A stretch of 64,000 nucleotides of DNA from Zootoca vivipara. Taxonomy: Eukaryota. Location: contig NC_083285.1 in assembly GCF_963506605.1 (NCBI RefSeq), forward strand, positions 69,378,001 through 69,442,000, in the 5' to 3' direction. Below, one piece after another: positions 1 through 64,000 of the stretch (position 1 is the first letter of the stretch; every line of letters begins with the position of its first letter). The position numbers were made by a program, and so were the translations under genes. The notes under the pieces are model-generated. The model did not search any database, was not told the origin of the DNA, and saw nothing but the letters and a program-made list of their open reading frames with translations.

Positions 1-304
1 GACCTGTGACTCCGACATTAATCAATGACCCAAGCCTCCCAGACTTGGGCACACTATACTTAGCAGTGTAACCGCACAACAGATGAGGCTGAGGCTTGTG
101 AATACATACTATTAACTACGGATTTGTTAAACTTAAGACAAAGAAACATGTCGCCTCTCCTTGCCGTCCCCTCGGAGATAGAGTCAAAAGCAAAGGCAAT
201 ACAGCGGAAGTTCCGCTCATGCCAGCAAACTGTGCTGGAATGTAAACAGACATGTGACACATAATAATCCCATGTCTGCAACTAAAGGTGGAATGGAAAA
301 TCCC

Positions 305-305
<1 letters not shown>

Positions 306-346
<41 letters not shown>
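306..346. repeat. (CA)n microsatellite (other simple repeats at ~11260-11310 TA, 33243-33322 CT/GT, 61860-61902 TACA, 63475-63518 TA)
   Basis: Direct inspection. Confidence 0.95.
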
Positions 347-350
<4 letters not shown>

Positions 351-391
351 AACAACCCCACATAATGCCTTCTGCTGCCACCTGCCCTCAC

Positions 392-10139
<9,748 letters not shown>

Positions 10140-11257
10140 CTACCCTTCCGCTTGCTCTGAAAGGAGGAGAAAGAAGACTATCTTCAGCAAATGGCTCACC
10201 CCAGGCTGCCTTTGGCCAGAGGCAGCCAGTGAGACGCCTTCCAGGTATTGCTGGACTCCATCTCCCAGCATCCCTTGTACTGGCTATGCTGGCTGGGGCT
10301 GATGGGATTTGGAGTCCATCAACATCTGGAGAACACGGGCTTGGCTGCCCCAAGCTCTAGGCAAGTGGTTCCCAAATCTTTTTGGGTCACTGCCCCTTGG
10401 TTCCATAATCCAAGTGCCTTCTACCCTATAAAAAGCATTGTCTGTTTTAAAAATAGACTGGGAACCGTTTATGTTGTACAGAAACATTGAGATCCAGCGC
10501 CGAGGGCCTTCTGGCGGTTCCCTCCCTGCGAGAAGCAAAGCTAGAGGGAACCAGGCAGAGGGCCTTCTCGGTGGTGGCGCCTGCCCTGTGGAACACCCTC
10601 CCATCAGATGTCAAAAAGAAAGACAACTACCAGACTTTTAGAGGATATCTGAAGGCAGCCCTGTTTAGGGAAGTTTTTAATTTGTGATATTTTAATGTAC
10701 AGTATTTTGGTATTTGTTGGGAGCCGCCCAGAGTGGCGGGGGGAAACCCAGCCAGATGGGCGGGGTAATAATAATAATAATAATAATAATAATGAAGTAG
10801 AAGTGTAGACTCACTAGCAGGCTTTAACTAAACACTTACAATTAAGAAAACAAGCATGTAAGATGTAATTTGGAAAATATGAGTGATATGAGTGCAATAA
10901 TATTTAGCTAAAAGACTACAAATTAAGGTAGAATAAAACAAGCAGAAGAAACAAATATTTAAAGAACCAGAAGAGGAAGTCAGGGGAGAGGAGGTGGGGG
11001 AAGACTGGGATTCGCATATGTTGTTTTCTTTTTCTGATAATGATGGTTGTGTTGAATACAAAAATGTAAAGCTTAATAAAAATTATTTTATCCTGAAATG
11101 TGGGGGGGGAGCATCGTCCAGAATAGTGGTTTGCACAACCCACTAAAAAAGACAATAATAAAATTCAAAACAGTTGCATTTAATTGCACATTTATCGTGT
11201 CCACAGAATGGAATGGGGCAGGATCCCCTCTATGGGGGACGACCGCAGTGCCTGGAG

Positions 11258-11313
<56 letters not shown>

Positions 11314-11420
11314 CAGTAGCACCTTAGAGACCAACTAAGTTTGTTCTTCGTATGCATGTACTCGAAAGCTTATACCAAGAACAAACTTAGTTGGTCTCTA
11401 AGGTGATACTGGACTATATA

Positions 11421-11486
<66 letters not shown>

Positions 11487-12034
11487 TCTACTGCAGACCA
11501 ACACGGCTACCTACCTGAATCTAGAACCATGGAGAAAGTCATCCTTCCTTTCCATATGACCAGTAGGTGGGCATGACCTTTCTAGACCTGGTAAAAGGCC
11601 AAGTCACGTAGCCATCTTCCCTTTTCCTTCTTTTTCATCCTGCCTGCTTCTTGCTGTTAGGATTCTTTCCCCGTGTTGCAGTCATGGGGTTATTTTTATC
11701 ACATGACGGTTTATGTTTTCATTCCACATTGTGGGAAGTGACAGAGACAGGATGTTTTAGGCTCTCAGCCGGCAGTCCCTGGGCTATCTCCCATATGGGG
11801 TAAACCTGTTTGTACATATTTGTAACTTTAAGCCTAAAGCCTGCCTTCAGGGGTCACACTGCGCTCTGCCTCATCGTGAGTAAACTTCTTTTGGTTACTT
11901 ATGAATAAGACTGTTGTGTCTTTATTCTTTTAGGAGGGGTTCAGGGGATATTACCAGGAACATATCCCAATCTGGGCAAGCCTGATTGGATTGCTTATTG
12001 TCTTAAGTAAGAGATTCTAACGAGTCTGCAACCA

Positions 12035-12296
12035 GCCAGTGTGGTGTAGTGGTTAAGAGTGGTGGACTCGTAATCTGGGGAACTGGGTTTGCTTCCCGCT
12101 CCTCCACATGCAGTTGCTGGATGACCTTGAGCTAGTCACACTTCTCTGAATTCTCTCAACCTCACTCACCTCACAGAGTGTTTGTTGTGGGGGAGGAAGG
12201 GAAAGGAGATTGTTAGCCGCTTTGGGACTCCTTAGGGTAGTGATAAAGCGGGATATCAAATCCAAACTCTTCTTCTTCTTCTTCTTCTTCTTCTTC
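12035..12296 (+). mobile_element. tRNA-derived SINE
   Basis: A-box-like GTGGTGTAGTGGTTAAGAG head, (CTT)n tail. Confidence 0.75.
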
Positions 12297-15099
12297 CTGC
12301 TGTGTAAAGGGAAATGCACTCTGCTAAGTGAAGAAACTTGCTAGCACGAGTTAGGAAGGATAATACTAATCAATATATCCTCTCCTGTTACTCACAACAT
12401 TCTCACAAAGTTATGCATCCACATCAGTGACCAGAGGAGGAATGACTGCTGGGAGGAGCGAAGAGCGAAAAAATGCCAAGGTGCAACCACAGCTGTACAT
12501 CAAACGCCTTCCTCTGCCCCGGCTGCAACAAAACATGTCTCTCCTGTATTGGTCTCTACAAATTTCTAACAGTTTGACTTCACCCCAAAGGCATACTCTT
12601 CTGCTGCCTCCCGAGGCATATGGATACCAACAAAACAACGCTGCAAAATCCAACTATTATGTTTAATTAATGCAAAAAATCTGATGAATTGGCTCCAGCT
12701 GTTCAAAGTCTGATAGTCCTTGACACTTCCAGCTCCCCCTGCCGCTCCCTTGCCTCTTAGTTGTGGGGTCAGGTCAGGCCGTGCTCCAGGAGCAGTCCCG
12801 GGACAGGTGACAATTTCCCCCTACAGATAATAACACACACAAACGCCATCTGTCCTGGGTGCTTCAGCTGAGATTCCTGCATTGCAGGGGGTTGGACTAG
12901 ATGACCCACGGGGTCCCTTCCAACTCTACGATTCGGTGCATGCATGTATAATAACAATTCCAGGCATATGATGAAGTGGACAGAAGCTTGTGCCATAATC
13001 AGTGTGATATTCCTTAATGCACTTTGTATTTGTTTCTTTCCCTGTGCCTGTCAGGGAAAGTCTCCCGCATGGTTTCCAAACAAAACCAGCAAACACACAG
13101 CATTGGGTGGGTCTCTCTCTCTCTCAATCTCTCTCTCTCTCCCTCTCCCTCCTCTCTCTAGCCCAGTTGCCATGCCAGCAGGGACAGCAAAACAGAGATT
13201 GGCCATGTGCTGGTGGCAGGCAGGGGCAAGGGGGGGGGGCATGGTCCTTCTCTTCACAAAAGCACCCAAGCTCTGCCCTTTAAAACTGCCTAGAATCACA
13301 GAACTGTAGAGTTGGAAGAGGCCACAAGGGTTGTCCAGTCTAACCCCCCAGAAATGCAGGGATCTTTTTAAAAAAGAAAGAAAAGAAAAGGCAGTCTCTA
13401 GCCCTCCTAGGGTGAGAATTACTACGCAAAATGCACAAGCCCCCTTCTATGCGAGAGGTGACCCGGTCTGGCTGCTCCTGCCTCTCCGAGTTTGATTTTT
13501 TTAGCCAAAGTCAGATCTGTCCTGGACGAGTGAGTTGTTTGGACATCAGGCAACGAGGAATCTCCAGGGTCCTATCTGGTAGTAGTAATAATAATGATAA
13601 TGGCAAGTGTGATTATTACAATAATTATTTCACATTTTTAAGTCCTTGGATTTTCTGTTGCTTCAAAGTATTTTGTGCTGTCTTCTTTTAATTCATCACA
13701 CACAGAGAGAGAGAGACCCAGCCAGCCTAGCTCTGGGAGCTGGAGTCCAAAAAAAGAGCTGTAAAAAATAAATTAAAAAACGGAGGGCATCCTATTTGAG
13801 ATGGTGGGGTTGTCTGAAGCCATGAGAAACTCCTAATCTTCTTCATGCAGTGGTATCCAGAGGGCCAGATTTGATGAAGTGAAGGGCCGTGGGGGCCGAC
13901 TAAGGGGCCGACCAGAGTTGTTGACCTTTTTCTTAGGATTGATATTTCTGAGCTTTTTTTAGGGTTGGGGTTTTTGAGGTTTTTTAAGGATTTTATCCCA
14001 GGAAATAAACTGCCACAGGGGCCAGATTAAACCAGCCGGTGGTCAGGATTAGGCCCCCAAAACGGACTTTGGACATGCCTTCATGCGTGTGCATGGGAGA
14101 TGGAAATGTTTCAATGAGAGAGAGAGAGCATAGTAATTCTAAGCAGTGCTTTTTTCTTCTTCTTCCAAAAAAAAAAAAATGTTTCGGGGTACTCTCATTT
14201 TCCTACTCATATTGAAATACTGCCCTTCAATGAGGCCAAGCTTAGATTCACAAAATGTTTAGGGGTATGCGTCCCCCTGCGTCCCCCCAGGGAAAAAAGC
14301 ACTGGTTATAAGGAACCCAAAGTGTCCAAACACGCCCCCCCACCCGCAAGCAATGCAGGAATCACAGCTAGCGGGGGGAGGGAACATAGACCCCTATGTA
14401 GAGCAGATATATCTTATTGCAATTTAGTTCTAAGGCGGTGTTTCAAAATGATCCCTCACCTGATCTCTTGAGGTTATTGGAGGAATACCTGGCCAGGTCT
14501 TCAGGTGTAAGCAGGGAAGCCTTGGCGCTAGGGCAGGCTGAGCTAGACTCGCATAGCCGTCTGGATGAGACCTTCCGTGGACGGTCAAGGCGAGGGAGTC
14601 CCTGCAAAGGCAGAGTCATTCCAAGCAATTCTAGAATTGTAACGTCGGAAGGGACCACCCCGCGCTCTTTGCAATGCAGGAACGACAGCTTAAAAACCCC
14701 TGGCAGACGGCCATCCAGCCTCTGCTGAAAAACCTCCCACGAATCGCTAGAATCAGGGAATCGTAGAGTTGGAAGAGATCCCCAAGAGGCATCTAGTCCA
14801 ACCCCACCCTCTCCCCGTCCATGCAGGAATCTCGGCTAAAGAACCCCTGGCAACACAGCTGCCTCGACTCCACCCCCAGTTTCTTCCCCAATATTCTGCC
14901 ACTCATCCCAGCCAGACACGGGGAGACGGACGAGGACACCCCCCCCCCATCGCCTTTCCAGCCAGGAGAGGACAGATCCCAGCCAAGGGAAGGAGATCCA
15001 GCGGAGGTGGGGTGGGGAGATCTTGGAAGGAGAGGGAGAACCTTTCAGAAAAGCGCTCCCCGACGGGGTGTGGGATCCCCACCACTTAAAGCTCTCACC

Positions 15100-15410
15100 C
15101 TCAGCCACTGAAGAGGCGGAGAAGGGATGGATCCTGCGGGAGATGGGGCTGGGATCCCGGAGCACCGACCTGCGGCTGGGAGCGGACGGCAGGGAGAGCT
15201 GCTGGACCGCCGCTAGGAGAGAGAGAGAAAGAGAGGCTGCCCGACTGAGCCGGCCCGGAGCTGCCCCAACCTCCGTCCCTCCGGCCCGCAGTGTGTACGC
15301 TGTTTCCCGGCAACGGCGCCTCCTCCTTTCCCCGGTCCCGGGGCGGCTCCGTCGGGCGGCTCCAGCGCAGCGCCCGCTGCGTCTGGTCTGCCCGCGAAAG
15401 GCTGTCCTGG
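15100..15410 (-). promoter_or_regulatory. CpG island / probable promoter and non-coding first exon of the ODF3B-like gene, with RFX X-box
   Basis: CpG-rich; GTTTCCCGGCAAC at 15302-15314 fits the X-box; candidate minus-strand donor GTGAGA at 15098. Confidence 0.55.
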
Positions 15411-17068
15411 GTTCATTTTTACGAGGTTTCTCTTTTTTTGCAATGTGATTTTTATTGAATTTCCAAATTTTTAAAACAGGTTCCCCCATCGAATGGTTTT
15501 ATGAAAAAATGTTGCAAGCCGCTCTTGTTGGTTTGGTTTTATGAATAACTCGGTCCTTTTTTTCTTAAAAAAAAATCTTTAGGGGTACTCTCATTTTGAC
15601 TCAAGAAAACCACCGTTTTATGGCTCAAATCGGGAAAAATAAATACAGTAAGTGGACAATTCACAAAATGTTTAGGGGTATGCGTCCCCCCTGGGGGAAA
15701 AAAGCACCGTGAATTACACTATATAAATTTAAAGAAACGAAAACCGCTGACTGGGGCGGGCATGATTCTACACAGGATCAGAGAACTGCCTTTTCCGTTT
15801 TCTTTGCAAATGAACTACATCCCAGTTGACGGCAAGAGCCGTCGGACAGCAGTATGGTCTCCCTCGGGAGGTGGTGGGTGGACTCTCCTTCCTTGGAGGT
15901 TTTTAAGCAGAGGTTGGATGGCCACCTGTCCTGGATTCGAGAGCTGATATTCCTGCCTTGCAGGGGGTTGGACTGGATGGCCCTTGGGGGTCCCTTCCAA
16001 TTCTACAACCGTAAAATCAATAGCGTCACACAACTCGCTTCTGCTACACCAGGCATAGGCAAACTCGGCCCTCCAGATGTTTGGGGACTACAATTCCCAT
16101 CATCCCTGACCACTGGTCCTGTTAGCTAGGGATGATGAGAGTTGTAGTCCCAAAACATCTGGAGGGCCAAGTTTGCCTATGCCTGCGCTACACACCTTCT
16201 GGGGAAACAAGGGGGCACTCAGGTCCAAACCTCTAGGCGTCTGCTCAGAAGTGAGTCCAGTTGTGTCATTAAAACTACTGCATGCCTTTAAAGAAATTAT
16301 TTATGCTTTTCAGGTTTATACATTTCATTAATTTTACAATCATTTTAACATTTCAGAACTTGACTTCCTTCCCTCTTTTTCTGCGGTTCCTTAAATTTAT
16401 TTTTAATATCTTCTGCATATCCAAATTAACTTAATTCGCTCATTTATTTATCCACTTTAAATATATCCTCTTATAAAACTGCAGGTTATTGCAATAACCG
16501 TGCCAATGTATTGTGATGCATATTCCTGCCTGGGGATTCTGTAAGTTGATATGATTGATTTTAGGTGATTCTGTAAGCTCATATTACTATACAATATTGA
16601 TTTTAGTACAGTTCCTTCAATGGCTTTTATATGGCAGGTGGTTTCAGAACCTCATCACCTCAATTGATTTATGCCTCTTCCACTTTATAGAACAGTTGGC
16701 CAGGAGCCACCTACTGGGTCATGTTGGGACACCGTCCTTTAGGGCAGTTCAGCTGGAATGTATACTGATTTTACCTGAACTGAGCCTTTAGAATAGAGCA
16801 CAGCACTGTGGCAAAAGAATGGAGGACTGAGCAGTGATCAGTTTTTTTGCACCTGTGGGCACTGCTCTGTTGTTCTCAGATAATGCACTTGGGCACAGGG
16901 AATAAAGGACCAGGAACAAGGAAGTCACCAATGTGCCTGTCGAGTCGGGTGCTAATTCTCAACATGTTCCTGGGCTGGAACAGAGGCTTCACGCCAGGGC
17001 TTGTTCATTGCAGATAAATGCCACAGAACTTTAGGTCAATGCCACAACTTGGCATTGAAACAGAAGCA

Positions 17069-17535
17069 TTATTTTATTTTATTTTATTTCTCCAGAAAGA
17101 GCGGGGAGAGCATAGCTTCGCTTGCACTTTTTATTTTATTTTATTTTATTTTATTTCTCCAGAAAGAGCGGGGAGAGCATCGCTTTGCTTGCACTATTTA
17201 TTTTATTTCATTTCATTTCTCCAGAAAGAGCGGGGAGAGCATCGCTTCACTTGCACTATTTATTTTATTTTATTTTATTTCTCCAGAAAGAGCGGGGAGA
17301 GCATCGCTTCGCTTGCACTATTTATTTTAGTTTAGTTTATTTCTCCAGAAAGAGCGGGGAGAGCATCGCTTCGCTTGCACTATTTATTTTATTTTATTTC
17401 TCCAGAAAGAGCGGGGAGAGCATCACTTCGCTTGCACTATTTATTTTATTTCATTTCTCCAGAAAGAGCGGGGAGAGCATCGCTTCGCTTGCAGTACAGT
17501 ACTGTATTTCATTTCATGGCTCCAGAAAGAGCAGG
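17069..17535. repeat. Minisatellite, ~57-67 bp period, 7 full plus 1 degenerate unit
   Basis: 42-bp core TTTCTCCAGAAAGAGCGGGGAGAGCATCGCTTCGCTTGCACT separated by (TTTTA)n linkers. Confidence 0.95.
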
Positions 17536-17870
17536 GCAAAGCCCCGCCTCTCTTGCAGGAGCTCCGCCCTCCCCTTGCCGCGCTCGCTAGGCCCGTGTCC
17601 CCTAGGGAACTACCACTCCCGTCATGCCGCGGGGCAGCAGGAAGCCCGTCCGGAAAGGCCGCCCGGGCTGCAGCAGGCGTCCGGAAGCGCGGTTCCCGTG
17701 GCGCCCATGGCCGAGCAGGCGGCCCCTCCGCCTCCGCCGCCGGTCTACGTGCACAGCGCCGAGTACCTGGCGCGATGCGACGCCCTTTGCAAAGTCCCCG
17801 AGCGGGTGAGGGGCCGGGGGAGGGGAGGGGGAGGGGAAGGGAGGGGGGAGGCGCACTGGCCAAGGCGCTA
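17535..17870 (+). promoter_or_regulatory. HDAC8 CpG-island promoter with ZNF143/SBS-like, GC-box and ETS motifs
   Basis: AACTACCACTCCCGTCATGCCGCG at 17608-17631; GCCCCGCCTC at 17541; CCGGAAG at 17681; no TATA seen. Confidence 0.7.
17707..17805 (+). CDS. HDAC8: HDAC8 exon 1
   Basis: [33 protein letters not shown], donor GTGAG. Confidence 0.92.
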
Positions 17871-17995
17871 GTCCTCAGTGGGATACTCAGGGCAAGAGCC
17901 TTTGGACAGTGGGGTGGGCTCCCTTGAAAGGAGGTTGGAGGTTTTAAAACAGGGTTTTTTTGGGGGGGGGGCTTCGTCAGGGATCCCTTTGCTGC

Positions 17996-18028
<33 letters not shown>

Positions 18029-21000
18029 TTATTATTTCTACTCCACCCATCTGGGTTTCCCCAGCCAGTCTGGACGGCTTTCAACAGAACATTAAAAACA
18101 AAATTCCTAAGCAAATTCCTAATCGCTTATCAATTGATCAGTACTGTATTTTTATTTTTCCATTTTGTTGTTTTCTTTTTCTTTCTCCTCCCCCCCTTTC
18201 CTGTTTTCCTCTTTCATGGTACTGTATTCTATTTGTTTACTTATATCTATAGATAAAATGGATTTAAAAACAATCTAAAAATATGTAAGAAGGCTGGCAC
18301 ACTACAAAGTGCCAGGTGGGATAAGGAAATGTGGTCATAAATTGATCTTAATCTAAATATTGGACTACGCAATAGCCTGATATATTAGAAAACATGAGAA
18401 TCCTCCATTGGGTGTGTAAGGAATAATACACTATATAATAACTTACTATACATTAGTTACAGGTAGGTAGCCGTGTTGGTCTGACGTAGTCGAAACAAAA
18501 TAAAAAAATTCCTTCCAGCAGCAGAAGAAGTGTGCATGCACACGAAAGCTCATACCAAAATAAAAACTATGTTGGTCTTTAAGGTGCTGCTGGAAGGAAG
18601 GAATTTTACTATACATTGTTTTCATGTAATTGTTTTCATGTTTAATGTATATTACATCTATAGAGTTCTCTTAGATTTTTAACTGACTTTATTATATGCA
18701 ATGCCACATTTATTTCAGTCTAAGAATATCTCCTGTAAAACCAACTTATCTTTCTTTACGTTTTTCTGTGGAAAATAAAAAACAAAAAACAAAAAAAACA
18801 GAATTCCTGCATTGCAGGGGGTTGGACTAGATGACCCCTGGGGCGGATTCCCTCCCAACTCTACGGTTCTATGGCCTCCCCTTCCTCGGAGGGTTTTAAG
18901 CAGAAGTTTAGTGGCCGCCCGCAAGGGATGCTGTGCTTGAGATTCCTGCCTTGCAAGGGGTTGGGCTAGATGACCACTGGGAAACCCTACCAACACTGCA
19001 GGTCTGTGATTCCATGAGGATGATGTGGTTTGGCTTATTTGCTCCCTCCCTCCCTTTCCCCACAGGCCAGCATGGTGCATTCCTTGATCGAATCCTACTC
19101 GCTGCTGGATCACATGAGGTAGGCACAAGTTTGCCATGGGGCAGATGGAGGTCTCTTGGGCAACGGGGGGGGGGGGTCCCTCTGCCAGGGGTTCCTGCAG
19201 CTTCCGCCTGTTCTGGATTTGATTTAAATCCAATCGATTTAAATCACTAATCAGTAAGACTTGATTTAAATTGTGTGTCATTCTTGCTGGTATCCCCTTA
19301 ATATCGCCAACCAGGTGAAGGTTTCATTTTGGGAATAATCAATTTTCAGAGTAGTTTTTACAGTTAAGAATGACCGATTTGGTTATACTATTAGCAATAC
19401 GTGGACAGATCATCATGGAATTAATGTGAGGTTTAATAAGCTAACTGTTTATATTTGGGCAACTTTTCTGCTGTACTTTATTGGAAGCAGAAAAACAATC
19501 ATTTCCTTAATAACACTTTAAACAATTTATTTAACTGAAACAGTAACATTATAGCATATGTATCCATGTTTGTTAACTGATGTGGGTAAACAATTTTTTT
19601 AATTAACAAAAAACTTAGACTGAGTTTTAACCCACATGAAAAACTTAAAACAAATCCTTATTTCCTGATGAATAGCCTTTGGACTACAATGTAACTTAAA
19701 TAGAAAACTATCTTTAGAAAGATATACTGATATTCTTCAATGGCATTTTATTCCAGATTGTTTCATTTGATGCTTTAAGGCAGGCTGCAAACAGCTCGGA
19801 TTTTTTCCTTAAATATATAAAGCAGCATAGAAAGGAAACTGATGATAAAAATATTTTATTTAGGCCACATTTCTCAGAGCTCTTGAAGAATACTTGCTAA
19901 GCAGCTGAGATCTCTTTGACTGACAACAGGGGGACATTGCCCTGGGGGGGGGGGGAACTTTCCTGTAGTCCAGGAGATACAGAGGGGCAGCCTCAGAGGA
20001 CTTCTCTTCTGCTCCTAATCCATCCCATAATAACAATAACAATAATAATAAAATAATTTGTTCCCCAGCCGGAGACGGGCTCAGGGCGGCTAACATCATG
20101 AAACTAAGACAGTATACAAAGAACATAAGAACATAAAACAGGCAATCAATTAGTTAAAATACATCTTAAAATTAGTTCAGAGCAAATTAAAATCTGGACA
20201 GATTTTAGCAGCAACACCTTGCTCTGTTTGAGGATTATCCATCCTTCTTCTTGTCTTCTTTTCCCGCCTGGGAAAACTGCTCTTTGGCGCTCCATCGGAG
20301 CAAACAGCAGTTAGGTTTTGTTTTGTTTTTGCATTGCCGTTTATTCCAATTTAAAGCCAAAGAGCAGGTTTTCCTTGCAGAGGAGCAGGGCAAGGGGAAC
20401 ATGGAAAGTTTGGGCGAGCCCTTGGAGCGGTTGAGCCTTCCATATTCTGGGGCTGCCCCACCCACCAAGTTCTTCATTTCCGTAGGGTTGTCAAGCCCAA
20501 AGTAGCTTCCATGGAGGAGATGGCCGGCTTCCACACTGATGCCTACCTGCAGCACCTGCAGAAAGTGAGCGAGGAAGGCGATGATGACCATCCAGAATCG
20601 GTGGGATTTGGACTAGGTGAGGAGGTGGCCGCTTGGGAACATCTGCCTCCAGGCTTGGGGTGCTGAGATCTGTCTCACAGCCAGGGCTGGATTTAGGTTT
20701 GATGAGGCCCTAAGCCAGGCATCCCCAACCTGCGGCCCTCCAGATGTTTTGGCCTACAACTCCCATGATCCCTAGCTAAGAGGACCAGTGGTCAGGGATG
20801 ATGGGAATTGTAGTCGAAAACATCTGGAGGGCTGAAGGTTGGGGGTGCTGCCCTAGGCTACTGAAGGTCATGGGGCCCTTGATATGTCCGTCTGCCCTTT
20901 GTCAACAACAAATGGTCGCTTTTTTTTTGTTTTGAATATATGCTATATGCTAATTGATGGGCCTCATAGGTATCTAAAGCCATTTGCACATCACAAAATA

Positions 21001-24000
21001 GGTATTTTATCAAAGTAATTGTCGGAGTGAAATACAGTTAAGAAGTACAGTTGTACCTCTGCTTACATATCCCTCTGGATACGTAAACTTCGGGTTGCAA
21101 ACGCAGCAAACCCGGAAGTATATACTTCCAGGTTTTGTCACGCGCACATGCGCAGAAGCGCTCAATTGCGCCATACAAAGTTTTCAGGATGCGGCTGAGT
21201 CTCCTGAATGGATCCTGTTCGTAACCGGAGGTTACAATTAAGAAGAAGTATATTGGGGGGGGGCAAGAGAGTGGGGCCCTAAGCTATAGCTTGTTTAGCT
21301 TATACATAAATCTGGCACTGCTCACAGACACACGGGACAAAACTGATGTAATAAAGGAATGCAGAATATTTGTTACTTATGAAAAGTTGAAGCCGCAAGG
21401 AGATAGAGGGGGGAAGTCAACAAATACAGAAGGGATTCAAACAAGATTTCTTTAGCAGAAAGAAAGTGTCTGTAAAGAAAGTAAGAAAAGAGGGAGCATA
21501 AATGCAATTTCTTTCTGGGAACTTGGAGTACAGAAAAATCCAATTACTGTTTGAATCCTCTGAATAACTTTGTGTACATGATCAATTTCTTTTTTTTTTT
21601 TCCTGGATTTTCTTGTCTTTTTTCCTTTTTATAATTTTGTATTTTTTTTGTAGTTTTCTTTTTATTCTTCAAAGATGTGGGTGTGATGCTCAATATTGCT
21701 TTCTTTGTAAAAATAATAATAATATGCAATAAAGATTTAAAAATAAAGATAAAGGATAAAAATATACACCTAAGCTCTCTACTTCTTCTATCACGCTCAC
21801 CCCTTTCCCCCTGTTCCCTCCGCTCGTGATCCCTCCAGGTTACGACTGCCCGACCTCCGAAGGGATCTTTGACTATGCGGCCGCAGTAGGAGGAGCCACC
21901 ATCACGGCCGCCCAGTGCTTGGTGAACGGCGACTGCCGGGTTGCCATCAACTGGCCCGGAGGCTGGCATCACGCAAAGAAGTAAGGAAGTTCTGTCTTGT
22001 CTTGTTGCTTCTCCCAGACCCTGCATTCTTAGGCCTGTTCCACCTTGGCATCCGCCAGGCCTGCGGGGAGAGGAATCATAGAATCCCAGCACCCCCCAGG
22101 GGTCATAGAATCATAGAGTTGGAAGAGACCACAAGGGCCATCCATTCCAACCCCCTGCCAAGCAGGAAACACCATCAAAGCATTCTTGACATATGCCTGT
22201 CAAGCCTCTGCTTAAAGACCTCCAAAGAAGGAGACTCCACCACACTCCTTGGCAGCAAATTCCACTGCCGAACAGCTCTTACTGTCAGGAAGTTCTTCCT
22301 AATGTTTAGCTGGAATCTTCTTTCTTGTAGCTTGAATCCATTGCTCCGTGTCCGCTTCTCTGGGTCATCTAGTCCTAACTCCCTGCAAAGCAGGAATCTC
22401 GACTGAAGCATCCATGGCAGATGGGCATCCAACCTCTATATTTGACATAGATTTAGAACCTACTCACCATTGATTTTAAATTTGATTGTCCTGCACTTGT
22501 CTGTTTTGTTTGTTTGTTGTCTGTTCATTTTACTTTTACGCACCTTAAACTCGATGTAAAAACTTTAGATTTTTCAAATGTATACATTTCATTAGTTTTA
22601 CAATCCATTTAACATTTCAAAATTGGACTTCCTTCCCCCTCCTTCTACCGCTCCTTAAATTTATTTTTTAATATCTTCTGCATATCCAAATTCATTTAAC
22701 TTGCTCATTTCATTATCAACTATAAATAGATACTCTTATAAAACTGCAGGTTACTACAATAATCCTGCTAATGTAAAAACCTAATAATAATTTTTTAAAC
22801 TCCACCAGCATCTGAGGGAGTCTATTCTGCTGTCGAACGGCTCCTGCTGTTGGAAAGTTCTTCTTGATGTTGAGTCGGAATCTCCTTTCTTGTAACCTGA
22901 AGCCGTTGGTTTGGGTCCTACCCTCCAGAGCAGGAGAAAAGCAAGCTTGATCAATTTCCCCCTGGGATAGCCCTTTAGATACCTAAAGATGCCTATCATA
23001 TTTCCTCTCGGCTAGCTAAGCAGCTCAGGGTGATGACCAAGAAGGAGGGCAAGCAGTCCTAGCTGGTTAGAAACATGACTGAGGTCATTTCTGCAGCTGG
23101 GAATATTCCTCTTGCCTACCAGAGGGGGGAGACCTGCCATCAAAAATGTTCTGTCTTCTGGTTTGTCACTATCTATATTTATAATTTTTATTAGTTTTCC
23201 ATTTAGCGATATATAATCACATCATTATGATCCACTTTAGCTCCCTGGCTCTCTAGATCCTATCGACTTCCAAAATTAACTTTTATATCATAGCATTTTA
23301 TGCATTTTCCAATTCTAATGACACTCATTACAAAATACCTCCAAATTTAAATAAATATAAAAAGGGAGAAAACTTCTCATTGCAGGTCTTCAGACAACTC
23401 TGCTGGTGAAGTTAATTGCTTACAATAATCTTTCAAATATCGTATGAATTTACTCCAGTCCTTCTAGAATACTTGGTTGTGCTGGTTTTGGATTTTTCCC
23501 GTCAGCTTCTCCAGTTCCGCAAAGTCCATCATCTTCGTCTGCCTCTCTTCTTTTGTTGGTACTTCTTGATGTTTCCATCTTGGGGCTAAAAAGGATTCTT
23601 GCCGCGGTTGTCGCATCCATAAATAGTCTTTTATCTCCCCTTGGTATCTCTTCCCCCACTATACCCAGTAAAAAGGCTTCTGGTTTTTTAACAAAAGTTT
23701 TTAAAAATACTTTATTTAGCTCATTATATACCATTTCCTAGAAAGCCTTTCCCTCTTTACAAGTCCACCACATGTGGTAGAAGATACCTTTCCCCTCTTT
23801 ACATTTCCAGCACTCGTTAGTTCTTGTCTTGAAGATTTTAGCCAATTTAGCTGGTGTTAAATACCATCTGTACATCATTTTTGTAACATCTTCTTTAAGT
23901 GTGCTGCCTGCAGTAAAATTGATACCTTCCTTCCACAACCTTTCCCAGGATTCTAGCTGAATATTATATCCAAAATCTTTAGCCCATTGTAACCTCATCA

Positions 24001-24486
24001 CCACTTTAACCTCCTCATTGTTAGCATGCCACTCCAGTAATCATTTATACATTTCCGATAATATTTTCCTACTATCATCCAATAATTCTATCTCAATCCT
24101 AGATCTTACTCGATTCAGGTAGGTAGCCGTGTTGGTCTGACGCAGTAAAAAAATTTTTAAAAATTGTCCCGTAGCACCTTAGAGACCACCTTACATATAC
24201 CCAGAACAAATTGAGTTGGTCTCTTAAGGTGCTACAGGACAATTTTTTAAAAAAATTATTTCAACTAGATCTTACTGTTTCAAAACGAGATTCCTCATTT
24301 TCTTATTTGGGGTTTGGGTTTTTTATTTCATTCACCGCCCCCCAAGATCTTTTATTCCAAAAGGACTGAAGGCAGCCCTGTTTAGGGAGGCTTTTAATGT
24401 TTAATAGATTATTTTATTTCATTTTTCTGTTGGAAGCCGCACAGAGTGGCTGGGGAAACCCAGCCAGATGGGCGACGTATAAATAA

Positions 24487-24537
<51 letters not shown>

Positions 24538-27500
24538 TTACCGTGCTGCCTGCCTTCCACAACCTTTCCCGGGATTCTAACTGGATATTATATCTGAAAT
24601 CTCATATCACTATAAGATTAATGTCACTATAACTTCTTCCTCTCCGTATGCCTAATTTTCCTCTACAAAATCTGCCCGCTCACAGTGGAGAGCGCCATGT
24701 TCTTGGCTTCGTTTGGCAGCTTCTGAACCTTCATATTTCACCAGTCATGTTTATTTGCAGGGACGAAGCTTCCGGCTTCTGCTACCTGAACGACGCCGTC
24801 CTGGGCATCTTGCGGCTCCGGCAGAAATTTGGCCGCGTTCTCTATGTGGACTTAGATCTCCATCACGGGGATGGTAAGGATCCTGCCAGCACATGGGTGA
24901 TGTGACTTGACTTGTTCCTGCTGCTTTGGTTTTTTTGTGTGTTTTTTTAAATAATTTTTTAAATTAAATTTCCATTTTAACAATCCAATAAAAACCACAA
25001 TAAAACATTCCAAATTATAATACCATCAAAAATAAGCCAAATATTCAATGCCAAATTATATATCTTTTGGGTGACTTCCCATGCTCTGAAGTTCGTGGAG
25101 TGATGATCTAATATCATACTCCATTTCTTAATTAGTGCAAATAGTCCAAATAAAACATTTCCGATGTTGATCCTTCTTTTATTTTTAACAGTCACTGAAT
25201 TAATTTAGCAAGCGAGTTTTTAGTTCTGCGTGAAATATTTTTACTTTTCTTCTTCTTTATTTTCCTATTGTAATCCAAAGACCTCAGGGACGCAACTTTT
25301 GGTTTCTGCACACAAGGGCAAATCTCAGTGTGTCACATCCAAGACAGAGAACTAGCTTTCTGCCATTAGCCCCGGGCAGATATCCAAAATTCCCTTCTGT
25401 GATCTTGTTCCAGCTGCTGATGAGCTGATGCCCCAGCGCAAACACCATAACTCCCATCAAGAATTCTTTTTATCATAGCATTGAGGGCCGTTGCCAGAAT
25501 AATAATCAAAATTTCACACAATCAATTTTGTAGTTAACCATAACGAGATACTCTTTCAATCCTGCTTGCATATCAGTCAATAAAACAGCAAATGGAAAAT
25601 GTATCAAAAGAAAATAATGGAGGCTCACCTCCGCCGTCATACAGATCCAATTACGACAAAAATTCCTTCTCCAGATCAAAACCTTGGCACTCAGTGGCTG
25701 ATTCCAATTAGCCAGGTCCTCGTTTGACGCTAACCACCAGGGTGGATTTGATTTAAATCAAATCAATTTAAATCACTAGTCACTAAGACTTGATTTAAAT
25801 CACTAGTCACTAAGATTTGTTTTAAATCTTTTTTTCTTTTCTTTTTTACAGAAAGACTAATTCTTGCTGGTATAACCTTCATATTGACAACCAGAGGAAG
25901 TTTCCATTTTTGGAATAATAAATTTTCAGAGTAGTTTTTACAGTTATATCAAAAATTACTGATTTGGTTATACTACTAGAAATACATAGAGAGATAATTA
26001 CGAAATTACTGTGAGGTTAAATTTTATATTTAGACAACTTTTCTGCTTTACTTTGCTGGAAGGAGGAAAATAATCAGTTCCTTAATAACAATTTATTTAA
26101 CTAAAACAATAACATTATAGCATATGTGTGAGGGACAGGGGATATCGCGAAGTCCCTCCCCTCCTGAGTTCAAGCCAATCCCCGAGCACAGGGGGAAGCA
26201 GAGAGAGTTCCGATTCCAGTGGGGAAGCAGGAAGTCGTGTCCGAGGCTCAGGCAAGGTAGAGGAGCCAGGGTCCCAGGTGGGACAGGAAGGGGCGAATAA
26301 GGGCGGGAGAGCTGCGTAGCGTCGTTACTCTGAAGTAGTCCGCTCCGGCCACTGTGACAGCAACCTCCTAATCCTTTTTGGGCTACTTTGGAGTTGCCAG
26401 GATGAGCGTGTCAGAGGCGGAGAGATGGCGGCAGATCGCGGAGCAAGCCCAGCAAGAACTGCAGCAGCTGTCGCTGCAGGCGCAGGGGGAATTGAAGGCA
26501 GCTAAAGAAGAGACTAAGAAGGTCCAGGACGACCGGCTACAACTTGCGGAACAGGTGAGAGCGCTACAGGAAAGAGAGCAGGAATTAAGGGCGGTGGCGG
26601 TAGACCTCCAAAACAAGCTGGATGCAGAGAAAAACAAGGCGGGAGGGGCACCCCAAGTCCAAGTGCTGCCAGGAAGGAGAGCCGGGACGCTAGTAAGCAA
26701 GTTTAATGGAGACCCGAAGGAATATCAGGGCTTTGAGACTGAGATTGTGTATGCTCTTGAGCTGCACCACGATGAGTTCCCTGATGATGAGCACAGGGTA
26801 GCGTTTATTGTGGAGCACCTTACCGGGGCAGCCAGGGAGTGGCTAAGACCGTTAATTGCAACAAAGAATCCTTGCATGAAGAATGTCAAACTATTTCTAG
26901 AAGGTTTGAAAACGATGTATTCGTCCGATAGTCATATGGACCAGACTAAGGAGGAACTTCACAATTTACGCCAAGGAAATGTGACAGTTCGCGCGTATTG
27001 GGCGAAATTCACCATGCTGGTGCACAGATTGGGGTGGGAACTAGAGTCACCCCCAATGCAAGCGGCGTTCTACTTGGGGTTGCATGAGGAGGTGAAGGAT
27101 GAGCTCTCGAGAGGTCCAAAGCCCAGTAATATGGATCAGCTGAGCAAAGCGGCTCTGGCGGTGGGGGTGAGACAGGAATCCCGGTGGAGCGACAAGCAAG
27201 CAACGCGCGCAAAGCGGGCTTGGTTCCCACGGTCGCAGGAGAAGCCACCCTCCCAACAACCCTTTCAAGCCACGCCTGGGGCCAGTCAGGACCAGGAACC
27301 CATGCAGATTGATAGCGCGCGCGCGCGGGCTTTTCAAACCCCAGCGGCGCCAAGACGCAAGGAGGGAAGGGGTGGGAATTGCTTTCTCTGCAACTCCCCC
27401 CAGCATCTCGTCAGAGACTGCCCACATCGCAGGGAGTGGCAAGGAAAGGCGGGAACGGTTGTGCCCTCCCCCACTGACGCAGCACCACAGCAGGGAAACG

Positions 27501-30500
27501 GGAAAGCCTGGCTGCAGGAGACAAGGGGCAGCAGCCAGGCACAGTCAGCAGACAACAGCCCCAGCCCACCCACCAGCACAGAGAGGAGCAGAGCCAGCCC
27601 ACCCCTCCCAGAGCAGGAGTGGTTCTAGAAGTGACGCTCACGCTCCCAAATGGCTATCCCCTGACAGTCCTCGCCTTAATTGACAGTGGGGCGTCAGCGA
27701 ACTTCTTCTCGAGGAACTTTGCAGAAGAGCACCAGATCCAGCTTCTGCAGCTGGATTTTCCTCTGCACGTGGCGACCATTGACGGCAGAGAGCTGCTGGG
27801 AGGGGCCATCACTCATCAACCCCCCCCCATGAAAATGACGGTGGGAAGGCACTCAGAGACACTGGCATTCAACGTCACCACCATCTCAGACCCCCCCATC
27901 GTCTTGGGCATGAGCTGGCTGGCGCGCCACGACCCCTCCATCAGTTGGCACCAGAGATGCATCACTTTTGGATCGGACTTTTGCCTGGAACATTGCATGC
28001 AGCACCAACCAGGGGAGGGGCCTCCGATAGCCACGGTGGCCACCATGCACGTCAAAGGGGGTGAGGCGATACCCAAGCCGTACTGGGACCTGCAGGAGGT
28101 CTTCAGCGAAGCGGAGTCCGACCACCTACCCCCACACAGGCCTTTTGACTGCCAGATCAACCTGGTGCCAGGGGCAACTATACCCCCAGCCAAGCTGTAC
28201 GCCATGTCAGACCAGGAACTGGAGGATCTGCGCGCTTTCATCGACAAGAACCTCAAGCGGGGGTTCATCAGAGAAAGCAAGGCAGCAGGGGGCAGCCCGG
28301 TCTTCTGGGTGGACAAGAAAGACACGCAACAGCGCCGTCTGGGAGTGGATTTTAGACGACTGAATTCAGTGACAGAGCCAGTGGCTTTCCCCATGCCCAG
28401 AGTGGATGATCTCCTGACAGCGGCACGCAGGGGCAAGATTTTCACCAAGCTAGACCTGAGGGGGGCGTACAACTTGATCAGGATCCGGGAAGGCGATGAA
28501 TGGAAAACCACGATGTTCACGCCTCTGGGCTCTTTTGAATATCTGGTGATGCCCTTCGGGTTGCAAGGGGGCTCAGCATGCTTCCAGGCCTTCATGCACC
28601 ACGTCCTGGGGTCCCTCCTCTTCAGGAAATGCTTGGTCTTCCTGGATGACATCCTTATTTACTCCAATGACCCAGTGCAGCATGTGAAAGATGTCAGGGA
28701 GGTGTTGCAGCGCCTGAAGGAGAACCACCTGTATGTGAAGCTGGAGAAGTGCAAGTTTCACACCAAGGAGGTGGACTTCCTGGGCTACAAGCTGTCAGAC
28801 AAGGGGCTGGCGATGGACAAGGACAAGGTGCAGGCCATCCTGGACTGGCACAGCCCCAGGACGCGCAAAGATGCCCAACGCCTACTAGGCTTCGCCAACT
28901 TCTACAGGAAGTTCATCAAGAACTTCTCTCGCGTTACGGCTCCCATCACTGACTGCCTGAGAGGCAAGCAGAAGTTCAGGTGGACACCAGAGGCGCAAGC
29001 AGCGTTCGAAAGCCTCAAGAGGGTGTTCGCCTCAGACCAGAACCTGTTCCACGTGGTTCAGGACGCGCCCCTACGCGTGGAGACAGATGCTTCTGATAAA
29101 GCTGTGGGCGCCATTTTGTTGCAACTGGACGCCAACAGAGAGTGAAGACCCTGTGCCTTCTTCTCCAGGAAGTTGACCCAGCCAGAGCGAAACTACACGG
29201 TGTTTGATCGGGAACTTCTTGCGATCCACGCTGCGTTCCAGCACTGGAGACACTTCCTGGTGGGCGCCAAGCACCCCATCCAAGTGTGCACGGACCACAA
29301 AAACCTGGAGTTCTGGAGAACTGCCAGGGTGCTCAACCAGCGGCAGATACGGTGGGCAGAGTTCTTCTCGAACTTCAACTTCTCCATACACTACATCCCG
29401 GGAGAGCAGAATGTCAGGGCGGATGCCCTCTCCCGCAAGCCAGAGTACATGGAGGAGGAGGCGCCACCGGCACCCAGGCACATTTTCCCCCCGTCAGCAT
29501 GGTCCTGCGGAGCAGCAGTGGTGAGCGAGGCAGAACTCACAGCACTGACGGCAGCGGATGAATTTGCCAACCGCATCTTCAGAGAACTGAGAGGGGGGGG
29601 AGCAGGCAAAAGACTTTGCAGAACGCAGGGGGCTGCTTTTCTACAAAGGTGCACTGTACCTGCCCACCACCCAGCTTAGACGTACGGTCCTCAAGCAGAT
29701 GCACGACAACCCAACGGCGGGTCATTTTGGGAGGGACAAAACCACTCACCTAGTCATGAGACACTTCTGGTGGCCAGGGGTGAGGGAAGATGTTCGAGAC
29801 TATGTAAGGGGCTGTGACACCTGCCAGCGGGCAAAGGTGGTCAGAGCAGCGCCACCGGGATTGCTGGAGCCCTTAGCCACGCCACACAGGCCGTGGGAAG
29901 TGGTGTCCATGGACTTCATCACAGATCTGCCTTCTTCCAGGGGCAAGACCGCAGTGTTGGTGGTGGTGGACCTCATGTCCAAAATGTGCCATTTTATACC
30001 GTGTGCCAGGGCGGTCTCTGCAGAAGAGACAGCCAAACTGTTTGTGGATCACGTATTCAGACTGCATGGATTACCCTTAAGGGTTATTTCGGATCGTGGC
30101 CGCCAATTTGTTTCCAGGTTCTGGCGGCGGCTCATGAACCTCCTGCAGGTGGAGGTCAGCTTGTCGACGGCTAGACACCCGCAGACCAATGGACAGGCGG
30201 AGAGGGTCAACGCCATTCTGCAGCAGTACCTGAGATGTTACGTCAGCCAGAGGCAAACGGACTGGGTGGATCGCCTGCCACTGGCAGAATTTGCCTACAA
30301 CAATGCGGTGCACGTCTCCACAGGGGTGTCGCCCTTTAAGGCCAATTACGGGCGTGACCTCAGATCTTTCCCAGAGAGGGAGGGGGAGGAGGAGGAGGAA
30401 GGCCCACAGGCTGAGGATTGGGCAGAGGAACTGGAGACGGTGCACCAGCAGCTCAGAGAACACTTGGAGAGAGCCAAGGAAGCGTACAAGAGGGGGGCAG

Positions 30501-32895
30501 ATCGCCACAGGCGACCGGGGGAGGTCATTAGGGTGGGGGACAAAGTTTGGTTGTCCTCGGAGGGCCTTCCCATCAGAGGGCGATGCAAAAAGCTGGCGCC
30601 CAGAAGGTTGGGCCCCTTCACGGTCACGCAACAGGTCAACCCGGTGGCATACAGGCTGGCACTGCCAGAGGACATGAGGGTGCACCCAGTGTTTCATAGA
30701 TCGCTGCTGTCGCCGTACAGGGAAAGCAGCAGGCTCCGAGACAGCGAACAAACCCCTGAGGGAGGGGGGGAGAGGGAAGGCAGGGAGCAACTCAATGAGG
30801 CCACAGCCATCCTGGATTCAAGGTGGGGGGTGGGGGGACTGGAGTACCTCATGGCATGGGAGGATGCTCCACCGTCCCAGAATGAATGGGTCCCAGCCAC
30901 TCAGATACAGGAGGAATTCCTGGTAGAAGAATTTCACGCCTTCTTTCCCCATAGACCCAAGCCCTGGCACATGGAAAGGGAGGGGGAGGGGGAGGAAGCA
31001 CGGGAGAGCAGTTCACCATGGCGCTGGGAAGCGGAGTTTGAGGAACCAGAGGATGAGGTATGGGTGTCACCGAGATCCACCCAGTCAGAGGAAGGAGCAG
31101 ATTGGCAGAACATTTTTACCCCCACCAGCTCTGACGCCACAGACTTTTTGGGATTCCCGTCCTCCCAGGCGGAAGGGGGGGGCTTGCAGGACTGGGGGGA
31201 GGTGTTCACACCAACGGGCTCGGAAAGCACTGAGTTCTTAGGCTTCCAGTCGTCACCGACACCTGGGGGGGACCTGGGGAGGGGTGAAGGAGAGCTTGGG
31301 AGGGGGGTGGATGTGAGGGACAGGGGATATCGCGAAGTCCCTCCCCTCCTGAGTTCAAGCCAATCCCCGAGCACAGGGGGAAGCAGAGAGAGTTCCGATT
31401 CCAGTGGGGAAGCAGGAAGTCGTGTCCGAGGCTCAGGCAAGGTAGAGGAGCCAGGGTCCCAGGTGGGACAGGAAGGGGCGAATAAGGGCGGGAGACCCAT
31501 CCCCCCAACTCCGGAATTACGCAGAAAGAGGAGGGGAAAGAGGATGGGTCTGCCAAAGCTTTTGTGTTGGAGAAAGACGCGCCAAAAGCCATTAGGAGGT
31601 TCTGAAACCGACTGACCACATCACTCCGTGTAAATAGCAATGACTTAAGCACTGTAAATACGCAGCACCAATAAAAGAATAAAATGCAGAGCTGCGTAGC
31701 GTCGTTACTCTGAAGTAGTCCGCTCCGGCCACTGTGACAATATGTATCCATGTTTGTTAACTGATGTGGTCAAACAAAAAACAAAACAAAAACAACAATA
31801 ATAAACTTAGACTGAGTTTTAGCACACATGAAAAACAGGAAACAAATCCTTATTTCCTGATGAATAGCCTTTGGACTAGAATGTAACTTCAATAGAAAAA
31901 TAGAAAGATCTTTAGCAACTGTCATAAAAGCTATGAGATTGTGTTGTCTTTCAGCTTCCTTCCCTGATAAGCCCCCTTCTGTTCTGCTATAGTAGGGGTC
32001 GGCAAGGTTTACCTCTCCTGGGCCGGTTCACTCCAGCGGAGATCCCTCCGTGGGCTGGATCACATGTGCTCTGCCGCGATTTCCAGCGTCTGTGTCTGCG
32101 CAGACATGATTTCCGGCGTCTGCCTCTGTGCAGACGCGATTTCTGGCGTCTGAGCATGCGCAGACACGATTTCTGCCACCGCGGAAGCGAGGCACCACGC
32201 TGTGCCGGTTTAGTGCCACACACGGGGACTCACTGAGTGGGTGGCTCGGTTTGGGGGCGGCTCGTGGGCTGGTTAAACGACCCCCATGGGCCTTAGGTTG
32301 CCGGCCCCTGTGCTATAGGGTCTCTGGACTCCAGGACTAGACTCTGTAGCTGATGTGAGTGGCTGGTGGGCAAGGAGCCTGTCGCAATTATTTCACTTCT
32401 CTCTCTCTTCCTTTCCACCCAGGTGTAGAAGATGCCTTCATCTTCACCTCCAAAGTGATGACGGTGTCTCTGCATAAGTTCTCTCCAGGGTTTTTCCCAG
32501 GCAAGTGATTATTATGTATTTATTTTACTGTGCTTGAGTGTTGCTTCCCTTCAGCTCCCCATTGGCTCCCAGTACGTTTCCAGGCACAATTCCACCCCCA
32601 TCGTTCTGCCCGGACACTGAGGTCCGGCTCTGAGGGCCTCCTGGTGGTTCCCTCCCTGCTAGAAGTGAAGTTACAAGGAACCAGGCAGAGGGCCTTCTCG
32701 GTGGTGGCGCCTGCCCTGTGGAACGCCCTCCCATCAGATGTCAAGGAAATAAACAACTACCTGACTTTTAGAAGGCATCTGAAGGCAGCCCTGTTTAGGG
32801 AAGCTTTTAATGTTTGATGATTTATTGTACTTTAACATTCTGTTAGAAGCTGCCCAGCGTGGCTGGGGAAACCCAGCCAGATGGGCAGGGTATAA

Positions 32896-32936
<41 letters not shown>

Positions 32937-33239
32937 CCCTTCCAATTTCTCCTTCCGCCTCTACCAAACCAGATTCCATTCTCCGTCAGCTCTCTCAGCC
33001 TTTCAGCTCCATGCAACAGAAATGATGGACGGGGGACACACACCCTCAGAGCAGCCCTGGTGCCCTCTAGGCGTTCCACACTACAGTTCCCATAAGCCCT
33101 AGCATCCTATGGCCATGCTGATTGGTGCTGGAGTGCACCCGGTTGGGGAAGGACTGATCTAGGGGTTTGGCGATACTTCGGTTCCCATGTAAACTGCTTT
33201 AAGTTTCAGGATCAGTTCCTTGATCCAAGGGTTTCTCTT

Positions 33240-33320
<81 letters not shown>

Positions 33321-35801
33321 TGTTTAAAGAATATATTTAAAAATGAATAAACCACATGAGACATGAGATCATTTCTCCTTTTCCTCTTTTATTAAATTTA
33401 TTATTAACATTTCTATTACATATTTCACATTTATACAATAACCATCCAAACAATTTCCTCCTTTTCTTTTCTTTCTTTTGGTGGCATTAGTTTTTATACA
33501 CTTTGTATGTTCCTATTTTATCACATGGACCAGCCCCCTGCTGAAAAAGTTTGCTGACCCCTGGTCTAAACCCCTGAGCCTCTTGGGCTTGCCGATCGGA
33601 AGGTCGGCAGTTCGAATCCCCGCGACGGGGTGAGCTCCCGTCGCTCTGTCCCAGCTCCTGCCAACATAGCAGTTCGAAAGCACACCAGTGCAAGTAGATA
33701 AATAGGTACCGCTGTGGTGGGCAAGGTAAATGGTGTTTCTGTGCGCTCTGGCACTCATCACTATTGCACCAATAGTGGTTTAGTCCTGCTGGCCACATGA
33801 CCCGGAAAGCTGTCTGTGGACAAACGCCATCTCCCTCGGCCTGAAAGCGAGATGAGCGCCGCAACCCAATAGTCGCCTTTGACTGGACGTAACCGTCCAG
33901 GGTTTCCTTTTCACCTTATTAGTTTTTATACATGTTGTATACAGTCATACCTCGGAAGTCGAACGCCTTCCAAGTCGAACGTTTTGGCCCCTCGAATGCC
34001 ACAAACCCGGAATTGAGTGTTCCGGTTTGAGACCATTCTTCTGGAACCCAAACGTCTGACGCGGGTTCTGTGGCTTCCGATTGGCTGCAGGAGCTTCCTG
34101 CAGCCAATTGGAAGCTGCGCCTTGGTCTCCAAAAGTTTTGGAAGTCGAATGGACCTCCGCAACAGATTCCGTTCGACTTCCAGGGTACCGCTCTATTTAT
34201 ATTTTGTGTTCACAAAGTGTATCACATGAGTACCCCCTGTTTATTTCCCCTGTTCTCTGTCCATGTTATTCTCTGAATCCCAAGAGACATAAGAACCTGA
34301 GAAGAGGCTGCTGGATCAGGCCAGGGAGGCCAGTATCCTGCTATCATAATGGCCAACAGGAGGTCCCTCGATGGGCAGCCCACAGGCAGTATCTGAGGCA
34401 GAAAGCATCCTTCAGGGTCCTGCTCCTCTTCCTGTGGTCTCCTCCTGTGGTCTCTTCCAATTCTATGATTCCTGGTCCCAAGTCAGTAAAAAAAAACCTC
34501 TCTTCTGCCTCTTGCTCAGGAACAGGAGATGTGACGGACGTGGGCCTGGGGAAGGGGCGTTACTACAGCGTCAACGTCCCCATTCAAGACGGCATCCAAG
34601 ACGACAGATACTTCCAGATCTGCGAGAGGTAAGAACCCACCACCCGGTGGCCCTTTGGGAGCAAAGGTTTTCGGTGGTTCTCCTGCAGTTCCTCCTTTGG
34701 CGCTCCTGCTCCCTCTGCCCCTCCTGGCATAACCCGCACTCAGGGCTCGCTCTGTCTCCCATCAGATTGTTCTAGGCGAGCTGCTGGAATTGGCCCTGCG
34801 GCTTTTGAAACACTTCCGGGCTCCATGAGGAAGCAGGGCCGCCTTTAGCATATGCAGATGCAGCTCAGTCACCAGACCTCTGGGCAAGGCCATTGCACAC
34901 TCCACATGGCCAAGAAGATTGGGCTGGGGCTCTCCTGCCAGTGGCTCCCTACCTGGCTGCTGTGGTCTAAACCCCTGGGCCTCTTGGGCTTGCCAGTCGG
35001 AAGGTCAGCGGTTCGAATCCCCACAACGGGGTGAGCTCCCATTGCTCTGTCCCAGCTCCTGCCAGCCTAGCAGTTCTAAAGCACGCCAGTGCAAGTAGAT
35101 AAATAGGTACCGCTGCGGCGGGAAGGTAAGCAGCATTTCCGTGCGCTCTGGTTTCCGTCACGGTTGTGCCAGAAGCGGTTGAGTCCTGCTGGAAAATTGT
35201 CTGTGGACAAACGCCAGCTCCCTCGGCCCAAAAGCGAGATGAGTGCCACAACCGCAGAGTCGCCTTGGACTGGACCTAACTTCTGCTGCCAGTGGCTCCC
35301 TGCCTGCCTGCTCTCCGGGTAACGGGGCTTCGTTCTTCTCCCTGCAGTGTTCTGAAGGAGGTCTACGCAGCGTTCAGCCCTGAGGCCGTCGTCCTGCAGT
35401 TGGGGGCAGACACCATCGCTGGTGACCCCATGTGCTCCTTCAACTTGACCCCCGAAGGGGTCGGCCGGTGCCTGAAGTACGTGTTGCAGTGGCAGCGCCC
35501 GACCCTCGTCCTGGGAGGAGGTGAGTGAAGGCGGCCGGGAGGGCAGAGGGGCATCGGGCTTGGGGCTTGGCCACCGTTCAACTGGGCTTCCAAGCCCACC
35601 TTGGAGTCCCCAGAGTGGCAGGGAGTTCCCAGGGCAACTTCTCAAGGACTAGTTCCTTCTGAAGCCAGCCCTGGGATGATTTTGTTCATTCCATTTCTCT
35701 CCCATTTCCATCTTCTCTTCTATATGTCTCACAGTTTTTTACAAACCCACATGAAAACATCAAATAAAGCAATCCGGAATAAAACATGGCTGAAGGATGT
35801 C

Positions 35802-35849
<48 letters not shown>

Positions 35850-36236
35850 TATTTATACCCCACCCACACTGGGCAGCTCCCAACAGAATATTCACAATAA
35901 AACATCAAACATTAAAAACTTCCCTAAACAGGGAACATAAAGTATACATTCAAAGAAACTTAATTAACAAGGAACTAGAACGTTAGAGGTTTCAAAAGGA
36001 AATGTGACAGAGGTGGTCAACTACAAAACACACATTCAACATGGCAAAGTTGACAAAAAAAACCCAACACCATAAACATTTCAAAAGAGAACATTACTAA
36101 AGGGAATCAAAAATAAAATGTGCATTTAACAAAGCATGAAGAATCGTAAGCACAGAACATTGGGTAAGCATATTCTGTCGGGAACCGCCCAGAGTGGCTA
36201 GGGAAACCCAGCCAGATGGGTGGGCTATACATAATA

Positions 36237-36279
<43 letters not shown>

Positions 36280-39200
36280 TATTTACATATCTGCTGTTGC
36301 TGCCAATCTTGCCCATGGTGGTTCACGGCAGGCAGCAGCTGTGGAAGCTGAACTAATAATAAAGACAAGATCAGAGATGAGAGAAGTTAGGCTAGTCAGG
36401 GGCGCAGCTGGGCCACCAGCCGAGGCTGATGGAAGGCCCTCTGTGCCACCGAGGCTACCTGAGCCTCAGGCGACAGCAAAGGATCCAGGACTCCCCCCCC
36501 CCAAGCTACGCACTTGCTCCTTCAGAGGAAGTATAACCCCATCAAGAGCAGGCGACCTCCCAGCCATCCAGTTTAGCCTATGTCTAATCTGGATTGAGCT
36601 TCAGTTTCTTGGCTGTCATCCAGTCCATTATTGAGGCAAGACAGCCGCTCAGCTCACCTGCCGCCTCACCTGGAGAAGCAGAGCTGCTCACCACGGGCTC
36701 CTTCCCTCCACGCCCCTCACGCCTCCTCTTTCTTCCCTTTCCGGACTTCCTGCTCCTTCGCTCCTGGAGGCAGGAGGCTACCATCTCGCCAACACGGCTC
36801 GCTGCTGGGCGTATTTGACGGCGGTCATCTTAGGGAAAACGTTGCCCTCCGAGATCCCGGATCACAAGGTGAGGCCTCGGCTACATAGAAGAACCAAGCC
36901 ATTCCTCTTGGGCAGAAACCCCTGCCAGCCTTTTGCTGAGAGTCCTCCTAGTCACATTAATAATACTATAATAGTATTCTTTATACCCCTGTTGCCCCTG
37001 GCACTCTGGATGGCATCCAACAGAATAGATATAAAAATAGTGAACTGTCAGGCATTGAAAACTTCCCAATACAGGGCAGCTTTCCGATGTCCTCTGAATG
37101 TAACACAACCGCTTATTTCCTTGGCATCTGATGGGAGGGCATTCCAGAGGGCAGGTGCCACTACCGAGAAGGCCCTCTACCTGTTTCACTGTGACTTCGC
37201 TTCTCGCATTAGGGGAACTGCCAGAAGGCTCTTGGAAGTGGACCTCAGTAACAATACAGTGGTACCTTGGTTCTCAAACTTAATCCGTTCCGGAAGTCCG
37301 TTCCAAAACCAAAGCGTTCCAAAACCAAGGTGCGCTTTCCCATAGAAAGTAATGCAAAATGAATTAATCCATTCCAGACTTTTAAAAACAACCCCTGAAA
37401 CAGCAGTTTAACATGGATTTTACTATCTAATGAGACCATCAATCCATAAAATGAAAGCAGTAATCAATGTACCGTACTATAAAATAAATAAGACACTATT
37501 GTACGTGATAATTTAATATAAAAAAAAATACTTGCCTGCACTGATGATAGTCATTGTTTGGATGGGGGACTTTTATCTATTTCCACAGTCACACAATCAG
37601 TCAATCAATAACTGAACTGAGTTCCACACAGTCACAAAAACAAATTAACCGAAAACGCCTCAAAAACAAAACCACAAATAAATAGCAAAAACAAAAGCGC
37701 CAAACTTAATCAGTTCCGGAAGTCCATTCGACTTCCGAAATGTTCAAAAACCAAGGTGCAGCTTCTGATTGGTGCAGGTGCCCTGGAAACAATAGCCAAC
37801 AACCGAATCGGATGTTCGGCTTCCGAAAAACGTTCGCAAACCGGAACACTTCTGGGTTTTCGGCGTTTGAGAACCAAAGCGTTTGAGAACCAAGGTACCA
37901 CTGTTAAGTCGCACTGCCTTGTTGCATTGCCATCCCCTCCGAGGGGTTTCAGAAGCCAGCCCAAATCAGATGGCATGTGTTGAGAGTAGGGTCCCTTGCT
38001 TGCTTGCACAAAACTCTCTTACGGGATACGTGCATTAGCTACTCAGAAACGAGAATGCAGTAGCCAAAGCTTCCTGCCCCTTTTAATAAATTGGTTTTCA
38101 TCAACGTATAAGCAAACAAGTTCCCCTCTTTCCCACCCTCCTCCCCCTGGAACAGAAGATCAGTGTATAAGAGTTTGCCATATGTAAGGTCGGTGGGTGG
38201 TTAGTTAGGGCAAGAGGGCAGGTTTCTATTCCCAGGGAGAGGAAACAGCCCTTTGCTTGTGAAGTCAAGAGACTCGCGTGCAACATGGCCAAGGCGGGAT
38301 GGGTTACCTCCCTCTGTGTGTCTTGCCTGGCTTAGATCTGCCAGGAGTGGCTCCCGTTTCCTTCCTTTCACCCTTTCCTTCCTCCTCTGGCAGTACTTCA
38401 CGGAATACGGCCCTGATTACGTCTTGGAAGTTACACCAAGCTGCAGGCTGGACCGCAACGAGCCCCAGAGAATCCAAGAAATCCTCGGCTGCATTAAAAG
38501 TGAGTCCTGCCCTCCTCACCTGGAGGAAGGAGGCCGCAGAGATGAGCCTGGTCCCAGGGAAGGGGCGTCGTTCGGTCACAGAGCATCTGCTTTGGGCGCA
38601 GAAGGGATCAAGCCCCAGTGTCTCCAGATGGGACTGTCGAGGTGGGAGGGGTCCCAGGGGTCATCTAGTCCAACCCCCTGCAGTGCAGGGATCTCAGCTA
38701 AAGAATTGCTCCAGCCACACCTTTAAAAAAACCTCCCATGAAGGAGAGCCCATCTTTCTTCTCCAGGTAAAAGGGAGGGCTTTGCGAATGTTGTTCAGGT
38801 GGCCTCATTGGCCCGGAGTGCCTTCCATCAGCTTCGGCTGGTGGCCCAGCTACGCCCCTATCTGGACAGGAATAGCCTAACTACTGTTGTCTATGCTCTG
38901 GCAACCTCAAGGTTAGATTACTGCAATGCATTATACATAGGGCTGCCTCTGAAGACGGTTCAGAAACTCCAGCTAGTGCAGAATTCAGCGGCCAAGTTGC
39001 TTACCTGATGGTCTGAGCATATTACACCAATCTAGTTTCTGGGCCCAATTCAAAGTGCTGGTTTTGACCCATAAAGCCTTAAACAGCTCAGGACCGCAAT
39101 ACCTCAAGAACCGCCTTTTTCCATATGAACCTACCTGGACCCTGAGAACATCTTCAGAGACCCTCCTTCGTGTGCCTCCTCCTTGAGAGGTCCAGAGGGT

Positions 39201-39521
39201 GGCAACATGGGAACGGGGCCTTTTCTGCAGTGGCTCCCCGTCTGTGGTATGCTCTCCCCAGGGAAGTTCACCTGGCGCCTTCATTATACACCTTTAGGCA
39301 CCAGGCAAAAACGTTCCTTTTTAACCAGGCTTCTGGTTGATCTTATTGACACCCAACACCTTTTTAGAATATGGCATTTGGGGGGGGGATTGCTTTTGGT
39401 TTGATTTTATATCTTGTGGTCTTGTTGTGTACCGCCCTGAGACCTCCGGGTATAGGACGGTGTAGAAGCTGAATAAATAATAATAATAATGCTTGCAGGC
39501 AACCTGAAGAATGTGGTGTAG
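17707..39521 (+). CDS. HDAC8: Histone deacetylase 8, complete, 11 exons, 373 aa
   Basis: Exons 17707-17805, 19066-19118, 20486-20616, 21839-21980, 24761-24873, 32423-32500, 34520-34628, 35348-35520, 36774-36868, 38394-38499, 39499-39521 (1122 nt, in frame). Motifs [36 protein letters not shown]; ends NLKNVV-stop. Confidence 0.97.
19066..19118 (+). CDS. HDAC8: HDAC8 exon 2
   Basis: [17 protein letters not shown]. Confidence 0.95.
19213..19725 (+). mobile_element. Second copy of the same DNA transposon (shows the empty Gypsy target site)
   Basis: Contains AACATTATAGCATATGTATCCATGTTTGTTAAC uninterrupted. Confidence 0.7.
20486..20616 (+). CDS. HDAC8: HDAC8 exon 3
   Basis: [43 protein letters not shown]. 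Confidence 0.95.
21839..21980 (+). CDS. HDAC8: HDAC8 exon 4
   Basis: [46 protein letters not shown]. Confidence 0.95.
23180..24110 (-). mobile_element. L1-clade LINE ORF2 C-terminal fragment
   Basis: RWYLTP..L.....CWKC......HMWWTC zinc-knuckle region. Confidence 0.8.
24761..24873 (+). CDS. HDAC8: HDAC8 exon 5
   Basis: [37 protein letters not shown]. Confidence 0.95.
26402..27628 (+). CDS. Gag (coiled coil, capsid-like domain, EPMQID motif, CCHC knuckle)
   Basis: ATG at 26402; [14 protein letters not shown]; PEG10/RTL-like capsid region. Confidence 0.9.
   Translation: MSVSEAERWRQIAEQAQQELQQLSLQAQGELKAAKEETKKVQDDRLQLAEQVRALQEREQELRAVAVDLQNKLDAEKNKAGGAPQVQVLPGRRAGTLVSKFNGDPKEYQGFETEIVYALELHHDEFPDDEHRVAFIVEHLTGAAREWLRPLIATKNPCMKNVKLFLEGLKTMYSSDSHMDQTKEELHNLRQGNVTVRAYWAKFTMLVHRLGWELESPPMQAAFYLGLHEEVKDELSRGPKPSNMDQLSKAALAVGVRQESRWSDKQATRAKRAWFPRSQEKPPSQQPFQATPGASQDQEPMQIDSARARAFQTPAAPRRKEGRGGNCFLCNSPQHLVRDCPHRREWQGKAGTVVPSPTDAAPQQGNGKAWLQETRGSSQAQSADNSPSPPTSTERSRASPPLPEQEWF
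27499..31615 (+). pseudogene. Pol (PR-RT-RNaseH-IN-chromodomain) in the -1 frame, with one stop and one frameshift
   Basis: LIDSGA, LDLRGAY, FLDD, TDASD, HHCC, D-D-E, GPF, chromodomain ([19 protein letters not shown]); TGA at 29143-29145; frame change in the G8 run 29593-29600. Confidence 0.93.
32423..32500 (+). CDS. HDAC8: HDAC8 exon 6 (GC donor)
   Basis: [25 protein letters not shown]; followed by GCAAGT. Confidence 0.93.
34520..34628 (+). CDS. HDAC8: HDAC8 exon 7
   Basis: [35 protein letters not shown]. Confidence 0.95.
35348..35520 (+). CDS. HDAC8: HDAC8 exon 8
   Basis: [57 protein letters not shown]. Confidence 0.95.
36774..36868 (+). CDS. HDAC8: HDAC8 exon 9
   Basis: [31 protein letters not shown]. 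Confidence 0.95.
38394..38499 (+). CDS. HDAC8: HDAC8 exon 10
   Basis: [35 protein letters not shown]. Confidence 0.95.
38795..39490 (+). mobile_element. L2 LINE 3' fragment in HDAC8 intron 10
   Basis: [20 protein letters not shown]; (TAA)n tail. Confidence 0.88.
39499..39521 (+). CDS. HDAC8: HDAC8 exon 11 (coding part)
   Basis: NLKNVV-TAG after TTGCAG acceptor. Confidence 0.9.
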
Positions 39522-39886
39522 CGGAAGAGGACGGATCCTGCCTTCGCTCCTGCCAAAGGCTTCCTGGGAGAGCAAATTTGCCGGTCGCCGCTGCCAGATT
39601 CTTGGAGAAAGCCTCTGGGGGTCTCTGGCAGGCCCCCCCCCCCGGCCACCAACCCATCACGGCTCCATCTCATTGCCCACTTTTATAAAGCGGCTGGTTC
39701 TTGGGAGGAGTTCGTTGGGGTTGGAGCTGCTGCTTCTTTTTTTCACAAGGAGGGGTCATTTGGTACCCTGGCCTGGTTTTGCTGTTAGAAAAGCGTTATC
39801 TCCCCCAGGCAGAGCCCCGTCTGCTAACTAAAATGCCCTGCGCAGCCGAGGTGGGTTGTGTCCTGTTGTTGGTTGTCTGCTCTGAA

Positions 39887-39892
39887 AATAAA
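39887..39892 (+). terminator. Probable HDAC8 polyadenylation signal
   Basis: AATAAA ~370 nt after the stop, followed by a T/GT-rich tract. Confidence 0.7.
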
Positions 39893-40469
39893 AGTGTTTG
39901 ATATATTTCCTTTTCGTCTTTCCTTGGTTCTCTGTCGTTTCCCCAGTTGGTGGCTGGTCTCGTCCCAGTCCCTCTTTCTGGGGTTTCATTGCAGGGGCTG
40001 CATCTGTTTGAAGCCTTCGACGTGGCCTCTCTAGTTTCCACAGCAGAAGCACACACCCCCCCAAAAAATATCAATTCCAAACAATCTCCCTGTTGTGCAG
40101 GAAATGCTTAGTAAAGTCATTGCCCCTGATACAGATTTCCCCTCATCCCTGGCAGGGAGGAGAGGGGCCATTTTGGTGTCTGCCTCAGGTGCCAAAGTGC
40201 CTTGGGCTAGCCCTGCTGGCAGCCTACCCTGAAAGGGCCTGTGTCAATGTGGCATTCCGGCTCTAGCACCCATAGGACCTGGGAGACGAGGGTTCGAATC
40301 CCCTCTCCTGCTGGGTGCTCTTGGACCGATCACTGTCTTTCAGCTTGGCCTACCTCCCAGGGCTGTTGTGGGGATAGAATGGGGTTGGGGGGAGAACCAT
40401 GCCTGCCACATGGACCTTCTTGGGGAAATGGTGGGATCTGGATGTCACAATAAATACCGGTAGCTATTT

Positions 40470-41445
40470 CAGTTGGTAAGGCTTGAGGATGTGGACAATG
40501 TGCTCGGATCAGTCAGGGCAAACACGTGCGCTCTAGACCCTGGCCCCTCTTGGCTGATAAAATCCAGCAGGGATGGAACAGCTGGCTGGGCCAGGCAGGT
40601 GATCAATGCCTCTTTACGAGAGTGGGTGGTCACTGCCTGTTTGAAGGAGGCAGTGGGAAAACTACAGGGGCACCTTGGTTCTCAAATGCCTTGGTACTCA
40701 AGCAACTTGGAACCCAAACATTGGAAACCCAGAAGTGAATGTTCTGGTTTGCGAACTTTTTTCGGAAACCGAACATGCTCCGTTTTGAGTGTTACACTTC
40801 CGATTTGAGTGTTAACGCTGAGGTTTGTCTGTCTTTACTATGTATTTTGCGGTTTGTTTTGTTTTTTGCGGCTCTTTTTGTTTTGTTTTTGTGACTGTGT
40901 GGAACCCAGTTCAGCTACTGATAGATTGGTTGTGTGACTGCGGCACATTGTTTATTGCTTTCATTTTAAGGATCTATGTTCTCATTAGATAGTAAAATTC
41001 ATGTTAAATTGCTGTTTTAGGGGTTGTTTTCCAAAGTCTGGAACAGATTAATCCATTTTGCATTACTTTCTATGGGAAAGCATGTCTTGGTTTTGGAACA
41101 CTTTGGTTTTGAAACGCACTTCTGGAATGGATTAAGTTTGAGAACCAAGGGACCTCTGTATTCCTTAAGGAACCTTCCCTGGATTCAGAAAACCTAACCA
41201 ACTACTGGTCAGTTGCCAATCTCCCTTTCCTGAGCAAGGTTCTGGAGCGAATGGTTATGGACCAGATCCAGGCACTTTTGGAAGAAACTGGTTTTCTGGA
41301 TCCATTTCAGTTGGGGTTTTGGCCCGGTTTTGGCACAGAAACTGCTTTGGTCGCACTGTATGATGACCTCTGTCAAGAGAGAGACAAGGGAAACATCTCC
41401 CTGTTAATTCTCCTCAACTTCTCAGCAGCTTTTGATAACATCGAC
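40470..41445 (+). mobile_element. L2 RT fragment split by a Tc1/pogo-type MITE (~40663-41160)
   Basis: TCALDPGPSWLIK ... LDPFQLGF..G.GTETAL..LLILLNFSAAFD. Confidence 0.75.
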
Positions 41446-42089
41446 CTGCAGGGCAGGAGTGACTCTAAACTAGGAGGTAGGGGAGAACCATGCCTGCCAC
41501 ATGGACCTTCTTGGGGGGAAAGGTGGGGTCTGAATGTCACAATAAACCACTATTTCAAGAATACAGAGGACACAATCACAGAATTGCACGCACAGAAGGA
41601 GGTTTATTGTTACTATGGAGGAAGGCGGGAGCTGGCCAGAGAGAGAGAGAGAGCAGACGACTTGCAAAGGTTTCCAAAGCCCTTTGCAAATTTCCATGGT
41701 GTGGCCTGGGCAAGGGGGTTCCAAAGTTGGCCCCATCACTTTGCAAAGCACAAGGAAAGCTTCGTTGACTCACTCAGCTAACCAGTCCACAAAAGCATCT
41801 CATCTCTATGCAGAAAATTGAGGCAGGTTTCATATCTCCTGGGGCATGTTTCCCAGTTTGGAGAGATGTGGTACTGTTGGCTAGGTCTTGGTGGAATCAA
41901 GAGTCCAAACTGGATTTATTTTGGGAAACGCCTCTTGTTTTTTTTTCTGCTCCAGGCCAATAGAGGAGGGGAGGGGGTAGATTTCCTGCAGGTGAACAGA
42001 GCAGTTGGGGAAAAGGGGCTGGCCTCGGACCTGTCAGGAAGCTGGAGGTCCTTGGGTGCTCCTCTCAGGCCGAGGGTGGCAGTTCAGGC

Positions 42090-45000
42090 CTAATAGCTGG
42101 CCTTGAATTTGCAAAGGAATGGCAAACTAGTCGTACAGGAACGCTGGGTCCATTTCGTGGAACCTGCAGGGCAGAAGGTTGAGAGTGAATCCTAGGGAGT
42201 GTCCAGAAGGGGAGAGAATGTAGACTTCCTTTTGAGTAAATAAAGTATTTCCTTCCCTGTTTGGGAGGAGGGACAATTATGAGGAAAAGGAACCAAGAGA
42301 TTTGATAAATACATAAGCAGAAGTATTTTGAACAAGCNNNNNNNNNNNNNNNNNNNNNNNNNNNNNNNNNNNNNNNNNNNNNNNNNNNNNNNNNNNNNNN
42401 NNNNNNNNNNNNNNNNNNNNNNNNNNNNNNNNNNNNNNNNNNNNNNNNNNNNNNNNNNNNNNNNNNNNNNGTTTGTGAGATCTTTGTGACATCTGAGATG
42501 TTTTCAAGCATTCCCCACACCTGCACAAATGAAACATCACTGAAGCCGCCTATCAAAAAGCTGAATTCTGCATTTGAATTTAAGTTCCACCTTTGCGTGG
42601 GGCAGAGTTCCCTGTTCCCTACTCTGGGCCAAAGAACCACTCTAGACTTAGCCTACCGACCCCAATGGAGGTAACAGATCAAAAACAGAAATGCAGCCCA
42701 GGTGATACGAAGTGCCAAGTATAAAGAGGAAACTAGTGCCGTTCTCTCTCTGGAGCCTCATCTCTCCCTGTCCTCAGTTTCCTTGCCAAGTCCTTTCTGC
42801 ACAGGAATAAGTCCGTCCGCCCGTCTTTTTTTTTTTTTGTCAGTTTCCCATTTTCCCATTCTTGAGTTCTCTACCTGTATATTTCCACATCAGTTTGTGA
42901 TTCTTGGTGGGTTTGGGTTTTTTTTAAGCTCCTCCTGAACATTCATCAGCATTTTAAGGCCACTATCAACCAGTCAACACAATTTTGCAAGGCCATTTCC
43001 CCATATACAGCAGACCTTTGCATGTTACTTTTGCAGATGTTAGCATTTTAAAGCACCCTTTACCCAAGTATATGTGGTTTTGCACACACATGGCTGGAGA
43101 ACTGCATTGCAACATTCAGAGTGTCTGAAGACAGTTGTGTTTCAGTTTCCCTCAATTCCTTGAATGGAGAGGGGTTTCCCCCTCCTTCCCCAGTCTCTCT
43201 TCCTGCATACCTGAAGGAGACAGGGAGACACATTCGTATGTAGAGATGGAGGTGCTGATGCTGCGGCCGTCCCAGAGAGGTTGAGAGAAGACAGATCCAT
43301 CGTTCCAATACCAGATCAATTTCTGGAGAGAGAGAAGGAGAAAGGAACGTCCTGTGATAAAAGAGGAATGCAAGCCCATGGCTCCCCACATCCCCAGAGA
43401 GGACACAGCTGGGGAATCAGCGCAACTGACAAGGCCAAAGGGTTGGTTTGAGTCTCCAGCGGCTGGAGCCATAAAGGTGAAAGGGGACTGACAATTTGTG
43501 AGGTGGTGGGGAGATGTCACAGAATCTGTGACTTTATAGATAGCGCACGGAGAGTTGGCAAGGAGGAAAGACAATGAGGAGCTGGAGCTTCAGAACCTCC
43601 CACAGAGCCACTCCGAGCATAGCTGCCAAGTTTTCCCTTTTCTCGCGAGGAAGCCTATTCAGCATAAGGGAAAATCCCTTTAAAAAAAGGGATAACTTGG
43701 CAGCTATGACTCCGAGAAATAATCCCATCTCCATATGAGGACTTCAAGGTTTGACGTTTGGGGAAGAAAGTGGTTTCAGAGTGAAGTGAGAGCCGGTGAG
43801 CTACACTTGAAGGACCTCAAGGGAGCTGAGGAGCTCGTACAGTCTGCATCTTAAAGGTAAAGGGACCCCTGACCGTTAGGTCCAGTCACCGACGACTCGG
43901 GTTGTGGCGCTCATCTCGCTTTACTGGCCGAGGGAGCCGGCATTTGTCCGCAGACAGTTTTTTCGGCTCATGTGGCCAGCATGACTAAGCCACTTCTGGC
44001 GAAACCAGAGCAGTGCCCAGAAACGCCGTTTACCTTCCTGCCGGAGCAGTACCTATTTTATCTACTTGCACTTTGATGTGCTTTCGAACTGCTAGGTGGG
44101 CAGAAGCAGGGACCGAGCAATGGGAGCTCACTCCGTCACAGGGATTCAAACCGCCGACCTTCTGATCGGCAAGCTCTAGGCTCTTTGGTTTAGACCAGAG
44201 AGTCCTAAAGGCACCTACCGAGCTACCACGTGCAGCTTCCAAACCGATCCAGACGCTGCTAGGGTCATATTTTTGCAGGTAACGGTAAATGAAGTTTGCT
44301 TCCCTTTCAGAAAGAATGGAGGCCAGCTGGGACCCATGTCTCCTCTGGCAGCTGATCTGTAGAGAGGAGAAAGGGGGCAACGAGTGAGATGCTGCCCACA
44401 GCCAGGATTCCCAAGGACTTGGCCCTTGAGCTCTTCCCATTCCCCCTGGTGAAACTTACCTCGGCATCAAACTTTGGGAGGCTGGAGCTAAAATACTCGT
44501 AGCAGTAATTTATGTAGAAGATGGCTCCTGGAGGGCAGGGAGCGCGAGCGCTCTGGGTGCGATTGGCGGCACCTGCGAGAAATTGGATAGAGAGTGGTAT
44601 AGATGCCCCAGACCCCCAACCCTTTCCTTGACAGGTGGAGCCCCTCGAGGAAGCCCTGGCGTTAGGAATCCTGTTCCTTCCGGCTCTTTCCAAACTAATC
44701 TTTCCCCCTTGACCTTCCACCTGCTCACTCCCCACTTTATGGGAACCCAGACATTATTGCTGAAATTGTTGCAGCGCCATGTTGTCTATGCAACTCCAGC
44801 AGGGGCTTTTCCACATCTGATCTGTGATATAATAATATAATAATAATTATACCCCGCCCATCTGGCTGGGTTTCCCCAGCCACTCTGAGCAGCTTCCAAC
44901 TAAATATTAAAAACACAATAAAACATCAAACATTAAAAACTTCCCTAAACAGGGCTGCCTTCAGATGTCTTCTAAATGTCAGGTAGTTATTCATCTCCTT

Positions 45001-46181
45001 GACATCTGAAGGGAGGGCGTTCCACAGGGTGGGTGCCACTACCGAGAAGGCCCTCTGCCTGGTTCCCTGCAACTTGGCTTCTTGCAGGGAGGGAACTGCC
45101 AGAAGGCCCTTGGCACTGGACCTCAGTGTCCGGGCAGAATGATGGGGGTGGAAACGCTCCTTCAGGTATACAGGACCGAGGCCATTTAGGGCTTTAAAGG
45201 TCAGCACCAACACTTTGAACTGTGCTTGGAAACGTACTGGGAGCCCATGTACAGTGCAATTGCGACAGGCATCCAACTAGCATGGCAAGATAAGGCGCCA
45301 CTGGTGCTTTCAAATAAAATTGTTATACTTTTTTATTTATATATGTTTTTCACATTTTCAAAAAGAAAACATATTTTCAAAAAAAAAACCACATACATAT
45401 ACACTTAAGTGTACTGTATATTGGTCTGTTAAACATTAAAAGCTTCCCTAAACAGGGCTGCCTTCAGATGCCTTTAACAAACATGCACAGGATGAAAGGA
45501 AAGGCCAAAAACTTCCATCATTTTAAAAAGGGGCAGAGAGCAGCTCCAGACAGACAACTTATTGGAAGGGCTTTTTCCAGTTAGGAACAATAATTTCCTT
45601 TATTATTTATTAATTTATTAATTTATTTATTACTTTATTTATTTATTTATTTATTTATCCAAGCAAAAATGGTAACTCATATCTTCTATAAATTTACAAT
45701 ATATAGAAGTGCTGTAGAACTGCCTCTTTAAAATAAACATGCCGCATAAAGGCATAAAGCAAGAACATTTTTTTTCATTTCCCCAGGGGGGACTATATAA
45801 ATACCCCCTCTGGGAGATTCCACAGATGGGAAGCCACTATCAAGAGCAGCAAGGCCAGGGAATAAGCTGCCAACTTTACATAGGCAAACTTACACAGATC
45901 TAATGCACTGATTAGAAACAGAATTGTAGAGTTGGAAGAGACCCCCAGGGTCATCTAGCCCAACTCTCTGCTGTGCAGGAATCCTGCCCACAGATGGGCT
46001 CAACACCCCCCCCACCTCCTGCTTAAGAACCAGAAGCACCGGCCCCCACCGCACAGCAAAGTTGCAAAACCAACAGCTGCAGCAGCTGGATCTGCCCCTT
46101 CTCCTAATGCTCACCTTCCGCCAAAGTGTTAGGGATCAGGCAGCCCAACAGGCAGAGCCCAAGGTAGACAACGTGTCCCAT
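42090..46181 (-). CDS. Secreted C-type lectin-domain protein (REG/lithostathine/snake-lectin-like), 167 aa
   Basis: Exons 46181-46115 (signal peptide MGHVVYLGLCLLGCLIPNTLAE), 44572-44460, 44356-44219 (LASI...VWIGL), 43322-43211 (WYWNDGS), 42163-42090 (W..RSC...PFLCKF-stop); six CTLD cysteines; GT-AG introns. Confidence 0.9.
42338..42470. other. Assembly gap (133 N) in the last intron of the lectin gene
   Basis: N run. Confidence 1.
44845..45250 (-). mobile_element. L2 3' fragment (others at ~10490-10793, 32560-32935, 37050-37247)
   Basis: [13 protein letters not shown]...AFSVVAPTLWNALP...RHLKAALF. Confidence 0.85.
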
Positions 46182-47954
46182 CTTCTGGTTCTCCTGGGAA
46201 AACAAAGTGTCAGCAGCATCTCAGTGTATTCTCGCATCCCCCACATTCTAGAGCCCCTCGATCTTATGCTCTGATGGGGTAGGCTCAGATTCTGGAGGGC
46301 AACTCTTAATTGCTACCCCCCCCCGGGCTGGTATCAGGGATGCAGGTGGCGCTGTGGGTTAAGAAGGTCAGCGGATCAAATCCCTGTGACGGGGTGTGTG
46401 AGCTCCCGTTGCTCGGTCCCTGCTCCTGCCCGCCTAGCAGTTCAAAGGCACATCAAAGTGCAAGTAGATAAACAGGTACCGCTCCGGCGGGAAGGTAAAC
46501 GGCATTTCCGTGTGCTGCTCTGGTTCGCCAGAAGTGGCTTTGTCATGCTGGTCACATGACCGGGAAGCTGTACGCCGGCTCCCTCAGCCAGGAAAGCGAG
46601 AAGAGCGCCGCAACCCCAGAATCGGTCACGACTGGACCTAATGGTCAGGGAGCTCACCCTGTCACGGGGATTTGAACCGCCGACCTTCTGATCGGCAAGT
46701 CCTAGGCTCTGTGGTTTAACCCACAGTGCCACCCGCATCCCAGATACCTATTAGGTCCATAAGTTACCATGTAGCATATATTCAACACAAAAAACAGTGA
46801 CCATTTGTTGTTGACAAAGGACAGCTGGACATATCAAGGGCCCCATGACCTTCAGGAGCTTAGGGCCTCATCAAACCTAAATCCGGCCCTGATGAGATTT
46901 GATTTTCATACATAATTCTTAATACAAGCTTGTATTTTCCTGTTCAAAGTAAGTATCCCTACTAAAATAATGTCAGTGTATATTCAAGACTATAAAGGTA
47001 AAAGGTAAAGGGATCCCTGGCCATTAGGTCCAGTCGTGACCGACTCTGGGGTTGCGCGCTCATCTCGCATTATTGGCCGAGGGAGCCGGCGTATAGCTTC
47101 CAGGTCATGTGGCCAGCATGACAAAGCCGCTTCTGGCAAACCAGAGCAGCACATGGAAACGCCATTTACCTTCCCGCTTTAGCGGTTCCTATTTATCTAC
47201 TTGCACTTTGACGTGCTTTCGAACTGCTAGGTTGGCAGGAGCTGGGACCAAGCAACGGGAGCTCACCCCGTCACAGGGATTCGAACCGCCGACCTTCGGA
47301 TCAGCAAGCCCTAGGCTCAGTGGTTTAACCACAGCGCCACCTGGGTCCCTTCCATTCAAGACTATAATCCATTACAATTCCAATAACAGTCATTTCACAA
47401 AATACCCCATTTAGTTCTCTGTTTTTCTTATTTTTCCAGTCTTAAATTCAGTTCTCCAGGAGTGCATGGTTTACATTTGGGGGGGGGCAGGGGATCCTCA
47501 TGAAATATCTTCAGCGTGTTAGTGTGACTTTTCCCCAATAAAACTTATTTTCACATACAGTTCTTAATAATGTACACATTTTTGCAGGGCCATTTCCCTA
47601 AGCAGAGTGCATTTTTGCCTCTTATTTCACTAATAGGTTTGTTTGTAGACACACTATCCCCTAATACATGCATTTTTCTACACGAGAGTCATTGGTTCAA
47701 AAAGTTCTGCACATTGGTTCAGAGAAGTGCAAATTTCAAAGGTTGGCTGTGCTTCAGTTTGCATATCGGTTGAAAACATGTGAATTAGGTGCTTCCAAAT
47801 TACATGCAAAGAGAGCGCAGATCTCCCTCCCATCCTTCTTACTCCTTGCAAGCATGGAGCTCATTGCTTACCTGTTTTCACTACCAGTGCCTTAACAATA
47901 AACACAAAGATGTCAAGTGAGGAAGGAGGGGATTCTGGGGGTGCCAAGACTCAC

Positions 47955-48052
47955 CTCTCTGCTTGTCCCGTCCTGGGTGGCTGGTCTGGAGTGGCGTAGT
48001 CCGAGGACCAAATTCTGAAGGATACTCAGCCACCCTTGGACCATTTTAAAGG
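47955..48052 (-). promoter_or_regulatory. Probable TATA-like element and non-coding exon 1 of the minus-strand lectin
   Basis: TTTAAAA on minus at ~48044-48050; donor GTGAGT at 47954. Confidence 0.5.
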
Positions 48053-48794
48053 GAAGGGGGGCGGTGATGACGGCTTCCAAGCAAACAAACCCACGTATCT
48101 CACCTGTCAGAAAGCAAACAGGAGAAACCACACGATGGATACTAGCAGGAAAATTTGCTCTTGGAAAACACCGTTTTATGGCGAGGCTCACTTTCAGAGG
48201 TGCCGGCTGGGAGATAAGCTGGGAATGATTTGTGTTCCAGTTCTCGGAATTACAGCAGTTGTTAACTGAAAACAAACTTGCTGGACTGGACCAGTGGTCT
48301 CTATGTGTCCCCCCAAACCCTCGTATCCTATCTTTCTTAAATATTTCGTTCAAATGATGATATTGTATCTATGTTGTTAATTTCCCTGATAATTCAGGAC
48401 ATTTACTTTTATTGATTTAGGTAATTGAGATATTGCACCGTATTTCAAAGCAATCTAAGAGGTTTCCGACATCATGCAAACATTGCAAATAAATGCCAAG
48501 AAGTGCAATCGGCAAACAGCGCTCCTTCTTTATCTTGGGGAGGCACAGCTGGGAAGTACAAGGTCCTTTCCCTTATTATTCTTGTCCAGCTCTGCTAATC
48601 CCTCTTTGTGGATTCCACCTGCTCTCTTCCCCTTTAATCTGAGCTCCTTCATCAGCCCTTTCATCTCAGGAAACTCCACCCCACCATCCCAGGTTAAGAA
48701 GGACAAAAAAAGGCTTCTCTGCCCAATTTTGCTGTCTTCCAGTGACAGATACTATGGTTATAAGAAAAAATCTGCTCCTTTTCCCTCATAGGGT

Positions 48795-49237
48795 CTTCTT
48801 CTTCGTCTTCGTCTTCTTTTGCGACCCCTCAAAGCCAAGTAAGATTGTCTTCCATAAACACGGTCTTAACAGTGAGTCCGTAAGTGACTGTGGAGGCCAA
48901 TTCTGGATCCCCACGTCCTTCTACAATGGGGACATTGGTTTCTGGGTGGGAGTTGATCACGGTGTGGATTTGCCAAGCGTGCCTATTAGCATGTTTCTCC
49001 CTTGCGTCCTGAGTTCGAGTGTCTTCAAAGCCCACGACACCTTTGGTAAAGGCTGCTCTCCAGTTGGAGCACTCACAGGCCAATGTTTTCCAGTTGTCGG
49101 TGTTTATACTACATTTTTCAAGTTTTGCCTTGAGAGCGTCTTTAAAACTATTTTGTTGACCACCAGCATTATGCTTTCCATTTTTAAGTTCAGAATAGAG
49201 TAGTTGCTTTGGAAGATGATCATCAGGCATCCTGACC
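48795..49237 (-). mobile_element. RTE-clade LINE 3' fragment inserted in an LTR-like repeat
   Basis: MPDDHLPKQLLYSELKNG...WKTLA; (GAA)-rich tail; flanks match 4870-5094 in reverse. Confidence 0.8.
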
Positions 49238-51735
49238 AGTATCCAAGAGTCCGTATAGAGTCTTTATGTAGGTTCTCTATCACTAGGAGAAAATAACAGA
49301 GGCCAAGCAGAGTATATTGAGAAACAAAGGAGCTAGTAAACCTGATCTTTAATTAAACTGTTGCAACAGGGTCCCCCACCCCCCACGCAGGGAGGGAGGG
49401 GAGGAAACCAGAACAATGGTGTGCAAGCTCTTTTATAGACTTTTGAAATTGCCTCCCCTGTAGCTCAAGACCACCCACCGAAACATCATACATACATATT
49501 ATATACTATATTTATTAGCCACCATTATTATTCCTCCCCTCAGGAGGGTGGAAAAGAGAGACATTTCCAAGTTACATATTCCTATATTTTAAGCCATTAT
49601 TATTATTAATGATAATGTATGCTGCTAAAACTGCGTTCTGTTTGAGAAAATAAATCAGAAATTGTTTTATGACTTGTTTTCACAATTTTTAAAAAATAAA
49701 TTAACAATTTCAAACTCTGTGCTTTTCATTCTGTGTTCAAACATCTGTGTTTGAAATATGATTGGCCGGGGGGGTGTGCCAGAAGGTGATCTCGCCTAGG
49801 GCGCAAAAAAACCCTAGCACCGGCCCTGACCACATTAGTGCCGCTTGGCGGAGCGGGCACTAAGAAGCTTGCCCTCTTGTGCGCTGTTCCCAGGGAGCAA
49901 GTCCCACTGAACTCAGCAGCCCCCTCGCGCTCTGGCTCCTCCCCCGCCCCACCGTGCGCGCTTCCTCCCTTCCCTCCCGTGCCTTGGCCCCGCCCCTTGC
50001 CCCCCCCTAGTTTTGATCCTGGGTACGCCCCTGTTTCCAGCAGCTGGGATTTGCAAGCAGCTGTGGGGCAGAACATAGTCGTCATGGCTAGGAGCCATCA
50101 ATACCCCCTTCCAAAATTCTGCTGTGTTGGATGCTCATGAGTTCTAACGTCATGAGAGAGGGGGGAACTTTCCCCGATTTGCTCTCTCCATGCCCTGCAT
50201 CATTTCATGAACTTCGATCACATCACGACTCGCCTGTTCTCTAAAGTGAAAAGTCCCAAATATTTCTCCCTTTCCTCCTAGGGGGTCTGGAAACCGAGCC
50301 TTATGAGGAATGGTCGAAGGAGCTGGATATGTTTAGTGTGACAAAGGGCTGTCACGAGGAAAAGGGACCAAGCTTTTTTTCTCCTGCTCTGGAAGGCAGG
50401 ACTCGATCCAATGGCTTCCAGTTACAAGAAAGGAGATTCCAACTCAACATCGGGAAGAACTTTCCGACAGTAAGAGCCGTTCAGCAGTGGAACGGTCTCC
50501 CTTGGCAGGTGGTGGACTCTCCTTCCTTGGAGGTTTTTAAGCAGAGATTGCATGGCCTTCTGACCTGGATGCTTCAGTTGAGATTCCTGCATTGCAGGGG
50601 GTTGGACTAGATGACCACTTCTGACTCTGTGATTCTATGATAGGGGAGTTGCTACATGCCCTAAGGATTGGTTTGTTTGTTTATTTCCCTCTTTCCGCAG
50701 GCTGGGGTTCGGCTTGCTTACTTCAGTGACCTGGTGTGGGCATCAGAGAGCAGTGAGAATTACGGTGAGTGGTCTCTCCTCGCCTCTCCCTCTTTCTCTT
50801 GGTGAGGAATGTTTGAATAGTCTGGTATGTTTTCAGGGAAAGCCCCAGGTGACCTGGGCCAGGTCGCCATCCAGGAAGGATATGGTAAAAGTTTATAAGG
50901 CAAATTATTCCAACAGGACTTTGATGTGAGTGGTTGGCACAAGTCTGAGTCAGGGTCATCCACTCACTCAGTTACAGTCATACCTCGGTTTAAGTACGCC
51001 TCGGTTTGAGTATTTTCAGTTTACGTACTCCGTGGGCCCGTCCGGAACGGATTAATCCACTCTCCATTACTTTCAGTGGGAAAGTTCGCTTCAGGTTAAG
51101 TACGCTTCAGGTTAAGTACGGACTTCCGGAACCGAGGTACCACTGTAATTGCCTACCATTGAGATGAAGCAAAGGTTTTCAGGCCACATTTCAGGAAACT
51201 ACGAGTAATAATAATAATAAAAATAAATTTATACCCTTCCCATCTGGCTGGGTTTTCCCAGCCACTCTGGGCAGCTTCCAACAAAAGATTAAAAATACAT
51301 TAAAACATCAGTCATAAAAACGTCCTTAAACTGGGAACATTATTCATACACTTGTGTTGGTACAACATAAAACTCATTTGAAGCACAAGTCTCACACATT
51401 GACAAGTCTCACACATTTATTGGGGGGGGGGGAGCTAGGCCTCCTCTTCATTTCCCCTTGACTTCAAGCTTTTCAAGATGGAGGGGGAGGGAACAACAGT
51501 AGTCACTTGCAATTCCTGTGCAATGTTTGTTTTCTTGCCAAAGGATGTAGGCAGCTACACCTGCAGCAATTGCAAGTTAGTTGCCCTACTAGAAGACAAG
51601 GTTGCCCTACTGGAAGGCAAGGTCCAGCAGCTTCAGACCCATGTATCCACGCTCCAGGGAATTAAAGAGCTGGAGCCTTCCTTGGATGCAGTCGAGCGCA
51701 CTGTCTGCACCAAGGAGGAGACAGGGGACATCCCT

Positions 51736-54700
51736 TTTTAAAAATAATTTTTATTAGTTTTATATAACAACACAAAGACAAACAAAACATAAAGAACATT
51801 TCTATCCACCTTCCCTCACTCCCCCCACAAGTCCCCTTCTGCCACAAGTGGATCCTGCGGGTGTTGAAAGTCGAAGATAGTCCATTTTAAAGCTGGGTTT
51901 GTCCTTTCCCCCCTCTCCCCAGCTCCTGGACCCCCCCCCCCGCCACCAGGAGGCCCCGGAACTTAAGGAGAGATTGGGATAGGGAACCCCCCAACTATTT
52001 ATATATAATCCTCCAACATAATACACAAACAAACATACAATTAAAAATATCAAATTCTTGCTTTGTTAGACATTGTATTTGTGACTTCCTCAGATCCCTT
52101 CTTCCTGATTTTCATATATCTCAATATAATTATAGCGGGTTTCTTATTCTTAATTCCGATTCTTATTCTTAAAATTCAACATTGTTTCCCTCCTTCTTCG
52201 TGCCACCTCCCCACCGGCCCCCTCCTGCCACAAGAGGAACCTTTGAGGTGCGACCCTCCAAGGGAGGTCTATTTTGTAATTGGGTTTCTTTCCACCCTTC
52301 CCTCCCCCCAAAGGCCCCCCCCCTGCCACCAGAGGCTTCAGGTCGATAGGGAGGAAGATAGGTGGCTGTCAACCCAACTACTTAGCTAAACATAGCATTA
52401 CTACTCCACAAATCTGAAATTTCTTTCCCCAGCCCTTCTTCCACCCCCCACAAGAAATATCAATATTCACATATTAATAATATCTCTAACCAAACGTCTT
52501 AACATTATTCTCTTAAACGCCCTCTCCTCTCCCCCGGAGTTTTTTTCCCCATTTGGTCCAGCAATTCCTTCATCAAGCCAAGATTTCAGAGCCGTTTTTC
52601 AGCCAGCCTAAATACCAGTTTACCATTTTTTTCATCCCACACCAAGTCTTTCCCAGTTCAAAATTCCGGTCTCCGTCCTCCCCTCGCTCTGTTTTTCCCA
52701 CCCCTCAGTCTCACTTCTCCTTTCTCTATTTTCCCCAGTCTCCCCATTTTCAAAAAACACATTCCATTGGGGGTGATGCTTCTCCACAGAGATTGCTCTC
52801 TCAATTAAATTCCCAGAACTGCTGGTATTAGTGCTCTTCTCTTCGTCTTCGTCTTTTTTCACCTTTTGTTGAGCATCATCCTCTTCTTGATTTTTGAGAT
52901 CCCTTTCATTTTCAGACATGGGCGTACCCAGGATCAAAACTAGGGGGGGCAAGGGGAGGGGCCAAGGCTCGGAAGGGGAGGGGCCACAAAGTGGGCGGGA
53001 ACAGCGAACAAAGTGGGCGGGAACAGATGCTTTTAAAATGTTCTTAAAATAGAACATTTGATGAGCGTATCTGCTGGTGGCTTAAGGTTTGCGGATTGCA
53101 ATAGATGTGTGTGGTAGAGAAGGACATATGTTAATGCAAGACGAGTAAAGACAGAGCACAGCATATATATACTGTATATAGCAACTCCGTTGGGAAAACG
53201 GTCTCTGCTAGGATTATATGGGCTGCGGGAGGTTGTGTGGCGGCCAGCCTGATCGCAAACGGGTTACCTCTTACTACGTAACAAGACACGTATCGAAGTA
53301 TTGTCGCACCGCAGCATCCCTTGGAACAAACCTGCCCCTTTATCCCTAATTGATGTCTCACAAAAAGATAGCCGCGGTTCTGCCGACGGCGTCTTAATTA
53401 TTTTGCTTTGGGTCTGACAACCGCGTTGCAAAAAGCGGGGATGTCTACCGGGAGGAAAGGAAATACGGGGCTTTGGGGGAAGGAGGCAGGAAAAGGTCTG
53501 CGTAGAGATAATGGAGGGGGCGGTGGAAATCCCGCCAGTCTCGCTGGAGAACCTGCGCATCCCTGCAGTGCATCTGTTGAGTCAGCCCCGCCGCGTTCAT
53601 CGAGGCCGATTCCGAATCCGTGCGCGCTGTGCACACAACCGTCGCCTTGCAAACCCTGAGCCCGCTTGAAATGAAGGCACTGCAGGCAGGCACAGGCAAT
53701 GATCGAGCAGCTTTCGAGAGGGGGGCGGGTGCCCAGTACCGTATTTGTGGGGGGTGGGGAGAAGGAAGTGGGTGGGATGGGAGAAGCCCTCTCACCGCGT
53801 TGCTGCAAAGGAGGCGCGGGCTCTGAGAGCGGAACTCAAATCCGCAGCGCCTTGTTGCAGGGAGGAAGCCTTTTGGCAGCGCTCCTGACGCTGTAGGCTG
53901 TGCGAGGAGGAGCGTGGGTTCCCCGCTCCCTGGTTCCCCGCCGCGCTTGGCCTTGCCTGAGGGCGCGCCGGGGAGCTGGAGGGAGGGTGCGGCGCGGCGC
54001 GGCGGGAATGGCGAACTCGCGCTCCGCCGGGCTGTGCTCCGCCTCTGCCCACCAGCCCTGCTTCTAGAGTAGGGCAGCTGCCCTAACTTGCCGTATGGTG
54101 GGTACGCCCTTGTTTTCAGAAATAACATCTTGATCCTGTCCATGGTCTGCTATATTGGCCAATGGTAAGCTAAATTGTTCCTGTCTCTTTAAGAGATCTC
54201 TCATGTCTCCCAGAATTTCCAAGTAGTTTAACACAGTCTGCCGGAAGGCTGCTGAATAGGGTGTTGACATTCTTTCTTAACCACAAACAGAGTGAAGATA
54301 AGAAGACAGTAGACATTGGAAATTTCCTTCCTCAGAAACGGTAACCTCCATATTGGCTAACCATTTTCAAAGTCTTTAACTTCTTCTATTATCAATTAAC
54401 GTCCTTAACAAAAGTTTCTCCTTCTTTCCCTTTTTGTCAGCTGTCAGATTTATTTCTTAATAACCTTGCTGAGCCTCGTGGGGTGCCAACTCCAGGGTCG
54501 AGAAGGGGTTAGAAAAAGCTTTCTTTCTTTGGAGTTATAAAAGCAATCATTTCCCTTTCGGCTTTGGGATATTTTCGCGCCTCTAAAGTCCACAGTAGGA
54601 AGAGATCGACTTCCGTTTTTTGGAATCTCTTCCTGTAATTCCAATTAAGTTTCCAAAGATCCAAATTAGAGATTTCACTTACTTTGTCCAATTTTTTTTG

Positions 54701-55004
54701 TTTCTTGGGAAGAATCCGCCGCTTGCTGGCTGAAGACTCGGGGCTTCGCTTCTTGGAGGTAACGATGTTGCCCAAGATGGCTCCCGTGACTCCACTCCTC
54801 TGACTCTCGGTCGCTCTACTGAGCTCCCGGGCAGCGGAGGTATCGCGTCCAGAGCTTTGCCGGGCTGCTAAGCCACCGGAACGCTCTTTCCATTGTTCTT
54901 ATGGGGAGTCCGTGCGCCCCACGGACTTCTCCCCCCTCCGCGATGCCAGAGACCTCGGAGCTTGAGGTCTCTGCGTCCTCTCGCCAGCGCGACGAACCAG
55001 AAGT
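51736..55004 (-). mobile_element. Non-autonomous TPRT-type retroposon inserted in CR1 ORF1
   Basis: 16-bp TSD GACAGGGGACATCCCT (51720-51735, 55005-55020); CpG-rich 5' end; AATAAA plus A-rich tail at the 3' end; no RT. Confidence 0.8.
52917..54112. mobile_element. Non-autonomous hAT element nested in the retroposon
   Basis: 14-bp TIR CATGGGCGTACCCA / TGGGTACGCCCTTG (13/14); 8-bp TSD TTTTCAGA; a related terminus lies at ~49980-50033. Confidence 0.88.
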
Positions 55005-58000
55005 GACAGGGGACATCCCTGAGGAGGTCAGTTCCCCAACACAGGACCCAGATGTATGAAGGAACGTGACTCATAGAAGCAGAAGGCCCAGGGATCGCTC
55101 TGAGTGTTTAGAACTACACAATCGATTTGAAGTGCTCTCCCTTAACACGGAAGACGAGGAACAGACTCCATTTGAAGATCTCTCCCTCATCACAGTTGAT
55201 CAGGAATATGAAGACGAGCAGCAAAGTCAGTCCTCCGGGAATATGCAGGTAACCTTGGAAGGGACAGCACATGGAAGAATCCTGAACAAGCCTATGAAGA
55301 GGCGTGTAGTGGTGATAGGGGATTCCCTACTGAGGGGTACAGAAGCAGTGATCTGTGGGCCTGACAAGATGTCTCGAGAGGTGTGCTGTCTCCCCGGGGC
55401 CAGGATCAAAGATGTAACAGAACGGCTGCAATGAATCATAAAACCCACTGATAAATACCCCTTCCTTTTGGTCCATGTGGGAACCAATGACACTGCAAGC
55501 CATAGCCTGCAGAAGATCAAAAGTGATTATGAAGCTCTGGGCAGGAAGTTGAAGCAATTAAATGCACAAATTGTCATCTCATCTGTCCTCCCAGTTGAAC
55601 AACATGGCCCAGGGAGAGAGGGAAAATAGGGGAAGTAAAAACCTGGCTTAGCAAATGGTGCAAACAGGAACGGTTTGAATTCTTAGATCACGGTCTGCAG
55701 TTTCTTGAAGATGGACTTCTGGCAACTGATGGGCTGCACCTCACAAAGGTTGTGAGGAATGTTTTTGCTATGAAACTCAAAAACCTCATCAGGAGGGCTT
55801 TAAACTGACTTATGTGGGGGAGGGAGACAGTGGTCCTGAAGGTAGGAGTCTATCAAGCACTGAAGATGTTCGTCCAAATGTCAAGGACCAAATGGAGCAA
55901 ACAGCATGCAGACCTAGTGGTGGGACGAAAATATCCTTAAATAAGAGACATGGGGGAATGATCAATGGTCTTCAATGTCTGTATACTAATGCACAGAGCA
56001 TGGGAAATAAACAAGATGAACTTGAGCTCTTGGTACAGCAAACTAAATATGACATAATAGGCATCACTGAAACCTGGTGGGATGAGTCTCATGATTGGAA
56101 TGTAGAAATAGAGGGATACAATCTATTTCAGAGAAATAGACCAAACAGGAAAGGAGGAGGAGTAGCGTTATATGTCAGGGATGTGTATACCTGTGAAGAG
56201 ATCCAGGATTAAAAACTTCAAAGCCAAATTGAGAGTATTTGGGTCAAAATTAAGGGAGAGAAAAATAACAGTGATCTCATTGTGGGAGTTTACTATAGAC
56301 CCCCAAGCCAAACTGAGGACACAGATGGTGCCTTCCTGGAACAGATGACCAAGCATTCTAAAGGAAGTGAGATAGTAGTAATGGGGGATTTCAACTATCC
56401 TGATATTTGTTGGATGTCAAACTCAGCCAAGAGCATAAGGTCGAACAGATTCCTCACTGGCCTTGCAGACAATTTCATTGTCCAAAAAGTGGGAGAAGCA
56501 ACAAGAGGATCAGCCATTTTAGATCTGGTCCTAACCAATAGTGATGACCTGGTTAGTGGGGTAGAAGTGGCAGGAGCATTAGGTGGGAGTGATCATGCTC
56601 TTCTGGAGTTTATTATTCAGAGGAAAGGAGCAACCAAGCATACTAAGACTCAAATCCTAGACTTTAAGAAAGCCGACTTCAGAAAACTTAGGGAAATGCT
56701 GGGTGAGATCCCATGGACAGAAATACTAAAAGGGAAGGGAGTTCATGATTGTTGGGAATTTGTAAAAAGGGAGATATTAAAAGCACAACTTCAGGCAATA
56801 CCAATGAGATGGAAACATGGAAGGTGCCTAAAGAAGCCAGGGTGGCTATCTAAAGAACTTTTAACTGAGTTAAGATTTAAAAGGGATATGTACAAAACAT
56901 GGAAAAAGGGGGAAATCACCAGAGAGGAATTCAAACAAATAGCCAGCACGTGTAGAGACAAAGTCAGAAAAGCTAAAGCACAGAATGAACTCAGGCTTGC
57001 TAGAGAGGTTAAAAGCAACAAAAAGGGCTTTTATGGGTATGTCCGTAGCAAAAGGAAGAACAAGGAAACAGTGGGGTCACTTAGAGGAGAAGATGGTGAA
57101 ATGCGAACAGGGAATAGAGAAAGGGCAGAACTCCTCAACGCCTTCTTTGCCTCAGTCTTCTCCAAAAAAGAAAACAATGCCCGACCTGAAGAATATGGAG
57201 CCGCTCATTCAGCAGGGGAAACACAGCCCAGAATAAGTAAGGAGGTAGTACAAGAATACTTGGCTAGTTTAGATGTATTCAAGTCTCCAGGGCCAGATGA
57301 ACTACATCCAAGAGTATTAAAAGAACTGGCAGAGGTGATTTCAGAACCACTGGCAATAATATTTGAAAATTCCTGGAGAACAGGCAAAGTTCCAGCAGAC
57401 TGGAGGAGGGCAAATATAGTCCCTATTTTCAAAAGGGGGAAAGGAGAGGACCCAAACAATTACGGCCCAGTCAGCCTGACATCAATACCAGGAAAGATTC
57501 TAGATCATTAAGCAAACGGTCTGTGAGCACCTAGAAAGAAATGCTGTGATCACTAAAAGTCAGCATGGGTTTCTGAAAAATAAATCATGTCAGACTAATC
57601 TGATCTCATTTTTTTACAGAATTACAAGGCTGGTAGATGAAGGGAACGCTGTGGATGTAGCCTATCTTGATTTCAGCAAGGCCTTTGACAAGGTGCCCCA
57701 TGATATTCTTGTAAAGAAGCTGGTAAAATGTGGGCTAGACAATGCTACCATTCAGTGGATTTGTAACTGGCTGACTGACTGAACCCAAAGGGTGCTCATC
57801 AATGGCTCCTCTTCATCCTGGAGAGTAGTGACTAGTGGGGTGCCACAGGGTTCTGTCTTGGGCCCAGTCTTATTCAACATCTTTATCAATGACTTGGATG
57901 ATGGGCTTGAGGGCACCCTGAGCAAGTTTGCAGATGACACCAAATTGGGAGGGGTGGCTAATACCCCAGAGGACAGGATCACACTTCAAAATGACCTTAA

Positions 58001-58251
58001 CAGATTAGACAACTGGGCCAAAGCAAACAAGATGACTTTTAACAAGGAGAAATGTAAAGTACTACACTTGGGCAAAAAAAATGAAAGGCACAAATACAGG
58101 ATGGGTGACACCTGGCTTGAGAGCAGTACATGTGAAAAGGATCTAGGAGTCTTGGTAGACCACAAACTTGACATGAGTCAGCAGTGTGATGCAGCAGCTA
58201 AAAAAGCCAATGCAATTCTGGGCTGCATCAATAGGAGTATATCATCTAGAT

Positions 58252-59320
58252 CAGCGTTTCTCAACCGCTGTTCCGCGGCACACTACTGTGCCGCGAGACG
58301 CTGGCTGGTGTGCCGGGACATGAGGCGACGAGAAGGGCGATTTGCGGCCGCCAATAGGCAGCGCTGACCCGCCGGAAAGGAAGCTGGCCGGGTCAGTCTG
58401 GAGGGCGCGGGGGCGCAAAGGGTGTTTCTCCGTCATCTCCTCGCGCTCGCTCCCTGAGCGAGGCAGCGCTTCATGGCCGCGCGCCTGGGCTGAGGGGCCA
58501 GGCTTGGAAGCGGGAACATCGAGGGACGGGGCGGATATCTCCGCCGCCGGACACAAAGCGCCGCCGACGCCGCTGCTTTCCGCAATCCCGGGAGAAGGAG
58601 GAGGAGGAGGCGGAGGCGGCGGAGGCTGCCCCTCGGGTCTCTCTCTCCGGCCCTTCCTCTCTCCCTCCTTGCGTATGAGTCAGGTATTTCCCAGCCCGCC
58701 GTCGGCAGCCGAGGCTGCCTCCTCGCGCTCTCCCCGCGCGCTCCATGGAGAAGGCAGCGGCGGCAGCGGCGCAGGGCGGCAGGGACTCCGGAGCAGCAGC
58801 AGCCCCGTCCAGCGGCGGCAATAACAGCAGCAGCCGCAGCAGCAGCCCCACCTCCTCGCCGTCCTCCTCCGCCAGCCAGGGAGGGCTCTCGGGCCGCCAA
58901 GGAGCAGCGGCGGCGGTGGCTACACCAGCGGGGAGGCCGGAGGGAGGCGGCGGTGGTGGCAGCAGCAGCCCCAGCTCAGCCACGGCCAGCCCAAGAGGGA
59001 GCGGGGGGCTGGCGGCAGGCAGGACGACAGAGGCGGTGCTCGAGGGCTCTCTCAGCAAGTACACCAACCTCATCCAGGGCTGGCAAAGCAGGTAAATGTT
59101 GTGGGAATGACCTCTCTCAGTCTCATTTTTTGGTGTGTGTGTGTGTGTGCCAGTGGGTCGACCTACTTCCTTTCCCCCCTGTCTCCCCACCCTCCCTATT
59201 CCTCAGTCCCCCACCCATTCCCAACCCCCAGGATTTGCCCCGTCTTTTAATGGTGGTGTGCCGCGTGATTTATTTCATGGAACAAGTGTGCCTTGGCCCA
59301 AAAAAGGTTGAGAAACACTG
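58252..59320 (+). mobile_element. hAT/Charlie-type Pack element carrying a host gene fragment
   Basis: TIR CAGCGTTTCTCAACC / GGTTGAGAAACACTG (14/15); 8-bp TSD ATCTAGAT; CR1 ORF2 is contiguous on both sides. Confidence 0.93.
58745..59091 (+). pseudogene. OSBPL10: Captured exon 1 of an OSBPL10-like gene (N-terminal low-complexity region plus start of PH domain)
   Basis: MEKAAA...NSSSRSSS...[19 protein letters not shown] followed by donor GTAAAT; matches the ORP10/11 PH-domain start as I recall it. Confidence 0.8.
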
Positions 59321-59989
59321 ATCTAGATCTAGGGAAGTAATAGTACCACTGTATTCTGCTCTGGTCAGACCTCACCTGGAGTACTGTGTCCAGTTCTGGG
59401 CACCACAGTTCAAGAAGGATACTGACAAGCTGGAACGTGTCCAGAAGAGGTCAACCAAAATTGTCAAAGGCCTGGAAACGATACCTTATGAGGAACGGCT
59501 TAGGGAGCTGGGTATGTTTAGCCTGGAGAAGAGAAGGTTAAGGGGTGATATGATAGCCATGTTGAAATATATTAAAGGATGCCATATAGAGGAGGGAGAA
59601 AGGTTGTTTTCTGCTGCTCCAGAGAAGCGGACATGGAGCAATGGATTCAAACTTCAAGAAAGAAGATTCCACCTAAACATTAGGAAGAACTTCCTGACAG
59701 TAAGAGCTGTTCGGCAGTGGAATTTGCTACCAAGGAGTGTGGTGGAGTCTCCTTCTTTGGAGGTCTTTAAGCAGAGGCTTGACAGGCATATGTCAAGAAT
59801 GCTTTGATGGTGTTTCCTGCTTGGCAGGGGGTTGGACTGGATGGCCCTTGTGGTCTCTTCCAACTTACGATTCTATTCTATGATTCTATTGTCCCACACT
59901 CCCACTACAAGCAAAATACTTCCTTATTTCTGGGTCATGTTTGCCCTTAAACAATAATCAACAGTGCCCTTTTGTGCTCCTTCCTATCT

Positions 59990-60125
59990 ATGCAAATGCA
60001 AAACCACTAGCCTCTCACTAAACTCTCCAGGGGATATAAATGACCCAGAACGGTTTGTGTTTGTCTCAGGTGAAGCGTGAATTGCCACCACAGCAGATCA
60101 ATCATCCATTCATCCAGGTGGACAG
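59990..60125 (+). promoter_or_regulatory. Probable promoter (octamer plus TATA) and non-coding exon 1 of the second lectin
   Basis: ATGCAAAT 59990-59997; TATAAA 60035-60040; CAG/GTGAGT donor at 60125. Confidence 0.55.
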
Positions 60126-60819
60126 GTGAGTAGCCAAGCTGGTCCCTTTGTCCAGGGTTCAACAGCAGCCAAATCCCTGCAGAAGAATCATACTGCACCG
60201 TGCAAGTGAATTCTCTTGACCTGGGTATGTTTTTCGGGGGCACCTCAATGCCCCAAGATCAGTGGTTTTCAACCAGTGTGCCATAGCACCCTGGGGTGCC
60301 TTGAAGGATGGCCGGGGTGCCCGGGCAACACTGGGCTCTGTCCCTCTGTCCTTCCCTTCCTCCTCTGATGCCCTCTTGCGACTCTGCCTCCCAAAGGCTT
60401 GCACAGCTGTTTGTTGCAGCAGCCCTGGCTACAAGATCCACAGGCGAATGGTGCCTCTGGGGCTGGCCAGGGGGTTTTGGTTTCCAGGAGCTGAGGTGGC
60501 CTCGGAGTAAGCAAGCCAGCAGGTGAGGGAGCCCAGCCAGCCAGTCGACCAGCCCTTGCTGTTGGGAATGGACAGACAACAAGTCCCAGGCCCCTTTGGG
60601 GCAGTGTGAGGAGGAACCTCTCCTTGGGGCAGCAGGTGGGGCAGCTCAGAGACCAGGGATGGCAGTGGCAGCTACCCAGAGGACTCCCAAGGAGAGGAGA
60701 GGAGATAAGAAGCTGAAGGAACACTCCACAAAGGAGGTTGGATTTGGCAATTGTCATAACAGATGGGGGGCATTCCAAAGGTTTGGCACCGATCACCTCT
60801 CTCAGGTCCATCTCCTCTT

Positions 60820-61045
60820 TCGTCTTGACACGGAACAAAATAAAAAAATTCCTTCCAGTAGCACCTTAGAGATCAACTAAGTTTGTCATTGGTATGAGCT
60901 TTTGTGTGTATGCAAAGTTCTTCAGATTGTGCATACACACGAAAGCTCATACCAATGACAAACTTATTTGGTCTCTAAGGTGCTACTGGAAGGAATTTAT
61001 TTCTTTTGGTTTCGACTACGGCAGACCAACACGGCTGCCTACCTG
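60820..61045. mobile_element. Short fold-back Penelope pLTR remnant
   Basis: GTAGCACCTTAGAGA...GAAAGCTCATACC...TAAGGTGCTAC; similar remnants at ~11310-11520, 18459-18610, 24115-24260. Confidence 0.7.
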
Positions 61046-61723
61046 GGATACAGTTGGCACTGTGGTCTAATCCATGGGTAGGCAAACTAAGGCCCAGGGG
61101 CCGGATCTGACCCAATCACCTTCTAAATCTGGCCCACAGACGGTCTGAGAATCAGCATGTTTTTACAAGAGTAGAATGTGTCCTTTTATTTAAAATGCAT
61201 CTCTGGGTTATTTCTGGGGCATTGGAATTCATTCATACGTTTTTTCAAAATATAGTCTGACCCCCCACAAGGTCTGAGGGACAGTGGACCAGCCCCCTGC
61301 TGAAAAGGTTTGCTGACCCCTGGTCTAAACCACTGAACCTCTTGGGCTTGCCGATCAGAAGGTCGGTGGTTCAAATCCCCACAACAGTGTGAGCACCCGT
61401 TGCTCTGTCCCAGCTCCTGTCAACCCAGCAGCTCGAAAGCACGCCAGTGCAAGTACTGTAGATAAATTGGTACTGCTGTGGTGGGAAGTTAAATGGCATT
61501 TCCATGCGCTCTGGTTTCTGTCACAGTGTTCTCTTGTGCCAGAAGCAGTTTAGTCCTGCTGGCCACATGACCCAGAAAGCTGTCTGTGGACAAATGCCGG
61601 CTCCCTTGGCCTGAAAGCGAGATGAGCGCTGCAACCCCATAGTCACCTTTAACTGGACTTAACCATCCAGAGGTCCTTTACCTTTAGCTCTTTCTCCCCG
61701 CAGAAAAGGAAGGAAACCTAAAG

Positions 61724-62765
61724 ATGGGGGTTTTGGCTTTCTTTGGTCTCAGCTTCCTAATTGCTGCTCCTTTCTCGAGAGGTGAGTTCCATTCTTCCAG
61801 ACAGAGCTAGGGAGTGACCTTGGGCTCCTTGAGGAAATAGGGATAGAAATGAAACAAACATACATACATACATACATACATACATACATACATACATACA
61901 TAACTTTTTATTAGTAGAATATGAACTACAGTCATACCTCGGCTTAAGTACACCTCGGTTTGAGTACTTTCAGTTTAAGTACTCCGCGGACCCGTCTGGA
62001 ACGGATTAATCCACTTTCCAGTACTTTCAATGGGAAAGTTCACTTCATGTTAAGTACGCTTCGGGTTAAGTACGGACTTCCGGAACCAATTACACTCATA
62101 CTTCGGGTTAAGTACACTTCAGGTTGAGTACTCCGCGGACCCATCTGGAACAGATTAATCCACTTTCCATTACTTTCAATGGGAAAGGTCGCTTCAGGTT
62201 AAGTACACTTCAGGTTAAGTACAGACTTCCGGAACCAATTGTGTTTGTAAACCGAGGTACCACTGTATAGGGCAGGGGTCCCCAAACTACGGCCCGGGGG
62301 CCGGATGCGGCCCAATTGACCTGCCAATCCGGCCCGCGACGACCCCCGCCGCCCGCTCTTACGGTGCGCAGCACGGCAGCGCTCTTCCGGGTCGGGAAAA
62401 AAGCGCCGAAAATCCTTTGTGCGCATGCGTATGGGCCTCTCCCGACCCGGAAGAGGTCATTTCTGGTGCACTTCCGGGTTGGGGGAGGCCCATACGCATG
62501 CGCACAACGGATTTTCGGCGCTTTTTCCACCCTGGAAGCGCGCCGCCGCGCCAGTAAGTGCGCATGCGCACGAGCGCGCACTCCCCCACCCACCGGCCCG
62601 CACAGGCGCGCGCTCCCCCATCCTCCGGCCTGCCGCGCGATCGGCACGGTGGGAACCGGCCCAAACGCCAGTAAGTCTGGGGACCCCTGGTATAGGGAAT
62701 TGTACAATTGTGTAATATGCAGAAACAATGTTGTTGTTTAGTCGTTCAGTCGTGTCCCCTATAAA

Positions 62766-62804
<39 letters not shown>

Positions 62805-63470
62805 GTCATTTAGTCGTGTCCAACTCTTCATGACCCCATGGACCAGAGCACGCCAGGCACTCCTGTCTTCCACTGCCTCCCGCAGTTTGTTCAAACTCAT
62901 GTTCGTAGCTTCGAGAACACTGTCCAACCATCTCGTCCTCTGTCGTCCCCTTCTCCTAGTGCCCTCCATCTTTCCCAACATCAGGGTCTTTTCCAAGGAT
63001 TCTTCTCTTCTCATGAGGTGGCCAAAGTATTGGAGCCTCAGCTTCACGATCTGTCCTTCCAGTGAGCACTCAGGGCTGATTTCCTTCAGAATGGATAGGT
63101 TTGATCTTCTTGCAGTCCATGGGACTCTCAAGAGTCTCCTCCAGCACCACAATTCAAAAGCATCAATTCTTTGGCGATCAGCCTTCTTTATGGTCCAGCT
63201 CTCACTTCCATACATCACTACTGGGAAAACCATAGCTTTAACTATATGGACCTTTGTTGGCAAGGTGATGTCTCTGCTTTTTAAGATGCTGTCTAGGTTT
63301 GTCATTGCTTTTCTCCCAAGAAGCAGGCGTCTTTTAATTTCATGAATATACAAATCAGATAAGGGAGCTGAGGGAAATCCGGGGAGGGGGGTGGGAGAGG
63401 AGGGGGGAAAGGGGGAAAATGTAATTGGTTGTAGTGTTGACAAATTGTACTGATTTAAATTTCTCTTAAT

Positions 63471-63521
<51 letters not shown>

Positions 63522-63709
63522 CAAGTATCTAAACAAATAAATGAAAATCAACCCCAGGCCAGCTTCTGACTGGCTAACCCATTACACTGGCTTTTCCTTT
63601 GACTTCCTGAGCAGCCGCTGAGGCCTCCTGCTGCCACATGGACTGGTTTCCATATGGTGGCTATTGCTACAAACTCTTCAGCGATAAAGTGAGCTGGGCT
63701 GAGGCAGAG
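61724..63709 (+). CDS. Second secreted C-type lectin (partial; continues beyond window)
   Basis: Exon 61724-61781 signal peptide MGVLAFFGLSFLIAAPFSR; exon 63615-63709 AAEASCCHMDWFPYGGYCYKLFSDKVSWAEAE; same intron phases as the first lectin; not in the ORF track. Confidence 0.88.
61929..62265. mobile_element. Tc1/pogo (Tigger-like) MITE (relatives at ~50975-51145, 33941-34190, 37257-37903)
   Basis: TA-CAGTCATACCTCGG...CCGAGGTACCACTG-TA. Confidence 0.8.
62273..62689. mobile_element. hAT MITE
   Basis: CAGGGGTCCCCA...TGGGGACCCCTG; 8-bp TSD GTATAGGG. Confidence 0.88.
62768..63342 (-). mobile_element. BovB (RTE) LINE 3' fragment
   Basis: EIKRRLLLGRKAMTNLDSILKSRDITLPTKV...FELWCWRRLLRVPWTARRSN; (CAA)n tail. 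Confidence 0.95.
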
Positions 63710-64000
63710 GTAAGTGCAGCCTCTTGGATTGATCGCTTTACTTACATGCTGATTTTACACAACGAGCCGTGCCCAAAACGTCTTGCAGCAAACCTTAGAA
63801 ACACCCAAACACAGAGCACTAGAAATACAAATATTGTAGCCAAGGAAGATTGTCAGGGCTGTCTTAAGCATATCTGGTGCCGTGGTGCAAAGCTCCCTCC
63901 GCCCGCCCGCCCCCATTTCCCAGAGTTTTTTTATGGAGGACGGCGGGGCTGCAGGAGGCGGGCAGCGGCTGGGGGGTGGCTCCTCTGGCGGGGAAGAGGT

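Follow-up and report, generated by a model that had tools for sequence, protein, structure and literature searches.

Behind its chromodomain, the integrase of a Zootoca vivipara chromovirus carries two tandem copies of a motif laid out like the cellular peptides that bind TFIIS N-terminal domains (TNDs), and such FxGF tails are confined, as a new observation among the chromodomains compared, to a clade of elements with cage-depleted chromodomains. From the sequence evidence, we consider it somewhat better than an even chance that these repeats are selected short linear motifs that bind the integrase-binding domain (IBD, a TND) of LEDGF/p75 or HRP2, tethering the integration complex in place of the lost methyl-lysine cage. 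The earlier note on this DNA had proposed mimicry of such host motifs as a way of targeting integration; conservation, purifying selection and the fit to the published anatomy of TND-interacting motifs (TIMs) speak for the mimicry, while the gene-body targeting is so far unsupported.

The element, its host gene and its family

The element, a Ty3/Gypsy LTR retrotransposon (chromovirus), occupies positions 26127-31739 of the window, the whole 64,000-nucleotide stretch of DNA analysed (Table 1). It shows the LTRs, target-site duplication, gag followed by protease, RT, RNase H and integrase, and C-terminal chromodomain of chromoviruses, an architecture with SH3 domain and chromodomain that it shares with MAGGY and the plant Tekay, Reina and Galadriel elements. 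In the present copy pol is broken, both by an in-frame stop codon (29143-29145) and by a change of frame ahead of the integrase. Pfam matches to histone-deacetylase exons at 24762-24872 and 34522-34626 flank the element, placing it in an intron and in sense orientation relative to a gene that we take to be HDAC8; this copy thus does lie inside a gene body, as the earlier note had it. A further exon is predicted near the element, at 32425-32502, by the exon heuristic described below. Exons of a SHIPPO-repeat gene, presumably ODF3-like, lie at 392-9113 on the minus strand, opposite to the strand of the deacetylase gene.

Table 1. Features of the element, in window positions.
Feature	Position	Strand	Basis or remark
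Target-site duplication, 5 bp, ATATG	left 26122..26126, right 31740-31744	+ (left)	both flanks match
5' LTR	26127..26359	+	matches the 3' LTR throughout except for 195 bp deleted internally
gag frame	26372..27628	+	Retrotrans_gag, Ty3_capsid, zinc knuckle (Pfam)
pol: protease, RT, RNase H	27478..29679	+	Pfam
Integrase frame	29591..31615	+	H2C2 zinc finger, rve core, Tf2-type SH3, chromodomain, acidic tail (Pfam)
Chromodomain	30791..30970	+	Pfam Chromo, aa 404-449; first and third cage aromatics missing
Upstream W-x3-F and acidic stretch without FxGF	31019..31063	+	sequence
TIM-like unit 1	31100..31156	+	W-x3-F, 9-residue Ser/Thr/Asp linker, FLGF
TIM-like unit 2	31190..31246	+	W-x3-F, 9-residue Ser/Thr/Glu linker, FLGF
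Polypurine tract	31298..31311	+	translated in frame by the integrase tail
3' LTR	31312..31739	+	TG...CA, 428 bp
LTR-encoded basic cluster and LLCW motif	31520..31576	+	conserved in divergent relatives

The integrase frame continues for ~100 codons within the 3' LTR. These U3 codons of the pol frame (31312-31615) are under purifying selection, with dN/dS of 0.09-0.21 for the LTR-encoded end (aa 641-674) against the subfamilies L231-L234. They end in the basic cluster and LLCW motif, a likely nuclear localisation signal, which is common to families that are ~50% identical.

The host genome contains 157 exact matches to a 24-mer that spans the first FLGF, indicating at least 157 copies of this young family, many of them with long open pol frames; both FLGF motifs fall in one open frame in 27 of the 30 closest copies. 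The named relatives of the element come from Podarcis and Zootoca, in line with a lacertid host. The family is covered by raw RNA reads labelled with this species in three of three runs, and the motif bin in two of three; the reads derive from both strands, mostly with 95-99% similarity, and can be neither assigned to the window copy nor told apart from host read-through. Within the genome, 23 of the 157 matches cluster in ~35 Mb (C9:43-77 Mb), at a density of 0.66 per Mb compared to 0.08 on C1-C8, with the older subfamilies L232-L234 included, and this stretch is possibly a low-recombination or sex-linked region. Synonymous divergence between window positions 29885-31246 and L232-L234 is patchy, at ~0.2 in the integrase core and near 1 around it, with unit 1 also at ~0.2 for two of the three, suggesting recombination among subfamilies. 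The same genome harbors a second young chromovirus family, represented by L236 (C6:5058900-5060500) and L237 (C9:45801650-45803250), which combines an intact cage with a long Trp/acidic tail that lacks FxGF.

Conservation of the tail repeats and loss of the chromodomain cage

Translation confirmed both tail repeats described in the earlier note, 30 codons apart and downstream of the chromodomain. Their W-x-x-[IV]F and FLGF segments stand as reported, but the linkers, which had been described as Ser/Thr/acidic, are only weakly acidic, with two D/E and five S/T residues each. Shuffling produced two FxGF motifs in 14 of 100,000 permutations of the 217-aa tail and in 65 of 100,000 of its 115-aa pre-LTR part. 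Between unit 1 and unit 2, pS is 0.89 and pN 0.23 over 19 codons; with synonymous sites saturated at this pN, the likeness of the two units has been kept at the protein level. Compared with L231-L234, pN is 0.02-0.19 in the units and 0.23-0.36 in the spacer, indicative of purifying selection on the FxGF repeats, and the remaining tail, including its LTR-encoded codons, is likewise under purifying selection. The motif is also conserved across the family, since relatives 44-88% identical retain the hydrophobic-x3-F, the linker and FxGF; on both counts the expectations of the earlier note were borne out. Decay has affected only one of the two units in P0003, P0302 and P0303, and the partner is intact. 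The W-x3-F stretch upstream of unit 1, retained in L231-L234 and L238-L240, may be a third unit, either decayed or consisting of the helix only.

We then compared 26 units from 19 sequences, which were picked for FxGF and are not mutually independent. Linker length is 8-9 in all 26, with a D/E count of 0-7, and W, F or L occupies position i-4 of the anchor F in 23. An S/T-x-x-D/E site is present in 22 units, and the x position of FxGF is free (L, E, R, V, K, I, Q or H). The strict D/E-x-E-x sequence ahead of FxGF is matched by 8 of the 26 units, and by 21 if D, S or T is allowed at -2; the window units have T at -2, where the published consensus (D/E-x-E-x-F-x-G-F) has E. The linker is purely Ser/Thr, without any acidic residue, in P0161, P0164 and P0305. 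Together with P0306, these sequences make up a fast-evolving Podarcis subclade that has kept FxGF after a non-acidic linker and in which none of the three cage aromatics survives, according to the scores of P0161 and P0164.

Methyl-lysine reading by chromodomains requires a cage formed by Y24, W45 and Y48 (PMC3350952), and the window chromodomain presents N, W and A instead of Y, W and Y, unlike the group I cage. Cage scoring of 199 aligned chromodomains revealed that all 14 followed by an FxGF tail have at most one of the three cage aromatics, whereas FxGF is found in none of the 95 tails of at least 40 aa behind chromodomains with two or three; eleven of the 199 have at most one cage aromatic and yet no FxGF. 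A quick tree of the 137 of 240 BLAST matches that cover at least 135 residues places the 14 FxGF sequences inside one group of 19 (SH-aLRT 92), in which the five others are one out-of-frame tail model and four near-identical decayed models. Because the FxGF sequences form one clade, the correlation probably reflects a single event and does not count as a repeated one. Since L236 and L237 have an acidic tail behind an intact cage, this kind of tail may well predate FxGF, which would have been added in the cage-less branch. The clade shares the loss of the Y24 and Y48 equivalents with group II chromodomains, which a 2012 study describes only in plants, vertebrate elements being assigned to group I (PMC3350952). 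This vertebrate clade lost its cage, apparently independently, and gained FxGF units.

Insertion sites of the family

LEDGF and HRP2 read H3K36me2/3, and a tail that docks on them is therefore predicted to lean toward transcribed chromatin. We analyzed the flanks of 50 insertions against 34 random sites of 45 planned, the placement of which was approximate and over-weighted C18. The insertions came from a sample of 51 LTR ends, restricted to those with A, C or T as the next base, from which the window's own was excluded. Flanks had a mean length of 17.3 kb around insertions and 20 kb around random sites. Candidate exons were ranked by a heuristic, which placed seven deacetylase-like exons of the window within its top 26 candidates, and the 300 best-ranked flank candidates were taken on to a Pfam scan. 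Four transposon-domain matches and one locus with weak coiled-coil matches only were removed from the exon counts.

A Pfam-confirmed exon lay within 10 kb of 12 of the 50 insertions and 8 of the 34 random sites (ratio 1.02, 95% CI 0.47-2.2), revealing no excess near exons (OR 1.03, p = 1.0). Exons were present on both sides of 6/50 insertions and 5/34 random sites, and within 4.6 kb of 10/50 and 4/34, respectively (p = 0.38). None of 30 variants of the rule was significant, the highest odds ratio being 2.1 (p = 0.26). Insertions and random sites did not differ in the GC, CpG or repeat content of their flanks, and a strand-skew proxy for transcription, concordant at 35/49 insertions and 20/33 random sites, showed no significant difference. 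Gene-body targeting, as considered in the earlier note, finds no detectable enrichment behind it in this test, which is weak and covers only insertions that have survived selection. There is no sign of a strong gene-body bias, although a twofold bias is compatible with the confidence interval; any bias in the sample is moderate at most. Of 13 copies near exons (the weak coiled-coil locus counted), nine are in antisense orientation (p = 0.27), a hint that genic copies have been thinned by selection.

Among the 51 LTR ends, the target began with A in 21 cases, C in 26 and T in only 4, pointing to a target-site sequence preference. One copy (L138-L139, C10:3.2 Mb) sits in a 146-bp satellite array, and a related array (~88% alike; L190-L191) lies near the end of C18. 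An excess of copies on small contigs (64/131, p = 0.005) was rejected as family-specific, the LTR-end sample giving 20/47 (p = 0.45) and the cage-intact family 18/40, a share that derives from 43 matches of which 2 were checked by sequence.

Candidate partners of the tail and their meaning

By the published description, every TIM has a short helix followed by an acidic linker, 8-16 residues long and in many cases phosphorylated by CK2; FxGF is optional and has a role specific to LEDGF and HRP2 (PMC9987994). In MLL1, the anchors F129 and F133 are followed by F148-L149-F151, with the consensus D/E-x-E-x-F-x-G-F (PMC8022399). The spacing of F129 and F133 is the i, i+4 spacing of the element's units, the nine-residue, Ser/Thr-rich linkers of the window lie within the published range, and the FxGF of LEDGF/HRP2-type TIMs occurs twice, as FLGF. 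The strict consensus is absent from both window units; with two acidic residues and T at -2 in each, they would depend on phosphorylation. The tail is predicted to be disordered, with pLDDT <40 over aa 471-674, no secondary structure and no Pfam domain, compared to a pLDDT of 73-81 for the chromodomain (AlphaFold), and no helix appears in the model of the unbound tail, which was built on a shallow alignment of 9 sequences (mean pLDDT 40).

As for the host reader, an HRP2 IBD exon is present in the genome. PSIP1 was not located by a LEDGF family search, in which one match among five candidates was the HRP2 exon; since the exons are split, this blank is not evidence of absence. Complex prediction with the HRP2 IBD (P0117 458-548) and 35 aa of unit 1 scored 0.01, which is no evidence either way, the run having used no alignments and a tool unvalidated for peptides and disordered chains. 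A PDB sequence search with the tail returned two chance matches only. An identity with FGDF, the G3BP-binding motif, was rejected on account of mismatched residue order.

With the cage residues lost and a ligand-shaped motif kept, the tail likely docks on LEDGF or HRP2. We propose that W-x3-F forms a short anchoring helix, that FxGF would fill a second pocket of the IBD, and that CK2-type phosphorylation of the Ser/Thr linker would supply the missing charge, with two units conferring avidity or redundancy; the docked integrase tail would in this manner tether the integration complex to chromatin. The fuller scenario, in which the clade swapped heterochromatin reading for host mimicry, its tandem phospho-switchable FxGF units hijacking LEDGF/HRP2 after loss of the cage and steering integration to transcribed chromatin, we put forward only tentatively. 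With at most a moderate bias in the sample, the benefit may lie less in sharp targeting than in capturing chromatin efficiently or escaping heterochromatin.

It is possible, if rather unlikely, that the motif binds another host protein: the TND of TFIIS, Elongin A, MED26, PNUTS or IWS1, an Atg8-family protein through D-W-x-x-I/V, or a coactivator surface for aromatic-acidic peptides. The LIR (Atg8-interacting) pattern is an acidic residue followed by W/F/Y-x-x-L/I/V, and both window units start with it (D-W-x-x-[IV]), but it is missing from several units of relatives (WEEQF, LQEIF) and does not account for the invariant F that follows, the constant spacing of 8-9 or FxGF. The Trp/acidic tail of the cage-intact sister family, suggestive of an older aromatic-acidic function, and the lack of a gene-body excess would also suit a different partner. 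Many TIMs, moreover, bind several TNDs by the helix alone, although the same review ties FxGF to LEDGF and HRP2 specifically (PMC9987994).

We judge it improbable that LEDGF or HRP2 is bound for something other than site choice (integrase stability, nuclear retention or an anti-silencing shield), or that the contact is internal to the element, such as a fold-back on the altered chromodomain or integrase. Near-random insertions and purifying selection along the entire tail, LTR-coded part included, would agree with such a role, and in Drosophila a contact between FxGF and the LEDGF domain stabilises JIL-1, in a complex that supports transposon expression (bioRxiv 10.1101/624023). Against it, FxGF was gained where the cage, presumably a targeting device, was lost, and the antisense majority among exon-near copies is what would be expected if selection had hidden a genic bias. 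That neutral duplication of DNA in an acidic tail of low complexity produced a chance likeness to TIMs is very improbable: FxGF is short, one copy arises in about 3-5% of tail shuffles and FLGF is common in RT domains too, but saturated synonymous sites between units in which F, G, F and W stay fixed largely refute this explanation, and motif and spacing are retained across families that are 44% identical.

Docking on LEDGF or HRP2, the reading we prefer, has parallels in known systems. The cellular IBD motifs and TIMs of KMT2A/MLL1, CDCA7L/JPO2, IWS1, POGZ and fly JIL-1 share with the element the i, i+4 hydrophobic pattern of its putative helix anchor, the phosphorylatable acidic linker, FxGF and predicted disorder, whereas the element's putative ligand resides on a mobile integrase, with a linker fixed at 8-9 residues and Ser/Thr-rich in the window. 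Solved IBD fusions exist with MLL1, JPO2, POGZ and IWS1. Lentiviruses contact LEDGF through a folded integrase surface and not through a linear FxGF motif, and their strong gene-body bias is not seen for the element. The predicted reader and purpose of the element's tail are nevertheless those of lentiviral integrase with LEDGF/HRP2 (PMC9987994, PMC5053271). Short tail tethers are known as well from MLV, in which a conserved peptide of ~16 aa in the flexible integrase tail grips a BET host protein (PMC5053271), and from the swappable integrase targeting domains of Ty1 and Ty5 (PMC11054761). The partners of MLV, Ty1 and Ty5 differ (BET ET domain, Pol III AC40 and Sir4, respectively), and FxGF occurs in none of them. 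Ty5 integrase targeting is itself host mimicry.

An FxGF contact is already known in fly JIL-1 (bioRxiv 10.1101/624023), and POGZ, transposase-derived according to a reference title in PMC8022399, is a known case of a host protein of transposable-element origin with an IBD contact. We found no description of FxGF or a TIM in a retrotransposon integrase in the full-text literature, a scope outside which most subscription papers and the supplements of primary TIM papers fall. In the TND review, viral mimicry refers to lentiviral integrase only and 'transpos' is absent (PMC9987994), and PMC6156844 contained nothing relevant.

If our reading is true, it would be the first demonstration of a mobile-element integrase engaging LEDGF/HRP2 through the cellular FxGF motif, converging on the lentiviral cofactor, and HIV's cofactor would have been reached by an independent, linear-motif route. 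Furthermore, the genome houses two young families, of which one has an intact cage without FxGF and the other the reverse; they offer a natural comparison for vertebrate chromovirus targeting, in which the L236/L237 family is the natural control.

What the first reader, a model, noticed from the sequence alone, without database searches (positions are those of the whole stretch)
58244..59328. Pack-hAT: a DNA transposon carrying the upstream region, exon 1 and splice donor of an OSBPL10-like gene
Seen: a 1069-bp unit with 15-bp TIRs (CAGCGTTTCTCAACC / GGTTGAGAAACACTG) and an 8-bp TSD ATCTAGAT splits an otherwise contiguous CR1 ORF2; the CR1 copy near 8400 shows the empty site. Only ~70-80 bp at each end look transposon-like. 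The cargo is a CpG island with a CCAAT box (~58351), an open 116-codon exon ending ...[18 protein letters not shown], a GTAAAT donor and ~150 bp of intron-like sequence. Knowledge: 8-bp nTCTAGAn TSDs typify hAT-Charlie elements; this peptide is the start of the ORP10/11 PH domain; gene-capturing TIR elements are common in plants (Pack-MULEs) and less studied in vertebrates. Inference: the retained intron sequence means DNA-level capture rather than retrocopying. Intact CpGs suggest a recent event or an unmethylated copy.
Basis: partly seen in the sequence, partly recalled or inferred. Interest (0 to 1): 0.88.

Follow-up and report, generated by a model that had tools for sequence, protein, structure and literature searches.

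The report
Lizard hAT transposon carrying OSBPL10 start
A 1,069-base cut-and-paste (hAT, SPIN-like) transposon sitting inside a CR1 retroelement of a lizard genome carries the CpG-island upstream region, the whole first coding exon and the splice donor of the gene OSBPL10, and read depth suggests that this gene-carrying element has multiplied to tens of copies, which is rare for vertebrates.

Summary
Bases 58252-59320 form a 1,069-bp unit with 15-bp inverted ends (14/15) and a perfect 8-bp duplication, ATCTAGAT. Removing the unit and one duplicate restores an open CR1 ORF2. A CR1 copy at 8032-8542 shows the empty site.

The ends fit the lizard SPIN/Charlie-like hAT group: the right end matches a published Anolis SPIN end 16/16, and the duplication fits NYYTARRN. 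About 925 bp between the ends is host-derived:
- a CpG island (GC 0.70, o/e 0.80);
- a 116-codon ORF equal to OSBPL10 exon 1, from Met to ...GWQSR (turtle OSBPL10, E 1.5e-13);
- a CAG|GTAAAT donor and about 155 bp of intron-like sequence.

No other OSBPL10 exon lies in the window.

In two DNA runs of the species, cargo contigs reach about 10x to over 100x single-copy depth. A related species shows about 1-3x. Two equal-depth microhomology joints point to a commoner short form lacking the donor.

The scan noted the same cargo before on other DNA (s1-852026, 713 letters, DPM1 intron), unchecked.

This copy shows CpG decay and no transcription of its own. The same-genome parental locus and the junctions in long reads were not tested.

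Verdict: a real Pack-hAT, a known kind, unusual for its probable amplification.

The parts
58244..58251 (.). Left copy of the 8-bp target-site duplication ATCTAGAT
   Evidence: The CR1 copy near 8404-8411 has a single ATCTAGAT.
58252..58266 (+). Left terminal inverted repeat CAGCGTTTCTCAACC
   Evidence: It has a YARNG terminus and is SPIN-like.
58252..58320 (+). Left transposon-derived end. It holds a 9-bp-stem hairpin (58274-58295) and GTGTGCC(G/C)G subterminal motifs. The inner boundary is approximate.
   Evidence: (I17, D12, D15). The alignment with the right end and with the hAT end at 60260 holds to about column 65.
58321..58744 (+). Captured upstream region and 5' UTR of OSBPL10. It is a CpG island with CCAAT at 58351-58355.
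   Evidence: (GC 0.70, o/e 0.95 for 58341-58744). Homology to the parental promoter is inferred from continuity with exon 1, not shown directly.
58745..59091 (+). Complete first coding exon of an OSBPL10-like gene: 115 codons plus 2 bases, running from Met to ...[17 protein letters not shown](R). It encodes only about the first 18 residues of the PH domain.
59092..59247 (+). Splice donor GTAAAT (59092-59097) followed by intron-like sequence that includes a (GT)n run
   Evidence: record 11 of the related species (X15) is collinear over 58943-59179 at about single-copy depth.
59248..59320 (+). Right transposon-derived end with GGTGTGCCGCG and GTGTGCC motifs
   Evidence: the X15 loose end before 59248 shows that ordinary family members differ from here inward. 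Also.
59306..59320 (-). Right terminal inverted repeat. The reverse complement, extended by one base, reads CAGTGTTTCTCAACCT.
   Evidence: It matches the SPIN_NA1_AC consensus CAGTGKTTCTCAACCT 16/16.
59321..59328 (.). Right copy of the target-site duplication ATCTAGAT
58476..58707 (+). Segment absent from the commoner short form of the family. The deletion joint has 4-bp microhomology (GCCG).
   Evidence: table 5: joint 58475>58708, depth 698 in X1 and 263 in X2. The side is only 26 nt, so this is provisional.
59074..59190 (+). Segment absent from the commoner short form: the last 18 nt of the exon, the donor and 99 nt of intron. The joint has 2-bp microhomology (CC).
   Evidence: table 5: joint 59073>59191, depth 694 in X1 and 229 in X2. 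The side is only 28 nt, so this is provisional.
55066..59860 (+). Host element: a nearly full-length CR1 LINE (ORF1, then ORF2 with endonuclease and RT) that the transposon interrupts
8032..8542 (-). Paralogous CR1 copy showing the empty target site

Best explanation
This is a non-autonomous hAT transposon of the SPIN/Charlie-like group. Its interior has been replaced by about 925 bp of host DNA copied from the 5' end of the OSBPL10 gene: the CpG-island upstream region with 5' UTR, the whole first coding exon, the splice donor and the start of intron 1. It is a Pack-TIR, here a Pack-hAT.

Shown here:
- The unit inserted as one piece into a CR1 ORF2, with hAT-type ends and an 8-bp duplication.
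- The interior is OSBPL10 exon 1 with its native exon-intron junction.
- It encodes no transposase.
- Cargo-like sequence is many-fold over single-copy depth in this species, but not in a related one.

Inferred:
- Capture took place at the DNA level, by repair synthesis or template switching into a hAT element, near or in contact with the OSBPL10 promoter.
- The chimera was then mobilised in trans by a hAT transposase that recognises the ends and the subterminal GTGTGCCGCG motifs. It was amplified this way.
- Internal microhomology deletions produced a shorter, more successful form without the donor.
- The window's copy is one of roughly 10-30 long-form copies. It is young (perfect duplication, about 99% like the family majority) but already losing CpGs, and it is not detectably transcribed.
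- It cannot make a working protein, because it encodes only a low-complexity N-terminus and the first strand of the PH domain.
- Its possible effect is as a portable promoter, first exon and donor when it lands in sense orientation in an intron.
For: - Structure: ends, duplication, empty site and restored CR1 frame.
- Family: the right end fits CAGTGKTTCTCAACCT 16/16, the duplication fits NYYTARRN, and the termini fit YARNG (PMC3014272). Subterminal motifs occur only in the two ends and are shared with a neighbouring hAT end.
- Cargo identity: turtle OSBPL10 at E 1.5e-13, aligned over residues 35-116 and ending at ...GWQSR. The N-termini also begin alike ([12 protein letters not shown] against [13 protein letters not shown]). 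The five hits among 1.8 billion representatives are exon-1 read-through ORFs of OSBPL10-type genes. The PH domain starts at about residue 90.
- No second internal pair of ends, so this is one element with a replaced core, not two elements flanking a gene piece.
- Copy number. In X1, single-copy contigs have depth 17-18. The long-form contig over 58450-58585 has depth 173. Places from 58716 to 59029 have summed depth 1,270-2,490. In X2, single copy is about 4, against 39.9 and 270-1,030. In the related species X15, single copy is 35, against 27-97.
- Deletion forms: two joints of equal depth with 4-bp and 2-bp microhomology. A second OSBPL10-carrying hAT of 713 letters was noted in a DPM1 intron (unchecked). 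That is close to the 736 letters expected for the short form.
- Youth with decay: 5 of 7 listed differences from the family majority are CpG transitions in this copy.
Against:
- The copy-number estimate rests on summed depths of short Logan contigs, which the tool itself warns is not a copy number.
- The deletion joints have only 26-28 nt on the shorter side.
- No listed contig bridges the CR1/transposon junctions or the transposon/cargo junctions. Presence or absence at this site cannot be told apart from paralogous CR1 copies.
- The upstream cargo in the related species is at least 98% identical at 2-3x depth. This is unexplained: it could be a conserved promoter, or a few copies there as well.
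- The left cargo boundary is approximate.
- RNA shows at most 2 reads on the cargo, and they carry the family or parental letters, not this copy's.
Confidence: 0.82

Rival explanations
1. The element is a Pack-hAT, but it was formed in place. An ordinary hAT element already sitting in this CR1 suffered a break and was filled with OSBPL10 sequence. This is the transposition-independent gap filling that Tan et al. 2021 propose for most animal Pack-TIRs. The chimera itself never moved.
For: In 100 animal genomes most Pack-TIRs are single-copy and fit this model (PMC8277862). No other copy lies in the 64-kb window.
Against: Cargo depth is about 10x to over 100x single copy in two independent runs of the species. 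A second copy of the same cargo between hAT ends was noted on another piece of the genome. The deletion-form joints have high and equal depth.
Confidence: 0.07
2. The element is a Pack-hAT that transposed, but it is low-copy (2-5 copies). The high summed depth comes from GC-rich, triplet-repeat-like contigs of unrelated loci laid at 90% likeness.
For: The cargo holds GCN and GGA triplet runs, and the tool skipped three repeat stretches. The tool warns that summed contig depth is not a copy number.
Against: The single non-repetitive contig over 58450-58585 has depth 173 against 17 in X1 and 39.9 against about 4 in X2. That is the same 10-fold ratio in two studies. Places 58982-59029 are not low-complexity, yet their depth is 1,800-2,500. 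The related species shows no such excess over the same letters.
Confidence: 0.1
3. This is the real OSBPL10 promoter and first exon, and the inverted ends and duplication are incidental.
For: The ORF is intact from Met to the donor, the CpG island is nearly intact, and intron 1 of OSBPL10 could be longer than the 4.7 kb left in the window.
Against: The unit interrupts a CR1 ORF2 precisely, with hAT ends and an 8-bp duplication, and an empty site is seen in a paralogue. The cargo is multicopy. No exon 2 lies anywhere in the 64 kb. RNA reads over the exon carry other letters than this copy.
Confidence: 0.01

Closest known systems
Pack-TIRs of animals, in particular Pack-hAT (Tan et al. 2021, Nat Commun 12:4280, PMC8277862)
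   Same: A non-autonomous TIR element whose interior is a DNA-level copy of a host gene fragment, bounded by inverted ends and a target-site duplication. hAT is the commonest carrier (208 of 370). One frog case carries a 5' UTR piece and sits at three sites.
   Different: That survey found only 4 multicopy cases out of 370, and the one frog case described sits on three chromosomes. Here the depth suggests tens to over 100 copies. The cargo is a whole CpG-island upstream region plus the complete first coding exon and donor, not an arbitrary fragment. That paper's text does not mention lizards.
SPIN and related Charlie-like hAT families of Anolis carolinensis (Novick et al. 2010, PMC3014272)
   Same: The end sequence: CAGTGKTTCTCAACCT for SPIN_NA1_AC and CAGYGGTTCTCAACCT for SPIN_AC. 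The 8-bp duplication follows NYYTARRN and the terminus follows YARNG. Non-autonomous derivatives are a few hundred bp long.
   Different: The left end differs at 2 of 16 positions from the SPIN_AC consensus. Internal homology to SPIN consensus sequences could not be tested, because no repeat library was available. That paper reports no gene capture for these families: 'captured' has 0 occurrences.
Pack-MULEs of rice
   Same: Gene-fragment capture by a cut-and-paste element followed by amplification. They prefer to duplicate GC-rich sequence and are associated with gene 5' ends and open chromatin (PMC5861414). That parallels this CpG-island cargo and the other 5'-end cargoes noted in this genome.
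   Different: A different superfamily (Mutator, with 8-11 bp duplications and long ends) and a different kingdom. The bias toward 5' CpG islands in this lizard is only a lead from unchecked notes.

Membership tests
hAT superfamily (non-autonomous member) | 8-bp target-site duplication flanking the element | tested here: met
   ATCTAGAT occurs on both sides, and a single copy sits at the empty site of a CR1 paralogue.
hAT superfamily (non-autonomous member) | Short terminal inverted repeats with a YARNG terminal motif | tested here: met
   The ends are 15 bp and match 14/15. The termini are CAGCG and CAGTG. The criterion is as stated in PMC3014272.
hAT superfamily (non-autonomous member) | Mobilised by a hAT transposase, that is, an autonomous partner in the genome | not testable with these tools
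   The window holds no transposase ORF of this family, and no whole-genome search was available.
SPIN / Charlie-like hAT group of squamates | End consensus CAGYGGTTCTCAACCT or CAGTGKTTCTCAACCT | tested here: met
   The right end matches SPIN_NA1_AC 16/16. The left end matches SPIN_AC 14/16.
SPIN / Charlie-like hAT group of squamates | Target consensus NYYTARRN | tested here: met
   ATCTAGAT fits at every position.
SPIN / Charlie-like hAT group of squamates | Subterminal or internal sequence homology to the family consensus | not testable with these tools
   No Repbase or Dfam library was available. Only a related end at 60260 in the window could be aligned.
Pack-TIR (gene-fragment-carrying TIR element) | Interior derived from a host gene rather than from the transposon | tested here: met
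   The 116-codon ORF equals OSBPL10 exon 1 from Met to the conserved exon end, followed by a GT donor.
Pack-TIR (gene-fragment-carrying TIR element) | A separate parental locus exists in the same genome | tested here: inconclusive
   The parent was not isolated. A related species has a contig of about single-copy depth that is collinear across exon end, donor and intron. RNA reads over the exon carry non-window letters.
Pack-TIR (gene-fragment-carrying TIR element) | No transposase coding capacity | tested here: met
   The unit is 1,069 bp. Its ORFs are the OSBPL10 exon and GC-rich spurious frames. Pfam finds nothing on the exon ORF.
Multicopy (transposed-after-capture) Pack-TIR | Several copies with the same chimeric structure and different target duplications | tested here: inconclusive
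   Depth is about 10x to over 100x single copy in two runs. One further copy is known only from an unchecked note. The duplications of other copies were not seen.
Genuine OSBPL10 locus | Exon 1 lies in native context and is followed by exon 2; the sequence is single-copy | tested here: not met
   The exon lies inside a transposon inside a CR1. No exon 2 lies in the 64 kb. Depth is multicopy.

The most novel reading that the evidence does not exclude
This lizard lineage may have an active process, comparable to rice Pack-MULEs, in which hAT elements (and possibly Tc1/mariner elements) repeatedly pick up CpG-island promoters with first exons. On this reading the OSBPL10-carrying element is an amplified family of tens to over 100 copies. 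It would scatter a ready-made promoter, start codon and, in its long form, a splice donor into introns of other genes, creating alternative first exons. The 5'-end bias rests on unchecked notes from the scan (OSBPL10 twice, AP4E1, UNC13B, MCAT, NRG1, BMP8-like).
Probability: 0.3. Interest if true: 0.78.

Novelty: new member of a known kind. Interest (0 to 1): 0.55.

Why it matters
Gene capture by cut-and-paste transposons is well documented in plants. In animals it was surveyed only recently: 370 cases in 100 genomes, almost all single-copy and explained without transposition (PMC8277862).

A vertebrate element that captured a complete CpG-island upstream region, start codon, first exon and donor, and then multiplied, would be a clear example of transposition-dependent spread of a promoter and first-exon module. 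It would give a natural test of three questions:
- Does a CpG island keep its unmethylated state when moved? This copy suggests not.
- How often do such modules create chimeric first exons?
- Why do deletion derivatives out-compete the original?

Together with the other 5'-end cargoes noted in this genome, it points to a capture bias toward open, GC-rich promoter DNA in a vertebrate.

Tried and rejected
- The search of earlier findings by sequence gave nothing.
- The search for homologous proteins returned only one length-compatible hit, a partial turtle OSBPL10. No near-identical lizard ORFs were found, so no parental contig could be fetched.
- Pfam on the 116-aa ORF found no family, as expected, since only about 18 residues of the PH domain are present.
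- A BLAST of the ends and the cargo within the window found no further copy of either.
- A composite of two complete hAT elements flanking a gene piece was rejected. No internal end-like sequence occurs within 3 mismatches, and only about 70 bp at each end is transposon-like.
- Retrocopy was rejected. The upstream region, the donor and the intron sequence are all present, and there is no poly(A).
- Presence or absence of the insertion in other individuals could not be decided. The joints 58243>59321 and 58253>59331 are indistinguishable from paralogous CR1 copies without an insertion.
- Expression of this copy is not supported. At most 2 RNA reads lie on the cargo in about 6% of one run, and they carry the family or parental letters.
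- Reads that resemble human DNA are dropped silently by the reads tool, so low RNA depth over the conserved end of the exon is not evidence of silence.
Full report
**Observation**

- ATCTAGAT lies at 58244-58251 and again at 59321-59328.
- Directly inside lie CAGCGTTTCTCAACC (58252-58266) and, at 59306-59320, the reverse complement of CAGTGTTTCTCAACC. This is a 14/15 inverted repeat.
- With up to one mismatch, this 15-mer occurs only at these two places in the 64 kb.
- The unit 58252-59320 is 1,069 bp.

The unit sits in a nearly full-length CR1 LINE (55066-59860, plus strand). Pfam finds endonuclease and RVT_1 domains in its ORF2. Three results show a precise insertion:
- The two flanks, joined with one ATCTAGAT, align without a break at 96.7% over 511 bp to another CR1 copy at 8542-8032.
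- The translated CR1 ORF2 reads straight through (...[26 protein letters not shown]...) to its normal stop.
- The removed stretch is 1,077 bases, a multiple of three.

This is a precise insertion with an empty-site control. It is not a chance inverted repeat and not the kind of structure an assembly error produces.

**What the ends are**

About 69 bp on the left and 73 bp on the right are transposon-like.
- Both ends carry the motif GTGTGCCGCG or near variants. In the window this motif occurs only there.
- The left end has a 9-bp-stem hairpin (I17).
- Both ends align with the left end of another hAT-like element at 60260 for about 65 columns.
- In a related species, contigs that match from 59248 outward carry different letters further in. 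This marks where ordinary family members and this element part company (table 7).

Novick et al. (PMC3014272) give 8-bp duplications and YARNG termini as the hAT hallmarks. For the Anolis SPIN families they list the ends CAGYGGTTCTCAACCT and CAGTGKTTCTCAACCT, with the target NYYTARRN.
- The right end here, extended by one base, matches the second consensus 16/16.
- The left end matches the first 14/16.
- ATCTAGAT fits NYYTARRN at every position.

An earlier follow-up in this genome used the same label for another element. Homology to SPIN consensus interiors could not be tested.

**What the cargo is**

Region 58300-59100 is a CpG island: GC 0.705, o/e 0.80, 79 CpGs. The CR1 flanks have o/e 0.14-0.20.

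The ORF 58745-59092 (116 codons) has these matches:
- In the 5.8-billion-protein search it hit one protein, a partial turtle OSBPL10, at E 1.5e-13.
- The BLASTP alignment covers residues 35-116 and ends at ...[18 protein letters not shown] against turtle ...LEGALSKYTNLLQGWQSR. The two N-termini also begin alike ([12 protein letters not shown] against [13 protein letters not shown]).
- A full HMMER scan of 1.8 billion representatives gave five hits. Four end, or change character, at ...GWQS/NR, so they look like exon-1 read-through ORFs of OSBPL10 orthologues. The top hit is a repeated PH-start motif.

The ORF's stop codon overlaps the donor: CAG|GTAAAT, with the exon ending at 59091 and the arginine codon split after two bases. 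In the turtle protein the PH domain starts at about residue 90. The cargo therefore encodes a low-complexity N-terminus plus only the first strand of that domain, so no functional protein can be expected from it alone.

tblastn with the 200-aa turtle fragment finds no further OSBPL10 exon anywhere in the window.

The upstream region and the donor with intron-like sequence rule out a retrocopy. No internal end-like sequence exists, so this is one element with a replaced core and not two elements flanking a gene piece.

**Copies elsewhere**

No tool here searches this genome, so I used the one reads call. Three runs were Logan contig sets: two of this species from different studies (X1, X2) and one of a related species (X15). 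The fourth was raw RNA reads (X21).

| Place | X1 (this species) | X2 (this species) | X15 (related species) |
|---|---|---|---|
| Single-copy contigs (unique flank 59866-60210 or equivalent) | 17-18 | about 4 | 35 |
| Contig over 58450-58585 (a non-repetitive part of the upstream cargo) | 173 | 39.9 | 77-84 |
| Non-repetitive places from 58716 to 59029, summed | 1,270-2,490 | 270-1,030 | 27-97 |

The contig over 58450-58585 is about ten-fold over single copy in both runs of this species. The exon places are roughly 60 to 200-fold over single copy in this species and 0.75 to 2.7-fold in the related one.

Two joints have nearly equal depth and short microhomology:
- 58475>58708: depth 698 in X1 and 263 in X2, with GCCG at the joint.
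- 59073>59191: depth 694 in X1 and 229 in X2, with CC at the joint.

Read together, they describe a commoner short form of about 40-55 copies. It lacks 232 bp of the upstream region. It also lacks 117 bp covering the exon end, the donor and part of the intron. With both duplications this form would be about 736 letters.

The scan's notes hold another first-reader finding on a different piece of this genome: 'hAT Pack-TIR carrying a captured OSBPL10 promoter and exon 1 inside DPM1 intron 2', 713 letters. I could not read that sequence, so it is a lead and not proof. It does agree in size and content with the predicted short form.

I conclude that the chimera very probably transposed after capture, and that the window holds one of roughly 10-30 long-form copies that still have the donor.

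Caveats:
- Summed contig depth is a rough proxy.
- The joints have only 26-28 nt on the shorter side.
- No listed contig bridges a junction.

**Parent**

The related species has a 260-nt contig at about single-copy depth (26.7). It is collinear with 58943-59179, that is, across the exon end, the donor and 88 nt of intron. It shows 14 substitutions and 3 gaps. That is about the same divergence as the unique flank (about 17 differences in 295 bp). This is what the orthologous OSBPL10 locus should look like, and it supports DNA-level capture of a native exon-intron junction.

The parental locus of this genome itself was not seen.

One point is unexplained. The upstream-cargo contigs of the related species are at least 98% identical to the window, at 2-3x depth. 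Either the promoter is very conserved, or a few copies exist there as well.

**Age and state of this copy**

Seven differences between the window and the majority letters of the family are listed: 58500, 58537, 58716, 58917, 58982, 58994 and 59029. At five of them the majority has CpG and the window has TpG or CpA (read). Four of these majority letters are also the letters of the related species.

The copy is therefore young: a perfect duplication and about 99% identity to the family. It is nonetheless decaying in the way methylated DNA does.

RNA reads on the cargo are at most two, from about 6% of one run. They carry the majority letters, so nothing shows that this copy is transcribed. The reads tool silently drops human-like reads, so low depth over the conserved exon end is not evidence of silence.

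**Mechanism**

Shown:
- a one-piece insertion with hAT signatures;
- a host-gene core with a native exon-intron junction;
- no transposase;
- multicopy depth in this species only.

Inferred:
- Capture happened by repair synthesis or template switching into a hAT element at or near the OSBPL10 promoter. [quoted passage not shown]
- The chimera was mobilised in trans through the ends and subterminal motifs.
- Microhomology deletions gave a shorter, more prolific derivative.

The window also holds a separate, very high-copy hAT element that is nearly absent from the related species (62273-62689; see noticed in passing). This fits recent hAT activity in this lineage.

**Comparison with what is known**

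Pack-TIRs in animals are described: 370 in 100 genomes, 208 on hAT elements. Only four were multicopy, and most are explained without transposition (PMC8277862). This element belongs to that kind.

It stands out in two respects:
- its probable copy number;
- its cargo, which is a whole CpG-island upstream region, first exon and donor module.

[quoted passage not shown] The scan's unchecked notes list several further 5'-end cargoes in this genome: AP4E1, UNC13B, MCAT, NRG1 and BMP8-like. A similar bias may therefore operate here. That remains a lead only.

**Verdict**

- Novelty: a new member of a known kind, with an unusual and still provisional amplification.
- Confidence that this is a Pack-hAT carrying the OSBPL10 5' end: about 0.9.
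- Confidence that it is a family of ten or more copies: about 0.75.
- The scan had noted the same cargo before on other DNA (s1-852026).

Noticed in passing
window 62265-62697: A second, unrelated non-autonomous hAT element of 417 bp (62273-62689). Its ends are CAGGGGTCCCCAAACT and its near reverse complement, which fits the Anolis hAT-N4_AC consensus CAGGGGTCCYCAAACT. It has a perfect 8-bp duplication, GTATAGGG, and a CpG-rich, internally palindromic core. Depth is 70,000-240,000 in X1 (thousands of copies) but only about 300 in the related species. This suggests a recent lineage-specific burst.
   Followed up: partly
window 60260-60830: The left end of another SPIN-like hAT element: CAGTGGTTTTCAACC followed by GTGCC-type subterminal motifs. 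No matching right end occurs within 3 mismatches in the window. Depth is 12,000-56,000 in X1. It is followed at about 60837-61022 by a hairpin-type MITE. For that MITE, DNA and RNA records show an 'opposite strands' joint.
   Followed up: partly
window 61937-62265: A repeat built of two units of about 150 bp (GGTTAAGTAC-type motifs). The hAT at 62273 is inserted next to it. A 151-bp skipping joint, 61992>62144, is seen in both DNA and RNA. RNA depth is strongly one-sided (about 900-1,070 against 100-200).
   Followed up: no
window 55066-59860: The host CR1 is nearly full length. It has an ORF1-like frame (55066-55434) and an ORF2 broken into a few pieces. ORF2 is open over the last 313 codons once the transposon is removed. 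It is 96-97% identical to the copies at 7840-8542 and 22105-22363, which marks a young CR1 family.
   Followed up: partly
window 58450-58780, in the related species (run X15): Upstream-cargo contigs of the related species are at least 98% identical to the window at 2-3x single-copy depth. The exon-end and intron contig, and the unique flank, differ by about 6%. Either the OSBPL10 promoter and 5' UTR are unusually conserved, or that species also holds a few copies of the element.
   Followed up: no
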